A stretch of DNA of 64,000 bases from contig JAJACK010000001.1 in NCBI GenBank assembly GCA_022601535.1, positions 5,993-69,992 of the forward strand, in the 5' to 3' direction. Each line of letters starts with the position of its first letter. Positions within the stretch are counted from its first letter, which is position 1. The stretch is from Chlamydiales bacterium. Its GTDB lineage: Bacteria; Chlamydiota; Chlamydiia; Chlamydiales; JAAKFR01. Below the pieces are notes generated by a model. That model was given only the letters and a program-made list of their open reading frames with translations, was not told where the DNA came from and searched no databases. Position numbers and translations under genes: made by a program. Positions 1 through 64,000 of the stretch are shown here, piece by piece.

Positions 1-56
1 AGAGAAATGTGCTTTTTGCGGACATGGCTAAAAATCTTTTTCATCTAAACCACGGT

Positions 57-1397
57 TTAGCTCACTTTAGACTTTCGTGCAAGTGAACCGATAATTCCGG
101 TTAAAAAGATGAGCGGAAGCCCATAAACGGTCCAATACCAAAGGGAGCGGTCGGCTTCTTTGAAAAGCAAATAGGGTAAAATCCCTACAATACACCCCAT
201 AATCACACTGAGAAGGGCTCCAAATGATGAAGCACGCTTCCAATAAAACCCTGCAAGAAGACCAAATGAGAGCGCTGCAATAGGGACATTGAGCAAGATC
301 AGCGAATCAAAAATTTTCTCAAAAAGGAGATTGGCCAAGAAGAAAGAGGTCAGCGCAAAGTAGAAGGTGGCTGAAATACTGCGATTACAGGTGACTTCTT
401 CCTTCTTTTGGAAATCTCCCACCCACATCGCTGCCATCGCATTCCACACTCCTGTCAATGTTGTTGCTGAAGTGGAGAAGAAAAGGGCATAGGCCAAACC
501 TCGCAACCCTTTGGGAAGACACGTATGGACAAGTGCTGGAAGTGCCTCTTCAATTGAATCAACATGGTAGCCACGGTAGCGGAAAAAAGCGGTTGCTACA
601 ATTGCTGATCCATAGAGTAAAAAGACCAAAAAAGCAGAGGCAACAACCGACCAGAAGGCTGTTTTAGTCGACTGAGCTGCAAAGATCTTCTGCCCATACC
701 AAGGGGCCAAAATGTAGGTAAACATCGTTAAGATGATCAAAGAGAAGACAAAGTGAATCGGCAAAACTTCTCGCCCTACAATGTCCATTGAGGTGATCTC
801 TCCACGTCCCATCCAAATTGCCATGGCTGGGAAAAAGATCAGAAGGCAGATAAGGGCGAAAAGGTCTGTCCGAATGATCGAGATCAATCCTCCTCGCAAG
901 CTCATGACAAAGATAATCGATAGAAGGACAAAGCTAATTGTCCATCCATGTAACATAGGAAAGAGGGGTTGAAACAACATCGTCAATGATCTGACGTAGA
1001 TCGCCGAAAAACCGGTCATGGCAAAGAGGAGAAAAAAAGAGGCACATTTCCCTAAGCCTGGTCCATACCGTTTGGTGAAAAAACCGGCAACAGAGATGCC
1101 ATCAAAGGTTTTCCATTTTTTAGCAACACTTAAGGCATAGAAGAGAAGACCGATCAAAAAGACGAGTGGCAAGATGAGTGCCCAAAAGCCTGCGGCATAA
1201 CCCATTGAAGAGAAAGAGATCAACGTTGCACTATTGAATTCGGTCATCACCAATGTGGCGGTGAGAGCAATCCATTTGGTTTTCCGTCTTGCAAAAAGAT
1301 ACGCTGATTCAGAGTTGACAGACCTAGAACGAAAAAGGCCGATACACACAAGAAGAGTGAGAAAACTGCAAAAAATGAAAAGGTCAATTCCATCCAT
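57..1397 (-). CDS. Sodium:solute symporter (SSF) family transporter
   Basis: 446-aa ORF with about 12 hydrophobic helices. 'YLFARRKTKWIALTATLVMTEFNSATLISFSSMGYAAG' and 'FFTKRYG' resemble the SSF signature region (PutP/PanF type). Substrate cannot be assigned. Confidence 0.65.
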   Translation of the reverse strand: MDGIDLFIFCSFLTLLVCIGLFRSRSVNSESAYLFARRKTKWIALTATLVMTEFNSATLISFSSMGYAAGFWALILPLVFLIGLLFYALSVAKKWKTFDGISVAGFFTKRYGPGLGKCASFFLLFAMTGFSAIYVRSLTMLFQPLFPMLHGWTISFVLLSIIFVMSLRGGLISIIRTDLFALICLLIFFPAMAIWMGRGEITSMDIVGREVLPIHFVFSLIILTMFTYILAPWYGQKIFAAQSTKTAFWSVVASAFLVFLLYGSAIVATAFFRYRGYHVDSIEEALPALVHTCLPKGLRGLAYALFFSTSATTLTGVWNAMAAMWVGDFQKKEEVTCNRSISATFYFALTSFFLANLLFEKIFDSLILLNVPIAALSFGLLAGFYWKRASSFGALLSVIMGCIVGILPYLLFKEADRSLWYWTVYGLPLIFLTGIIGSLARKSKVS

Positions 1398-1427
1398 ACA
1401 AAGATTTTTAACAGAGTTGAAACTTTT

Positions 1428-2318
1428 TTAGGAATTAAAATATTCCTTTAGTTCCCGTGCATAAGAAGCTGTTTCAGTAAGGTCCATATGGCCAATGTTC
1501 TTAACATGAACACCTTCTTCTTCCTTCTGTTTGAGCCAAGCTCCCTCTAAAACGATATCGTCCCACTCTCCTTGAACGACAATTACTTTACCTTCGACTT
1601 GTGCACCAGAACCAATATTCCAACCCAAAAGCCTCACAGCAATTCCTGTAATTGGATGAAAAAGTTCAGATGCAGCAGATGCATATGTAGAGAAGGTTCT
1701 ATCGAATAAAAAGGCGTATCTAGTGTCTCTTTTTTTATGAGAGGCGTGAGATCCCCATGCTTCTCGGACAAGTCCCCCTCCTAGAGAAGCTCCAACACAT
1801 GTGACTTCTGTCGCTTCCTGACTTTCAACATATTCCATCATTGCGCGCGTTGCTTGAACAAGTGATCTTCGAGTGGTCAATCCTTGATAATCAAAGAAAA
1901 GAGTACTTCCTCCCATCTGTGAAACAAGATCGTGCTCTTTCCTAACTCCATAATAACGGTCACAACTTTCTATTCCTTCACCACTCCCTCCTGCGACAAT
2001 TGTCCATCGCATGGGCTTTTTTGTATGTTCATCTGTATGAATAACAAGAACATCGACGGGGCACCCTTCTATCATTATCGTAAATCGATCAGACTGATGC
2101 CCATTTTTTAGACTAAAAGCATCGAACTTAAATGGCTCTGAACAATGCGCTCGAGGGCACAATTCAAAACCAGCTAACCAGTGAGGAGCTAAAACTGTAC
2201 ATTTTAAAGCTGTTTGAAACACTTTCCAACATTTTGAATCCCCTGATCTGTATCGAACCGTTGGATTAGGAAAGGAGATATTTTCAGAAAGTAAAGAAGT
2301 ACGCGTAGCCATGCGCAC
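1428..2318 (-). CDS. Alpha/beta-fold serine hydrolase, paralog A (unknown substrate)
   Basis: 296-aa ORF. Has a nucleophile elbow 'CVGASLGGG' (GxSxG), then an acidic 'GEWDDIV' and 'GHMD', giving Ser-Asp-His order. Clearly paralogous to the adjacent ORF 2337-3272. Confidence 0.6.
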   Translation of the reverse strand: MRMATRTSLLSENISFPNPTVRYRSGDSKCWKVFQTALKCTVLAPHWLAGFELCPRAHCSEPFKFDAFSLKNGHQSDRFTIMIEGCPVDVLVIHTDEHTKKPMRWTIVAGGSGEGIESCDRYYGVRKEHDLVSQMGGSTLFFDYQGLTTRRSLVQATRAMMEYVESQEATEVTCVGASLGGGLVREAWGSHASHKKRDTRYAFLFDRTFSTYASAASELFHPITGIAVRLLGWNIGSGAQVEGKVIVVQGEWDDIVLEGAWLKQKEEEGVHVKNIGHMDLTETASYARELKEYFNS

Positions 2319-2336
2319 ATTTTAACATACTGAATA

Positions 2337-3272
2337 TTAATTATATGTTAATTTTGAGCAAATATTTCTATAGTCAAAAGGATCCATATGATTTTCATTT
2401 TTCAAAATCACAACCTCCTTCTTCTTAAGCCAAGCTCTTTTTTTAATGATTTGATCTTGCTCAGCTTGAACCACAATACTACCTTGTTCAACTTGTAAAC
2501 CAGAACCGATATTCCACCCCAAAATCCTCACGACCAAACCTGCAATTGGATGAATCAACGCAGATACTGCATCAGCAAATGTGGAGAAGCTTCGATCGAA
2601 TAAAAAGGCATATTTAACCCCTTCCTTTTTATGAGGTTTATGCAATGCATATGCTTCGCGAATCAATCCTCCCCCTAAAGAAGCGCCGACACAAGCAACC
2701 TGCTCACCCCCTAGATGTTCTACATATTTCATCATCGCACGTGTTGCTCGAACAAGAGCTGTGCGACTTGTCAACCCTCTGTAGTCGAAAAAAAGGATGC
2801 TTCCCCCCAATTTGGTGACCAAATCATAGTTTGGATTATGCTGATCGTAATAACGCCTATAGCTCTCAATCCCCTCTCCATTTCCGCCAGCTACAATTGT
2901 CCATTTCTTTGGTTTTCTCTCGTTTGAACTATGAATAACAAGAACATCAACGGGAGAACCATCTGCCATGATCGTGATTTTTTCAGCAAAATGCCCATTT
3001 TTTACATCCCAGCTTGTAAATGTTTGTAATTTTTCACCGTTATGAGCACATGGACATAACAAAAGACTGGCTAACCAATGGGAAAAGGTGTAGAAAATAA
3101 GGAGGGTACAACTTACAAATGCTTTAAAAATACGCCAACACTTCATCTCTGTTTCAGAGATAAATGAAGGCCCAGTCCGCGACGAATCAGTGAAGCAGGT
3201 TGGAGAAGGAGAAACTGTAGTCGCTTCTCTGGGAGCAGCACAGCCGATTGACATGGGAGTAGGGTAGTCCAT
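2337..3272 (-). CDS. Alpha/beta-fold serine hydrolase, paralog B (unknown substrate)
   Basis: 311-aa ORF with the same blocks as paralog A: 'WTIVAGGNGEGIES', 'ILFFDYRGLT', 'CVGASLGGGL', 'YAFLFDRSFSTF', 'LGWNIGSG'. The start is ambiguous (ATG at 3272, 3254 or 3146). The longest form abuts the divergent AKR start at the same base, so a downstream start such as 3146 (MKCW) is plausible. Confidence 0.6.
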   Translation of the reverse strand: MDYPTPMSIGCAAPREATTVSPSPTCFTDSSRTGPSFISETEMKCWRIFKAFVSCTLLIFYTFSHWLASLLLCPCAHNGEKLQTFTSWDVKNGHFAEKITIMADGSPVDVLVIHSSNERKPKKWTIVAGGNGEGIESYRRYYDQHNPNYDLVTKLGGSILFFDYRGLTSRTALVRATRAMMKYVEHLGGEQVACVGASLGGGLIREAYALHKPHKKEGVKYAFLFDRSFSTFADAVSALIHPIAGLVVRILGWNIGSGLQVEQGSIVVQAEQDQIIKKRAWLKKKEVVILKNENHMDPFDYRNICSKLTYN

Positions 3273-4075
3273 TGAACGGAAAAAGTCTAGAAATTACCGC
3301 AGGAATCAACATTCCCCTTGTTGGATTTGGAACTTGGGAGCTTCGAGGAGAGGCGTGTCAAAAGAGTATTGAGACTGCCTACTCTTTGGGCTATCGTCAC
3401 TTTGACACAGCTCTTCTCTACAACAATCACACTATCTTAAAAAAAGTTCTAAGTGGTTGTAACGATGTTTTTATCTCTTCAAAATTTATGCACTACCATC
3501 TCGATGAGATGAGTGTGACTGAGTGTTGCATGCGAACACTTGAGGAGCTGGGAAGAGAGAAGCTCGATCTCTTTATGATGCACTATCCAGATGAAAGCCG
3601 GCCGATGGAGATGATCATCGAAGAACTTGGCTCTCTTGTCGAAAAGGGGCTGACAAGGGCAGTTGGCGTGAGTAATTTCACCATCGCCCACCTCAAGAGA
3701 GTCCTTCCTGTTGGAGCCCCCCTTTGCGTCAACCAAGTGGAGTACCATCCTTACCTCAATCAAAAGGAACTCCTAGCTTTTTGCAATGCACATGGTCTTC
3801 ACCTCATCTCTTTCCGCTCTTTAGGAAAAGGAGCTTTAATCGATGATCCCATTTTGAATGAAATAGGGGCAAAATATGGAAAAAGTGGAGCACAAATCAG
3901 TCTACGTTGGCTTATTCAAAAAGGGATCCCAGTTATCCCAAAATCAACGTCTAAAGAGCACATAAAAGAGAATTTTGAGGTCCTTGATTTTCATCTTTCA
4001 GAAGAAGACTTTTTGAGATTAGATTCTTTACCACAAAAGCCTCGATTCTGCCAAAACCAGTGGAGTGATTTCTAG
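3272..4075 (+). CDS. Aldo/keto reductase (DkgA/YvgN-like)
   Basis: 267-aa ORF with a TTG start. 'PLVGFGTWEL', 'GYRHFDTALLYNN', 'LDLFMMHYP', 'VGVSNF', 'NQVEYHPYLNQ' and 'IPKS' are the classic AKR blocks with the D-Y-K-H tetrad context. Confidence 0.85.
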   Translation: MNGKSLEITAGINIPLVGFGTWELRGEACQKSIETAYSLGYRHFDTALLYNNHTILKKVLSGCNDVFISSKFMHYHLDEMSVTECCMRTLEELGREKLDLFMMHYPDESRPMEMIIEELGSLVEKGLTRAVGVSNFTIAHLKRVLPVGAPLCVNQVEYHPYLNQKELLAFCNAHGLHLISFRSLGKGALIDDPILNEIGAKYGKSGAQISLRWLIQKGIPVIPKSTSKEHIKENFEVLDFHLSEEDFLRLDSLPQKPRFCQNQWSDF

Positions 4076-4081
4076 ATTGCT

Positions 4082-5035
4082 CTACGAGTGGGTAAATTCT
4101 GTGTTTTTGAAGGAGTTGATGGCAAGCCCGGTGCCACCTAACATGGAAATCACACCAAGTGATTCGATAAGGGAAGGAAAATTAAACTCAACAAGATAGA
4201 CGTAGGTGAGCCCAAAGACCGTTTCGAGGATCATCAAAGGTCCGATGAGCGAAACAGGAAGGTAGCTACTCGCTCGATTCCATAGATAACACCCAATCCA
4301 AGATGAAATGACCCCTAAGATAATCGATCCACTATAAAAACGAACTGTTGCCCCAGAATAGGTGGTTAGCTGGCTGAAATCGATCATTTTAAAACCCCAT
4401 CCCAAGGCTATCCCACAGATGATCACCCAAAAAAGGGTTGCAACTCCAATCACAGTTGCCCATTGGCTTGTGGGAATATGGGAATTGCGCTTTAAAAAGC
4501 GTGCATTGTGAACGACATAAAGACTCCAACAGATCAAAGCAATGGCAATCCCTCCCATCCCAATCAGGTAATCTACCCACGATTTTTGTGAAAATGTCCA
4601 GTCCACTTCGGTAAAATTGACAAGCACCAAACCAACTGCAATCCAAAGAGAGGGGAAAAACATCTGCCTATAGGAGATTTCACGCACTTTCCAATTGCCG
4701 TAACAGACAATCACAATAGGAGAGAGACCAACACATAAAACAGCCAAAGCTGGTGAGGCGTAGCGGATTCCCATCACAAGGCCAATGTAGTAGATAATAT
4801 TTGCACAAAGAGCAAATAGGGCTGCGGCGAGCCAAACGCGAAGGTTATAGATTTTTAAAGCGGCAAACCCTTTCCGAAACAAGAGGAGAGAGGAAAAAAT
4901 GCCATAACAGACGTACCGACCGAGGACCACTTCGAAAGTGGAAAACTCGGACATAAAGGTGGGAATGATAAAAATCAGGCCCCAAACCAGACACGCTCCG
5001 ACAGCAAAAAGAATTCCTAGAGTCATTCCCAACAT
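4082..5035 (-). CDS. EamA/DMT-superfamily permease
   Basis: 317-aa ORF with about 10 predicted TM helices in a two-fold 5+5 arrangement, typical of drug/metabolite transporters. No soluble domain. Confidence 0.6.
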   Translation of the reverse strand: MLGMTLGILFAVGACLVWGLIFIIPTFMSEFSTFEVVLGRYVCYGIFSSLLLFRKGFAALKIYNLRVWLAAALFALCANIIYYIGLVMGIRYASPALAVLCVGLSPIVIVCYGNWKVREISYRQMFFPSLWIAVGLVLVNFTEVDWTFSQKSWVDYLIGMGGIAIALICWSLYVVHNARFLKRNSHIPTSQWATVIGVATLFWVIICGIALGWGFKMIDFSQLTTYSGATVRFYSGSIILGVISSWIGCYLWNRASSYLPVSLIGPLMILETVFGLTYVYLVEFNFPSLIESLGVISMLGGTGLAINSFKNTEFTHS

Positions 5036-5118
5036 TTTACTCGGGAAGGTACAATCTTGTGAAACTAAAAAAAAATCTGCCTATTATTTTTTTGGTTTGA
5101 CTTGTTAAACTCTCTTGA

Positions 5119-7251
5119 ATGGATCAAATTTTTGGTTACATAGAACGCATTACTTTTCAAAATACCGAAAATGGGTTCACCGTCGCACGCCTTAAGCAGC
5201 CACGGAAGAACGAGTTGACCACCATTGTGGGAAAACTGCCTCAACTGCACCCCGGAGAGAGTGTCCGCCTTCTTGGTTCTTGGAAGACCAATCCAACCCA
5301 TGGCATCCAATTTGATGTAGCTGAATGCGAAATCGAAGAGCCGAGTGATGTCGTTGGAATTCAAAAATATCTAGAATCGGGGATGATCAAAGGGATCGGT
5401 CCCATCTATGCAAAGCGGATTGTCAAAAGATTTGGTGAAAAAACACTTGAAGTGATCGATCAACATCCCAATCGCCTTTCCAATATCGAGGGAATTGGGA
5501 AGAAAAGATTAGAACAGATCAAACGGTGTTGGGGTGAGCATAAGGCGATTCGAGAAGTGATGATCTTCTTGCAAAAAAATGGTGTCACCCCTGCCTATGC
5601 GCAAAAAGTGTTTAAAGTATATGGAGAAGAGACTGTTGAACGGCTGCAGGAAAATCCGTATACATTGGCACTCCATATCCCTGGAATTGGATTTAAAAGT
5701 GCCGATACAATCGCCTCACGGATGGGATTTCCCAAAGATGGCACTGCAAGAATTGATGCAGGAATCGACTACGTATTGAGTGAGCTCTCCGCACAAGGAC
5801 ACACATGCTATCCCAAAGAAGAATTTGTGGAAAAAGCGGAGCAAATGCTCGAAGTCTCTCTTGAGGAGCGGTTAAAAGCTGCATTGAATGAAGATCGAGT
5901 GATTGAGCGAGAGGGAATGATCTACTCGAAAAAGCTATGGATTGCCGAGCGAGGTGTTGAGAGCCAAGTCAAAAGGCTTCTTCAAGGTCAAAGCCTCATT
6001 CGTGATGTCAAAACAGATAAAGCAATTGAATGGGTCGAAGAGCAGCTCGACATCTCCCTTGCTGAGGCGCAAAAGCAAGCGGTGATCACTTCCTTGACGG
6101 AGAAGTTTCATATTATCACAGGAGGTCCAGGAACGGGTAAAAGTACGATTACCAATGCTATTTTAACCATTACTGAAAGACTCACTGGCAACATCATTTT
6201 AGCAGCTCCAACCGGGCGTGCTGCCAAACGGATGAATGAGATTACCAAACGACCAGCTTCTACCATCCACCTTCTTTTGCAGTACGATTTTAAACGGGGC
6301 CGCTTTAAAAAAGATCTCCAAGATCCACTGAGTACTGATTTGATCATTGTCGATGAAGCCTCGATGATTGATACAACACTTATGTACCACCTTCTAAAAG
6401 CGATCCCTTCCCATGCAAGGGTGATTTTTGTCGGTGATGTGAACCAACTTCCAAGTGTTGGGCCAGGCTCCGTTTTAAATGACCTTATTGAGAGCAAAAA
6501 AATCGGCACAACACGTTTGACCAAAATCTATCGGCAAGCAAAACATTCGCGGATTATCACCAATGCTCACCTGATCAATGCAGGAGAATTCCCTGAACTT
6601 TCCACCGATAAAGAGAGCGATTTCTTTTTTATTAAAGCGGAAGAACCAGAAGAAGTTGTCCAAAAGATTGTCCACCTTGTGTGCAAACGACTCCGAGGAA
6701 AATTTCACCCTTTTGATGAGATTCAAGTCCTTGCTCCGATGAAACGAGGAGGGTGTGGTATCGATCTTCTCAACCGCACCTTGCAAGAGAAGCTCAATCC
6801 GCAAAAAGAAGAACTTCTCTCCTCAGGAACCCGCTTTTGTGTCGGGGATAAAGTGATGCAGATTCGGAATAATTACACTAAAGAGGTGTTTAACGGAGAT
6901 ATCGGCCGCCTTGTCAAGATCGACCGAGAAAACCAAGAAGTGTTGATCAAATATGAAGAGAAGATCGTCTCATACACCATCCATGAACTCGATGAAGTGG
7001 TGCTCGCCTATGCCACTTCGATCCATAAATACCAAGGGAGCGAGGCTCCCTGTGTTATCATTCCTGTCCACCCCTCTCACTTTATGATGCTTAAGCGCAA
7101 TCTCCTCTATACAGGGGTGACGAGGGGGAAAAAGCTTGTAATCCTTGTTGGGACGGGCAAAGCCATTGGAATGGCCGTCTCCCAAGATGATGCGAAAAAA
7201 CGGCATACAGGACTTTTCACCTCTGAGGCTTTACATAGCTCATTACCCTAA
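5119..7251 (+). CDS. recD: RecD2-type SF1 ATP-dependent DNA helicase
   Basis: 710-aa ORF. Walker A 'GGPGTGKST', motif II 'LIIVDEASMID', 'VGDVNQLPSVGPG', C-terminal 'AYATSIHKYQGSE' and 'LYTGVTRGKK'. Helix-hairpin-helix-like N-terminal region, as in RecD2/YrrC. Confidence 0.9.
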   Translation: MDQIFGYIERITFQNTENGFTVARLKQPRKNELTTIVGKLPQLHPGESVRLLGSWKTNPTHGIQFDVAECEIEEPSDVVGIQKYLESGMIKGIGPIYAKRIVKRFGEKTLEVIDQHPNRLSNIEGIGKKRLEQIKRCWGEHKAIREVMIFLQKNGVTPAYAQKVFKVYGEETVERLQENPYTLALHIPGIGFKSADTIASRMGFPKDGTARIDAGIDYVLSELSAQGHTCYPKEEFVEKAEQMLEVSLEERLKAALNEDRVIEREGMIYSKKLWIAERGVESQVKRLLQGQSLIRDVKTDKAIEWVEEQLDISLAEAQKQAVITSLTEKFHIITGGPGTGKSTITNAILTITERLTGNIILAAPTGRAAKRMNEITKRPASTIHLLLQYDFKRGRFKKDLQDPLSTDLIIVDEASMIDTTLMYHLLKAIPSHARVIFVGDVNQLPSVGPGSVLNDLIESKKIGTTRLTKIYRQAKHSRIITNAHLINAGEFPELSTDKESDFFFIKAEEPEEVVQKIVHLVCKRLRGKFHPFDEIQVLAPMKRGGCGIDLLNRTLQEKLNPQKEELLSSGTRFCVGDKVMQIRNNYTKEVFNGDIGRLVKIDRENQEVLIKYEEKIVSYTIHELDEVVLAYATSIHKYQGSEAPCVIIPVHPSHFMMLKRNLLYTGVTRGKKLVILVGTGKAIGMAVSQDDAKKRHTGLFTSEALHSSLP

Positions 7252-7333
7252 TAAGCAATTAATCTCTTTATAAAACATAAAGACAATAAACCAATATCTT
7301 TATAAAATAAACATTTACTAATTAATTATATTT

Positions 7334-7342
7334 TGATATAAT
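7334..7342 (+). promoter_or_regulatory. Candidate extended -10 promoter element (TGaTATAAT) for the F-box gene
   Basis: 'TGATATAAT' lies in a very AT-rich 122-bp intergenic region, about 32 nt upstream of ATG 7374. SD-like 'AGGAAGG' at 7364-7370. Confidence 0.35.
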
Positions 7343-7373
7343 ATACTTTTATCCTATATAAATAGGAAGGTTT

Positions 7374-8507
7374 ATGTCTATTAATCAATCCCTGCCAGAA
7401 GATAGCAAAATTGCTATTTTCTCTCAGCTAAGTGGAAAAGATTTAGCACGTGCTGCTCAAACCTGTCGAGAATGGTATCATATCATCACTCAGAATGAGT
7501 ATTTGAATCTGAGAAGAATCACAGATTGTTTATCTGGGGCTTTCCTTCCTTTTCCACAATATCCCAAAGAGCTTTTAAGCAGGCTTAAAAAGCATGATAT
7601 TTGTAATTTAAAGCTAAATCAATCGATACAAAATTTAGAGGAAGATGAGAAAATAGAAGCCTTGGTTGCATTGGGTGATCTTAAAAGTGCAGCTAAAAGT
7701 GCAGCACAAATAAACGACCTAGAGCTAAGAAGCTTGCATCAGCAAGCTATTGCAGATGCTTATCTAAATACAGGGAATGTTATAGAGGCAATCAAAATTG
7801 CAAATAAAATACAAGATGACGTCTCAAAAAGGCTTCTATTTGAAGAGATCGTTGATGCTCTGGTACGGGCTAGAAAATATGAAGAGGCAGAGAAATTTAT
7901 CTCTAACTCCCCTCAATGCTTAATAAAATTTCTTCTTGCTAAAGCTCAGTCTCAGGTTGAGGCGGGTGAACTTCTCGAAGCTGCAGCAACTTTTGAAGAA
8001 GCCAAAGATATTAATTCCTCTGCTCTAGTTGTTAAACAAGCTCAATTTACATCTGGATTTGTTATCGAATCAGGATTTTATGAAATAATCAGTGAAGCTC
8101 AAAAAAATTCGGATCTTGCAAACACACAAAACTTTTTTATCTTCTTAGGAAAAATGTATGTTAAATTGGGTGATTTTGACAAAGCAAGAAAATGCTTTGA
8201 AAAGGTTAAAGAAAATTGCTTACCTTCTAATCCAGGACTCTACAGACACATTCAAGGACTCCTTGCAGAAGGTGATGCGGCGGTTGGTCATTATGCTAGA
8301 GCAAAAATAACAGCAAGAGATATCGACCATGAACCTGTTAGGAAACAAACTTTAGCTCAAATAGCATCTGCTCAAATAGCGGCTGAATTATTCCATGAAG
8401 CTATCAAAACTGGTAGAGAGGCAAAAACCCCTCAACTAGTTGCCTTGGCTTATGCTAAGCTCATGCTCAGCTCACCTCAGCCCCTCCAGGGAGATCCTCA
8501 AGTGTGA
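7374..8507 (+). CDS. F-box domain protein with TPR-like helical repeats (eukaryote-like, candidate effector)
   Basis: The N-terminus 'LPEDSKIAIFSQLSGKDLARAAQTCREWYHIITQNEYL' matches the F-box consensus (LPdEil..I...L...dL.....VCk.W..l). The rest is alpha-helical A/E/K-rich repeats, for example 'LGKMYVKLGDFDKARKCFEKV'. Confidence 0.75.
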   Translation: MSINQSLPEDSKIAIFSQLSGKDLARAAQTCREWYHIITQNEYLNLRRITDCLSGAFLPFPQYPKELLSRLKKHDICNLKLNQSIQNLEEDEKIEALVALGDLKSAAKSAAQINDLELRSLHQQAIADAYLNTGNVIEAIKIANKIQDDVSKRLLFEEIVDALVRARKYEEAEKFISNSPQCLIKFLLAKAQSQVEAGELLEAAATFEEAKDINSSALVVKQAQFTSGFVIESGFYEIISEAQKNSDLANTQNFFIFLGKMYVKLGDFDKARKCFEKVKENCLPSNPGLYRHIQGLLAEGDAAVGHYARAKITARDIDHEPVRKQTLAQIASAQIAAELFHEAIKTGREAKTPQLVALAYAKLMLSSPQPLQGDPQV

Positions 8508-10503
8508 CAAGCTCTAGTTTAGAATCTAGACTAGCTGCAAGGACCATCCCCTCGCTTTCAATTCCCATCAATTTCACCGGCTTTAAGTTGGCCACTAAAA
8601 CCACTTTTTTGCCAACAAGCTCTTCTGGTGTGTAGTGAAGGCTGATCCCTGAGACAACAGTTCGCTTTTCAAGGCCAATGTCGACGAGAAGTTTGAGCAG
8701 TTTTTTGCTTTTAGGCACTGCTTCGGCAGAAAGAATTGTTCCAACACGGAGGTCGAGTTTGACAAAATCATCAAATGTCATCTCCTCTTTGATCGGAGCA
8801 TAAGAGGGCTCTTTCACTTCAGCTGTTTTTGTATGCAGTTCTTTTAATGTTTCCATCTGTTTTTCAATCACCTCGTCTTCTATTTTTTGAAATAATATGG
8901 TTGGCTTGGGGAGTTGCTCACCAGGCTCTAACTGCATCTCAAGTCCCTCTTTCCAAAGAGGAGGAGTTTTGATGCCGAGCATCTCCCAGATCTTCTTTGA
9001 AGAGGAAGGAATAATTGGAGCAGACACCGTTGCCAATGCCTTAATACACTCAAGGCAAAGAGCGATAGTCGTCTCCATCATAGGGAAGGTCTCTTCCGAT
9101 TTTGCATCTTTCCACGGCACTTTAAGGTCAAAATAGGTGTTACCCAATTGGGCAAGCTCCATGATGAGTTGGCTCACCTTACGAATCCGGTAAGAACGGT
9201 ATTGCTCTTCAATCTCAGGAAGAAGACGGGCCATCTCATTGACAAAACGGTGATCAGCCTCTTCCATCTTCTTCGCCTCAGGAATTTTGCCTCCACATTT
9301 GTTTTGAATGAAAACAAGTGTGCGATTGATGAAATTGCCAAACTTACCGACAAGTTCGCTATTGCACCGGAGTTGAAAGTCTTTCCATGTAAATTCCGAA
9401 TCTGCAGTTTCAGGAGCATTTGCAGCAAGCGTGTAGCGAATCTGGTCAGCCTGGAAGTGATCGAAAAATGTCTTGAGATCAATCGTCCACCCTTCAGATT
9501 TGCTAAACTGCTTTCCTTCAAGGTTATAAAACTCATTAGCAACCAAGTCATCGACAAGTTTGTATGGGCGTGATTGTCCCATAATCATCGCAGGGAAAAA
9601 AATCGCATGAAACGGAATATTGTCTTTTCCCATAAATTGAACATATTTTGTCTGTGGGTTGAGCCAATACTCTTCCCATGCATCGGGTTTTCCTTTGAGT
9701 TTAGCCCACTCTTGAGTTGCGCTGATATAGCCAATTGGGGCATCAAACCACACATAAAACACTTTTCCTTTCGCATCTTTGAGAGGAACTTTCACTCCCC
9801 ACTCGAGATCACGTGTGATAGCACGAGGGCGAATCTCTTCAAGGTATTGCTCAGCAAAATTGATCACGTTGGGACGCCAAGGGCGGACAGAGAGAAAGGT
9901 TGAGAGCTTCTCCTTAAATTTATCGAAAAGGAGAAACCAATGGGTCGTTTTCTTTTTAACTAATTTGGCACCTGTAAGCTTTGAGCGAGGGATTTTTAGG
10001 TCTGTTGCCTCATAACTTGCACCACATCGGCCACATTCATCTCCACGAGCTTCTTCAAATCCACACCGAGGACATATTCCAAGAACATAACGGTCAGCTA
10101 GATATCTTTTATCTGGTTCAGAATAGAGTTGATCGGTCACCTGTTTTTCAACAAAACCTCCCCCTTGAAGATCTTGGAAAAAGGCATGAACAATTGGCTC
10201 GTGTTCGGTACATGTCGTGCGAGAAAAATGGTCAAAGCTGATCTCTAACTTATCAAAGAAGCTCGATATCACACCGTGAAAATGATCGACATGCTCACGA
10301 GGAGTTCGTCCTGCAAGTTCAGCTGAAAGAGTGATCGCCACTCCATACTCATCCGTTCCACTGACATAAAGAACATCGCTCCCCTGCAACCGTTCAAACC
10401 GAGCGTAACAGTCGGAAGGAAGGTATGCCCCGGCGATATGTCCAAAATGGAGTGGGCCATTTGCATAAGGGAGTGCAGCTGTAATCAAAACCCGTTTTTT
10501 CAT
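8467..10503 (-). CDS. metG: Methionyl-tRNA synthetase with C-terminal tRNA-binding (Trbp111/EMAP-like) domain
   Basis: 678 aa. HIGH-type 'PLHFGHIAGAY', zinc knuckles 'CPRCG...CGRCG', KMSKS-type 'KFSKS'. C-terminal 'FDDFVKLDLRVGTILSAE...KLLKLLVDIG' is an OB-fold tRNA-binding domain. Confidence 0.95.
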   Translation of the reverse strand: MKKRVLITAALPYANGPLHFGHIAGAYLPSDCYARFERLQGSDVLYVSGTDEYGVAITLSAELAGRTPREHVDHFHGVISSFFDKLEISFDHFSRTTCTEHEPIVHAFFQDLQGGGFVEKQVTDQLYSEPDKRYLADRYVLGICPRCGFEEARGDECGRCGASYEATDLKIPRSKLTGAKLVKKKTTHWFLLFDKFKEKLSTFLSVRPWRPNVINFAEQYLEEIRPRAITRDLEWGVKVPLKDAKGKVFYVWFDAPIGYISATQEWAKLKGKPDAWEEYWLNPQTKYVQFMGKDNIPFHAIFFPAMIMGQSRPYKLVDDLVANEFYNLEGKQFSKSEGWTIDLKTFFDHFQADQIRYTLAANAPETADSEFTWKDFQLRCNSELVGKFGNFINRTLVFIQNKCGGKIPEAKKMEEADHRFVNEMARLLPEIEEQYRSYRIRKVSQLIMELAQLGNTYFDLKVPWKDAKSEETFPMMETTIALCLECIKALATVSAPIIPSSSKKIWEMLGIKTPPLWKEGLEMQLEPGEQLPKPTILFQKIEDEVIEKQMETLKELHTKTAEVKEPSYAPIKEEMTFDDFVKLDLRVGTILSAEAVPKSKKLLKLLVDIGLEKRTVVSGISLHYTPEELVGKKVVLVANLKPVKLMGIESEGMVLAASLDSKLELVTLEDLPGGAEVS

Positions 10504-10712
10504 ACAAGTTCGTTATTATCTACTTTCTCTTCTACGTCATCTTCCTCTTGATCTGCAATGAATTCAAGAACATCAGTTGCAAGGTGAGACCCCATTTCAT
10601 CTCCTTGTTCAATACGTAATCTTGCAAGACCAATTGCGTGATTGACAAGAGAGAAAGAATTTTTATATTTCTCACCCAATTTTTCATTTGTTAGTGTATC
10701 TCTTAATGACAT
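10500..10712 (-). CDS. rpoZ: Small acidic protein, probable RNA polymerase omega subunit
   Basis: 70 aa. 'KNSFSLVNHAIGLARLRIEQG' resembles the RpoZ core ('NRFDLVLVAARRARQ'). It sits directly after gmk, the conserved gmk-rpoZ arrangement. Its stop overlaps the metG start (ATGA). Confidence 0.5.
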   Translation of the reverse strand: MSLRDTLTNEKLGEKYKNSFSLVNHAIGLARLRIEQGDEMGSHLATDVLEFIADQEEDDVEEKVDNNELV

Positions 10713-10713
10713 T

Positions 10714-11283
10714 CTACTTACTCCTTGATTCTGCAGTCATAATGCTGCGCAATTTTTTATAACTCTCTTCTAAATTGTCGTTTACAATATTGTAATCGTA
10801 ATGAGGGATCATCGAAAGCTCTTTTGTTGCATGTTCAAACCGTCTTTCATTTGTCTTTATATCCTCTGTTCCCCTCTTAAAAAGGCGCTCTTTTAGGGAA
10901 TCTAAAGAGGGAGGACTGATGAAGATATAGATCGCCTCGGTTTTCTCTTTAATTTTCATAGCCCCTTTGGTATCAATTACCAAAATAACGTGTTTCCCCT
11001 CTTTTTTCAGCCGCTCCACTTCCTCAATACGTGTTCCGTAGTTATTTCCAAACACCTTTGCATGTTCCAAAAAAGCGTCTTCATCGACTAAACGTTCAAA
11101 CTCTTCGACCGAAATAAAATCGTAATCTTGTCCATTGACCTCATTTGGTCGAGGTTTTCTTGTTGTTGAAGAGCGACTTTGGGCAAATGTATCAGGGAAT
11201 TCACCTAAAAGCCTTTTGACAAGGGTTGTCTTTCCAGCTCCAGCAGGAGCACTGATGACAAATAGTAATCTCTTATTCGACAT
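10714..11283 (-). CDS. gmk: Guanylate kinase
   Basis: P-loop 'SAPAGAGKTTL', 'TTRKPRPNEVNGQDYDFIS' and 'EHAKVFGNNYGT'. I prefer ATG 11283 (MSNKRLLFVI) to the longer ORF reaching 11316. Confidence 0.92.
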   Translation of the reverse strand: MSNKRLLFVISAPAGAGKTTLVKRLLGEFPDTFAQSRSSTTRKPRPNEVNGQDYDFISVEEFERLVDEDAFLEHAKVFGNNYGTRIEEVERLKKEGKHVILVIDTKGAMKIKEKTEAIYIFISPPSLDSLKERLFKRGTEDIKTNERRFEHATKELSMIPHYDYNIVNDNLEESYKKLRSIMTAESRSK

Positions 11284-12166
11284 TTTGCACCTGCTCTCGC
11301 ATTTTTTCGAGTTCACTTTTCACTTCGATCACCTCTTTTGCAACTGAGATTAAAGAGACTTTTGCTCCAATGGTATTGATCTCTCGCATCAGCTCTTGCA
11401 AGAGAAAATCGAGTGTTTTTCCTTTCACTTCCTTTAAACCATCTAACTTTTGTTCTAACAGCTCGAAGATTTGGCCAAGATGGCTTTGGAAACGGACGAT
11501 TTCTTCTGAGACGTCGATTTTTTCAGCGTAGATTGCAATCTCTTTCAAAATACGCTCATCTGTGTCACTAGAGAGAGCTCCCACCCTTTCACAAAGTTTT
11601 TTGCGAAACTTTTCAGAAGCTTCAGGAGTGACCTTTGAAATCATTTCGATTGAATGTTGTATTTTTTGAGCACGCATCGCAAGGTCGATAGCTAACGTCT
11701 CCCCTTCATTTTCCTTCATTGCTTGCAATTTTTCCAAAGCTTCATCAAGAGCTGTTAGAACCACATCTACAGATATTTCTTCTTTTACCGGCTGTTCAAA
11801 AAAGAGTTGATCACGACTTGCTTTTAGCAAAGAGAGGTCAAATGGCATACCGACAGCATCGCCGATCTCTTCCCATCCTTTTTTCAACTCTTTTGCAAGC
11901 TCGAGATTGGGGATCAATCGAATGGGCTTTTTTCCTTCAAATTGCCACGAGACAGAGGCATTCACTTGCCCGCGAGCAATGGAGGCTCCCATTTTTTTAC
12001 GAAGATCATGTTCGAGATGGCTTAAAAGGCGGGGGGCCGAGAGATGGATTTCAAGATGGCGCCGATTGAGGGTTGTGATCTCAACAATGATCCGGCCAAA
12101 GTCAAACGCTTTTTCAGCCCTTCCGTAGGCAGTCATACTTCGAAGATGATAAGACTTTTTTCCCAT
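11273..12166 (-). CDS. yicC: YicC-family protein (DUF1732)
   Basis: 297 aa. N-terminal 'SMTAYGRAE' and C-terminal 'LDFLLQELMREINTIGAK' are the YicC N- and C-terminal signatures. Confidence 0.85.
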   Translation of the reverse strand: MGKKSYHLRSMTAYGRAEKAFDFGRIIVEITTLNRRHLEIHLSAPRLLSHLEHDLRKKMGASIARGQVNASVSWQFEGKKPIRLIPNLELAKELKKGWEEIGDAVGMPFDLSLLKASRDQLFFEQPVKEEISVDVVLTALDEALEKLQAMKENEGETLAIDLAMRAQKIQHSIEMISKVTPEASEKFRKKLCERVGALSSDTDERILKEIAIYAEKIDVSEEIVRFQSHLGQIFELLEQKLDGLKEVKGKTLDFLLQELMREINTIGAKVSLISVAKEVIEVKSELEKMREQVQNVE

Positions 12167-12203
12167 TATAGGAGTGTTAATATATAGAAATTAAAAGGAA
12201 AAA

Positions 12204-12812
12204 TCAATAAGAAAATGTTTTTCTATGAATGGGACAACGGCCACATTTATACAACGCCTCACGGTGGGCGACTGTCCCATACCCTTTATGAGAAGCAAAC
12301 CCATACTCTGGGTACAAGGCGTCATAATCTACCATCTGCCGGTCTCGGGTCACTTTTGCTAAAATCGAGGCTGCTGCAATCTGCCGCTCTTGCCCATCTC
12401 CTCGAATTACCCCTTCTGAGGGAATTTCGGAAAAATCAACGGGGTGACCATCGACTAAAATAAAATGTGGAATCGTAGGGAGCGCTTTGACGGCTCGTTC
12501 CATCGCCAGGTGGGTCGCTCGAGAAATGCCGATCTCATCGATTAAATCGTGATCGACAAAGCCAATTCCATAGAGCGCCTTTTCCTTAATTTGGTCGAAA
12601 AGCACTTCCCGCTTCTTCGGTGAAAGCTTTTTGCTGTCATTCACACCTTCGATGAGGGTCTCCTCATCGATCAAGCAACAAGCTGCGACAACAGGCCCTG
12701 CCAATGGACCTCTGCCCGCTTCGTCAACGCCTGCAATCCGAACAATCCCCCGCGCTCTTAGCTCTTTCTCAAGAAGATTCGGTAGCTGGAGCGGTTTCTG
12801 TGAGAGCTTCAC
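12204..12812 (-). CDS. rnhB: Ribonuclease HII
   Basis: 202 aa. '[16 protein letters not shown]', 'DSKKLS' and '[11 protein letters not shown]'. The 5' end overlaps the rplS 3' extension by 44 nt. Confidence 0.92.
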
Positions 12813-13221
12813 TTGCAGCCTCTTCAGTTGCCGATTTTGATTGCAATGGCGCTTTTGCCACTTTGGCTTTCTTCACTCCAATCTTCTCTTGAACTTTCGA
12901 AGCTTTACCAGTCGTTCCACGTAAGTGGTAGAGTTTTGCTCGTCTCACATCTCCCTTTCGAATCACTTCAATCTTAACGATCCGTGGACTATGGATATTG
13001 AAGACACGCTCCATCCCCTCTCCATAAGAGACGCGGTGCAAAGCAAAGGTTTCACTGAGACCTCCACCCTTTTTCGCAATCACTGTTCCTTGAAAAACCT
13101 GCACACGTTCTTTCTCCCCTTCAACAATCCGGGTAGAAACACGGACAGTGTCTCCAATGTCAAAAACTGGTAATTCTTTTTTTATCTGCTCATTATCGAG
13201 CTCTTCTATCAAAGCATCCAT
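12769..13221 (-). CDS. rplS: 50S ribosomal protein L19 with Ala/Glu/Ser/Thr-rich C-terminal extension
   Basis: 'FDIGDTVRV...[42 protein letters not shown]' is canonical L19. About 45 extra C-terminal residues follow. Confidence 0.95.
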
Positions 13222-13224
13222 TGT

Positions 13225-13893
13225 TTATCCTTGTACTAAATCTGGCCTCACTTCTTTCGTCTTCTCAAGTGCTCTTTGCCGCCGCCATTTTTCAATAGCA
13301 GCGTGGTTTCCCTCTAAGAGCACTTTGGGAACACGCCTATCTTCAAAAACTTCCGGACGGGTGTAGTGAGGACAATCAAATGCCCCATCCTGGAAGGAGT
13401 CTTCATAAACCGATCGGTCATCTCCCAATACACCGGGAACAAACCGAACAACAGCATCGACAAAGACAAGTGCTGCAGGCATGCCACTTGTCAACACATA
13501 GTCGCCAATGCTTATCTCTTCATCCACCTCTTTTAAAACACGCTCATCAATCCCTTCGTAATGCCCACAAAGAAGGATAAGATGCGATTTTTCGGCAAGC
13601 TGCTCACACCTTTTTGCCGTTAGAAGACTCCCTTGAGGTGAGAGGTAAACCACATGAGAATCTTCTTGCCTTACATCTCGAACAGCCCCAACAACTGGCC
13701 CTGGCTTGAGAACCATCCCTGGTCCTCCTCCATACGGCCTATCGTCAACTGTTTTATGTCGATCGGCTGCAAACTCTCTGATCTGTGTGAGCTCTAAGTC
13801 AACCAACCCTTTTTCTCTTGCCCGTTTGATCATGCTCACGTTAAATGGGCTATCAAAATACTCGGGGAAGAGAGAGAGGATATCGATCTTCAT
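13225..13893 (-). CDS. trmD: tRNA (guanine37-N1)-methyltransferase
   Basis: 222 aa. 'ILSLFPEYF', 'DDRPYGGGPGMVLK', 'LLCGHYEGIDERV', 'SIGDYVLTSG'. Confidence 0.95.
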   Translation of the reverse strand: MKIDILSLFPEYFDSPFNVSMIKRAREKGLVDLELTQIREFAADRHKTVDDRPYGGGPGMVLKPGPVVGAVRDVRQEDSHVVYLSPQGSLLTAKRCEQLAEKSHLILLCGHYEGIDERVLKEVDEEISIGDYVLTSGMPAALVFVDAVVRFVPGVLGDDRSVYEDSFQDGAFDCPHYTRPEVFEDRRVPKVLLEGNHAAIEKWRRQRALEKTKEVRPDLVQG

Positions 13894-13897
13894 CTAT

Positions 13898-14326
13898 TTA
13901 GACGGAAGCCGTCTCCTTTTTTTTAGGAGCAACCTTTTTAACAACTGTCTTTTTGGTTGCAGTTTTTTTTGTCACAGGCTTTTTAGCTGCAGTTTTTTTA
14001 GCTGTAGTTTTTTTGGTCACAGCTTTCTTTTTCTCTGCTCCCTTTCCTTGCTTCTTCACCTGCTTGCGCATGTGCTCTAGCAACATCTCTGGAGCCATTT
14101 TTTTGACAAGCGATCGCGCTTTTTCTGTCATAACAGCACCATGACCCAACCAATGTTTGATCCGATCGTCTTTTAACTTAAGACCATCTTTTTCATTGTG
14201 GGGATCATACTGCCCCAAAAGCTCGATGTACTTTCCATCGCGTGGAGAGCGAGCTTCGGCAAGCACAAGGCGGTAGACGAGATGATTCCGTCTTCCTTGC
14301 TGCCTTAAACGTATTTTTAACGCCAT
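13898..14326 (-). CDS. rpsP: 30S ribosomal protein S16 with Lys-rich C-terminal tail
   Basis: 'MALKIRLRQQGRRNHLVYRLVLAEARSPRDGKYIELLGQYDP' is canonical S16. The C-terminal ~55 aa are (T/A)xKK-type repeats. Confidence 0.95.
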   Translation of the reverse strand: MALKIRLRQQGRRNHLVYRLVLAEARSPRDGKYIELLGQYDPHNEKDGLKLKDDRIKHWLGHGAVMTEKARSLVKKMAPEMLLEHMRKQVKKQGKGAEKKKAVTKKTTAKKTAAKKPVTKKTATKKTVVKKVAPKKKETASV

Positions 14327-15640
14327 TTATCTTCCTCCCATCATTTTTTCTAACTGTTTCTTATTCGGAGCATTCTTGAAAAACTGTTTCGACTGTTTGA
14401 AGCTCTTCTTTAATTTGTTTACATCGGAAAGCTCTGTTCCCGATCCCCGTGCAACCCGCTTTGAGCGGCGCACATCTAATTGATCTTTTTCAGCCCGTTC
14501 TCGGGGTGTCATCGAAAGAATCATCGCTTCGATTTTGAAAAATTCTTTCTCTTTACTCGAAAAATCTGGCATCTTCGCTGCTCCCGGCAACATCTTCATA
14601 ATGCTCCCAAACGATCCCATCTTTCGAACTGATTGAATCTGTTTGAGATAGTCGTTATATGTGAAAGAAGCTTTTCGCATCTTCTCTTCGAGATCTTTTT
14701 GTTCCTCTTCAGAAATGTGCTCTTCTGCCTTCTTGACCAAATTGATCGTATCGCCCATCCCCAAAATACGGTCGGCCATTGAATCGGCATTGAAAAGTTG
14801 GAGATCATCGAGTTTCTCCCCTATCCCTTCAAATTTAAGCGGCTTTCCCGTTACCTGTGTGATCGAAATGGCGGCTCCACCACGGCTATCTCCATCGAGC
14901 ATCGTTAAAATCGAACCAGTTATCCCCAAGCGAGCATCAAATTCAGCTGCTGTTTTGACCGCATCTTGTCCCGTTGCTCCATTGGCAACAAAGAGAATCT
15001 CTTCGGGATCGATCGCTTTTTTCACCCGTTCCAACTCTTTCATCAACACATCATCGATATGAAGGCGACCTGCTGTATCAAAAATCACAACGTCGTACTG
15101 CTTGGCCTCTTTTAACGCTTTTTTCGCAACCTTGACCGGATCTTTCTCTCCCTCAATGGAAAAGACAGGAACATCGATCTGTTCACCTAAACGTTTGAGT
15201 TGTAAAACAGCTGCTGGACGTTGCAAATCACACGCCACAAGAAGTGCTCTCTTTCGGTGCTCTTTCTTCTGCAAAAAACGTGCAATTTTAGCCGCATGTG
15301 TTGTTTTTCCAGATCCCTGCAATCCACAGAGCATCCACACACTCGGCTTTGAAGAGAGATTGAGCGTCGCCTCATCCCCCCCCATCAAAACGGCGAGTTC
15401 ATCATGGATCAACTTTACAAATTGCTGTCCCGGGAGAACCGATTTGGTCGTTTTCTCTCCCAGAGCCTTCTCTTTAACACTCTTGATAAAGGTCTTTACA
15501 ACAGTATAGTTTACATCTGCCTCGAGCAAGGCCATACGCACCTGTCGGACAGACTCAGAGATATTCTCCTCAGTCAGTCGCTTCTTCCCTGCAAGAGAGG
15601 AAAAGATGTCAGTAAATTTTTCAGCTATAGACCCAAACAT
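14327..15640 (-). CDS. ffh: Signal recognition particle protein Ffh
   Basis: 'GLQGSGKTT', 'DTAGRL', 'DGDSRGGAA', and an M-domain with Met-rich 'MGSFGSIMKMLPG'. ATG 15640 (MFGSI...) is preferred over the in-frame TTG at 15646. Confidence 0.95.
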   Translation of the reverse strand: MFGSIAEKFTDIFSSLAGKKRLTEENISESVRQVRMALLEADVNYTVVKTFIKSVKEKALGEKTTKSVLPGQQFVKLIHDELAVLMGGDEATLNLSSKPSVWMLCGLQGSGKTTHAAKIARFLQKKEHRKRALLVACDLQRPAAVLQLKRLGEQIDVPVFSIEGEKDPVKVAKKALKEAKQYDVVIFDTAGRLHIDDVLMKELERVKKAIDPEEILFVANGATGQDAVKTAAEFDARLGITGSILTMLDGDSRGGAAISITQVTGKPLKFEGIGEKLDDLQLFNADSMADRILGMGDTINLVKKAEEHISEEEQKDLEEKMRKASFTYNDYLKQIQSVRKMGSFGSIMKMLPGAAKMPDFSSKEKEFFKIEAMILSMTPRERAEKDQLDVRRSKRVARGSGTELSDVNKLKKSFKQSKQFFKNAPNKKQLEKMMGGR

Positions 15641-15664
15641 GAACAAGCATCATACAGGAAAGTT

Positions 15665-16477
15665 TTAATCTATTTCAAGGAAAAAGAACCGGTCGTGCCC
15701 CGCCCAGTCAGACTCGACATGACATTGAAATCCTTGAGATTGAAAAATCTCCTTTACCCCCTCACCTTGACCCATCCCAAGCTCAAACCACGCTTTGTGT
15801 TTAACAACCCCTTCAAGCTTCAATCTTTGGTAAAATTCAAAGCCACTCTCTCCTCCTACAAGCGCCATCTTAGGTTCCCACTTCACCTCAGGATCCACCT
15901 TTTCATATTCAGAATTGGAAAGATAAGGAGGGTTGCAGACGAGATAGTCGCACACCCCTTCAAATGGAGCTAAAAGATCTCCTTCAAGAAATGTGATTTT
16001 AACATCAGCCGCTTTTGCATTTGCACGGGCAACTTCAAGCGCTTTTGAACTGAGATCTGAGGCAAAGACCTCTAAATGAGGAAATCTTTTTTTCAATGCA
16101 ATCGCAATCGCTCCAGATCCTGTACAAGGCTCAAAAAGACGTCCCTCTAGCGGCTCTTTTGCAATTTTTTCAACAAGCAGCTCGGTCTCAGGACGGGGGA
16201 TGAGAACGTCGGGGGTGATTTTAAGCCTTACACCGGCAAACTCTATTTCGCCTTTGATATAAGGAGCCGGCTTTCTCTCTCCCCTCAAAAGAATTGCAGC
16301 TCGACACCGAGCCAACTCTTTCTCATTTAGAGGGCGGTCAAAATGGAGATAGAGATCGAGCCTTTTCACATCGAGAACATCCGAGAGCACCTCTTCTGCC
16401 ATTCTCCGAGCATTTGGAACCCCTTTTTTCTCTAAAAATGTCGAGCTATGACCGATGATTTGAAGAAGTGATTTCAT
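15665..16477 (-). CDS. prmC: Release-factor glutamine N5-methyltransferase
   Basis: 270 aa. SAM site '[13 protein letters not shown]' and catalytic 'CNPPY'. The start overlaps the prfA stop (ATGA). Confidence 0.9.
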
Positions 16478-17541
16478 CCGTGGAGCTTTTCTTGGTAGAA
16501 ATGTTTGACAAGCGTTGTCGTCACCTCTTCAAGCTCCCCTTGCATCACTCGATCAAGATTGTAAAGGGTGAGATTGATCCGATGATCTGTCAAACGATTT
16601 TGAGGAAAATTGTAGGTCCGAATTCGCCCAGAACGATCCCCTGTTCCCACTTGAGCTGAACGAGTTTCTGCCTCAGCTTCGGCTTCTTTTCGACGCTCTT
16701 CTTCCACAATTTTTGCGGTCAAAAGGCGCATCGCTTTATCTTTATTTTTGTGCTGCGACCGCTCATCTTGGCAGTAAGCGACAGCACCGGAGGGAAGGTG
16801 TGTGATTCGAACAGCAGAATCTGTTGTATTGACATGCTGCCCTCCCGCACCAGAAGCGCGGTAGGTGTCGATACGAAGATCCTTCTCATCGATTTTGATC
16901 TCTTCTTTTTCATCAGGCTCTAGCATGATTGCCACGGTGACAGCTGATGTGTGCACTCTCCCTTGCGTCTCTGTCTCAGGAACTCTCTGAACCCGATGAG
17001 TCCCTCCCTCATACTGGAGAAACCGCTTCACCTTAGGACCTGAGATTGCCATGATATACTCTTTGAATCCACCCACTTCTGAAGGGTTGCAAGAAAGCGT
17101 TTCTACTTTCCACCCTTTTATTGCAGCATAGAGCTGGTACATCCGAACGCAATCACCCACAAAAAGGGCTGCTTCATCACCCCCTGTTCCCGCACGCACT
17201 TCTAAAATCACACCCCGATCATCATCGGGATCTGGGGGAACAAGAAGGGTTTCGAGCTCTTTTTCAAGGGTTGGAATAGACGCTTCAACCGCTTCGATCT
17301 CCTCTTTTAAAAGAGCGATCATCTCTTCATCCAATTCTGATGAAAGAAGCTCTTGATTTTCCTTCAACGAAGCGCGAGCCTTTTCAAGAGAGGAGAAGAC
17401 GGTTTTAATCTCAGAAAGATAGGAGTGCTCTTGGGTCAGTACGCGATAGTTTTCCGCATCCTCAAAGACGTCTGGCTTAGCTAATATTTGCTCAACCTCT
17501 TCAAGACGACCTAAGAGCTTGGTAATTTTTTCTTTAATCAC
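16474..17541 (-). CDS. prfA: Peptide chain release factor 1
   Basis: 355 aa. '[16 protein letters not shown]' (GGQ motif) and an RF1-type tripeptide context, '[14 protein letters not shown]'. The GTG start overlaps the rpmE stop (GTGA). Confidence 0.95.
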
Positions 17542-17780
17542 TTTTTCTTATAACGCTTCAAGAACTTGTCGATACGTCCTTCCGAATCGATAAATTTCTC
17601 GCTGCCTGTAAAGAAAGGGTGTGAAGCAGAAGAGACCGTTACAGGGTAGACAGGGTATTCAACTCCCTCATAAACCTCTGTTTCCTTAGGTTGAAGAGTC
17701 GATCCAATGACAAATTTTGCTCCAGTTGACGTGTCGACAAAAAGAACATCTTGGTAAGGGGGGTGTTTATCGTGTTTCAT
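17538..17780 (-). CDS. rpmE: 50S ribosomal protein L31, type B (non-zinc)
   Basis: 80 aa. '[23 protein letters not shown]' and 'HPFFTG'. Lacks the CxxC pair, as in type-B L31. Confidence 0.9.
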
Positions 17781-17855
17781 AAGGTAATCTCCAATTTATC
17801 CCATAAAAATAGCGAGATCCTAGGAAAAAAACAAGCAAAATTCTATACTCCGGGC

Positions 17856-18671
17856 ATGAAAAAATTTCTTTGCCTTATTTTCCTCTCTTGCACCCTGTTT
17901 GCAGATGTGCAACTCAAAACACAATTTTACACCGCAGAAGGTGGAAACTACGTCGTCACAGAACAGGGAAAGACCTACGCCTTTCTCTATATTAGGGAGC
18001 GTTCTAATGACACGATTTTTATCGAAGAGGTTGCCATCCCAGCCTCCAACTTCAACCGTCAAAAAATCAGTTGGCGTGACTGGTTTGAACAAGAAGCCCC
18101 AGGACACACTCTTTGGACTATTTCTCAAATTGACCTAAAGACGGGAACCTTTAAAGAGACCTATTCCTACACACATGAAGGGTGGATCGACACAAGCGCT
18201 TCAAATTCTTTTTTAACAACCCTCCTCAACCTAAATTTTAAAGAAGTTGCCGAAAGTGAACGGAGACGGATCGGCTTCCCTCCTGGCTACGGAAAACCAG
18301 ATAAACGCCCCCTTTGGAATCCCCGCCTTATTGTAGGAGGGCTCAAAGTTGCCAACATCCCTTTTGCCGTCTACAAAGGGCGGTGGCCAAAAGATCAAAG
18401 CGAGCTCTCTTGTAAACAGATCGACATCTACATCCCCTACGCCTCAGAGAGTGAAAAATTTCCCACTTTTTTCCCCTATCTTGTCGAAGTGGATGGAAAA
18501 ATTGGGAGCGCAAAATTGCGTGTTGTCGATTCTGGAGTTGGTGTAAGATCGCCTAAACAACCGTTTCGGATGCAATCTCCTGAGCTCACACAAGATCCTT
18601 TTTGGACAGAAGAAAAACTCGCAGCTATTGAAAGTAAGTACTATTTATTAACATTTTTACTGACATTTTAA
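17856..18671 (+). CDS. Secreted hypothetical protein (signal peptide)
   Basis: ATG 17856 gives 'MKKFLCLIFLSCTLFA', a typical signal peptide. The longer ORF from 17751 would overlap rpmE. No recognisable domain. It occupies the slot between rpmE and lepB that a hypothetical gene holds in Chlamydia, from memory. Confidence 0.6.
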   Translation: MKKFLCLIFLSCTLFADVQLKTQFYTAEGGNYVVTEQGKTYAFLYIRERSNDTIFIEEVAIPASNFNRQKISWRDWFEQEAPGHTLWTISQIDLKTGTFKETYSYTHEGWIDTSASNSFLTTLLNLNFKEVAESERRRIGFPPGYGKPDKRPLWNPRLIVGGLKVANIPFAVYKGRWPKDQSELSCKQIDIYIPYASESEKFPTFFPYLVEVDGKIGSAKLRVVDSGVGVRSPKQPFRMQSPELTQDPFWTEEKLAAIESKYYLLTFLLTF

Positions 18672-18808
18672 ATACACTGATAACAAGAGACTTAACTCTC
18701 TTATCGACATTTTATCTACAAGTTATAAACACTCTTTCCACACAAAAGCCCCCTCTTTCCTCTTAAGCGAACGAAAACATCCGTACATTTTGCGTACAAA
18801 CTTTCAAC

Positions 18809-27395: not shown

Positions 27396-27808
27396 GGGGG
27401 TGTATAGGTTTCGACTTGGAAACTAAGTAGAGACTGCATGCGGAGGACACCGGTGGGCCTCCTAAATCATCCGGTAAAACATTAGCTCGAAAAGATAAAG
27501 CTAATAGCAAACGTGTTGCTTTCCCAGGATCTTTTGTAGGTTCTGAAGAGCAGTACTTTGCAGCAGCTGCTTAATTTAAAGCAGCACGGTCCTTTGAGAC
27601 ATGACCAAGGGTTTTTTAGTGACCGTCATTTACTTGGTATGGAACAGTAATCGCAAGCTTTTAGGTTGCTGATTCCGAGATTAAATAAAGCTGCTCAAGT
27701 TCTAGTGGGGTATCCATCAGAGGGGCTTGAGCTATTGACTGGATACTAAGCATGTAGATGTCGCTATGGAATTTGCCAAGGACGAGGGTTCGAGTCCCTC
27801 CACCTCCA
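27396..27808 (+). ncRNA. ssrA: tmRNA (ssrA)
   Basis: The 5' end 'GGGGGTGTATAGGTTTCGAC' pairs with the 3' end 'CACCTCC' to form a 7-bp acceptor stem with G3:U. T-arm 'GAGGGTTCGAGTCCCTC' and discriminator A at 27808. CCA is not encoded. The internal tag ORF ends ...YFAAAA-TAA. Confidence 0.92.
27500..27574 (+). other. Predicted tmRNA tag reading frame (ANSKRVAFPGSFVGSEEQYFAAAA-stop)
   Basis: A GCT resume codon at 27500 is followed by 23 sense codons and TAA (27572-27574). The Ala-rich hydrophobic C-terminus is typical of proteolysis tags. The exact resume codon is inferred, not proven. Confidence 0.6.
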
Positions 27809-28084
27809 ACTCGTTGGACAATCCTTAAAGTCCACCACTATTTTAAATGGTTTCACGCACTTGTAATGAAAGACTTAGGACTCTCAGTTGCAAGTTCTGA
27901 AACACTAAATTCAAAAGTTGTCATTTTTCCTCTACTTCAGAACTCTCAAAAATTTCTCTAGCACGTGCAGCCAAATTGAGTACCATATTTGCCGTCACAT
28001 AAAAGCACTGGTCGGATGTTTTCATGGATTTTTCTTTAAATTTCCTGTATAAAAAACGAGTCAATCAAGAGGAAGGCTATCTAA

Positions 28085-28717
28085 GTGAAGAAATACAATT
28101 TTTTTGAAAGCCCATTCAAAGGAGTTCCATTAGACAAGCAAGTTAAAAATCCCAATATTATTGTTGGTCGCTATAGTTACTACTCTGGATATTATCATGG
28201 TCATTCTTTCGATGAATGTGCCCGATACCTTATGCCCGATAGGGATGACGTAGATAAGCTCATTATTGGTAGCTTTTGCTCAATTGGCACAGGGGTTTCC
28301 TTCATTATGGCAGGAAACCAAGGACATCACATGGACTGGATCAGTACTTTTCCATTCTTCTATATCGATGAGAAATGCATGGAAGATGCTCCTGATGGTT
28401 ACCAAAGTGTTGGAAATACTGAAGTAGGTCATGATGTATGGATTGGAGCAGAAGCAATGATCATGCCTGGGATAAAGATCGGGCATGGAGCCATTATAGG
28501 CGCACGTTCGATGGTTACAAAAGATGTAAAACCTTATTCCATTATCGGAGGAAATCCTGCAAAGGTGATTCGAATGCGCTTCTCTGATAACCAAATAGAA
28601 CAATTGCTAGAAATGGCGTGGTGGAATTGGTCAGAAGATAAGCTAGCCTCTGCTATGAACCTACTGTGCTCTAAAGACATAGATAAATTATACGAGTACT
28701 GGATAACAATAAAATAG
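28085..28717 (+). CDS. catB: Xenobiotic (hexapeptide-repeat) acetyltransferase, CatB-type chloramphenicol O-acetyltransferase-like
   Basis: 210 aa, GTG start with SD 'GAGGAAGG'. 'FESPFKG...[50 protein letters not shown]', '[19 protein letters not shown]', '[49 protein letters not shown]' and 'MAWWNW'. Near-collinear with CatB/XAT proteins as I remember them. Confidence 0.85.
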
Positions 28718-28795
28718 ATATACAGAATATCTCAGTATGCAGCAAAGCTCATAGAATCTCTCCCCGACAAGTTAAAGGGGTCTTTACCAAGTATT

Positions 28796-29380
28796 GTGAT
28801 GATTAAAAAATTGAGTAACATGAAAAATATTCACCCCAAAAAATTTGCACTGATTGGTCCCCCTGGAAGTGGAAAGTCTACATTTGCCTCTAAGCTTGGT
28901 AAGATCTTAAACCTTCCAGTTCACCACCTAGACAAGCATATATTTGAGCCTGGTGGAAAGAAAAAAGATAAGCAGGAATTCATCGAAATTCAAAAGGCTC
29001 TGCTTGAGGAAACAGCCTGGATCGTTGAGGGATGTTCATTTTCAACTTTTGAAATGAGATTCTCTAAGGCTGATATTCTGATATATTTCCATTTTTCAAA
29101 AGCTGTCTGTTTTTGGAGGTTTTTCAAAAGATTTTTTAACTATAAACAAGAGTTTGGAGGCTTACAAACCATTAATTGGGAACTCCTGAAATACACTTGG
29201 AACTTTGATAAAGAAAAAAGAGCACGAATCACAGAACTCCGAGACAAATATCCTCAGGCTGATTTTCTTGTCTTCAGAACCCCAAAAGATGCTGATCTTT
29301 TCTTAAGACAAAGCAGTGAACGCCACCTCAGCTTCGCAGAAAGAAACAAAAATCTCTATAAGAGACTATCATCCAAATGA
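28796..29380 (+). CDS. P-loop NTPase, adenylate-kinase-like (topology modulation protein family)
   Basis: 'FALIGPPGSGKSTFASKLGKILNLPVHHLD' (Walker A) followed by 'WIVEG'. Size and layout match FlaR/AAA-kinase-like proteins. The start could be 28796, 28799 or 28823. Confidence 0.6.
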   Translation: MMIKKLSNMKNIHPKKFALIGPPGSGKSTFASKLGKILNLPVHHLDKHIFEPGGKKKDKQEFIEIQKALLEETAWIVEGCSFSTFEMRFSKADILIYFHFSKAVCFWRFFKRFFNYKQEFGGLQTINWELLKYTWNFDKEKRARITELRDKYPQADFLVFRTPKDADLFLRQSSERHLSFAERNKNLYKRLSSK

Positions 29381-29433
29381 TGTGCAGGCTCTAGCAAATA
29401 TCTATTTCAATACAATTAATATTCAACACTACA

Positions 29434-29751
29434 GGTCACATCTTAGTTTGCCCTACCAGGAGTATTGAAAAGATGGAAGAATGAACCAAAGAAGAGCTTT
29501 ATGACCTATTTTCTTTGATAGCTAATCTAAAAAGTGCACTCAGTAAAGAATTTGACGCCACAGGATTCAATACTGTATAGAATGGAAATATTGTAGCTGG
29601 ACAAACTCCTCATCTTCATGTACACAGTATTCCTCGTAGTACAAACGATAGAGGCATTGTGGATTATGAGCCTAGATAGTTTCTTTATCGACCTGGTGAA
29701 TGCTTGCCTGAAGAAGAGCTCGCAAAGGTTTGGGCAAAAATTTTAACATAA
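29434..29751 (+). pseudogene. HIT-family (histidine triad) hydrolase pseudogene
   Basis: A single frame reads 'GHILVCPTRSIEKMEE*TKEELYDLFSLIANLKSALSKEFDATGFNTV*NGNIVAGQTPHLHVHSIPRSTNDRGIVDYEPR*FLYRP...'. The HxHxH triad is intact, but there are in-frame stops at 29482 (TGA), 29578 (TAG) and 29677 (TAG). The N-terminal nucleotide-binding part is missing. Confidence 0.75.
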
Positions 29752-29763
29752 GGTTACAGTCAA

Positions 29764-30699
29764 ATGACACTTAATCAGAGCATTCACCCCGAAATTCAAA
29801 CCATCCTTAGAAATTCCCCTCCCTTAGAGATCAAATCTAAATCAATGCTGGAGCTAAGGAAAGCTTTCGATAAGCGTTCAAAGGGGCTCTTTGGTCAACA
29901 ACGTCAGATAGTTCACGTTAGCGAAAAAAAGATTGAAACAACACAAGGGACAAGAAATACGCGCTGGTATTACCCAAATGATAGACCAAATAAGAAAACT
30001 CCGACCCTAGTATTTTTCCATGGTGGAGGATTTGTCTTCGGCAACCTAAATACTTCGGACACTTTTTGCCAAGAACTTGCCAAAACAACTCTTTGTACCG
30101 TTATTGCCAGTGACTACCCACTAGCGCCTGAAAACCCTTTCCCCGCAGCCCCTGAAGCGTGCTACGCGTTGATAGAACAACTAGCCAAAGAAGAGAACGA
30201 CGCCTTTCCTATTTTCATAGCTGGGTCAAGTGCTGGAGGTACTCTTGCTGCTGTGACTGCGTTAATGTCTCGCGACAGAAATGGGCCAAAGTTAGCAGGC
30301 CAGATTTTACTCTGTCCAATGATAAGTGCTGCTATGAACACGGCATCATACAAGTTATGTGCTAACGACTGCGGTCTAACAGCAGAAGCCTGTGCTTGGT
30401 TTTTAGAGCAATATCAATCTCTTTCCGATGACCGAAAAGAAACCTACTTTATGCCTGATAATGCTGACCAGTTGAACGACCTGCCTCCAGCTTTGATTAT
30501 TACAGCTGAATATGACGTTCTCCGAGACGAGGCAATGGCCTACTCTGACCGATTGACTAGAGCGGGTATAGAAACGAAATCACTATGTGCGAAAGGCATG
30601 ACACATGTTTTCTATAGTTTTCCTCTAAACAAAGTGCTGGAAAAAGAGCGTGCTATGGCTGCAATGGCTACCTTTATAAAGAAATATGGAATGCGCTGA
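29764..30699 (+). CDS. Alpha/beta hydrolase fold-3 esterase/lipase (HSL family IV)
   Basis: 311 aa. Oxyanion 'FFHGGGFVFG', nucleophile 'IAGSSAGG' (GxSxG), and late 'DVLRDE' and 'MTHVF' completing the triad. Confidence 0.85.
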   Translation: MTLNQSIHPEIQTILRNSPPLEIKSKSMLELRKAFDKRSKGLFGQQRQIVHVSEKKIETTQGTRNTRWYYPNDRPNKKTPTLVFFHGGGFVFGNLNTSDTFCQELAKTTLCTVIASDYPLAPENPFPAAPEACYALIEQLAKEENDAFPIFIAGSSAGGTLAAVTALMSRDRNGPKLAGQILLCPMISAAMNTASYKLCANDCGLTAEACAWFLEQYQSLSDDRKETYFMPDNADQLNDLPPALIITAEYDVLRDEAMAYSDRLTRAGIETKSLCAKGMTHVFYSFPLNKVLEKERAMAAMATFIKKYGMR

Positions 30700-31080
30700 T
30701 TTACCTGTTAAAGAGTAGCTAAGCAATCATTCACTGCTCAAACTGATCTAATGAGGTAGACTTATGATTCACGGTCTTACCAGACTCACAAAAGTTAATT
30801 AGCTGAATACCATTGACCTTCTGCTTTAAATCAGGATCCTCTATGTATCTCGCTCATTTCTTTTAATATTAATTAAACTATTTATATAAAAAATCACTAA
30901 AAAATAGAACAAAGACAGCAAATCAATTTAATGAGATAGGTTCTATAGATCCATACTTTTATTATGCATATTTTACCCAAGATGTCCGGAAAAAATGGAC
31001 ATACTAAGGAAAACACGACACTCAGCCGATTTCACTAGATCTCTAATCTAAGGCTCTTTCGAGTATGGCAGGTGGAAAGG

Positions 31081-31449
31081 CTATTTATTGAATTCCCTTT
31101 GCTCTAGGGAAGCTAATTCTTTATCTGTCAGTTCAGTTTCGACCAACTCAATTGGAACACCTTCTTCTTCAATCATTGCAACGCGGTAGCCCTCTAACGG
31201 ACTATAAGGACCAAAAAGTATTTTAGCCCCTTTGAGCTCTGCATCTAAATCATCTACCTGAAATGCGAGATGTGGAACTTGAGTGACTAACTCTGGTAAC
31301 CCATGCCCCTCAGGAAAACGGTGCCACTGAATATGCCATTTATTCCCCTCAAAAGGTGTAGAATAAAATTTAAATCCTTCTGTCTCAACAAGAGTTTCAT
31401 CAGGCCGTTTTGCCTTTGTTGGAATTCCATAGTGGTGGTATTTACGCAT
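31081..31449 (-). CDS. VOC (glyoxalase/bleomycin-resistance/dioxygenase) superfamily protein
   Basis: 122 aa. 'HYGIPT', 'HLAFQVDDLDAELKGAKILFGP' and 'VAMIEEEGVPIELVE' fit the beta-alpha-beta-beta-beta VOC pattern with His/Glu metal ligands. Confidence 0.6.
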   Translation of the reverse strand: MRKYHHYGIPTKAKRPDETLVETEGFKFYSTPFEGNKWHIQWHRFPEGHGLPELVTQVPHLAFQVDDLDAELKGAKILFGPYSPLEGYRVAMIEEEGVPIELVETELTDKELASLEQREFNK

Positions 31450-31577
31450 GTTAAAAGACCTAGCTTTAAGGGATCAGCGTAAGCTGTTTTTGCAATTAAA
31501 ACCAACTCTTACATTTGAAGATTCGCCTACGGTTTAGACCTAGACATCTTAAGGAAAATTTAATACACTTCCTCCCC

Positions 31578-32219
31578 ATGAAAGCTCTACATTCTCTTAT
31601 CCTCCTTTTATGCACGTCATTCTCTCTCTTTGCAGCCGAGGCTGAAGATGTTCTAAATTACTGGTTTGGAAATGAATGCGCTTCTTCTGAAAACCTTAAA
31701 AAATGGTTTCAAGGAGGAGAAGAGGTCGATTCAGACATTCGCTCCCTCTTCTATGAAACTCACCAAGATGCCATCTTTGGTCGACTCAATCATTGGAAAC
31801 AAACTCCAAGGGGAAGACTTGCTCTTATTATTCTCCTTGATCAATTTTCTCGAAATCTCTACCGCAATAGCCCTGAAGCATTTATGGGAGACTCTCTTGC
31901 TCTTTCCCTCTCTTTGGAAGGAATTGAAAAGGGCGATGATCTACAAGTTACGCCGGTCGAACGCTCTTTTTTCTACCTCCCCATCGAGCATGCTGAGGAT
32001 CGGCAACTCCAAAAACTTTCAATTGAAAAATTTACTCAACTCGCCGAAAATGCGCCCGCCGAGTTGTCTCAACTCTGTGCAAATTTTTTGGATTACGCCT
32101 ACCGTCATCAAGTGATCATCGATCGGTTCGGTCGCTACCCTCATCGAAACCACGCCCTCCTACGGACAACCTCTCCAGAAGAAAAAGAATTTTTGAAAAA
32201 AGAAGGTTCTTCTTTTTAG
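31578..32219 (+). CDS. DUF924-family protein with signal peptide
   Basis: From ATG 31578: 'MKALHSLILLLCTSFSLFA'. 'VLNYWFG', 'KKWFQGGEEVDSDIR', 'LALIILLDQFSRNLYR', 'FFYLPIEHAED' and 'IIDRFGRYPHRNHALLRTTSPEEKEFL' are the DUF924 blocks. Confidence 0.8.
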   Translation: MKALHSLILLLCTSFSLFAAEAEDVLNYWFGNECASSENLKKWFQGGEEVDSDIRSLFYETHQDAIFGRLNHWKQTPRGRLALIILLDQFSRNLYRNSPEAFMGDSLALSLSLEGIEKGDDLQVTPVERSFFYLPIEHAEDRQLQKLSIEKFTQLAENAPAELSQLCANFLDYAYRHQVIIDRFGRYPHRNHALLRTTSPEEKEFLKKEGSSF

Positions 32220-32286
32220 AGATATCTTTTATATCACAAAACATGTTAGGCTCTTAAGGACTTAACAATAAACCAGTAGATATAGA

Positions 32287-33600
32287 ATGAGTTTTGATGA
32301 ATTGGGCTTACATCCTAAGGTCCTTAAGGCAATTGCCGAATCAGGGTACACCGAGCCGACGAAGATCCAATTAAAAGCTATCCCTAAAATTGCGCGGGGC
32401 TTTGATATCAGAGCTTCTGCTCAAACAGGAACTGGAAAAACTGCAACTTTTCTACTACCTGCACTCTCTCGCCTAGCGGCCCCCTCCCCTGTTAAAGGAA
32501 AAGGGCCTCGCGTGCTTATCCTTGTTCCAACAAGAGAACTTGCGATGCAAATTGCAACTCAAGCAGAAAAATATAGTAAGTATTTGAACAATGTTAAAAC
32601 CGTCTGTGTTGTTGGTGGGGTTCCCTACCACGCTCAAATGCGTAATCTATCTCGCCCCTACGACATTCTTATTGCAACACCTGGACGACTCATCGATTAC
32701 ATCGAACAGAAAAAAGTGACTTTCCCTCGTTTAGAGATGCTGGTTCTTGATGAAGCAGACCGCATGTTAGATATGGGATTTGTTGAACCTGTTGAACAAA
32801 TTGTGAAACTGACTCCAAAAGAGCGGCAAACACTACTCTTTTCTGCAACCTTGCAAGGGAGTGTGATCAAACTGTCAGAACGGTTGATGGAAAAACCGAT
32901 GGAAATCAAAATCCATGCTGAGCGGGAAAAAAATGAAAATATCACTCAGGGAATTCATTTTGCCGACAACCTTCCTCATAAAAATGCCCTTCTTGAGCAC
33001 ACACTGAAAAAAGAGGGTGTTAAATTTGCCATTGTCTTTACAGCAACAAAGCGACATGCCGATAAACTTGTTCGAGAACTGAAGGATGAAGGGCATAAAG
33101 CTGCTGCGCTGCATGGTGACATGAATCAAAGACAACGTTCTAGAACTGTGGAACAGTTGCGCAAAGGGCGAGTCCGTATCTTGGTTGCAACTGATGTTGC
33201 TGCCCGTGGAATTGATGTTCAATCAATCACACATGTGATCAACTTTGATCTTCCCAATAATGTAGAAGATTATGTTCACCGAATTGGACGGACAGGTCGT
33301 GCAGGAGCCAAGGGGACTGCGATCTCATTTGTTGCTAGCTGTGATGCCTATTTGGTTAAAAAGATTGAAAAATTCACCGGTCAAAAGATCGATGTCTTGG
33401 AAATTGAAGGTCTAGAACCCCGCTCTAAGCCAGATTTTACACAACAACAACCTCGCAAGAAGAAAAGCTTCCGCTCTCGCCCAGGTGGTGGTGGTGGTGG
33501 TGCTAGACGGCCTGGTGGTGCTAAACGACCTAAATTTGGAGAGAAAGGAGCGGGAAAAAGACCTTTCCGCCGTCGACGAACACGTGGAGTTCCTGCTTAA
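32287..33600 (+). CDS. DEAD-box ATP-dependent RNA helicase (RhlE-like) with Arg/Gly-rich tail
   Basis: 437 aa. Q motif 'FDELGL..GYTEPTKIQ', 'AQTGTGKT', 'PTRELA', 'VLDEADRMLDMGF', 'SAT', 'ARGIDV', 'HRIGRTGRAG'. The tail is 'RPGGGGGGARRPGGAKRP'. Confidence 0.92.
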   Translation: MSFDELGLHPKVLKAIAESGYTEPTKIQLKAIPKIARGFDIRASAQTGTGKTATFLLPALSRLAAPSPVKGKGPRVLILVPTRELAMQIATQAEKYSKYLNNVKTVCVVGGVPYHAQMRNLSRPYDILIATPGRLIDYIEQKKVTFPRLEMLVLDEADRMLDMGFVEPVEQIVKLTPKERQTLLFSATLQGSVIKLSERLMEKPMEIKIHAEREKNENITQGIHFADNLPHKNALLEHTLKKEGVKFAIVFTATKRHADKLVRELKDEGHKAAALHGDMNQRQRSRTVEQLRKGRVRILVATDVAARGIDVQSITHVINFDLPNNVEDYVHRIGRTGRAGAKGTAISFVASCDAYLVKKIEKFTGQKIDVLEIEGLEPRSKPDFTQQQPRKKKSFRSRPGGGGGGARRPGGAKRPKFGEKGAGKRPFRRRRTRGVPA

Positions 33601-33631
33601 GGGAGTTTTTTGAACTTAAGCATTTTTATGC
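33595..33631. terminator. Weak hairpin between convergent genes (possible bidirectional terminator)
   Basis: 'GCTTAAG' (33595-33601) pairs with 'CTTAAGC' (33625-33631) around a T-rich 23-nt loop, followed by 'ATTTTTA'. It overlaps both stop codons. The stem is short and AT-rich. Confidence 0.2.
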
Positions 33632-35148
33632 ACCGCAATAAATTGTTTGACCGGGTTATCGGGAACTTTTTTTGTCTTGAAACAACAGACTAAAAATGTC
33701 ACTCCAATCGCCAGCCAGCCATAGAGATAATAGATGTCTGCAAGGGCAAGCGTCGATGCTTGAGCTTGCACTTGCTCATAACTGAGACCCAAAAGCTGAT
33801 CTGTTGAATGAGCAACAGGAGAAAGCTCTTTGAGAAGAGAGATAAAACGACTCCCCTCTATATAAGTATGAGAGGCTATACGCGTCTGATAAAATGCCTG
33901 CCGATGGATCCAAAGAATCATCCCAACAGAGACTCCTATTCCCGTCATAAACATCCGGGCAAACTGGTAAAAAGAGATCACAGAAGAGAGGATTTTATTC
34001 TCAACTCCATCGATCACCATCATCGCATTGGGAAGTGTAATCAAAGGGAAGCCGATCCCTTGAATAAAGCGAACTGTGATGAGCTCTGAAAAGGTGATCT
34101 GTCGATTCATCGATGCTTCCCAAAAAAATGTGCATGCGAAAATAAGAGACCCTACAACCGACATGTTTCGAGGCCCCAGTTTTTTGAGAATCCAAGGAGA
34201 GAAGGGAAAGACAATAAGAGGAAGAATGCCGACAGGAAAAAGGGCAAGCCCTGCCCAAGAGGGGGGATAGCCGATGATTTCATGGCTCCAAAGAATATCT
34301 AAGGTAAAGGTGGAAAAAATAGAACCAAAGAGCACTCCTGTCGCCACTGTTGCAATTGTAAAATTCCTTTTTTTAAAGAGATGGACATAAACCAGTGGTT
34401 TTGAGCAAAAGGTCTCCCAAATCACAAATAGAGGGATAGAGATGATCGTAATAAAGGTTAAGACAACGATGATTTTTGAGTGAAACCAGTCGTAGAGCTG
34501 CCCTCGATTTAAAACAACCTGAACTGAGCCGACAAACAACATCAACAGAAAAAGTCCCACCCAGTCAACCTTTGTACAGCTGAGATTTTTCTCTTTGAAA
34601 GGGGTGATTAAGATGGCAAAAAAGCTTAGAGTGGCAAAAGGGATCGAAATAAAAAAAAGCCAGTGCCAATGCACATTAGAAAAAAGACCTCCAATAACAG
34701 GGCCCATAGCAGGGCCGACCATCACAAAAAGAGCCCAAATACTCATGGGAACAGAACGTTTCTCAGCAGGAGCCGCGATCATCAACATCCCTACAGAACT
34801 TGGGATGATCATTCCAGCTCCCAATCCTTGGATGATTCGAAAGAGAAGGAGGAACTGAAAATTGTGTGCAAATGCGCACAAGGCGCACCCTAAGGTAAAT
34901 ATGATAAGCCCTGTCAAAAAGATCGGCTTATTTCCAAAACTGCCACATAACCGTCCAGAGAGCGGAACTGCAATTGTATAGGGCATCGTAAAAAGAGTGA
35001 GAAGCCAAATGGAAATTTCTGTCCGAATCCCAAGGTAACCGGCAATTGTTGGGAGTGCTACATTGATGATATAGCTGTCTACAGAGACAAGAAAAGCTCC
35101 TAAGCATGAGCCGATTGTAAGAATGAGAAGCTGTTTACGATCGAGCAT
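33616..35148 (-). CDS. MFS transporter, DHA2 (EmrB/QacA, 14-TMS) drug:H+ antiporter-like
   Basis: 510 aa with about 14 TM helices. MFS motif A-like 'LSGRLCGSFGNKPIFL' and motif C-like 'GPAMGPVIGG'. Confidence 0.8.
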   Translation of the reverse strand: MLDRKQLLILTIGSCLGAFLVSVDSYIINVALPTIAGYLGIRTEISIWLLTLFTMPYTIAVPLSGRLCGSFGNKPIFLTGLIIFTLGCALCAFAHNFQFLLLFRIIQGLGAGMIIPSSVGMLMIAAPAEKRSVPMSIWALFVMVGPAMGPVIGGLFSNVHWHWLFFISIPFATLSFFAILITPFKEKNLSCTKVDWVGLFLLMLFVGSVQVVLNRGQLYDWFHSKIIVVLTFITIISIPLFVIWETFCSKPLVYVHLFKKRNFTIATVATGVLFGSIFSTFTLDILWSHEIIGYPPSWAGLALFPVGILPLIVFPFSPWILKKLGPRNMSVVGSLIFACTFFWEASMNRQITFSELITVRFIQGIGFPLITLPNAMMVIDGVENKILSSVISFYQFARMFMTGIGVSVGMILWIHRQAFYQTRIASHTYIEGSRFISLLKELSPVAHSTDQLLGLSYEQVQAQASTLALADIYYLYGWLAIGVTFLVCCFKTKKVPDNPVKQFIAVHKNA

Positions 35149-35786
35149 AATCCCTCACAATGTTCCAATGGAACATCGCTGTAGAGAAGATAAAGTTTCC
35201 CCTCTTGGTAGTGAGGTAGCAAAAATAATGCCCGCTGAGGTGCAAATCCGTGTGAATAATCTATTTCAGTATATCCTCCCTTCACCAAGACCCCCTCCCC
35301 TAGCCGTTCAACAGCTCCGTTAAGAAGTGTTGCATGCCACTGAATGACCGCAGAAACGTCTTCTTTTTTTACATCAAAAACCCTCACATCGAGATACATC
35401 GGCATATTTAAATCAGTATCTCCAAGATAGAGGCGCTTGTACACTCGGTAATCAAATGGACAACGGTTTTGTACATCTGTGATGCAAAGAACGTTGTAGA
35501 GATTTTCAGGGAAAAGAAAAGGAATTTCAGCTTGAAGTGCTGTAAGCATGGTGATCAAAAGAGGGGTAATATCTTCACCTCTCTTATCACAAAAAGCCTC
35601 TAGCAATTCTATATCTCTTTCCATCTCTGGAAGGTATGCCCCTACTTTCTGTTTTGCAATCCAGGGATGAGAAAACTGGGGAGAAGGAAGCGTAGGCCTT
35701 TTGATCTCAAAATGCTCCACCCGATCTTTTTTGATAAAAAAAGGGAATAAAAGAAAAATCAACAGAAAAGGGTAAATCTTTTTCAT
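35100..35786 (-). CDS. Hypothetical membrane-anchored/secreted protein
   Basis: 228 aa. N-terminal 'MKKIYPFLLIFLLFPFFI' is a signal or anchor sequence. No recognisable domain. It overlaps phoH2 by 4 nt and the MFS gene by 49 nt. Confidence 0.5.
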   Translation of the reverse strand: MKKIYPFLLIFLLFPFFIKKDRVEHFEIKRPTLPSPQFSHPWIAKQKVGAYLPEMERDIELLEAFCDKRGEDITPLLITMLTALQAEIPFLFPENLYNVLCITDVQNRCPFDYRVYKRLYLGDTDLNMPMYLDVRVFDVKKEDVSAVIQWHATLLNGAVERLGEGVLVKGGYTEIDYSHGFAPQRALFLLPHYQEGKLYLLYSDVPLEHCEGLCSIVNSFSFLQSAHA

Positions 35787-37114
35787 TCTAAAATCTCTGC
35801 AGCGAGTGCTGCGAGTTTAGACCTTTCTGTTTTTTCCATAAAGATATGTCCGAAAATTTCTTGATCCTTGAATCGACCGACAAGGTAGGTCAACCCATTT
35901 GAACTTTGATCGAGATAGGGATTATCAATTTGTGTGGGATCTCCTGTGATCACAACCTTTGTATCTTTGCCCGCACGAGAGACAATTGTCTTCACTTCAT
36001 GAGGTGTCAGATTTTGAGCCTCATCGATGATCATATACATTCTTGGCAAAGAGCGTCCTCGAATGTAGGTCACAGCCTCCATCTCAAGTTTTTTGCTCTC
36101 TGTCACCCATTTAAGAGTTTCACTCGGTTCATCTCCAGAGCTATCGCAGAGAAATTCTAAATTGTCATAGATCGGTTGCATCCAATGGATCAATTTTTCT
36201 TCTTTAAGCCCAGGTAAGTAACCAATATCTTTTCCAAGAGGAACAATGGGGCGACTCACCAAAATACGGGAGTATATTCCCTCGTCAAAAACCTTACGGA
36301 GGCCAGCTGCAAGGGCAAGAAGTGTTTTTCCTGTTCCAGCAGGGCCGATCATCGTGACAAGCTTGATGTCATCTCGCAGTAGAAGGTCTAAAGCACAATG
36401 TTGCTCCATATTCAGAGGCTTCAATCCCCAAACATTGGGAGGAAGATGCATTAAACTTGACACTTCTCCTAATTTTGGATTGTATTTTCCCACAGCCGAC
36501 GTATTTTCAGGAGAATTCATCAAGCAATATTCATTGGGAAGAAACTCCTCTCCATCAACGGCCACCTTCCCATCTTTGTAAAAAAGATCGATCGTATGCT
36601 TTGGCAACTCTAACTTCCGGTACCCTCGGTAGAGGTTTCCATAAGAGACCTTTTTATTTTCATACTCTTCAGCCTCAAGACCCATTGCCTCAGCTTTTAC
36701 TCTCATGGCAAGATCTTTTGAGATGAAGACCACCTTCTCTCCTTTCTCATATAAAAAGAGTGCTGCCATCAAAATACGGTAGCTCGTACTGCTCAAAGAG
36801 AGAGAAAAATTTGGACTGTAGTTTGTTTTAACCTCAAGCTGGATCCGAATGCGGGACCCATTCTTTAAAACAACCCCTTTGTGGAGATCCCCCTCCCCCT
36901 GTCCCTTGAGAACTTCAATTGCCCCTAAAGCCATTCGCGCACTTTTTGCAGGCTCATCTCTATGCTTTTTAATCACAGCGAGCTCCTCTAAAACCGCTAG
37001 AGGAATCACAACATCATTATCACCAAAAGCAGAGATCGCCTCCGTGTCATGGATCAAAGTGTTGGTGTCGAGTACAAAGGTCTTTCTGCTCATAAATTTT
37101 GACCATATCCCCAC
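35783..37114 (-). CDS. PhoH2-type protein (N-terminal PIN domain fused to PhoH ATPase)
   Basis: 443 aa. PIN-like 'FVLDTNTLIHD...VIPLAVLEEL' and PhoH 'GPAGTGKTLLALAAG', 'IIDEAQNLTPHEVKTIVSR' and 'KVVITGDPTQID'. Confidence 0.9.
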   Translation of the reverse strand: MGIWSKFMSRKTFVLDTNTLIHDTEAISAFGDNDVVIPLAVLEELAVIKKHRDEPAKSARMALGAIEVLKGQGEGDLHKGVVLKNGSRIRIQLEVKTNYSPNFSLSLSSTSYRILMAALFLYEKGEKVVFISKDLAMRVKAEAMGLEAEEYENKKVSYGNLYRGYRKLELPKHTIDLFYKDGKVAVDGEEFLPNEYCLMNSPENTSAVGKYNPKLGEVSSLMHLPPNVWGLKPLNMEQHCALDLLLRDDIKLVTMIGPAGTGKTLLALAAGLRKVFDEGIYSRILVSRPIVPLGKDIGYLPGLKEEKLIHWMQPIYDNLEFLCDSSGDEPSETLKWVTESKKLEMEAVTYIRGRSLPRMYMIIDEAQNLTPHEVKTIVSRAGKDTKVVITGDPTQIDNPYLDQSSNGLTYLVGRFKDQEIFGHIFMEKTERSKLAALAAEILE

Positions 37115-37143
37115 CCCCTAAATTAGGCAATAAAAATTTGAAA

Positions 37144-37170
37144 TTAGCGCTCTTGATGCAAGAGTGCTAA
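37144..37170. promoter_or_regulatory. 27-nt near-perfect palindrome (candidate operator) in a divergent intergenic region
   Basis: TTAGCGCTCTTG-ATG-CAAGAGTGCTAA, with 11 of 12 arm positions complementary. It ends 7 nt upstream of the candidate -35 box. Confidence 0.3.
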
Positions 37171-37176
37171 AAATTA

Positions 37177-37205
37177 TTGCTTGAAATTCATCGATCAGAT
37201 AGAAT
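37177..37205 (+). promoter_or_regulatory. Candidate sigma-70/66-type promoter (TTGCTT-17 nt-TAGAAT)
   Basis: -35 'TTGCTT' at 37177-37182, a 17-nt spacer, and -10 'TAGAAT' at 37200-37205. SD 'GAGGA' at 37219-37223, ATG at 37232. Confidence 0.4.
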
Positions 37206-37231
37206 AGAGGAAGTAAACGAGGATAAGAGCG

Positions 37232-37954
37232 ATGAAAGCCAAAATAACCGAAAAAATTATTTGCATCCCTCCGTATATTTCAACGAGTTGGGATCGCGTT
37301 ACCTTCATGCAAACAGAAGGAGCTGCGGAAGGAGAATTGACCTTGGTCCTCCATCTCGACGATGGAAAATGTCTTAAAATTCAAAACCTCGATAAAGCGC
37401 TTATCGATCTCGCTTTTTCAGCCCACCTTCAATATCTCGAATCCAAAAATGGCTCCCAAGCAAAAGCAAATTCATTGGGATTTTTGCAAAATTTTCTAGG
37501 CTCAACTCCTGAACAACTAGAGTCGATGCCGATTAAATTTGGAATTTCTGGTGTGCCAGGTCTTGAAAATTTCGAGGCAGTGATGCAACACAACTCCACT
37601 CAAGCCGATGCTGAAGACCTACCCTCAGAGGTGTTGGAAAAAATTGGCCAAATGACAAAGATGATCGGTGGTGGAGATCTCAATGCATTTCCCAAACCAG
37701 AACCTCACTGCAACTGCCCCCACTGCCAACTTGCAAGAGCTGTGCATGGTATAGAAAAGGAAGACGTTGATCCTGTCTCTGACGAAGATCTCAAGTTTCG
37801 TGATTGGGAAATTCAGCAAAACGGAGAGAATCTCTATACCGTCACAAACCCTCTCGATTCCCTCGAACAGTACAACGTTTTTCTTGGTCAACCGGTTGGC
37901 TGCACCTGCGGAAAAGAGCACTGCGAGCACATCAAAGCTGTTTTGTTGAATTAA
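37232..37954 (+). CDS. Hypothetical protein with C-terminal SWIM-like zinc finger
   Basis: 240 aa. The C-terminus 'VGCTCGKEHCEHIKAVLL' fits CxC-x(n)-CxH followed by the usual 'h.A.ll'. An additional 'CNCPHCQLARAVH' is present. Confidence 0.5.
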   Translation: MKAKITEKIICIPPYISTSWDRVTFMQTEGAAEGELTLVLHLDDGKCLKIQNLDKALIDLAFSAHLQYLESKNGSQAKANSLGFLQNFLGSTPEQLESMPIKFGISGVPGLENFEAVMQHNSTQADAEDLPSEVLEKIGQMTKMIGGGDLNAFPKPEPHCNCPHCQLARAVHGIEKEDVDPVSDEDLKFRDWEIQQNGENLYTVTNPLDSLEQYNVFLGQPVGCTCGKEHCEHIKAVLLN

Positions 37955-38018
37955 CACTTGAACAATTCTTCTAAAATTTGTACAAATGGTGCAAATCAAT
38001 AGACTCAAGGAGAAGTTC

Positions 38019-39221
38019 ATGTTGTCAAAGCTTCCTATTATTTTCGCATCTCTACTTTTTTGCTCTACCGGTATCGCTCAATCCCCGTTTGAGCCTTTCA
38101 CTGGTACAGTGACTGGAACAAAAGTGAGATTACGGACACATCCCAGCTTAGAGGGACATGTCGTACGGGAAACCAACTACGGCGAATTCATCGCAGTTAT
38201 CGGTGAAGAAGAAGGTTACTACGCTGTCAGCCCATCTAAGGGAACAAAGGGATATATCTTTAGAACCTTTGTCTTAGATGGCGTTGTCGAAGGAGAACAT
38301 GTCAATGTTCGCCTCTATCCCGATATTGAAGCCCCTGTTGTGGCTCAACTCAATACAGGGGATCAAATCGAATCTGTTGTCTGTGACACCAATAACAAAT
38401 GGCTTGTCATCGATCTACCGAAAGAATCACACTTCTACATCGCCAATGAGTACTGTGAAAGGTGTGGACCTATTGAGCTTCTCGCTCAAATGGAGGCGCG
38501 GCAAACAGAAGCGGCTCACAAGCTCCATGCAGCATTTCTCTACGCTCAAACACAGATCCAAAAGCCTCTACAAGCGATTGATCTAGACTCTGTGAACACC
38601 CGCTTTGAAGCGCTTGTCAACGAATATGGAGATCTCGATGAAATTGTCGACAATGCAAATGAAGCAAGTCGTCTCATTCAAGAAGTTTATGTCCAAAAGA
38701 AAATCGCTTTTCTAGAGAGTAAAGCCGATCACAAAGCGCAAGTTGTGGAACTCAACTCCGCTCACGTTGAAAAGCTCGCTTCTCTCGGCATTCATATCAA
38801 GCAAACACATGAAGAGAGCGATTTTGGCCTCATTGGAGAAGCATCTGCAACAACTATCGGACTTGCAGCAACCCTTTCTGATGAAAACCTCACCGACAAA
38901 ATGCGCGCTTGGGAGCCGCTTGAAGAAGCACTCTACCACCTGTGGGCCGCAACCAATGGCGACCGTTCAATCGAAGAATTCTACCGCGAAGAAGGACAAG
39001 AAGCGATTGTCCTAAGTGGATTCATCGAACCGTACAACCGCCCGGTAAAAAACCTGCCAGGAGACTTCCTTCTACGTTGTGATAACCACCCTGTTGCTTT
39101 CCTCTATAGCACACGGGTTAACCTCCAACATCTTGTTGGGAAAAATATCACCGTGATCGCAGCGCCTAGAGCAAATAATAATTTTGCCTTCCCTGCTTAT
39201 TACGTCCTTGGCGTTGAATAA
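38019..39221 (+). CDS. Secreted protein with two bacterial SH3 (SH3b) domains (Ctad1/CT017-like position)
   Basis: ATG 38019 gives the signal peptide 'MLSKLPIIFASLLFCSTGIAQ'. 'GTVTGTKVRLRTHPSLEGHVVRETNYGEFIAVIGEEEGYYAV' and 'GEHVNVRLYPDIEAPVVAQLNTGDQIESVV...WLVI' are SH3b-like. Confidence 0.7.
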   Translation: MLSKLPIIFASLLFCSTGIAQSPFEPFTGTVTGTKVRLRTHPSLEGHVVRETNYGEFIAVIGEEEGYYAVSPSKGTKGYIFRTFVLDGVVEGEHVNVRLYPDIEAPVVAQLNTGDQIESVVCDTNNKWLVIDLPKESHFYIANEYCERCGPIELLAQMEARQTEAAHKLHAAFLYAQTQIQKPLQAIDLDSVNTRFEALVNEYGDLDEIVDNANEASRLIQEVYVQKKIAFLESKADHKAQVVELNSAHVEKLASLGIHIKQTHEESDFGLIGEASATTIGLAATLSDENLTDKMRAWEPLEEALYHLWAATNGDRSIEEFYREEGQEAIVLSGFIEPYNRPVKNLPGDFLLRCDNHPVAFLYSTRVNLQHLVGKNITVIAAPRANNNFAFPAYYVLGVE

Positions 39222-39231
39222 AAACACCTAA

Positions 39232-39263
39232 ACCTCTAAGTGGAAACACTTAGAGGTTTTTTT
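39232..39263 (+). terminator. Rho-independent terminator
   Basis: 'ACCTCTAAGTG-GAAA-CACTTAGAGGT' forms an 11-bp perfect stem with a GAAA loop, followed by a 7-T run overlapping the last stem base. It lies 11 nt after the stop at 39221. Confidence 0.8.
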
Positions 39264-39324
39264 ATGCTTGTTAAAATCACTCTTCTTGTTATGATACCTT
39301 CAAACACTTAACAAGGAGCTATTT

Positions 39325-39681
39325 ATGAAATATCTTTTACCTCTTATTCTCTCTTCCCTCTCTCTTACAGCTTTTGCTTCAGAGCTTGATGAAAATCTCA
39401 ACCACCTCGACAGCAAAATGGTCTTTGCACATAGCGAAGGAGAAAGATACCAACGTCTAGCTGACGAAACAACAGACTTTGAAGAAAAGGGGCTCTACCT
39501 CAACCAATCTATTGAATTTTTCAAGCTAGAAGGAAAGTTAGGAATCGAACGCAACCTATACAATTTCATTTCTTTATGTGAGAGTGAATTGAAGTCTGAT
39601 AGCTGGAGTGATTGGGATGATGACAATGAAATAAGTGTTTTCGAGCAAAAACATCCTATTCTAAATAATTTTATTAAATAA
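39325..39681 (+). CDS. Small secreted hypothetical protein
   Basis: 118 aa. Signal peptide 'MKYLLPLILSSLSLTAFA' and an acidic C-terminus 'SDSWSDWDDDNE'. No known domain. Confidence 0.5.
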   Translation: MKYLLPLILSSLSLTAFASELDENLNHLDSKMVFAHSEGERYQRLADETTDFEEKGLYLNQSIEFFKLEGKLGIERNLYNFISLCESELKSDSWSDWDDDNEISVFEQKHPILNNFIK

Positions 39682-39733
39682 ATCTGAATAAATATTGCAT
39701 TATTTTAATATTTTAAAATAAAATTATAGAATA

Positions 39734-42700
39734 ATGCCAAATAGAATTACACCTAAATTTTCGCCTGAAAGTCCCCCACCACCTAAAGGGGGTGGGGAAT
39801 CAAAGATTACCGCTGCCACCCAAAAGGCTCTTTGTGGCACTCAATTCAACGCCCTTTGCTCTTCCTCCTGGTCTCATACAGTAGTTCAGCAATCTGACTC
39901 TAAAGAATCGGTAGTTGCAAGAAAAATTCTTACTCCTCAAGAACAAAAGAACTGCTTAGAAGAGCTATTCACGCAGATAGAAACAGTCACCGAGATTGAA
40001 TCTTCAGGATCGATCGACCTTGAGTTAATCGATCAGCTTCTAACAATAGAGTCCTTTTCTCAGAATAGTCTGACTCAACTGAATAGCAAAATCGAGGAAT
40101 GTGATCATACACTCCCAAATGAAACGACACAAAAACTTGCAACTCTTCTACTCCATATTTACACCCATCTAGACAATACCCAACCGTTTTCTCGAGAGGA
40201 ATTAGTAGAGATAGGCACTCTCACCACCCCATTTATCCCCTATTTCGAATCAGGTAGGCTCTTTTCAGACTTCATATCTCTTCTGATTATCACCCCTAAA
40301 GATCGGAGAGCAGAGCTCATTGAAACTGCAACCCCTTATCTAAGACATACCGATCAACGTGAAATCATTGAAGGAATTGCTAATATTCTTTATCAAGCAA
40401 AAGAAGATCTCTCTTTTGAGGAGCGACAAGCAATCGTTAGAGATGCAGCGATTTGTTTTGATCAATGCACGGAAAAACCTGATGATGTCCCAAGCTACTT
40501 CCCTAATATTCTAAACTGTGTCAATAAGCTTTCTAAAGATCGTAGAGAGATTGTCAAAGCTATCAGTTCTTCTTTTTCTGGAGAGTCGGCTGGAGCCAAA
40601 ATTTTCTATGTACTGTCAGCAATTGAACCAACAACATCTCTTGCTCAAGTAAAAGCGATGCTATCTATTTATAAAGGAATTAAGAAGACAGATGATGAGA
40701 ACGATTCACTTGAAATTCTGAAAAATTTCTTTGTCTCCATGGTAAAATTGCCAGAAAAGGATGTCGGTCCCATTGTTGATACATCCATTAAATTTCTTGA
40801 GATCTATGGTGGATGTATTCAATATTCACAAGGCAAACTATCAGATTTGGCCACTTTTATAACAAAAGTTGGGCAACTCCCTTCAGAAAAACGTCAATTT
40901 TTCGCTCAAGAAGGTGGAGATAATAAACACCGCATTGCTGCTAGTGCGCTGGCAGAAAAAAAATCTCTCAAAGATCTTATTCATCTGTCTGAAAGTGTTG
41001 TATTAATCCCTGAAGAGCAAGTCAAAGACATCGTTCAAGCAGCGGATCAAATGAGGCCGATCGATGGGTCGCCTAGTATCGATAGGTCGTCTAATTTTGT
41101 GCAGGCAAGTTTAACTCTCCCTGCAGAAACCAGAGTCTCTACAGTTAAAACACTGATCCCCTTTATTAAAAACCCAATGCAATGGGACAGAGAAGGTCTT
41201 GAAAAGCTCTTTGCTCTCTTTACCGATCTATCACAAGAGGAGACAGCAGCTTTCATAAAACCCTTTAAACAAGTGAATACACCTTGGTCTCTAAATAAGT
41301 TGACTGAAGTTTTGACCAAGAATAAAGAACTTCCTGCTGATGAAAGAGGTGTTGTCTTAAGCTCTGCACTTCCTTATTTAGATACTGTACCCTTCGGCCT
41401 AGATTCGTTTATGGCTGTTTTAACCGCTCTTAAAGAGATCCCTCAATCAAATAGAGCTGAAACAATCAATAATTTAGAACCTTACAAAAAAACTGCTGAA
41501 GAAAATCATCGTCCTATCCAAGGAGAGCTCTATGCAGGTCTACTCACCCTTGTGAATAAAAACCGTCATGTTGTTTCTCTTCTAGAGATGGCGGCTCCTC
41601 AAACCGAGGCTAATTTAAGAGAAATATATGATTTCTTTAAGGAATTTAAGACCGAAAAAATAGATGTTTTTCACCGTTTGGCTAAAAAGCTTGAGCCTCA
41701 ATTTGAGAATGAAAGATTGGAATTGTGGGGAGCTCTCTATTTCTCAGCAGGTACTTTAGAACACTTAACAACACTTGCTTCAAACCCCGACATCACTCAG
41801 GAAACAATCTTTACACACTTTCAAAACTTTTTAGAAACAAGCGCAAATCAAGAATGCGTGGAAGAACTTGCACGCATTGTTACCTCCGTAAGTGATGATG
41901 ATGTACTCCTCTGGGGACTTAATTTTGACCACCCGCTTGTTCAAACAGCCATTGCAACACTTGCAGTTGCCGAACAAGATGGTATAACAAATCCCTACAC
42001 CATCTATAAAAAACATCAAGAGCGTGATCTTATAAACTTTCGTCCTAATCCTAGCGTTGTTGCAGGGGAAATGGTTGCTCTAGATCCTGCAGCTTTCCAA
42101 AAAACTTCTGAGCAATACAACCTCACCACCTCTGATCTTCCAGAGGGAGTGACCGAAACAACCTGGAAAGATCTTTGTGCTCCTCTATTAGAACATCCAA
42201 AAAGTGAAGAGGAAATTGTAACATTGACTGGGTGCTCTTGGGATGCAATTGAACTCTCTATCAAAAGCCCATTGATGCACAGCCTCCTTAAAAGTGCTCC
42301 TGATCAACCTCTTTCAATCCTCCAAGCTCAATTTGCCTCTGTTCTCTGGTTTCTAAAAGAAGAGGGTAATGAAGAAACCATCTACAAGGTTATTGCTGGA
42401 ATCCAACACTGTCGAGGAGGAAAAGAAGAGGGAATAGCTCTCACATATAACCAACTTCCACCAAAATATAAGATCAAAAAACAAGTAGCTCAAAGTGGAA
42501 GTCCACAAGAAAATGCAGCTTTTGAATACCTCGCCTCTTTTGCTCAAAAATACCTTCTCGATCAATTCAGTGGAACAAATGCTCTTATGAAAGAGCTAAT
42601 AGGAAAAGATAATGAGATTTCCCAAGCAGTACACCAAGCTCTCTATCTAAAAAATCTCATCGGGAAAAGTGTGGGATTGGCACATGAAATTCGGTTTGAC

Positions 42701-42964
42701 CCTCATACAGGCGTTGTGTATGACTCTCTCCTTACAAAAACTCCTCAAGAAGCACTTGAGGTTTTCTATAAATATGTGACTCCAGAAGCATTTGCCGAAG
42801 CGTTATGCCAAGCTGCGCCCCCTTATGAAACTCTCAGTCCAATTGTTTCTGATCCTCAATCGAGCTGGGAATTAGAGGAAGAAGATGATTACAGTTATAG
42901 ACTCACACTTGCTGGGGCACGCGATCTTCTTCTCAAAGCTGGCTACCTCTCCCCTTCTCAATAA
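39734..42964 (+). CDS. Large hypothetical protein with about 12 degenerate ~38-aa helical repeats (candidate effector)
   Basis: 1076 aa with an AT-rich upstream region and a Pro-rich N-terminus 'SPESPPPPKGGG'. A recurring module '(L/I)(P/S)xx(D/E)(R)xx(I/V)(V/I)xxxxxP(Y/F)(L/I)' appears about every 36-43 residues between aa ~150 and ~590. Confidence 0.6.
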   Translation: MPNRITPKFSPESPPPPKGGGESKITAATQKALCGTQFNALCSSSWSHTVVQQSDSKESVVARKILTPQEQKNCLEELFTQIETVTEIESSGSIDLELIDQLLTIESFSQNSLTQLNSKIEECDHTLPNETTQKLATLLLHIYTHLDNTQPFSREELVEIGTLTTPFIPYFESGRLFSDFISLLIITPKDRRAELIETATPYLRHTDQREIIEGIANILYQAKEDLSFEERQAIVRDAAICFDQCTEKPDDVPSYFPNILNCVNKLSKDRREIVKAISSSFSGESAGAKIFYVLSAIEPTTSLAQVKAMLSIYKGIKKTDDENDSLEILKNFFVSMVKLPEKDVGPIVDTSIKFLEIYGGCIQYSQGKLSDLATFITKVGQLPSEKRQFFAQEGGDNKHRIAASALAEKKSLKDLIHLSESVVLIPEEQVKDIVQAADQMRPIDGSPSIDRSSNFVQASLTLPAETRVSTVKTLIPFIKNPMQWDREGLEKLFALFTDLSQEETAAFIKPFKQVNTPWSLNKLTEVLTKNKELPADERGVVLSSALPYLDTVPFGLDSFMAVLTALKEIPQSNRAETINNLEPYKKTAEENHRPIQGELYAGLLTLVNKNRHVVSLLEMAAPQTEANLREIYDFFKEFKTEKIDVFHRLAKKLEPQFENERLELWGALYFSAGTLEHLTTLASNPDITQETIFTHFQNFLETSANQECVEELARIVTSVSDDDVLLWGLNFDHPLVQTAIATLAVAEQDGITNPYTIYKKHQERDLINFRPNPSVVAGEMVALDPAAFQKTSEQYNLTTSDLPEGVTETTWKDLCAPLLEHPKSEEEIVTLTGCSWDAIELSIKSPLMHSLLKSAPDQPLSILQAQFASVLWFLKEEGNEETIYKVIAGIQHCRGGKEEGIALTYNQLPPKYKIKKQVAQSGSPQENAAFEYLASFAQKYLLDQFSGTNALMKELIGKDNEISQAVHQALYLKNLIGKSVGLAHEIRFDPHTGVVYDSLLTKTPQEALEVFYKYVTPEAFAEALCQAAPPYETLSPIVSDPQSSWELEEEDDYSYRLTLAGARDLLLKAGYLSPSQ

Positions 42965-43995
42965 GAGTGGTCATCGATAACCACTTTTCCATGAAAAATG
43001 GTGTAGACCCAAACCATATAGGCGATCACAAGGGGAATCCCAATCGCTGTGATCACCATAAGCACTTTGAGAGTAGCAAGGGATGAGGAAGTGTTGAAGA
43101 TCGTGAGACTATACTCAGGGTTGGTGCTCGAACGGATGAGATCGGGAAAGACTCCACATGCAAAGAGAGTGATCAAAAAGAGGACGTTGAGACAAGAAAA
43201 GACAAAGGCTGTTCCAAATCGATTTTTGTAAACGGCAAAGGGGATGCCGATAATAACAAGGAGATTGAGAGCTGGTATGATAAAAAACCAAGGGGAACGT
43301 TCAAAACGGGCAATCATATGTTCATGGAGCGTGATGGTAAGGACTGTTGTCAAAATATAGAGGGCAAGAAAAGCAAATGTTACAGGCAAGGCATACTTTT
43401 TATACCGCTCTTGAAGCGTCCCCTCTGTCTTCATCACAAGAAAAATTGTGGCATGGAGGATGAAGATTGAAAGTCCAAAAACCCCGACAAGAATGGGATA
43501 GGGACGTAGAAAGGTCATGATGATTCCACCTGTATATTGGTGATATTCATTGAGCGGAATCCCCGCAACAAAGTTTCCAAGAGCAACTCCCACTGCAAAG
43601 GCGATAAGTAAACTTGCTAAACAAAAGAAGGTGTCCCACATATTTCGCCACCACTTATAGGGACGTTTACTCCGAAATTCAATCGCAACAGCTCGGAAAA
43701 TAAGAGAGAAAATAAGAATCATGATCGGTGTGTAAAAAGCCGACATCATCGTTGCATAGACAAGGGGAAAACCTGCAAAAAGTGCTCCGACAACAACGAC
43801 GAGCCAAACTTCATTTCCATCCCAAACAGGACCGATTGCATTGTAACAAATTCTTCGCTCCATATCGGTCTTGTTGCTCGGCATCAAAATACCCACTCCA
43901 AGGTCAAATCCATCGAGCATAGCATACTGTGCCATGCACACCATGATGATGATAAACCAAAAAATCATAAATCCATATTCGACTCCACTTATCAT
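42958..43995 (-). CDS. cydB: Cytochrome bd ubiquinol oxidase subunit II
   Basis: 'AMLDGFDLGVGIL', 'GPVWDGNEVWLVV' and 8-9 TM helices. ATG 43995 lies 5 nt after SD 'AGGAGA'; an in-frame GTG at 43998 is also possible. Confidence 0.92.
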   Translation of the reverse strand: MISGVEYGFMIFWFIIIMVCMAQYAMLDGFDLGVGILMPSNKTDMERRICYNAIGPVWDGNEVWLVVVVGALFAGFPLVYATMMSAFYTPIMILIFSLIFRAVAIEFRSKRPYKWWRNMWDTFFCLASLLIAFAVGVALGNFVAGIPLNEYHQYTGGIIMTFLRPYPILVGVFGLSIFILHATIFLVMKTEGTLQERYKKYALPVTFAFLALYILTTVLTITLHEHMIARFERSPWFFIIPALNLLVIIGIPFAVYKNRFGTAFVFSCLNVLFLITLFACGVFPDLIRSSTNPEYSLTIFNTSSSLATLKVLMVITAIGIPLVIAYMVWVYTIFHGKVVIDDHSY

Positions 43996-44004
43996 CACTT
44001 TCTC

Positions 44005-64000: not shown

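Follow-up and report, generated by a model that had tools for sequence, protein, structure and literature searches.

Anatomy of the ssrA locus

The window, which is the whole stretch of 64 000 nucleotides that was analysed, carries the tmRNA gene ssrA, the candidate integration target, at 27396–27808 on the forward strand (ARAGORN; Rfam RF00023, 141.6 bits), and comparison with relatives revealed a synteny break at this gene, between conserved flanks. The left flank, comprising ileS, a FliN pair and ssrA itself, was kept across the family, and the content downstream of ssrA was unique in each of 10 relatives. Among the 10 family relatives with a retrieved ssrA region, 9 carried the isoleucyl-tRNA synthetase gene ileS (23609–26701, reverse strand) in the same position, at 63–77 % identity. 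One or both of two overlapping FliN/SctQ-type genes (26753–27371, forward strand; PF01052 matches) lay immediately 5′ of ssrA in all 10, the first of the pair going undetected in one. No empty-site comparison was available at close range, the lone genome of the same genus being 82 % complete and without an assembled ssrA.

The conserved right flank is a DEAD-box RNA helicase gene (32287–33600, forward strand), which was present in 34 of the 41 genomes searched, the present genome counted, and which followed ssrA on the same strand at a distance of 4.5 kb here, 7.6 kb in genome G020 and 22.8 kb in G014. As gene content differed among genomes up to this core gene, the variable region was taken to span 27809–32286. 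The initial annotation had placed an islet at 27809–31449 and had proposed comparing the ssrA flanks with those of relatives. This comparison supported a real islet, with downstream genes that differ in every relative and upstream genes that are conserved, but the variable region extends further to the right and takes in an accessory DUF924 gene (31515–32219, forward strand; PF06041, E 1.6e-61). The DUF924 gene was detected in 7 of the 41 genomes, again counting the present one, and its copies in the others lie at different genomic positions.

Searching the genome with a recombinase remnant from G010 identified a serine-recombinase pseudogene on the reverse strand at 27831–28031 (E 1.1e-16, 55 % identity), which retains the last ~65 codons and contains two in-frame stops, one TGA and one TAA. 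Its translation, FYVTANMVLNLAARAREIFESSEVEEK*QLLNLVFQNL, matched both G010 and G002, and the earlier statement that the islet has no integrase was therefore wrong, as the C-terminal remnant of a large serine recombinase is present. In G002, an intact homologue of 496 aa with Resolvase, Recombinase and Zn_ribbon_recom domains abuts ssrA in the same place, and G010, G018 and G037 have recombinase remnants or copies that overlap the 3′ end of ssrA. In the DNA alignment, recombinase homology ran from the tmRNA end to ~28018 and stopped abruptly where the catB unit begins. The reported absence of a direct repeat of the tmRNA 3′ end was upheld, as searches with the final 22 or 29 nt, allowing up to 3 mismatches, found none in the window or genome. 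A whole-genome blastn-short search gave no tmRNA-end match longer than 18 nt and none inside the window, and those short matches whose position was checked fell in the T-arm segment. The ssrA repeat of G002 is 14 nt long, TCTCTCCACCTCCA.

Downstream of catB lies a P-loop NTPase gene (28820–29380, forward strand) of the FlaR/adenylate-kinase-like ‘DNA topology modulation’ type, as indicated by weak matches to AAA_18 and to PRK08118 (128.7 bits, cut-off 215). The ATG at 28820 is likely to be its true start, and the C-terminal ~25 codons of the open reading frame are probably read-through. It is followed by an HIT-family hydrolase pseudogene (~29395–29751, forward strand), which matched PF01230 with 52.3 bits over profile positions 25–97 of 98 once stops were masked; in-frame stops occur at 29482, 29578 and 29677 and the N-terminus is absent, with the histidine triad intact. 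An intact HSL-family (Abhydrolase_3) esterase gene (29764–30699, forward strand; PF07859, E 3.5e-61) encodes HGGG and GSSAG motifs. Its top NCBIfam match was LipP1 (267.9 bits, under the cut-off of 350), and a single 61 %-identical relative was found in 5.8 billion clusters, all others reaching 45 % at most. A role as an EstDL136-type chloramphenicol hydrolase (NF033149) was rejected, the score of 170.1 bits falling short of the cut-off of 500. The non-coding, AT-rich spacer between convergent genes at 30700–31080 (381 bp, 33.6 % GC) contains no open frame, and neither the genome nor any of the retrieved loci yielded a homologue of it.

The gene at 31081–31449 on the reverse strand encodes a 122-aa protein with no Pfam or NCBIfam match. 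Its AlphaFold (AF2) model had a pLDDT of 91, and the top Foldseek PDB matches were all VOC proteins (TM 0.44–0.55, E 2e-4). The family is 75–89 % identical across Chlamydiota, including Waddlia, whose homologue is labelled ‘VOC domain-containing’ in UniRef, and the model suggests that the protein is a small VOC-fold member of this highly conserved chlamydial family. The initial annotation had thus correctly recognized the adenylate-kinase-like P-loop protein, for which profile matches proved weak, the decayed HIT hydrolase, the HSL-family esterase and the gene-free AT-rich stretch, and its VOC assignment is suggested by fold rather than by Pfam. Two of these genes also follow ssrA in relatives: G014 carries a P-loop homologue (72 % identity) 195 bp after ssrA, beyond a hairpin that resembles a native terminator, and shows no integrase trace at that locus, and G010 carries a VOC gene (89 % identity) 1 kb downstream of ssrA and likewise oriented. 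Because of this, the P-loop and VOC genes could be long-standing residents rather than cargo.

The base composition of the islet was 39.3 % GC, at the 5th percentile of 3.6-kb windows, and that of catB was 39.8 %, at the 11th percentile of genes. The codon usage of catB was typical for the genome, and that of the HSL esterase gene lay at the 2nd percentile. The catB region is therefore AT-rich in the direction first described, but only mildly so, and this weak compositional deviation is a caveat to an island reading.

The catB gene and its ~700-bp unit

The open reading frame at 28085–28717 (forward strand, 210 aa) encodes a type B chloramphenicol O-acetyltransferase of the XAT family, as the initial annotation proposed; it contains all the motifs quoted there and exceeded the NCBIfam equivalog cut-off for chloram_CatB (NF000490, 377.6 bits against 350, profile positions 3–206 of 210). 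The hexapeptide-repeat domain PF00132 was also matched (37 bits, cut-off 27). Near-full-length matches at ~70 % identity (E ~1e-100) were obtained to the CatB structures 8j40, 3eev and 1xat, and the product is collinear (5–207 against 3–206) with CatB8 (8j40), Vibrio cholerae CatB9 (3eev) and Pseudomonas aeruginosa PaXAT/CatB7 (1xat/2xat). It differs from the setting of these known CatB/XAT enzymes in its host, an obligate intracellular environmental chlamydia, in its GTG start codon and in the lack of an integron cassette. The MAGNQGH motif is identical in the catB product, CatB8 and CatB9, and H81 corresponds to His79 of PaXAT (1xat alignment of query 5–206 to chain 3–205, an offset of 2), which lies within the GNQGH motif and is the established catalytic residue. 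From homology, the product is predicted to form a trimer with a left-handed beta-helix fold and to use acetyl-CoA for the O-acetylation, via H81, of chloramphenicol or a related xenobiotic. A Vat-type streptogramin A acetyltransferase (NF000311) was rejected on a score of 198.2 bits, below the cut-off of 300. The resistance conferred by chromosomal XATs is often no more than low-level, and which substrates they act on in nature is a matter of debate. Omega values of 0.05–0.16 against the chlamydial copies point to purifying selection maintaining the gene.

The catB gene forms part of a unit of ~700 bp, composed of a 62-bp upstream block and the open reading frame, which is fused to the truncated recombinase. 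The upstream block (28019–28084, forward strand) was recognized through sequence shared at the DNA level with five other catB loci, and it meets the truncated recombinase at its left edge. It contains a promoter-like element, TGGATT-17 nt-TATAAA, and a Shine–Dalgarno sequence, GAGGAAGG; the element was picked by eye, was not called by a consensus promoter scan and may act as a promoter. The homology boundaries fell at 28019–28024 on the left and 28716–28722 on the right across five unrelated contexts, and the genes flanking catB at those chlamydial loci shared just 25–64 % identity with the present genome. No terminal repeats, attC or own recombination sites were found for the unit. An integron cassette of the catB2/3/8 type was rejected, since the shared sequence stops within 5 nt of the stop codon, the flanks are unrelated and attC is lacking; no intI-like open reading frame was found in the region.

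Origin of the variable region

We consider it likely that 27809–32286 is an accretion zone of serine-recombinase elements that target ssrA, in which the element is now dead and catB is the latest addition. Such elements would target the ssrA 3′ end via a large serine recombinase, whose gene would read toward ssrA and overlap the tmRNA 3′ end with its own. The element would be dead here, with only the terminal recombinase codons left, the two stops and no distal att repeat. The P-loop NTPase, HIT pseudogene, HSL esterase, VOC-fold and DUF924 genes would form a mosaic exchanged among chlamydial lineages, and the catB unit, joined exactly at the point of recombinase truncation, would be the most recent arrival, having either caused that truncation or come after it. 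Both this order of events at the locus and the way in which the ~700-bp catB unit moves are ones that we infer. The description of the islet as acquired, old and degraded was supported by the variable downstream content, the rarity of catB, unsaturated dS and the integrase remnant.

Alternatively, catB alone could be foreign, with the P-loop, VOC, HSL and DUF924 genes as old residents of a rearrangement-prone locus and the recombinase remnant derived from an unrelated, lost element. The composition of all four genes inside the genome range would fit this account, as would the conservation of the VOC family across Chlamydiota, the like place and orientation of the VOC gene in G010, and the P-loop gene of G014, located past its hairpin and free of any integrase trace. 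Against it, each of the four genes was detected in just 6–16 of the 41 genomes, and the locus content was different in every relative. Furthermore, the P-loop protein is 80 % identical to that of G029, which belongs to another family, at a dS of 0.69, and the VOC gene has a dS of 0.85 to that of G010, whereas the synonymous sites of ileS are saturated within the family (pS 0.77–0.81). We therefore regard old residence of these genes as unlikely.

For catB itself, the accretion reading has to be weighed against an ancient vertical chlamydial gene that was lost by most lineages and that has stayed similar through strong constraint only. CatB is conserved in general, with proteins 62–70 % identical even to Vibrio and Pseudomonas enzymes, the codon usage of catB is fully ameliorated, and the named Chlamydiota sequences fell in one 45-member clade of the CatB tree, albeit with a weak support of 81. 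However, Legionella sequences were interleaved in this clade, and catB was found in only 8 of 400 Chlamydiota genomes, from 7 families and in a different neighbourhood each time. None was found among the other sampled genomes of its own family, whose members carried only XAT paralogues of ~45 % identity. Constraint on the protein does not shield synonymous sites, and these were unsaturated between families: dS ranged from 0.19 to 1.4 overall, with 0.19 to L114, 0.42 to L113 and 0.95 to G203, in another family, against the saturation of ileS within one. The sharp homology boundaries also argue against vertical descent, which we judge very improbable. The comparison instead suggests that the catB unit has passed between chlamydial lineages.

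An assembly or binning artefact, with DNA of another organism spliced into the contig, would suit a possibly metagenome-assembled genome (9 contigs) and the sharp edges of the unit, but can practically be dismissed, as catB lies inside a 991-kb contig with chlamydial homologues on either side (recombinase remnant, G002/G010; P-loop gene, G014), its GC content and codon usage fit the genome and its nearest relatives are themselves chlamydial.

Relation to known systems and implications

The tet(C) island of Chlamydia suis, a veterinary pathogen, was acquired recently from Proteobacteria, contains IS elements and has a proven phenotype. The present locus resembles it as an acquired drug-resistance-type gene within Chlamydiota, but catB is ameliorated, appears to circulate in environmental Chlamydiota and possibly Legionella, and has a putative role in resistance.

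A closer parallel in architecture is provided by the ssrA islands of Dehalococcoides, in which insertion, associated with the large serine recombinase DsiB, takes place at the 3′ end of a tmRNA gene present in one copy; the recombinase gene lies on the reverse strand beside ssrA/attL with the ssrA repeat embedded in it, cargo downstream is variable and crossover occurs in the T-arm region (McMurdie et al. 2011, PMC3146451). The present locus shares the reverse-strand large serine recombinase next to the ssrA 3′ end and the variable downstream cargo, the likeness to DsiB/CcrB being one of domain architecture. In contrast to the Dehalococcoides islands, the recombinase here is a ~65-codon pseudogene and the direct repeat is gone; no DsiA, ParB or Mom-type integration module was seen at the locus.

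Within the Chlamydiota, Bertelli et al. (2016, PMC5010888) described PnaD_GI4 of Protochlamydia naegleriophila Diamant, a tRNA-Met-linked island that includes a putative chloramphenicol acetyltransferase. It is likewise a small, strain-specific island of a chlamydia-related host beside a tRNA-type gene, with decaying mobility genes and putative CAT cargo. It differs in its target, tRNA-Met rather than tmRNA, the description of its mobility gene goes no further than an integrase, and the two CATs are likened by description. The initial annotation had considered acquired antibiotic-modifying genes to be very rare in Chlamydiota, which is overstated for environmental chlamydiae, given this island (PMC5010888) and public Chlamydiota MAG annotations that already name CatB. 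Chlamydial islands with CAT genes were already known, as were tmRNA islands and CatB enzymes, and the acquired islet, although real, is fairly unremarkable and changes nothing fundamental.

We tentatively propose, as a possibility that we hold with less confidence than the history of this locus, that environmental Chlamydiota carry an undescribed family of large-serine-recombinase elements targeting ssrA, in parallel with the Dehalococcoides islands, and that the locus may serve as an exchange point at which small genes with promoters of their own, the ~700-bp catB unit among them, pass between families and possibly to or from Legionella in shared amoebal hosts. The islet points to a concrete vehicle, as one such element is apparently intact in a relative (G002), and its recombinase is a candidate site-specific integrase for use in a phylum where genetic tools are scarce. 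The locus suggests that obligate intracellular environmental chlamydiae still swap accessory genes at a well-known integration hotspot, among them one for an enzyme of an antibiotic-modifying type under purifying selection, which bears on the resistance-gene pool common to intracellular bacteria of amoebae and invertebrate hosts, Legionella and others.

The ssrA site and its serine recombinase

Our analysis found a large serine recombinase gene, reduced to its C-terminal remnant (27831-28031, - strand), directly against the 3' end of the one-piece tmRNA gene (ssrA; 27396-27808, + strand), which was called by ARAGORN and Rfam. The initial annotation had reported no integrase here, a statement that needs revision: a genome search with the longer recombinase remnant of the family relative G010 matched 27831-28031 (E 1.1e-16) in a frame interrupted by one TGA and one TAA, and the translation (FYVTANMVLNLAARAREIFESSEVEEK*QLLNLVFQNL) shows clear homology to G010 and to a second relative, G002. 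At the same position, G002 encodes an intact 496-aa recombinase with Resolvase, Recombinase and Zn_ribbon_recom domains, the last codons of which are encoded by the acceptor and T-arm of the tmRNA read on the opposite strand. In G010, G018 and G037, too, a copy or remnant of the recombinase overlaps the 3' end of ssrA. The architecture is the same as that of the ssrA-specific islands of Dehalococcoides, where the gene for the large serine recombinase DsiB lies on the reverse strand beside attL and contains the ssrA repeat (PMC3146451). In the open-access literature no paper was found on ssrA-targeting elements in Chlamydiae, so this ssrA-linked recombinase family may be undescribed in the phylum.

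The ssrA locus of G002 (L013, G002:C3, 4596-11635) carries a seemingly intact 6.6-kb element integrated at ssrA. Behind the recombinase, which overlaps the tmRNA 3' end, come genes for a protein of 410 aa, an IS transposase and an MFS transporter. A direct repeat of 14 nt (TCTCTCCACCTCCA), with a hairpin terminator after it, delimits the element, and by its sequence the distal repeat with its hairpin looks like the displaced original end of ssrA. Repeats of the tmRNA 3' end were searched for in the window and in its genome and none was found, as had been noted by eye; together with the two stops in the recombinase remnant, this agrees with the earlier view of an old, degraded island. Short 17-nt 'tmRNA' matches in relatives were dropped as candidate displaced att sites, the one checked (in G007) being the T-arm of a tRNA-Leu.

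The left flank (ileS, the FliN/SctQ genes and ssrA) is conserved in the 10 family relatives with a fetched ssrA region, with two exceptions: tblastn of the fetched stretches did not detect ileS in G014 or the first FliN/SctQ gene in G011. Content 3' of ssrA differs in each of the 10 (with, among others, IS elements, Fic proteins, ATPases and TetR-monooxygenase pairs), which bears out the change in gene character first noticed downstream of ssrA. The DEAD-box helicase (32287-33600, + strand) is a core gene, found in 34 of the 41 genomes searched, the window genome included, and the DUF924 gene is patchy (7/41), lying elsewhere in the genome in the others; the variable region is therefore 27809-32286, and the interval originally proposed (27809-31449) was too narrow. 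The distance from ssrA to the helicase, on the same strand, is 4.5 kb in the window, 7.6 kb in G020 and 22.8 kb in G014. Single genes of the islet also turn up beside ssrA in other genera: G014 has a P-loop gene 72 % identical to that of the islet 195 bp past ssrA, and G010 has a VOC-fold gene (89 % identical) 1 kb past ssrA, behind a 227-aa recombinase remnant. Past ssrA and the P-loop gene, the G014 locus (L014, G014:C17, 848129-860000) holds a TetR regulator beside a FAD-monooxygenase-like gene, two copies of a 135-141-aa gene and transporters, which is another accessory, detoxification-flavoured filling at this site.

The catB gene and the unit that carries it

The first plus-strand gene 3' of the tmRNA is catB (28085-28717, GTG start, 210 aa), and all of the CatB/XAT (xenobiotic acetyltransferase) motifs quoted in the initial annotation were located in this ORF. 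Its product scored 377.6 bits against the NCBIfam equivalog NF000490, type B chloramphenicol O-acetyltransferase (cut-off 350), and 198 bits against the Vat streptogramin model, under the cut-off of 300. It aligned over nearly its full length with the solved structures of CatB8, CatB9 and PaXAT of P. aeruginosa (1xat) at E about 1e-100; the GNQGH motif is kept, and H81 is the counterpart of the catalytic His79 of PaXAT in the structure-sequence alignment. From these similarities, we infer acetyl-CoA-dependent O-acetylation of chloramphenicol or a related xenobiotic as the predicted activity. In public annotation catB is called as a shorter ORF of 161 aa (P0027), which starts at an internal ATG (M50) and would be without a conserved 14-residue segment. 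The 210-aa GTG start is favoured because the start codon of homologues, GTG or ATG, falls at this position, a Shine-Dalgarno sequence (GAGGAAGG) lies 5' of the GTG, and homologues show conservation of the first 49 residues.

Comparison with five other catB loci (L113, L114, L027, L023 and L024) placed the start of DNA homology at 28019-28024 and its end at 28716-28722. The common unit consists of a 62-bp upstream block and the ORF, with conservation stopping no more than 5 nt past the stop codon, and catB is therefore not an attC-type cassette. An integron origin was ruled out on the same ground, nothing being conserved 3' of catB, and Rfam matched the tmRNA only. A consensus scan did not call a promoter in the conserved block upstream of catB, and the promoter is proposed by eye. 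In alignments with G002 and G010, recombinase homology extends up to about 28018 and breaks exactly at the start of the catB unit; that the catB segment is an assembly artefact is unlikely. The arrangement is best read as a degraded ssrA-targeting integrative element, with an accessory-gene mosaic built up at such a site and a self-promoted catB unit joined onto a truncated integrase. This 700-bp unit has no recombination sites.

Other catB copies have neighbours unlike those in the window (Ada/AlkA/MGMT and ADH genes; a GNAT gene; a Fic protein and carbonic anhydrase; tRNA-Ser), and the genes flanking them are 25-64 % identical to the window genome. Among the catB contigs, only L027 (genome G203, of another family), L028, L031, L034 and L072 are labelled Chlamydiota; L113, L114, L026 and L023 are chlamydial by assumption, given the weak protein similarity of their flanks. 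The closest copy, at 93 % DNA identity, is on L114 (1-850; Logan contig SRR27204694_1299291), where the catB unit is preceded, at a distance of about 70 bp, by the 3'-terminal part of a P-loop gene (83.5 % identity to window 29249-29327). The order there, P-loop then catB, is the reverse of that in the window; a tandem arrangement followed by differential loss, or an independent insertion, could account for this. A 76 % identical homologue in a Waddliaceae MAG (L031, 8001-8786; CAWAPJ010000001.1) ends 72 bp from tRNA-Ser(tga), a further example of catB beside a tRNA-type gene.

The AT-richness first noted by eye holds in that GC content is low, at the 11th percentile for catB (39.8 %) and the 5th for the whole islet; however, the deviation is mild and the codon usage of catB is typical for the genome. 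With composition so little deviant, the acquisition has either ameliorated or come from a donor of similar composition.

Other genes of the islet

The remaining genes were largely as first described. The P-loop NTPase (likely start ATG 28820, + strand) has weak FlaR/adenylate-kinase-like profile matches, and the HIT pseudogene (~29395-29751, + strand; PF01230, 52 bits with stops masked) has three in-frame stops and lacks its N-terminus. A short frame (ISIRDYHPNDVQALANIYFNTI, 29316-29400) resembles a GNAT acetyltransferase N-terminus and leads into the beginning of the HIT pseudogene; the candidate fragment at about 29340-29400 gave no Pfam match and no similarity to the GNAT beside catB in L026.

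The HSL-family esterase (29764-30699, + strand) is intact (Abhydrolase_3, E 3.5e-61) and scored far under the model cut-off for a chloramphenicol hydrolase, a function that was rejected. Its codon usage is atypical (2nd percentile), and among 5.8 billion protein clusters it has one relative above 45 % identity, which is 61 % identical and follows a second HSL paralogue on its contig. Closeness of HSL and DEAD-helicase genes in contig L115 was rejected as synteny, the helicase there being a 44 %-identical paralogue. Between the esterase and the VOC-fold gene lies the gene-free, AT-rich stretch, a non-coding spacer of 381 bp (33.6 % GC) for which no homologue was found in all searchable sequence. 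The 122-aa protein at 31081-31449 (- strand) had no Pfam match; its AlphaFold model (pLDDT 91) matched VOC-superfamily structures only, with modest TM scores.

Distribution and exchange of catB within the phylum

Public annotations name CatB in Chlamydiota MAGs, and a putative CAT was published in 2016 from a tRNA-Met-linked island of Protochlamydia naegleriophila (PMC5010888). True CatB, defined as at least 62 % identity, was found in 8 of 400 Chlamydiota species genomes, spread over seven families, and in no other sampled member of the window genome's own family. A paralogue about 45 % identical occurs in about 12 of 40 relatives (G001-G037, loci L002-L012) and falls in a long-branched clade of its own (Vat-like or other XAT); hexapeptide xenobiotic acetyltransferases are thus common in environmental chlamydiae. 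In G007, this paralogue lies about 1 kb from tRNA-Leu. A tree of 120 CatB homologues placed the window protein in a 45-member clade with all named Chlamydiota sequences, at weak support (81) and with several Legionella species interleaved.

Divergence of catB was dS 0.19 (omega 0.16) from L114, 0.42 (0.11) from L113 and 0.95 (0.08) from G203, and the gene is under purifying selection. The P-loop gene differs from that in a genome of another family at dS 0.69 and the VOC gene from that of G010 at 0.85, and within the family ileS is already saturated (pS 0.77-0.81). Vertical inheritance of catB with massive loss elsewhere is unlikely beside these values. The common ancestry of the catB, P-loop and VOC genes with their counterparts is thus younger than that of the host genomes, and these genes have therefore been transferred laterally within the phylum.
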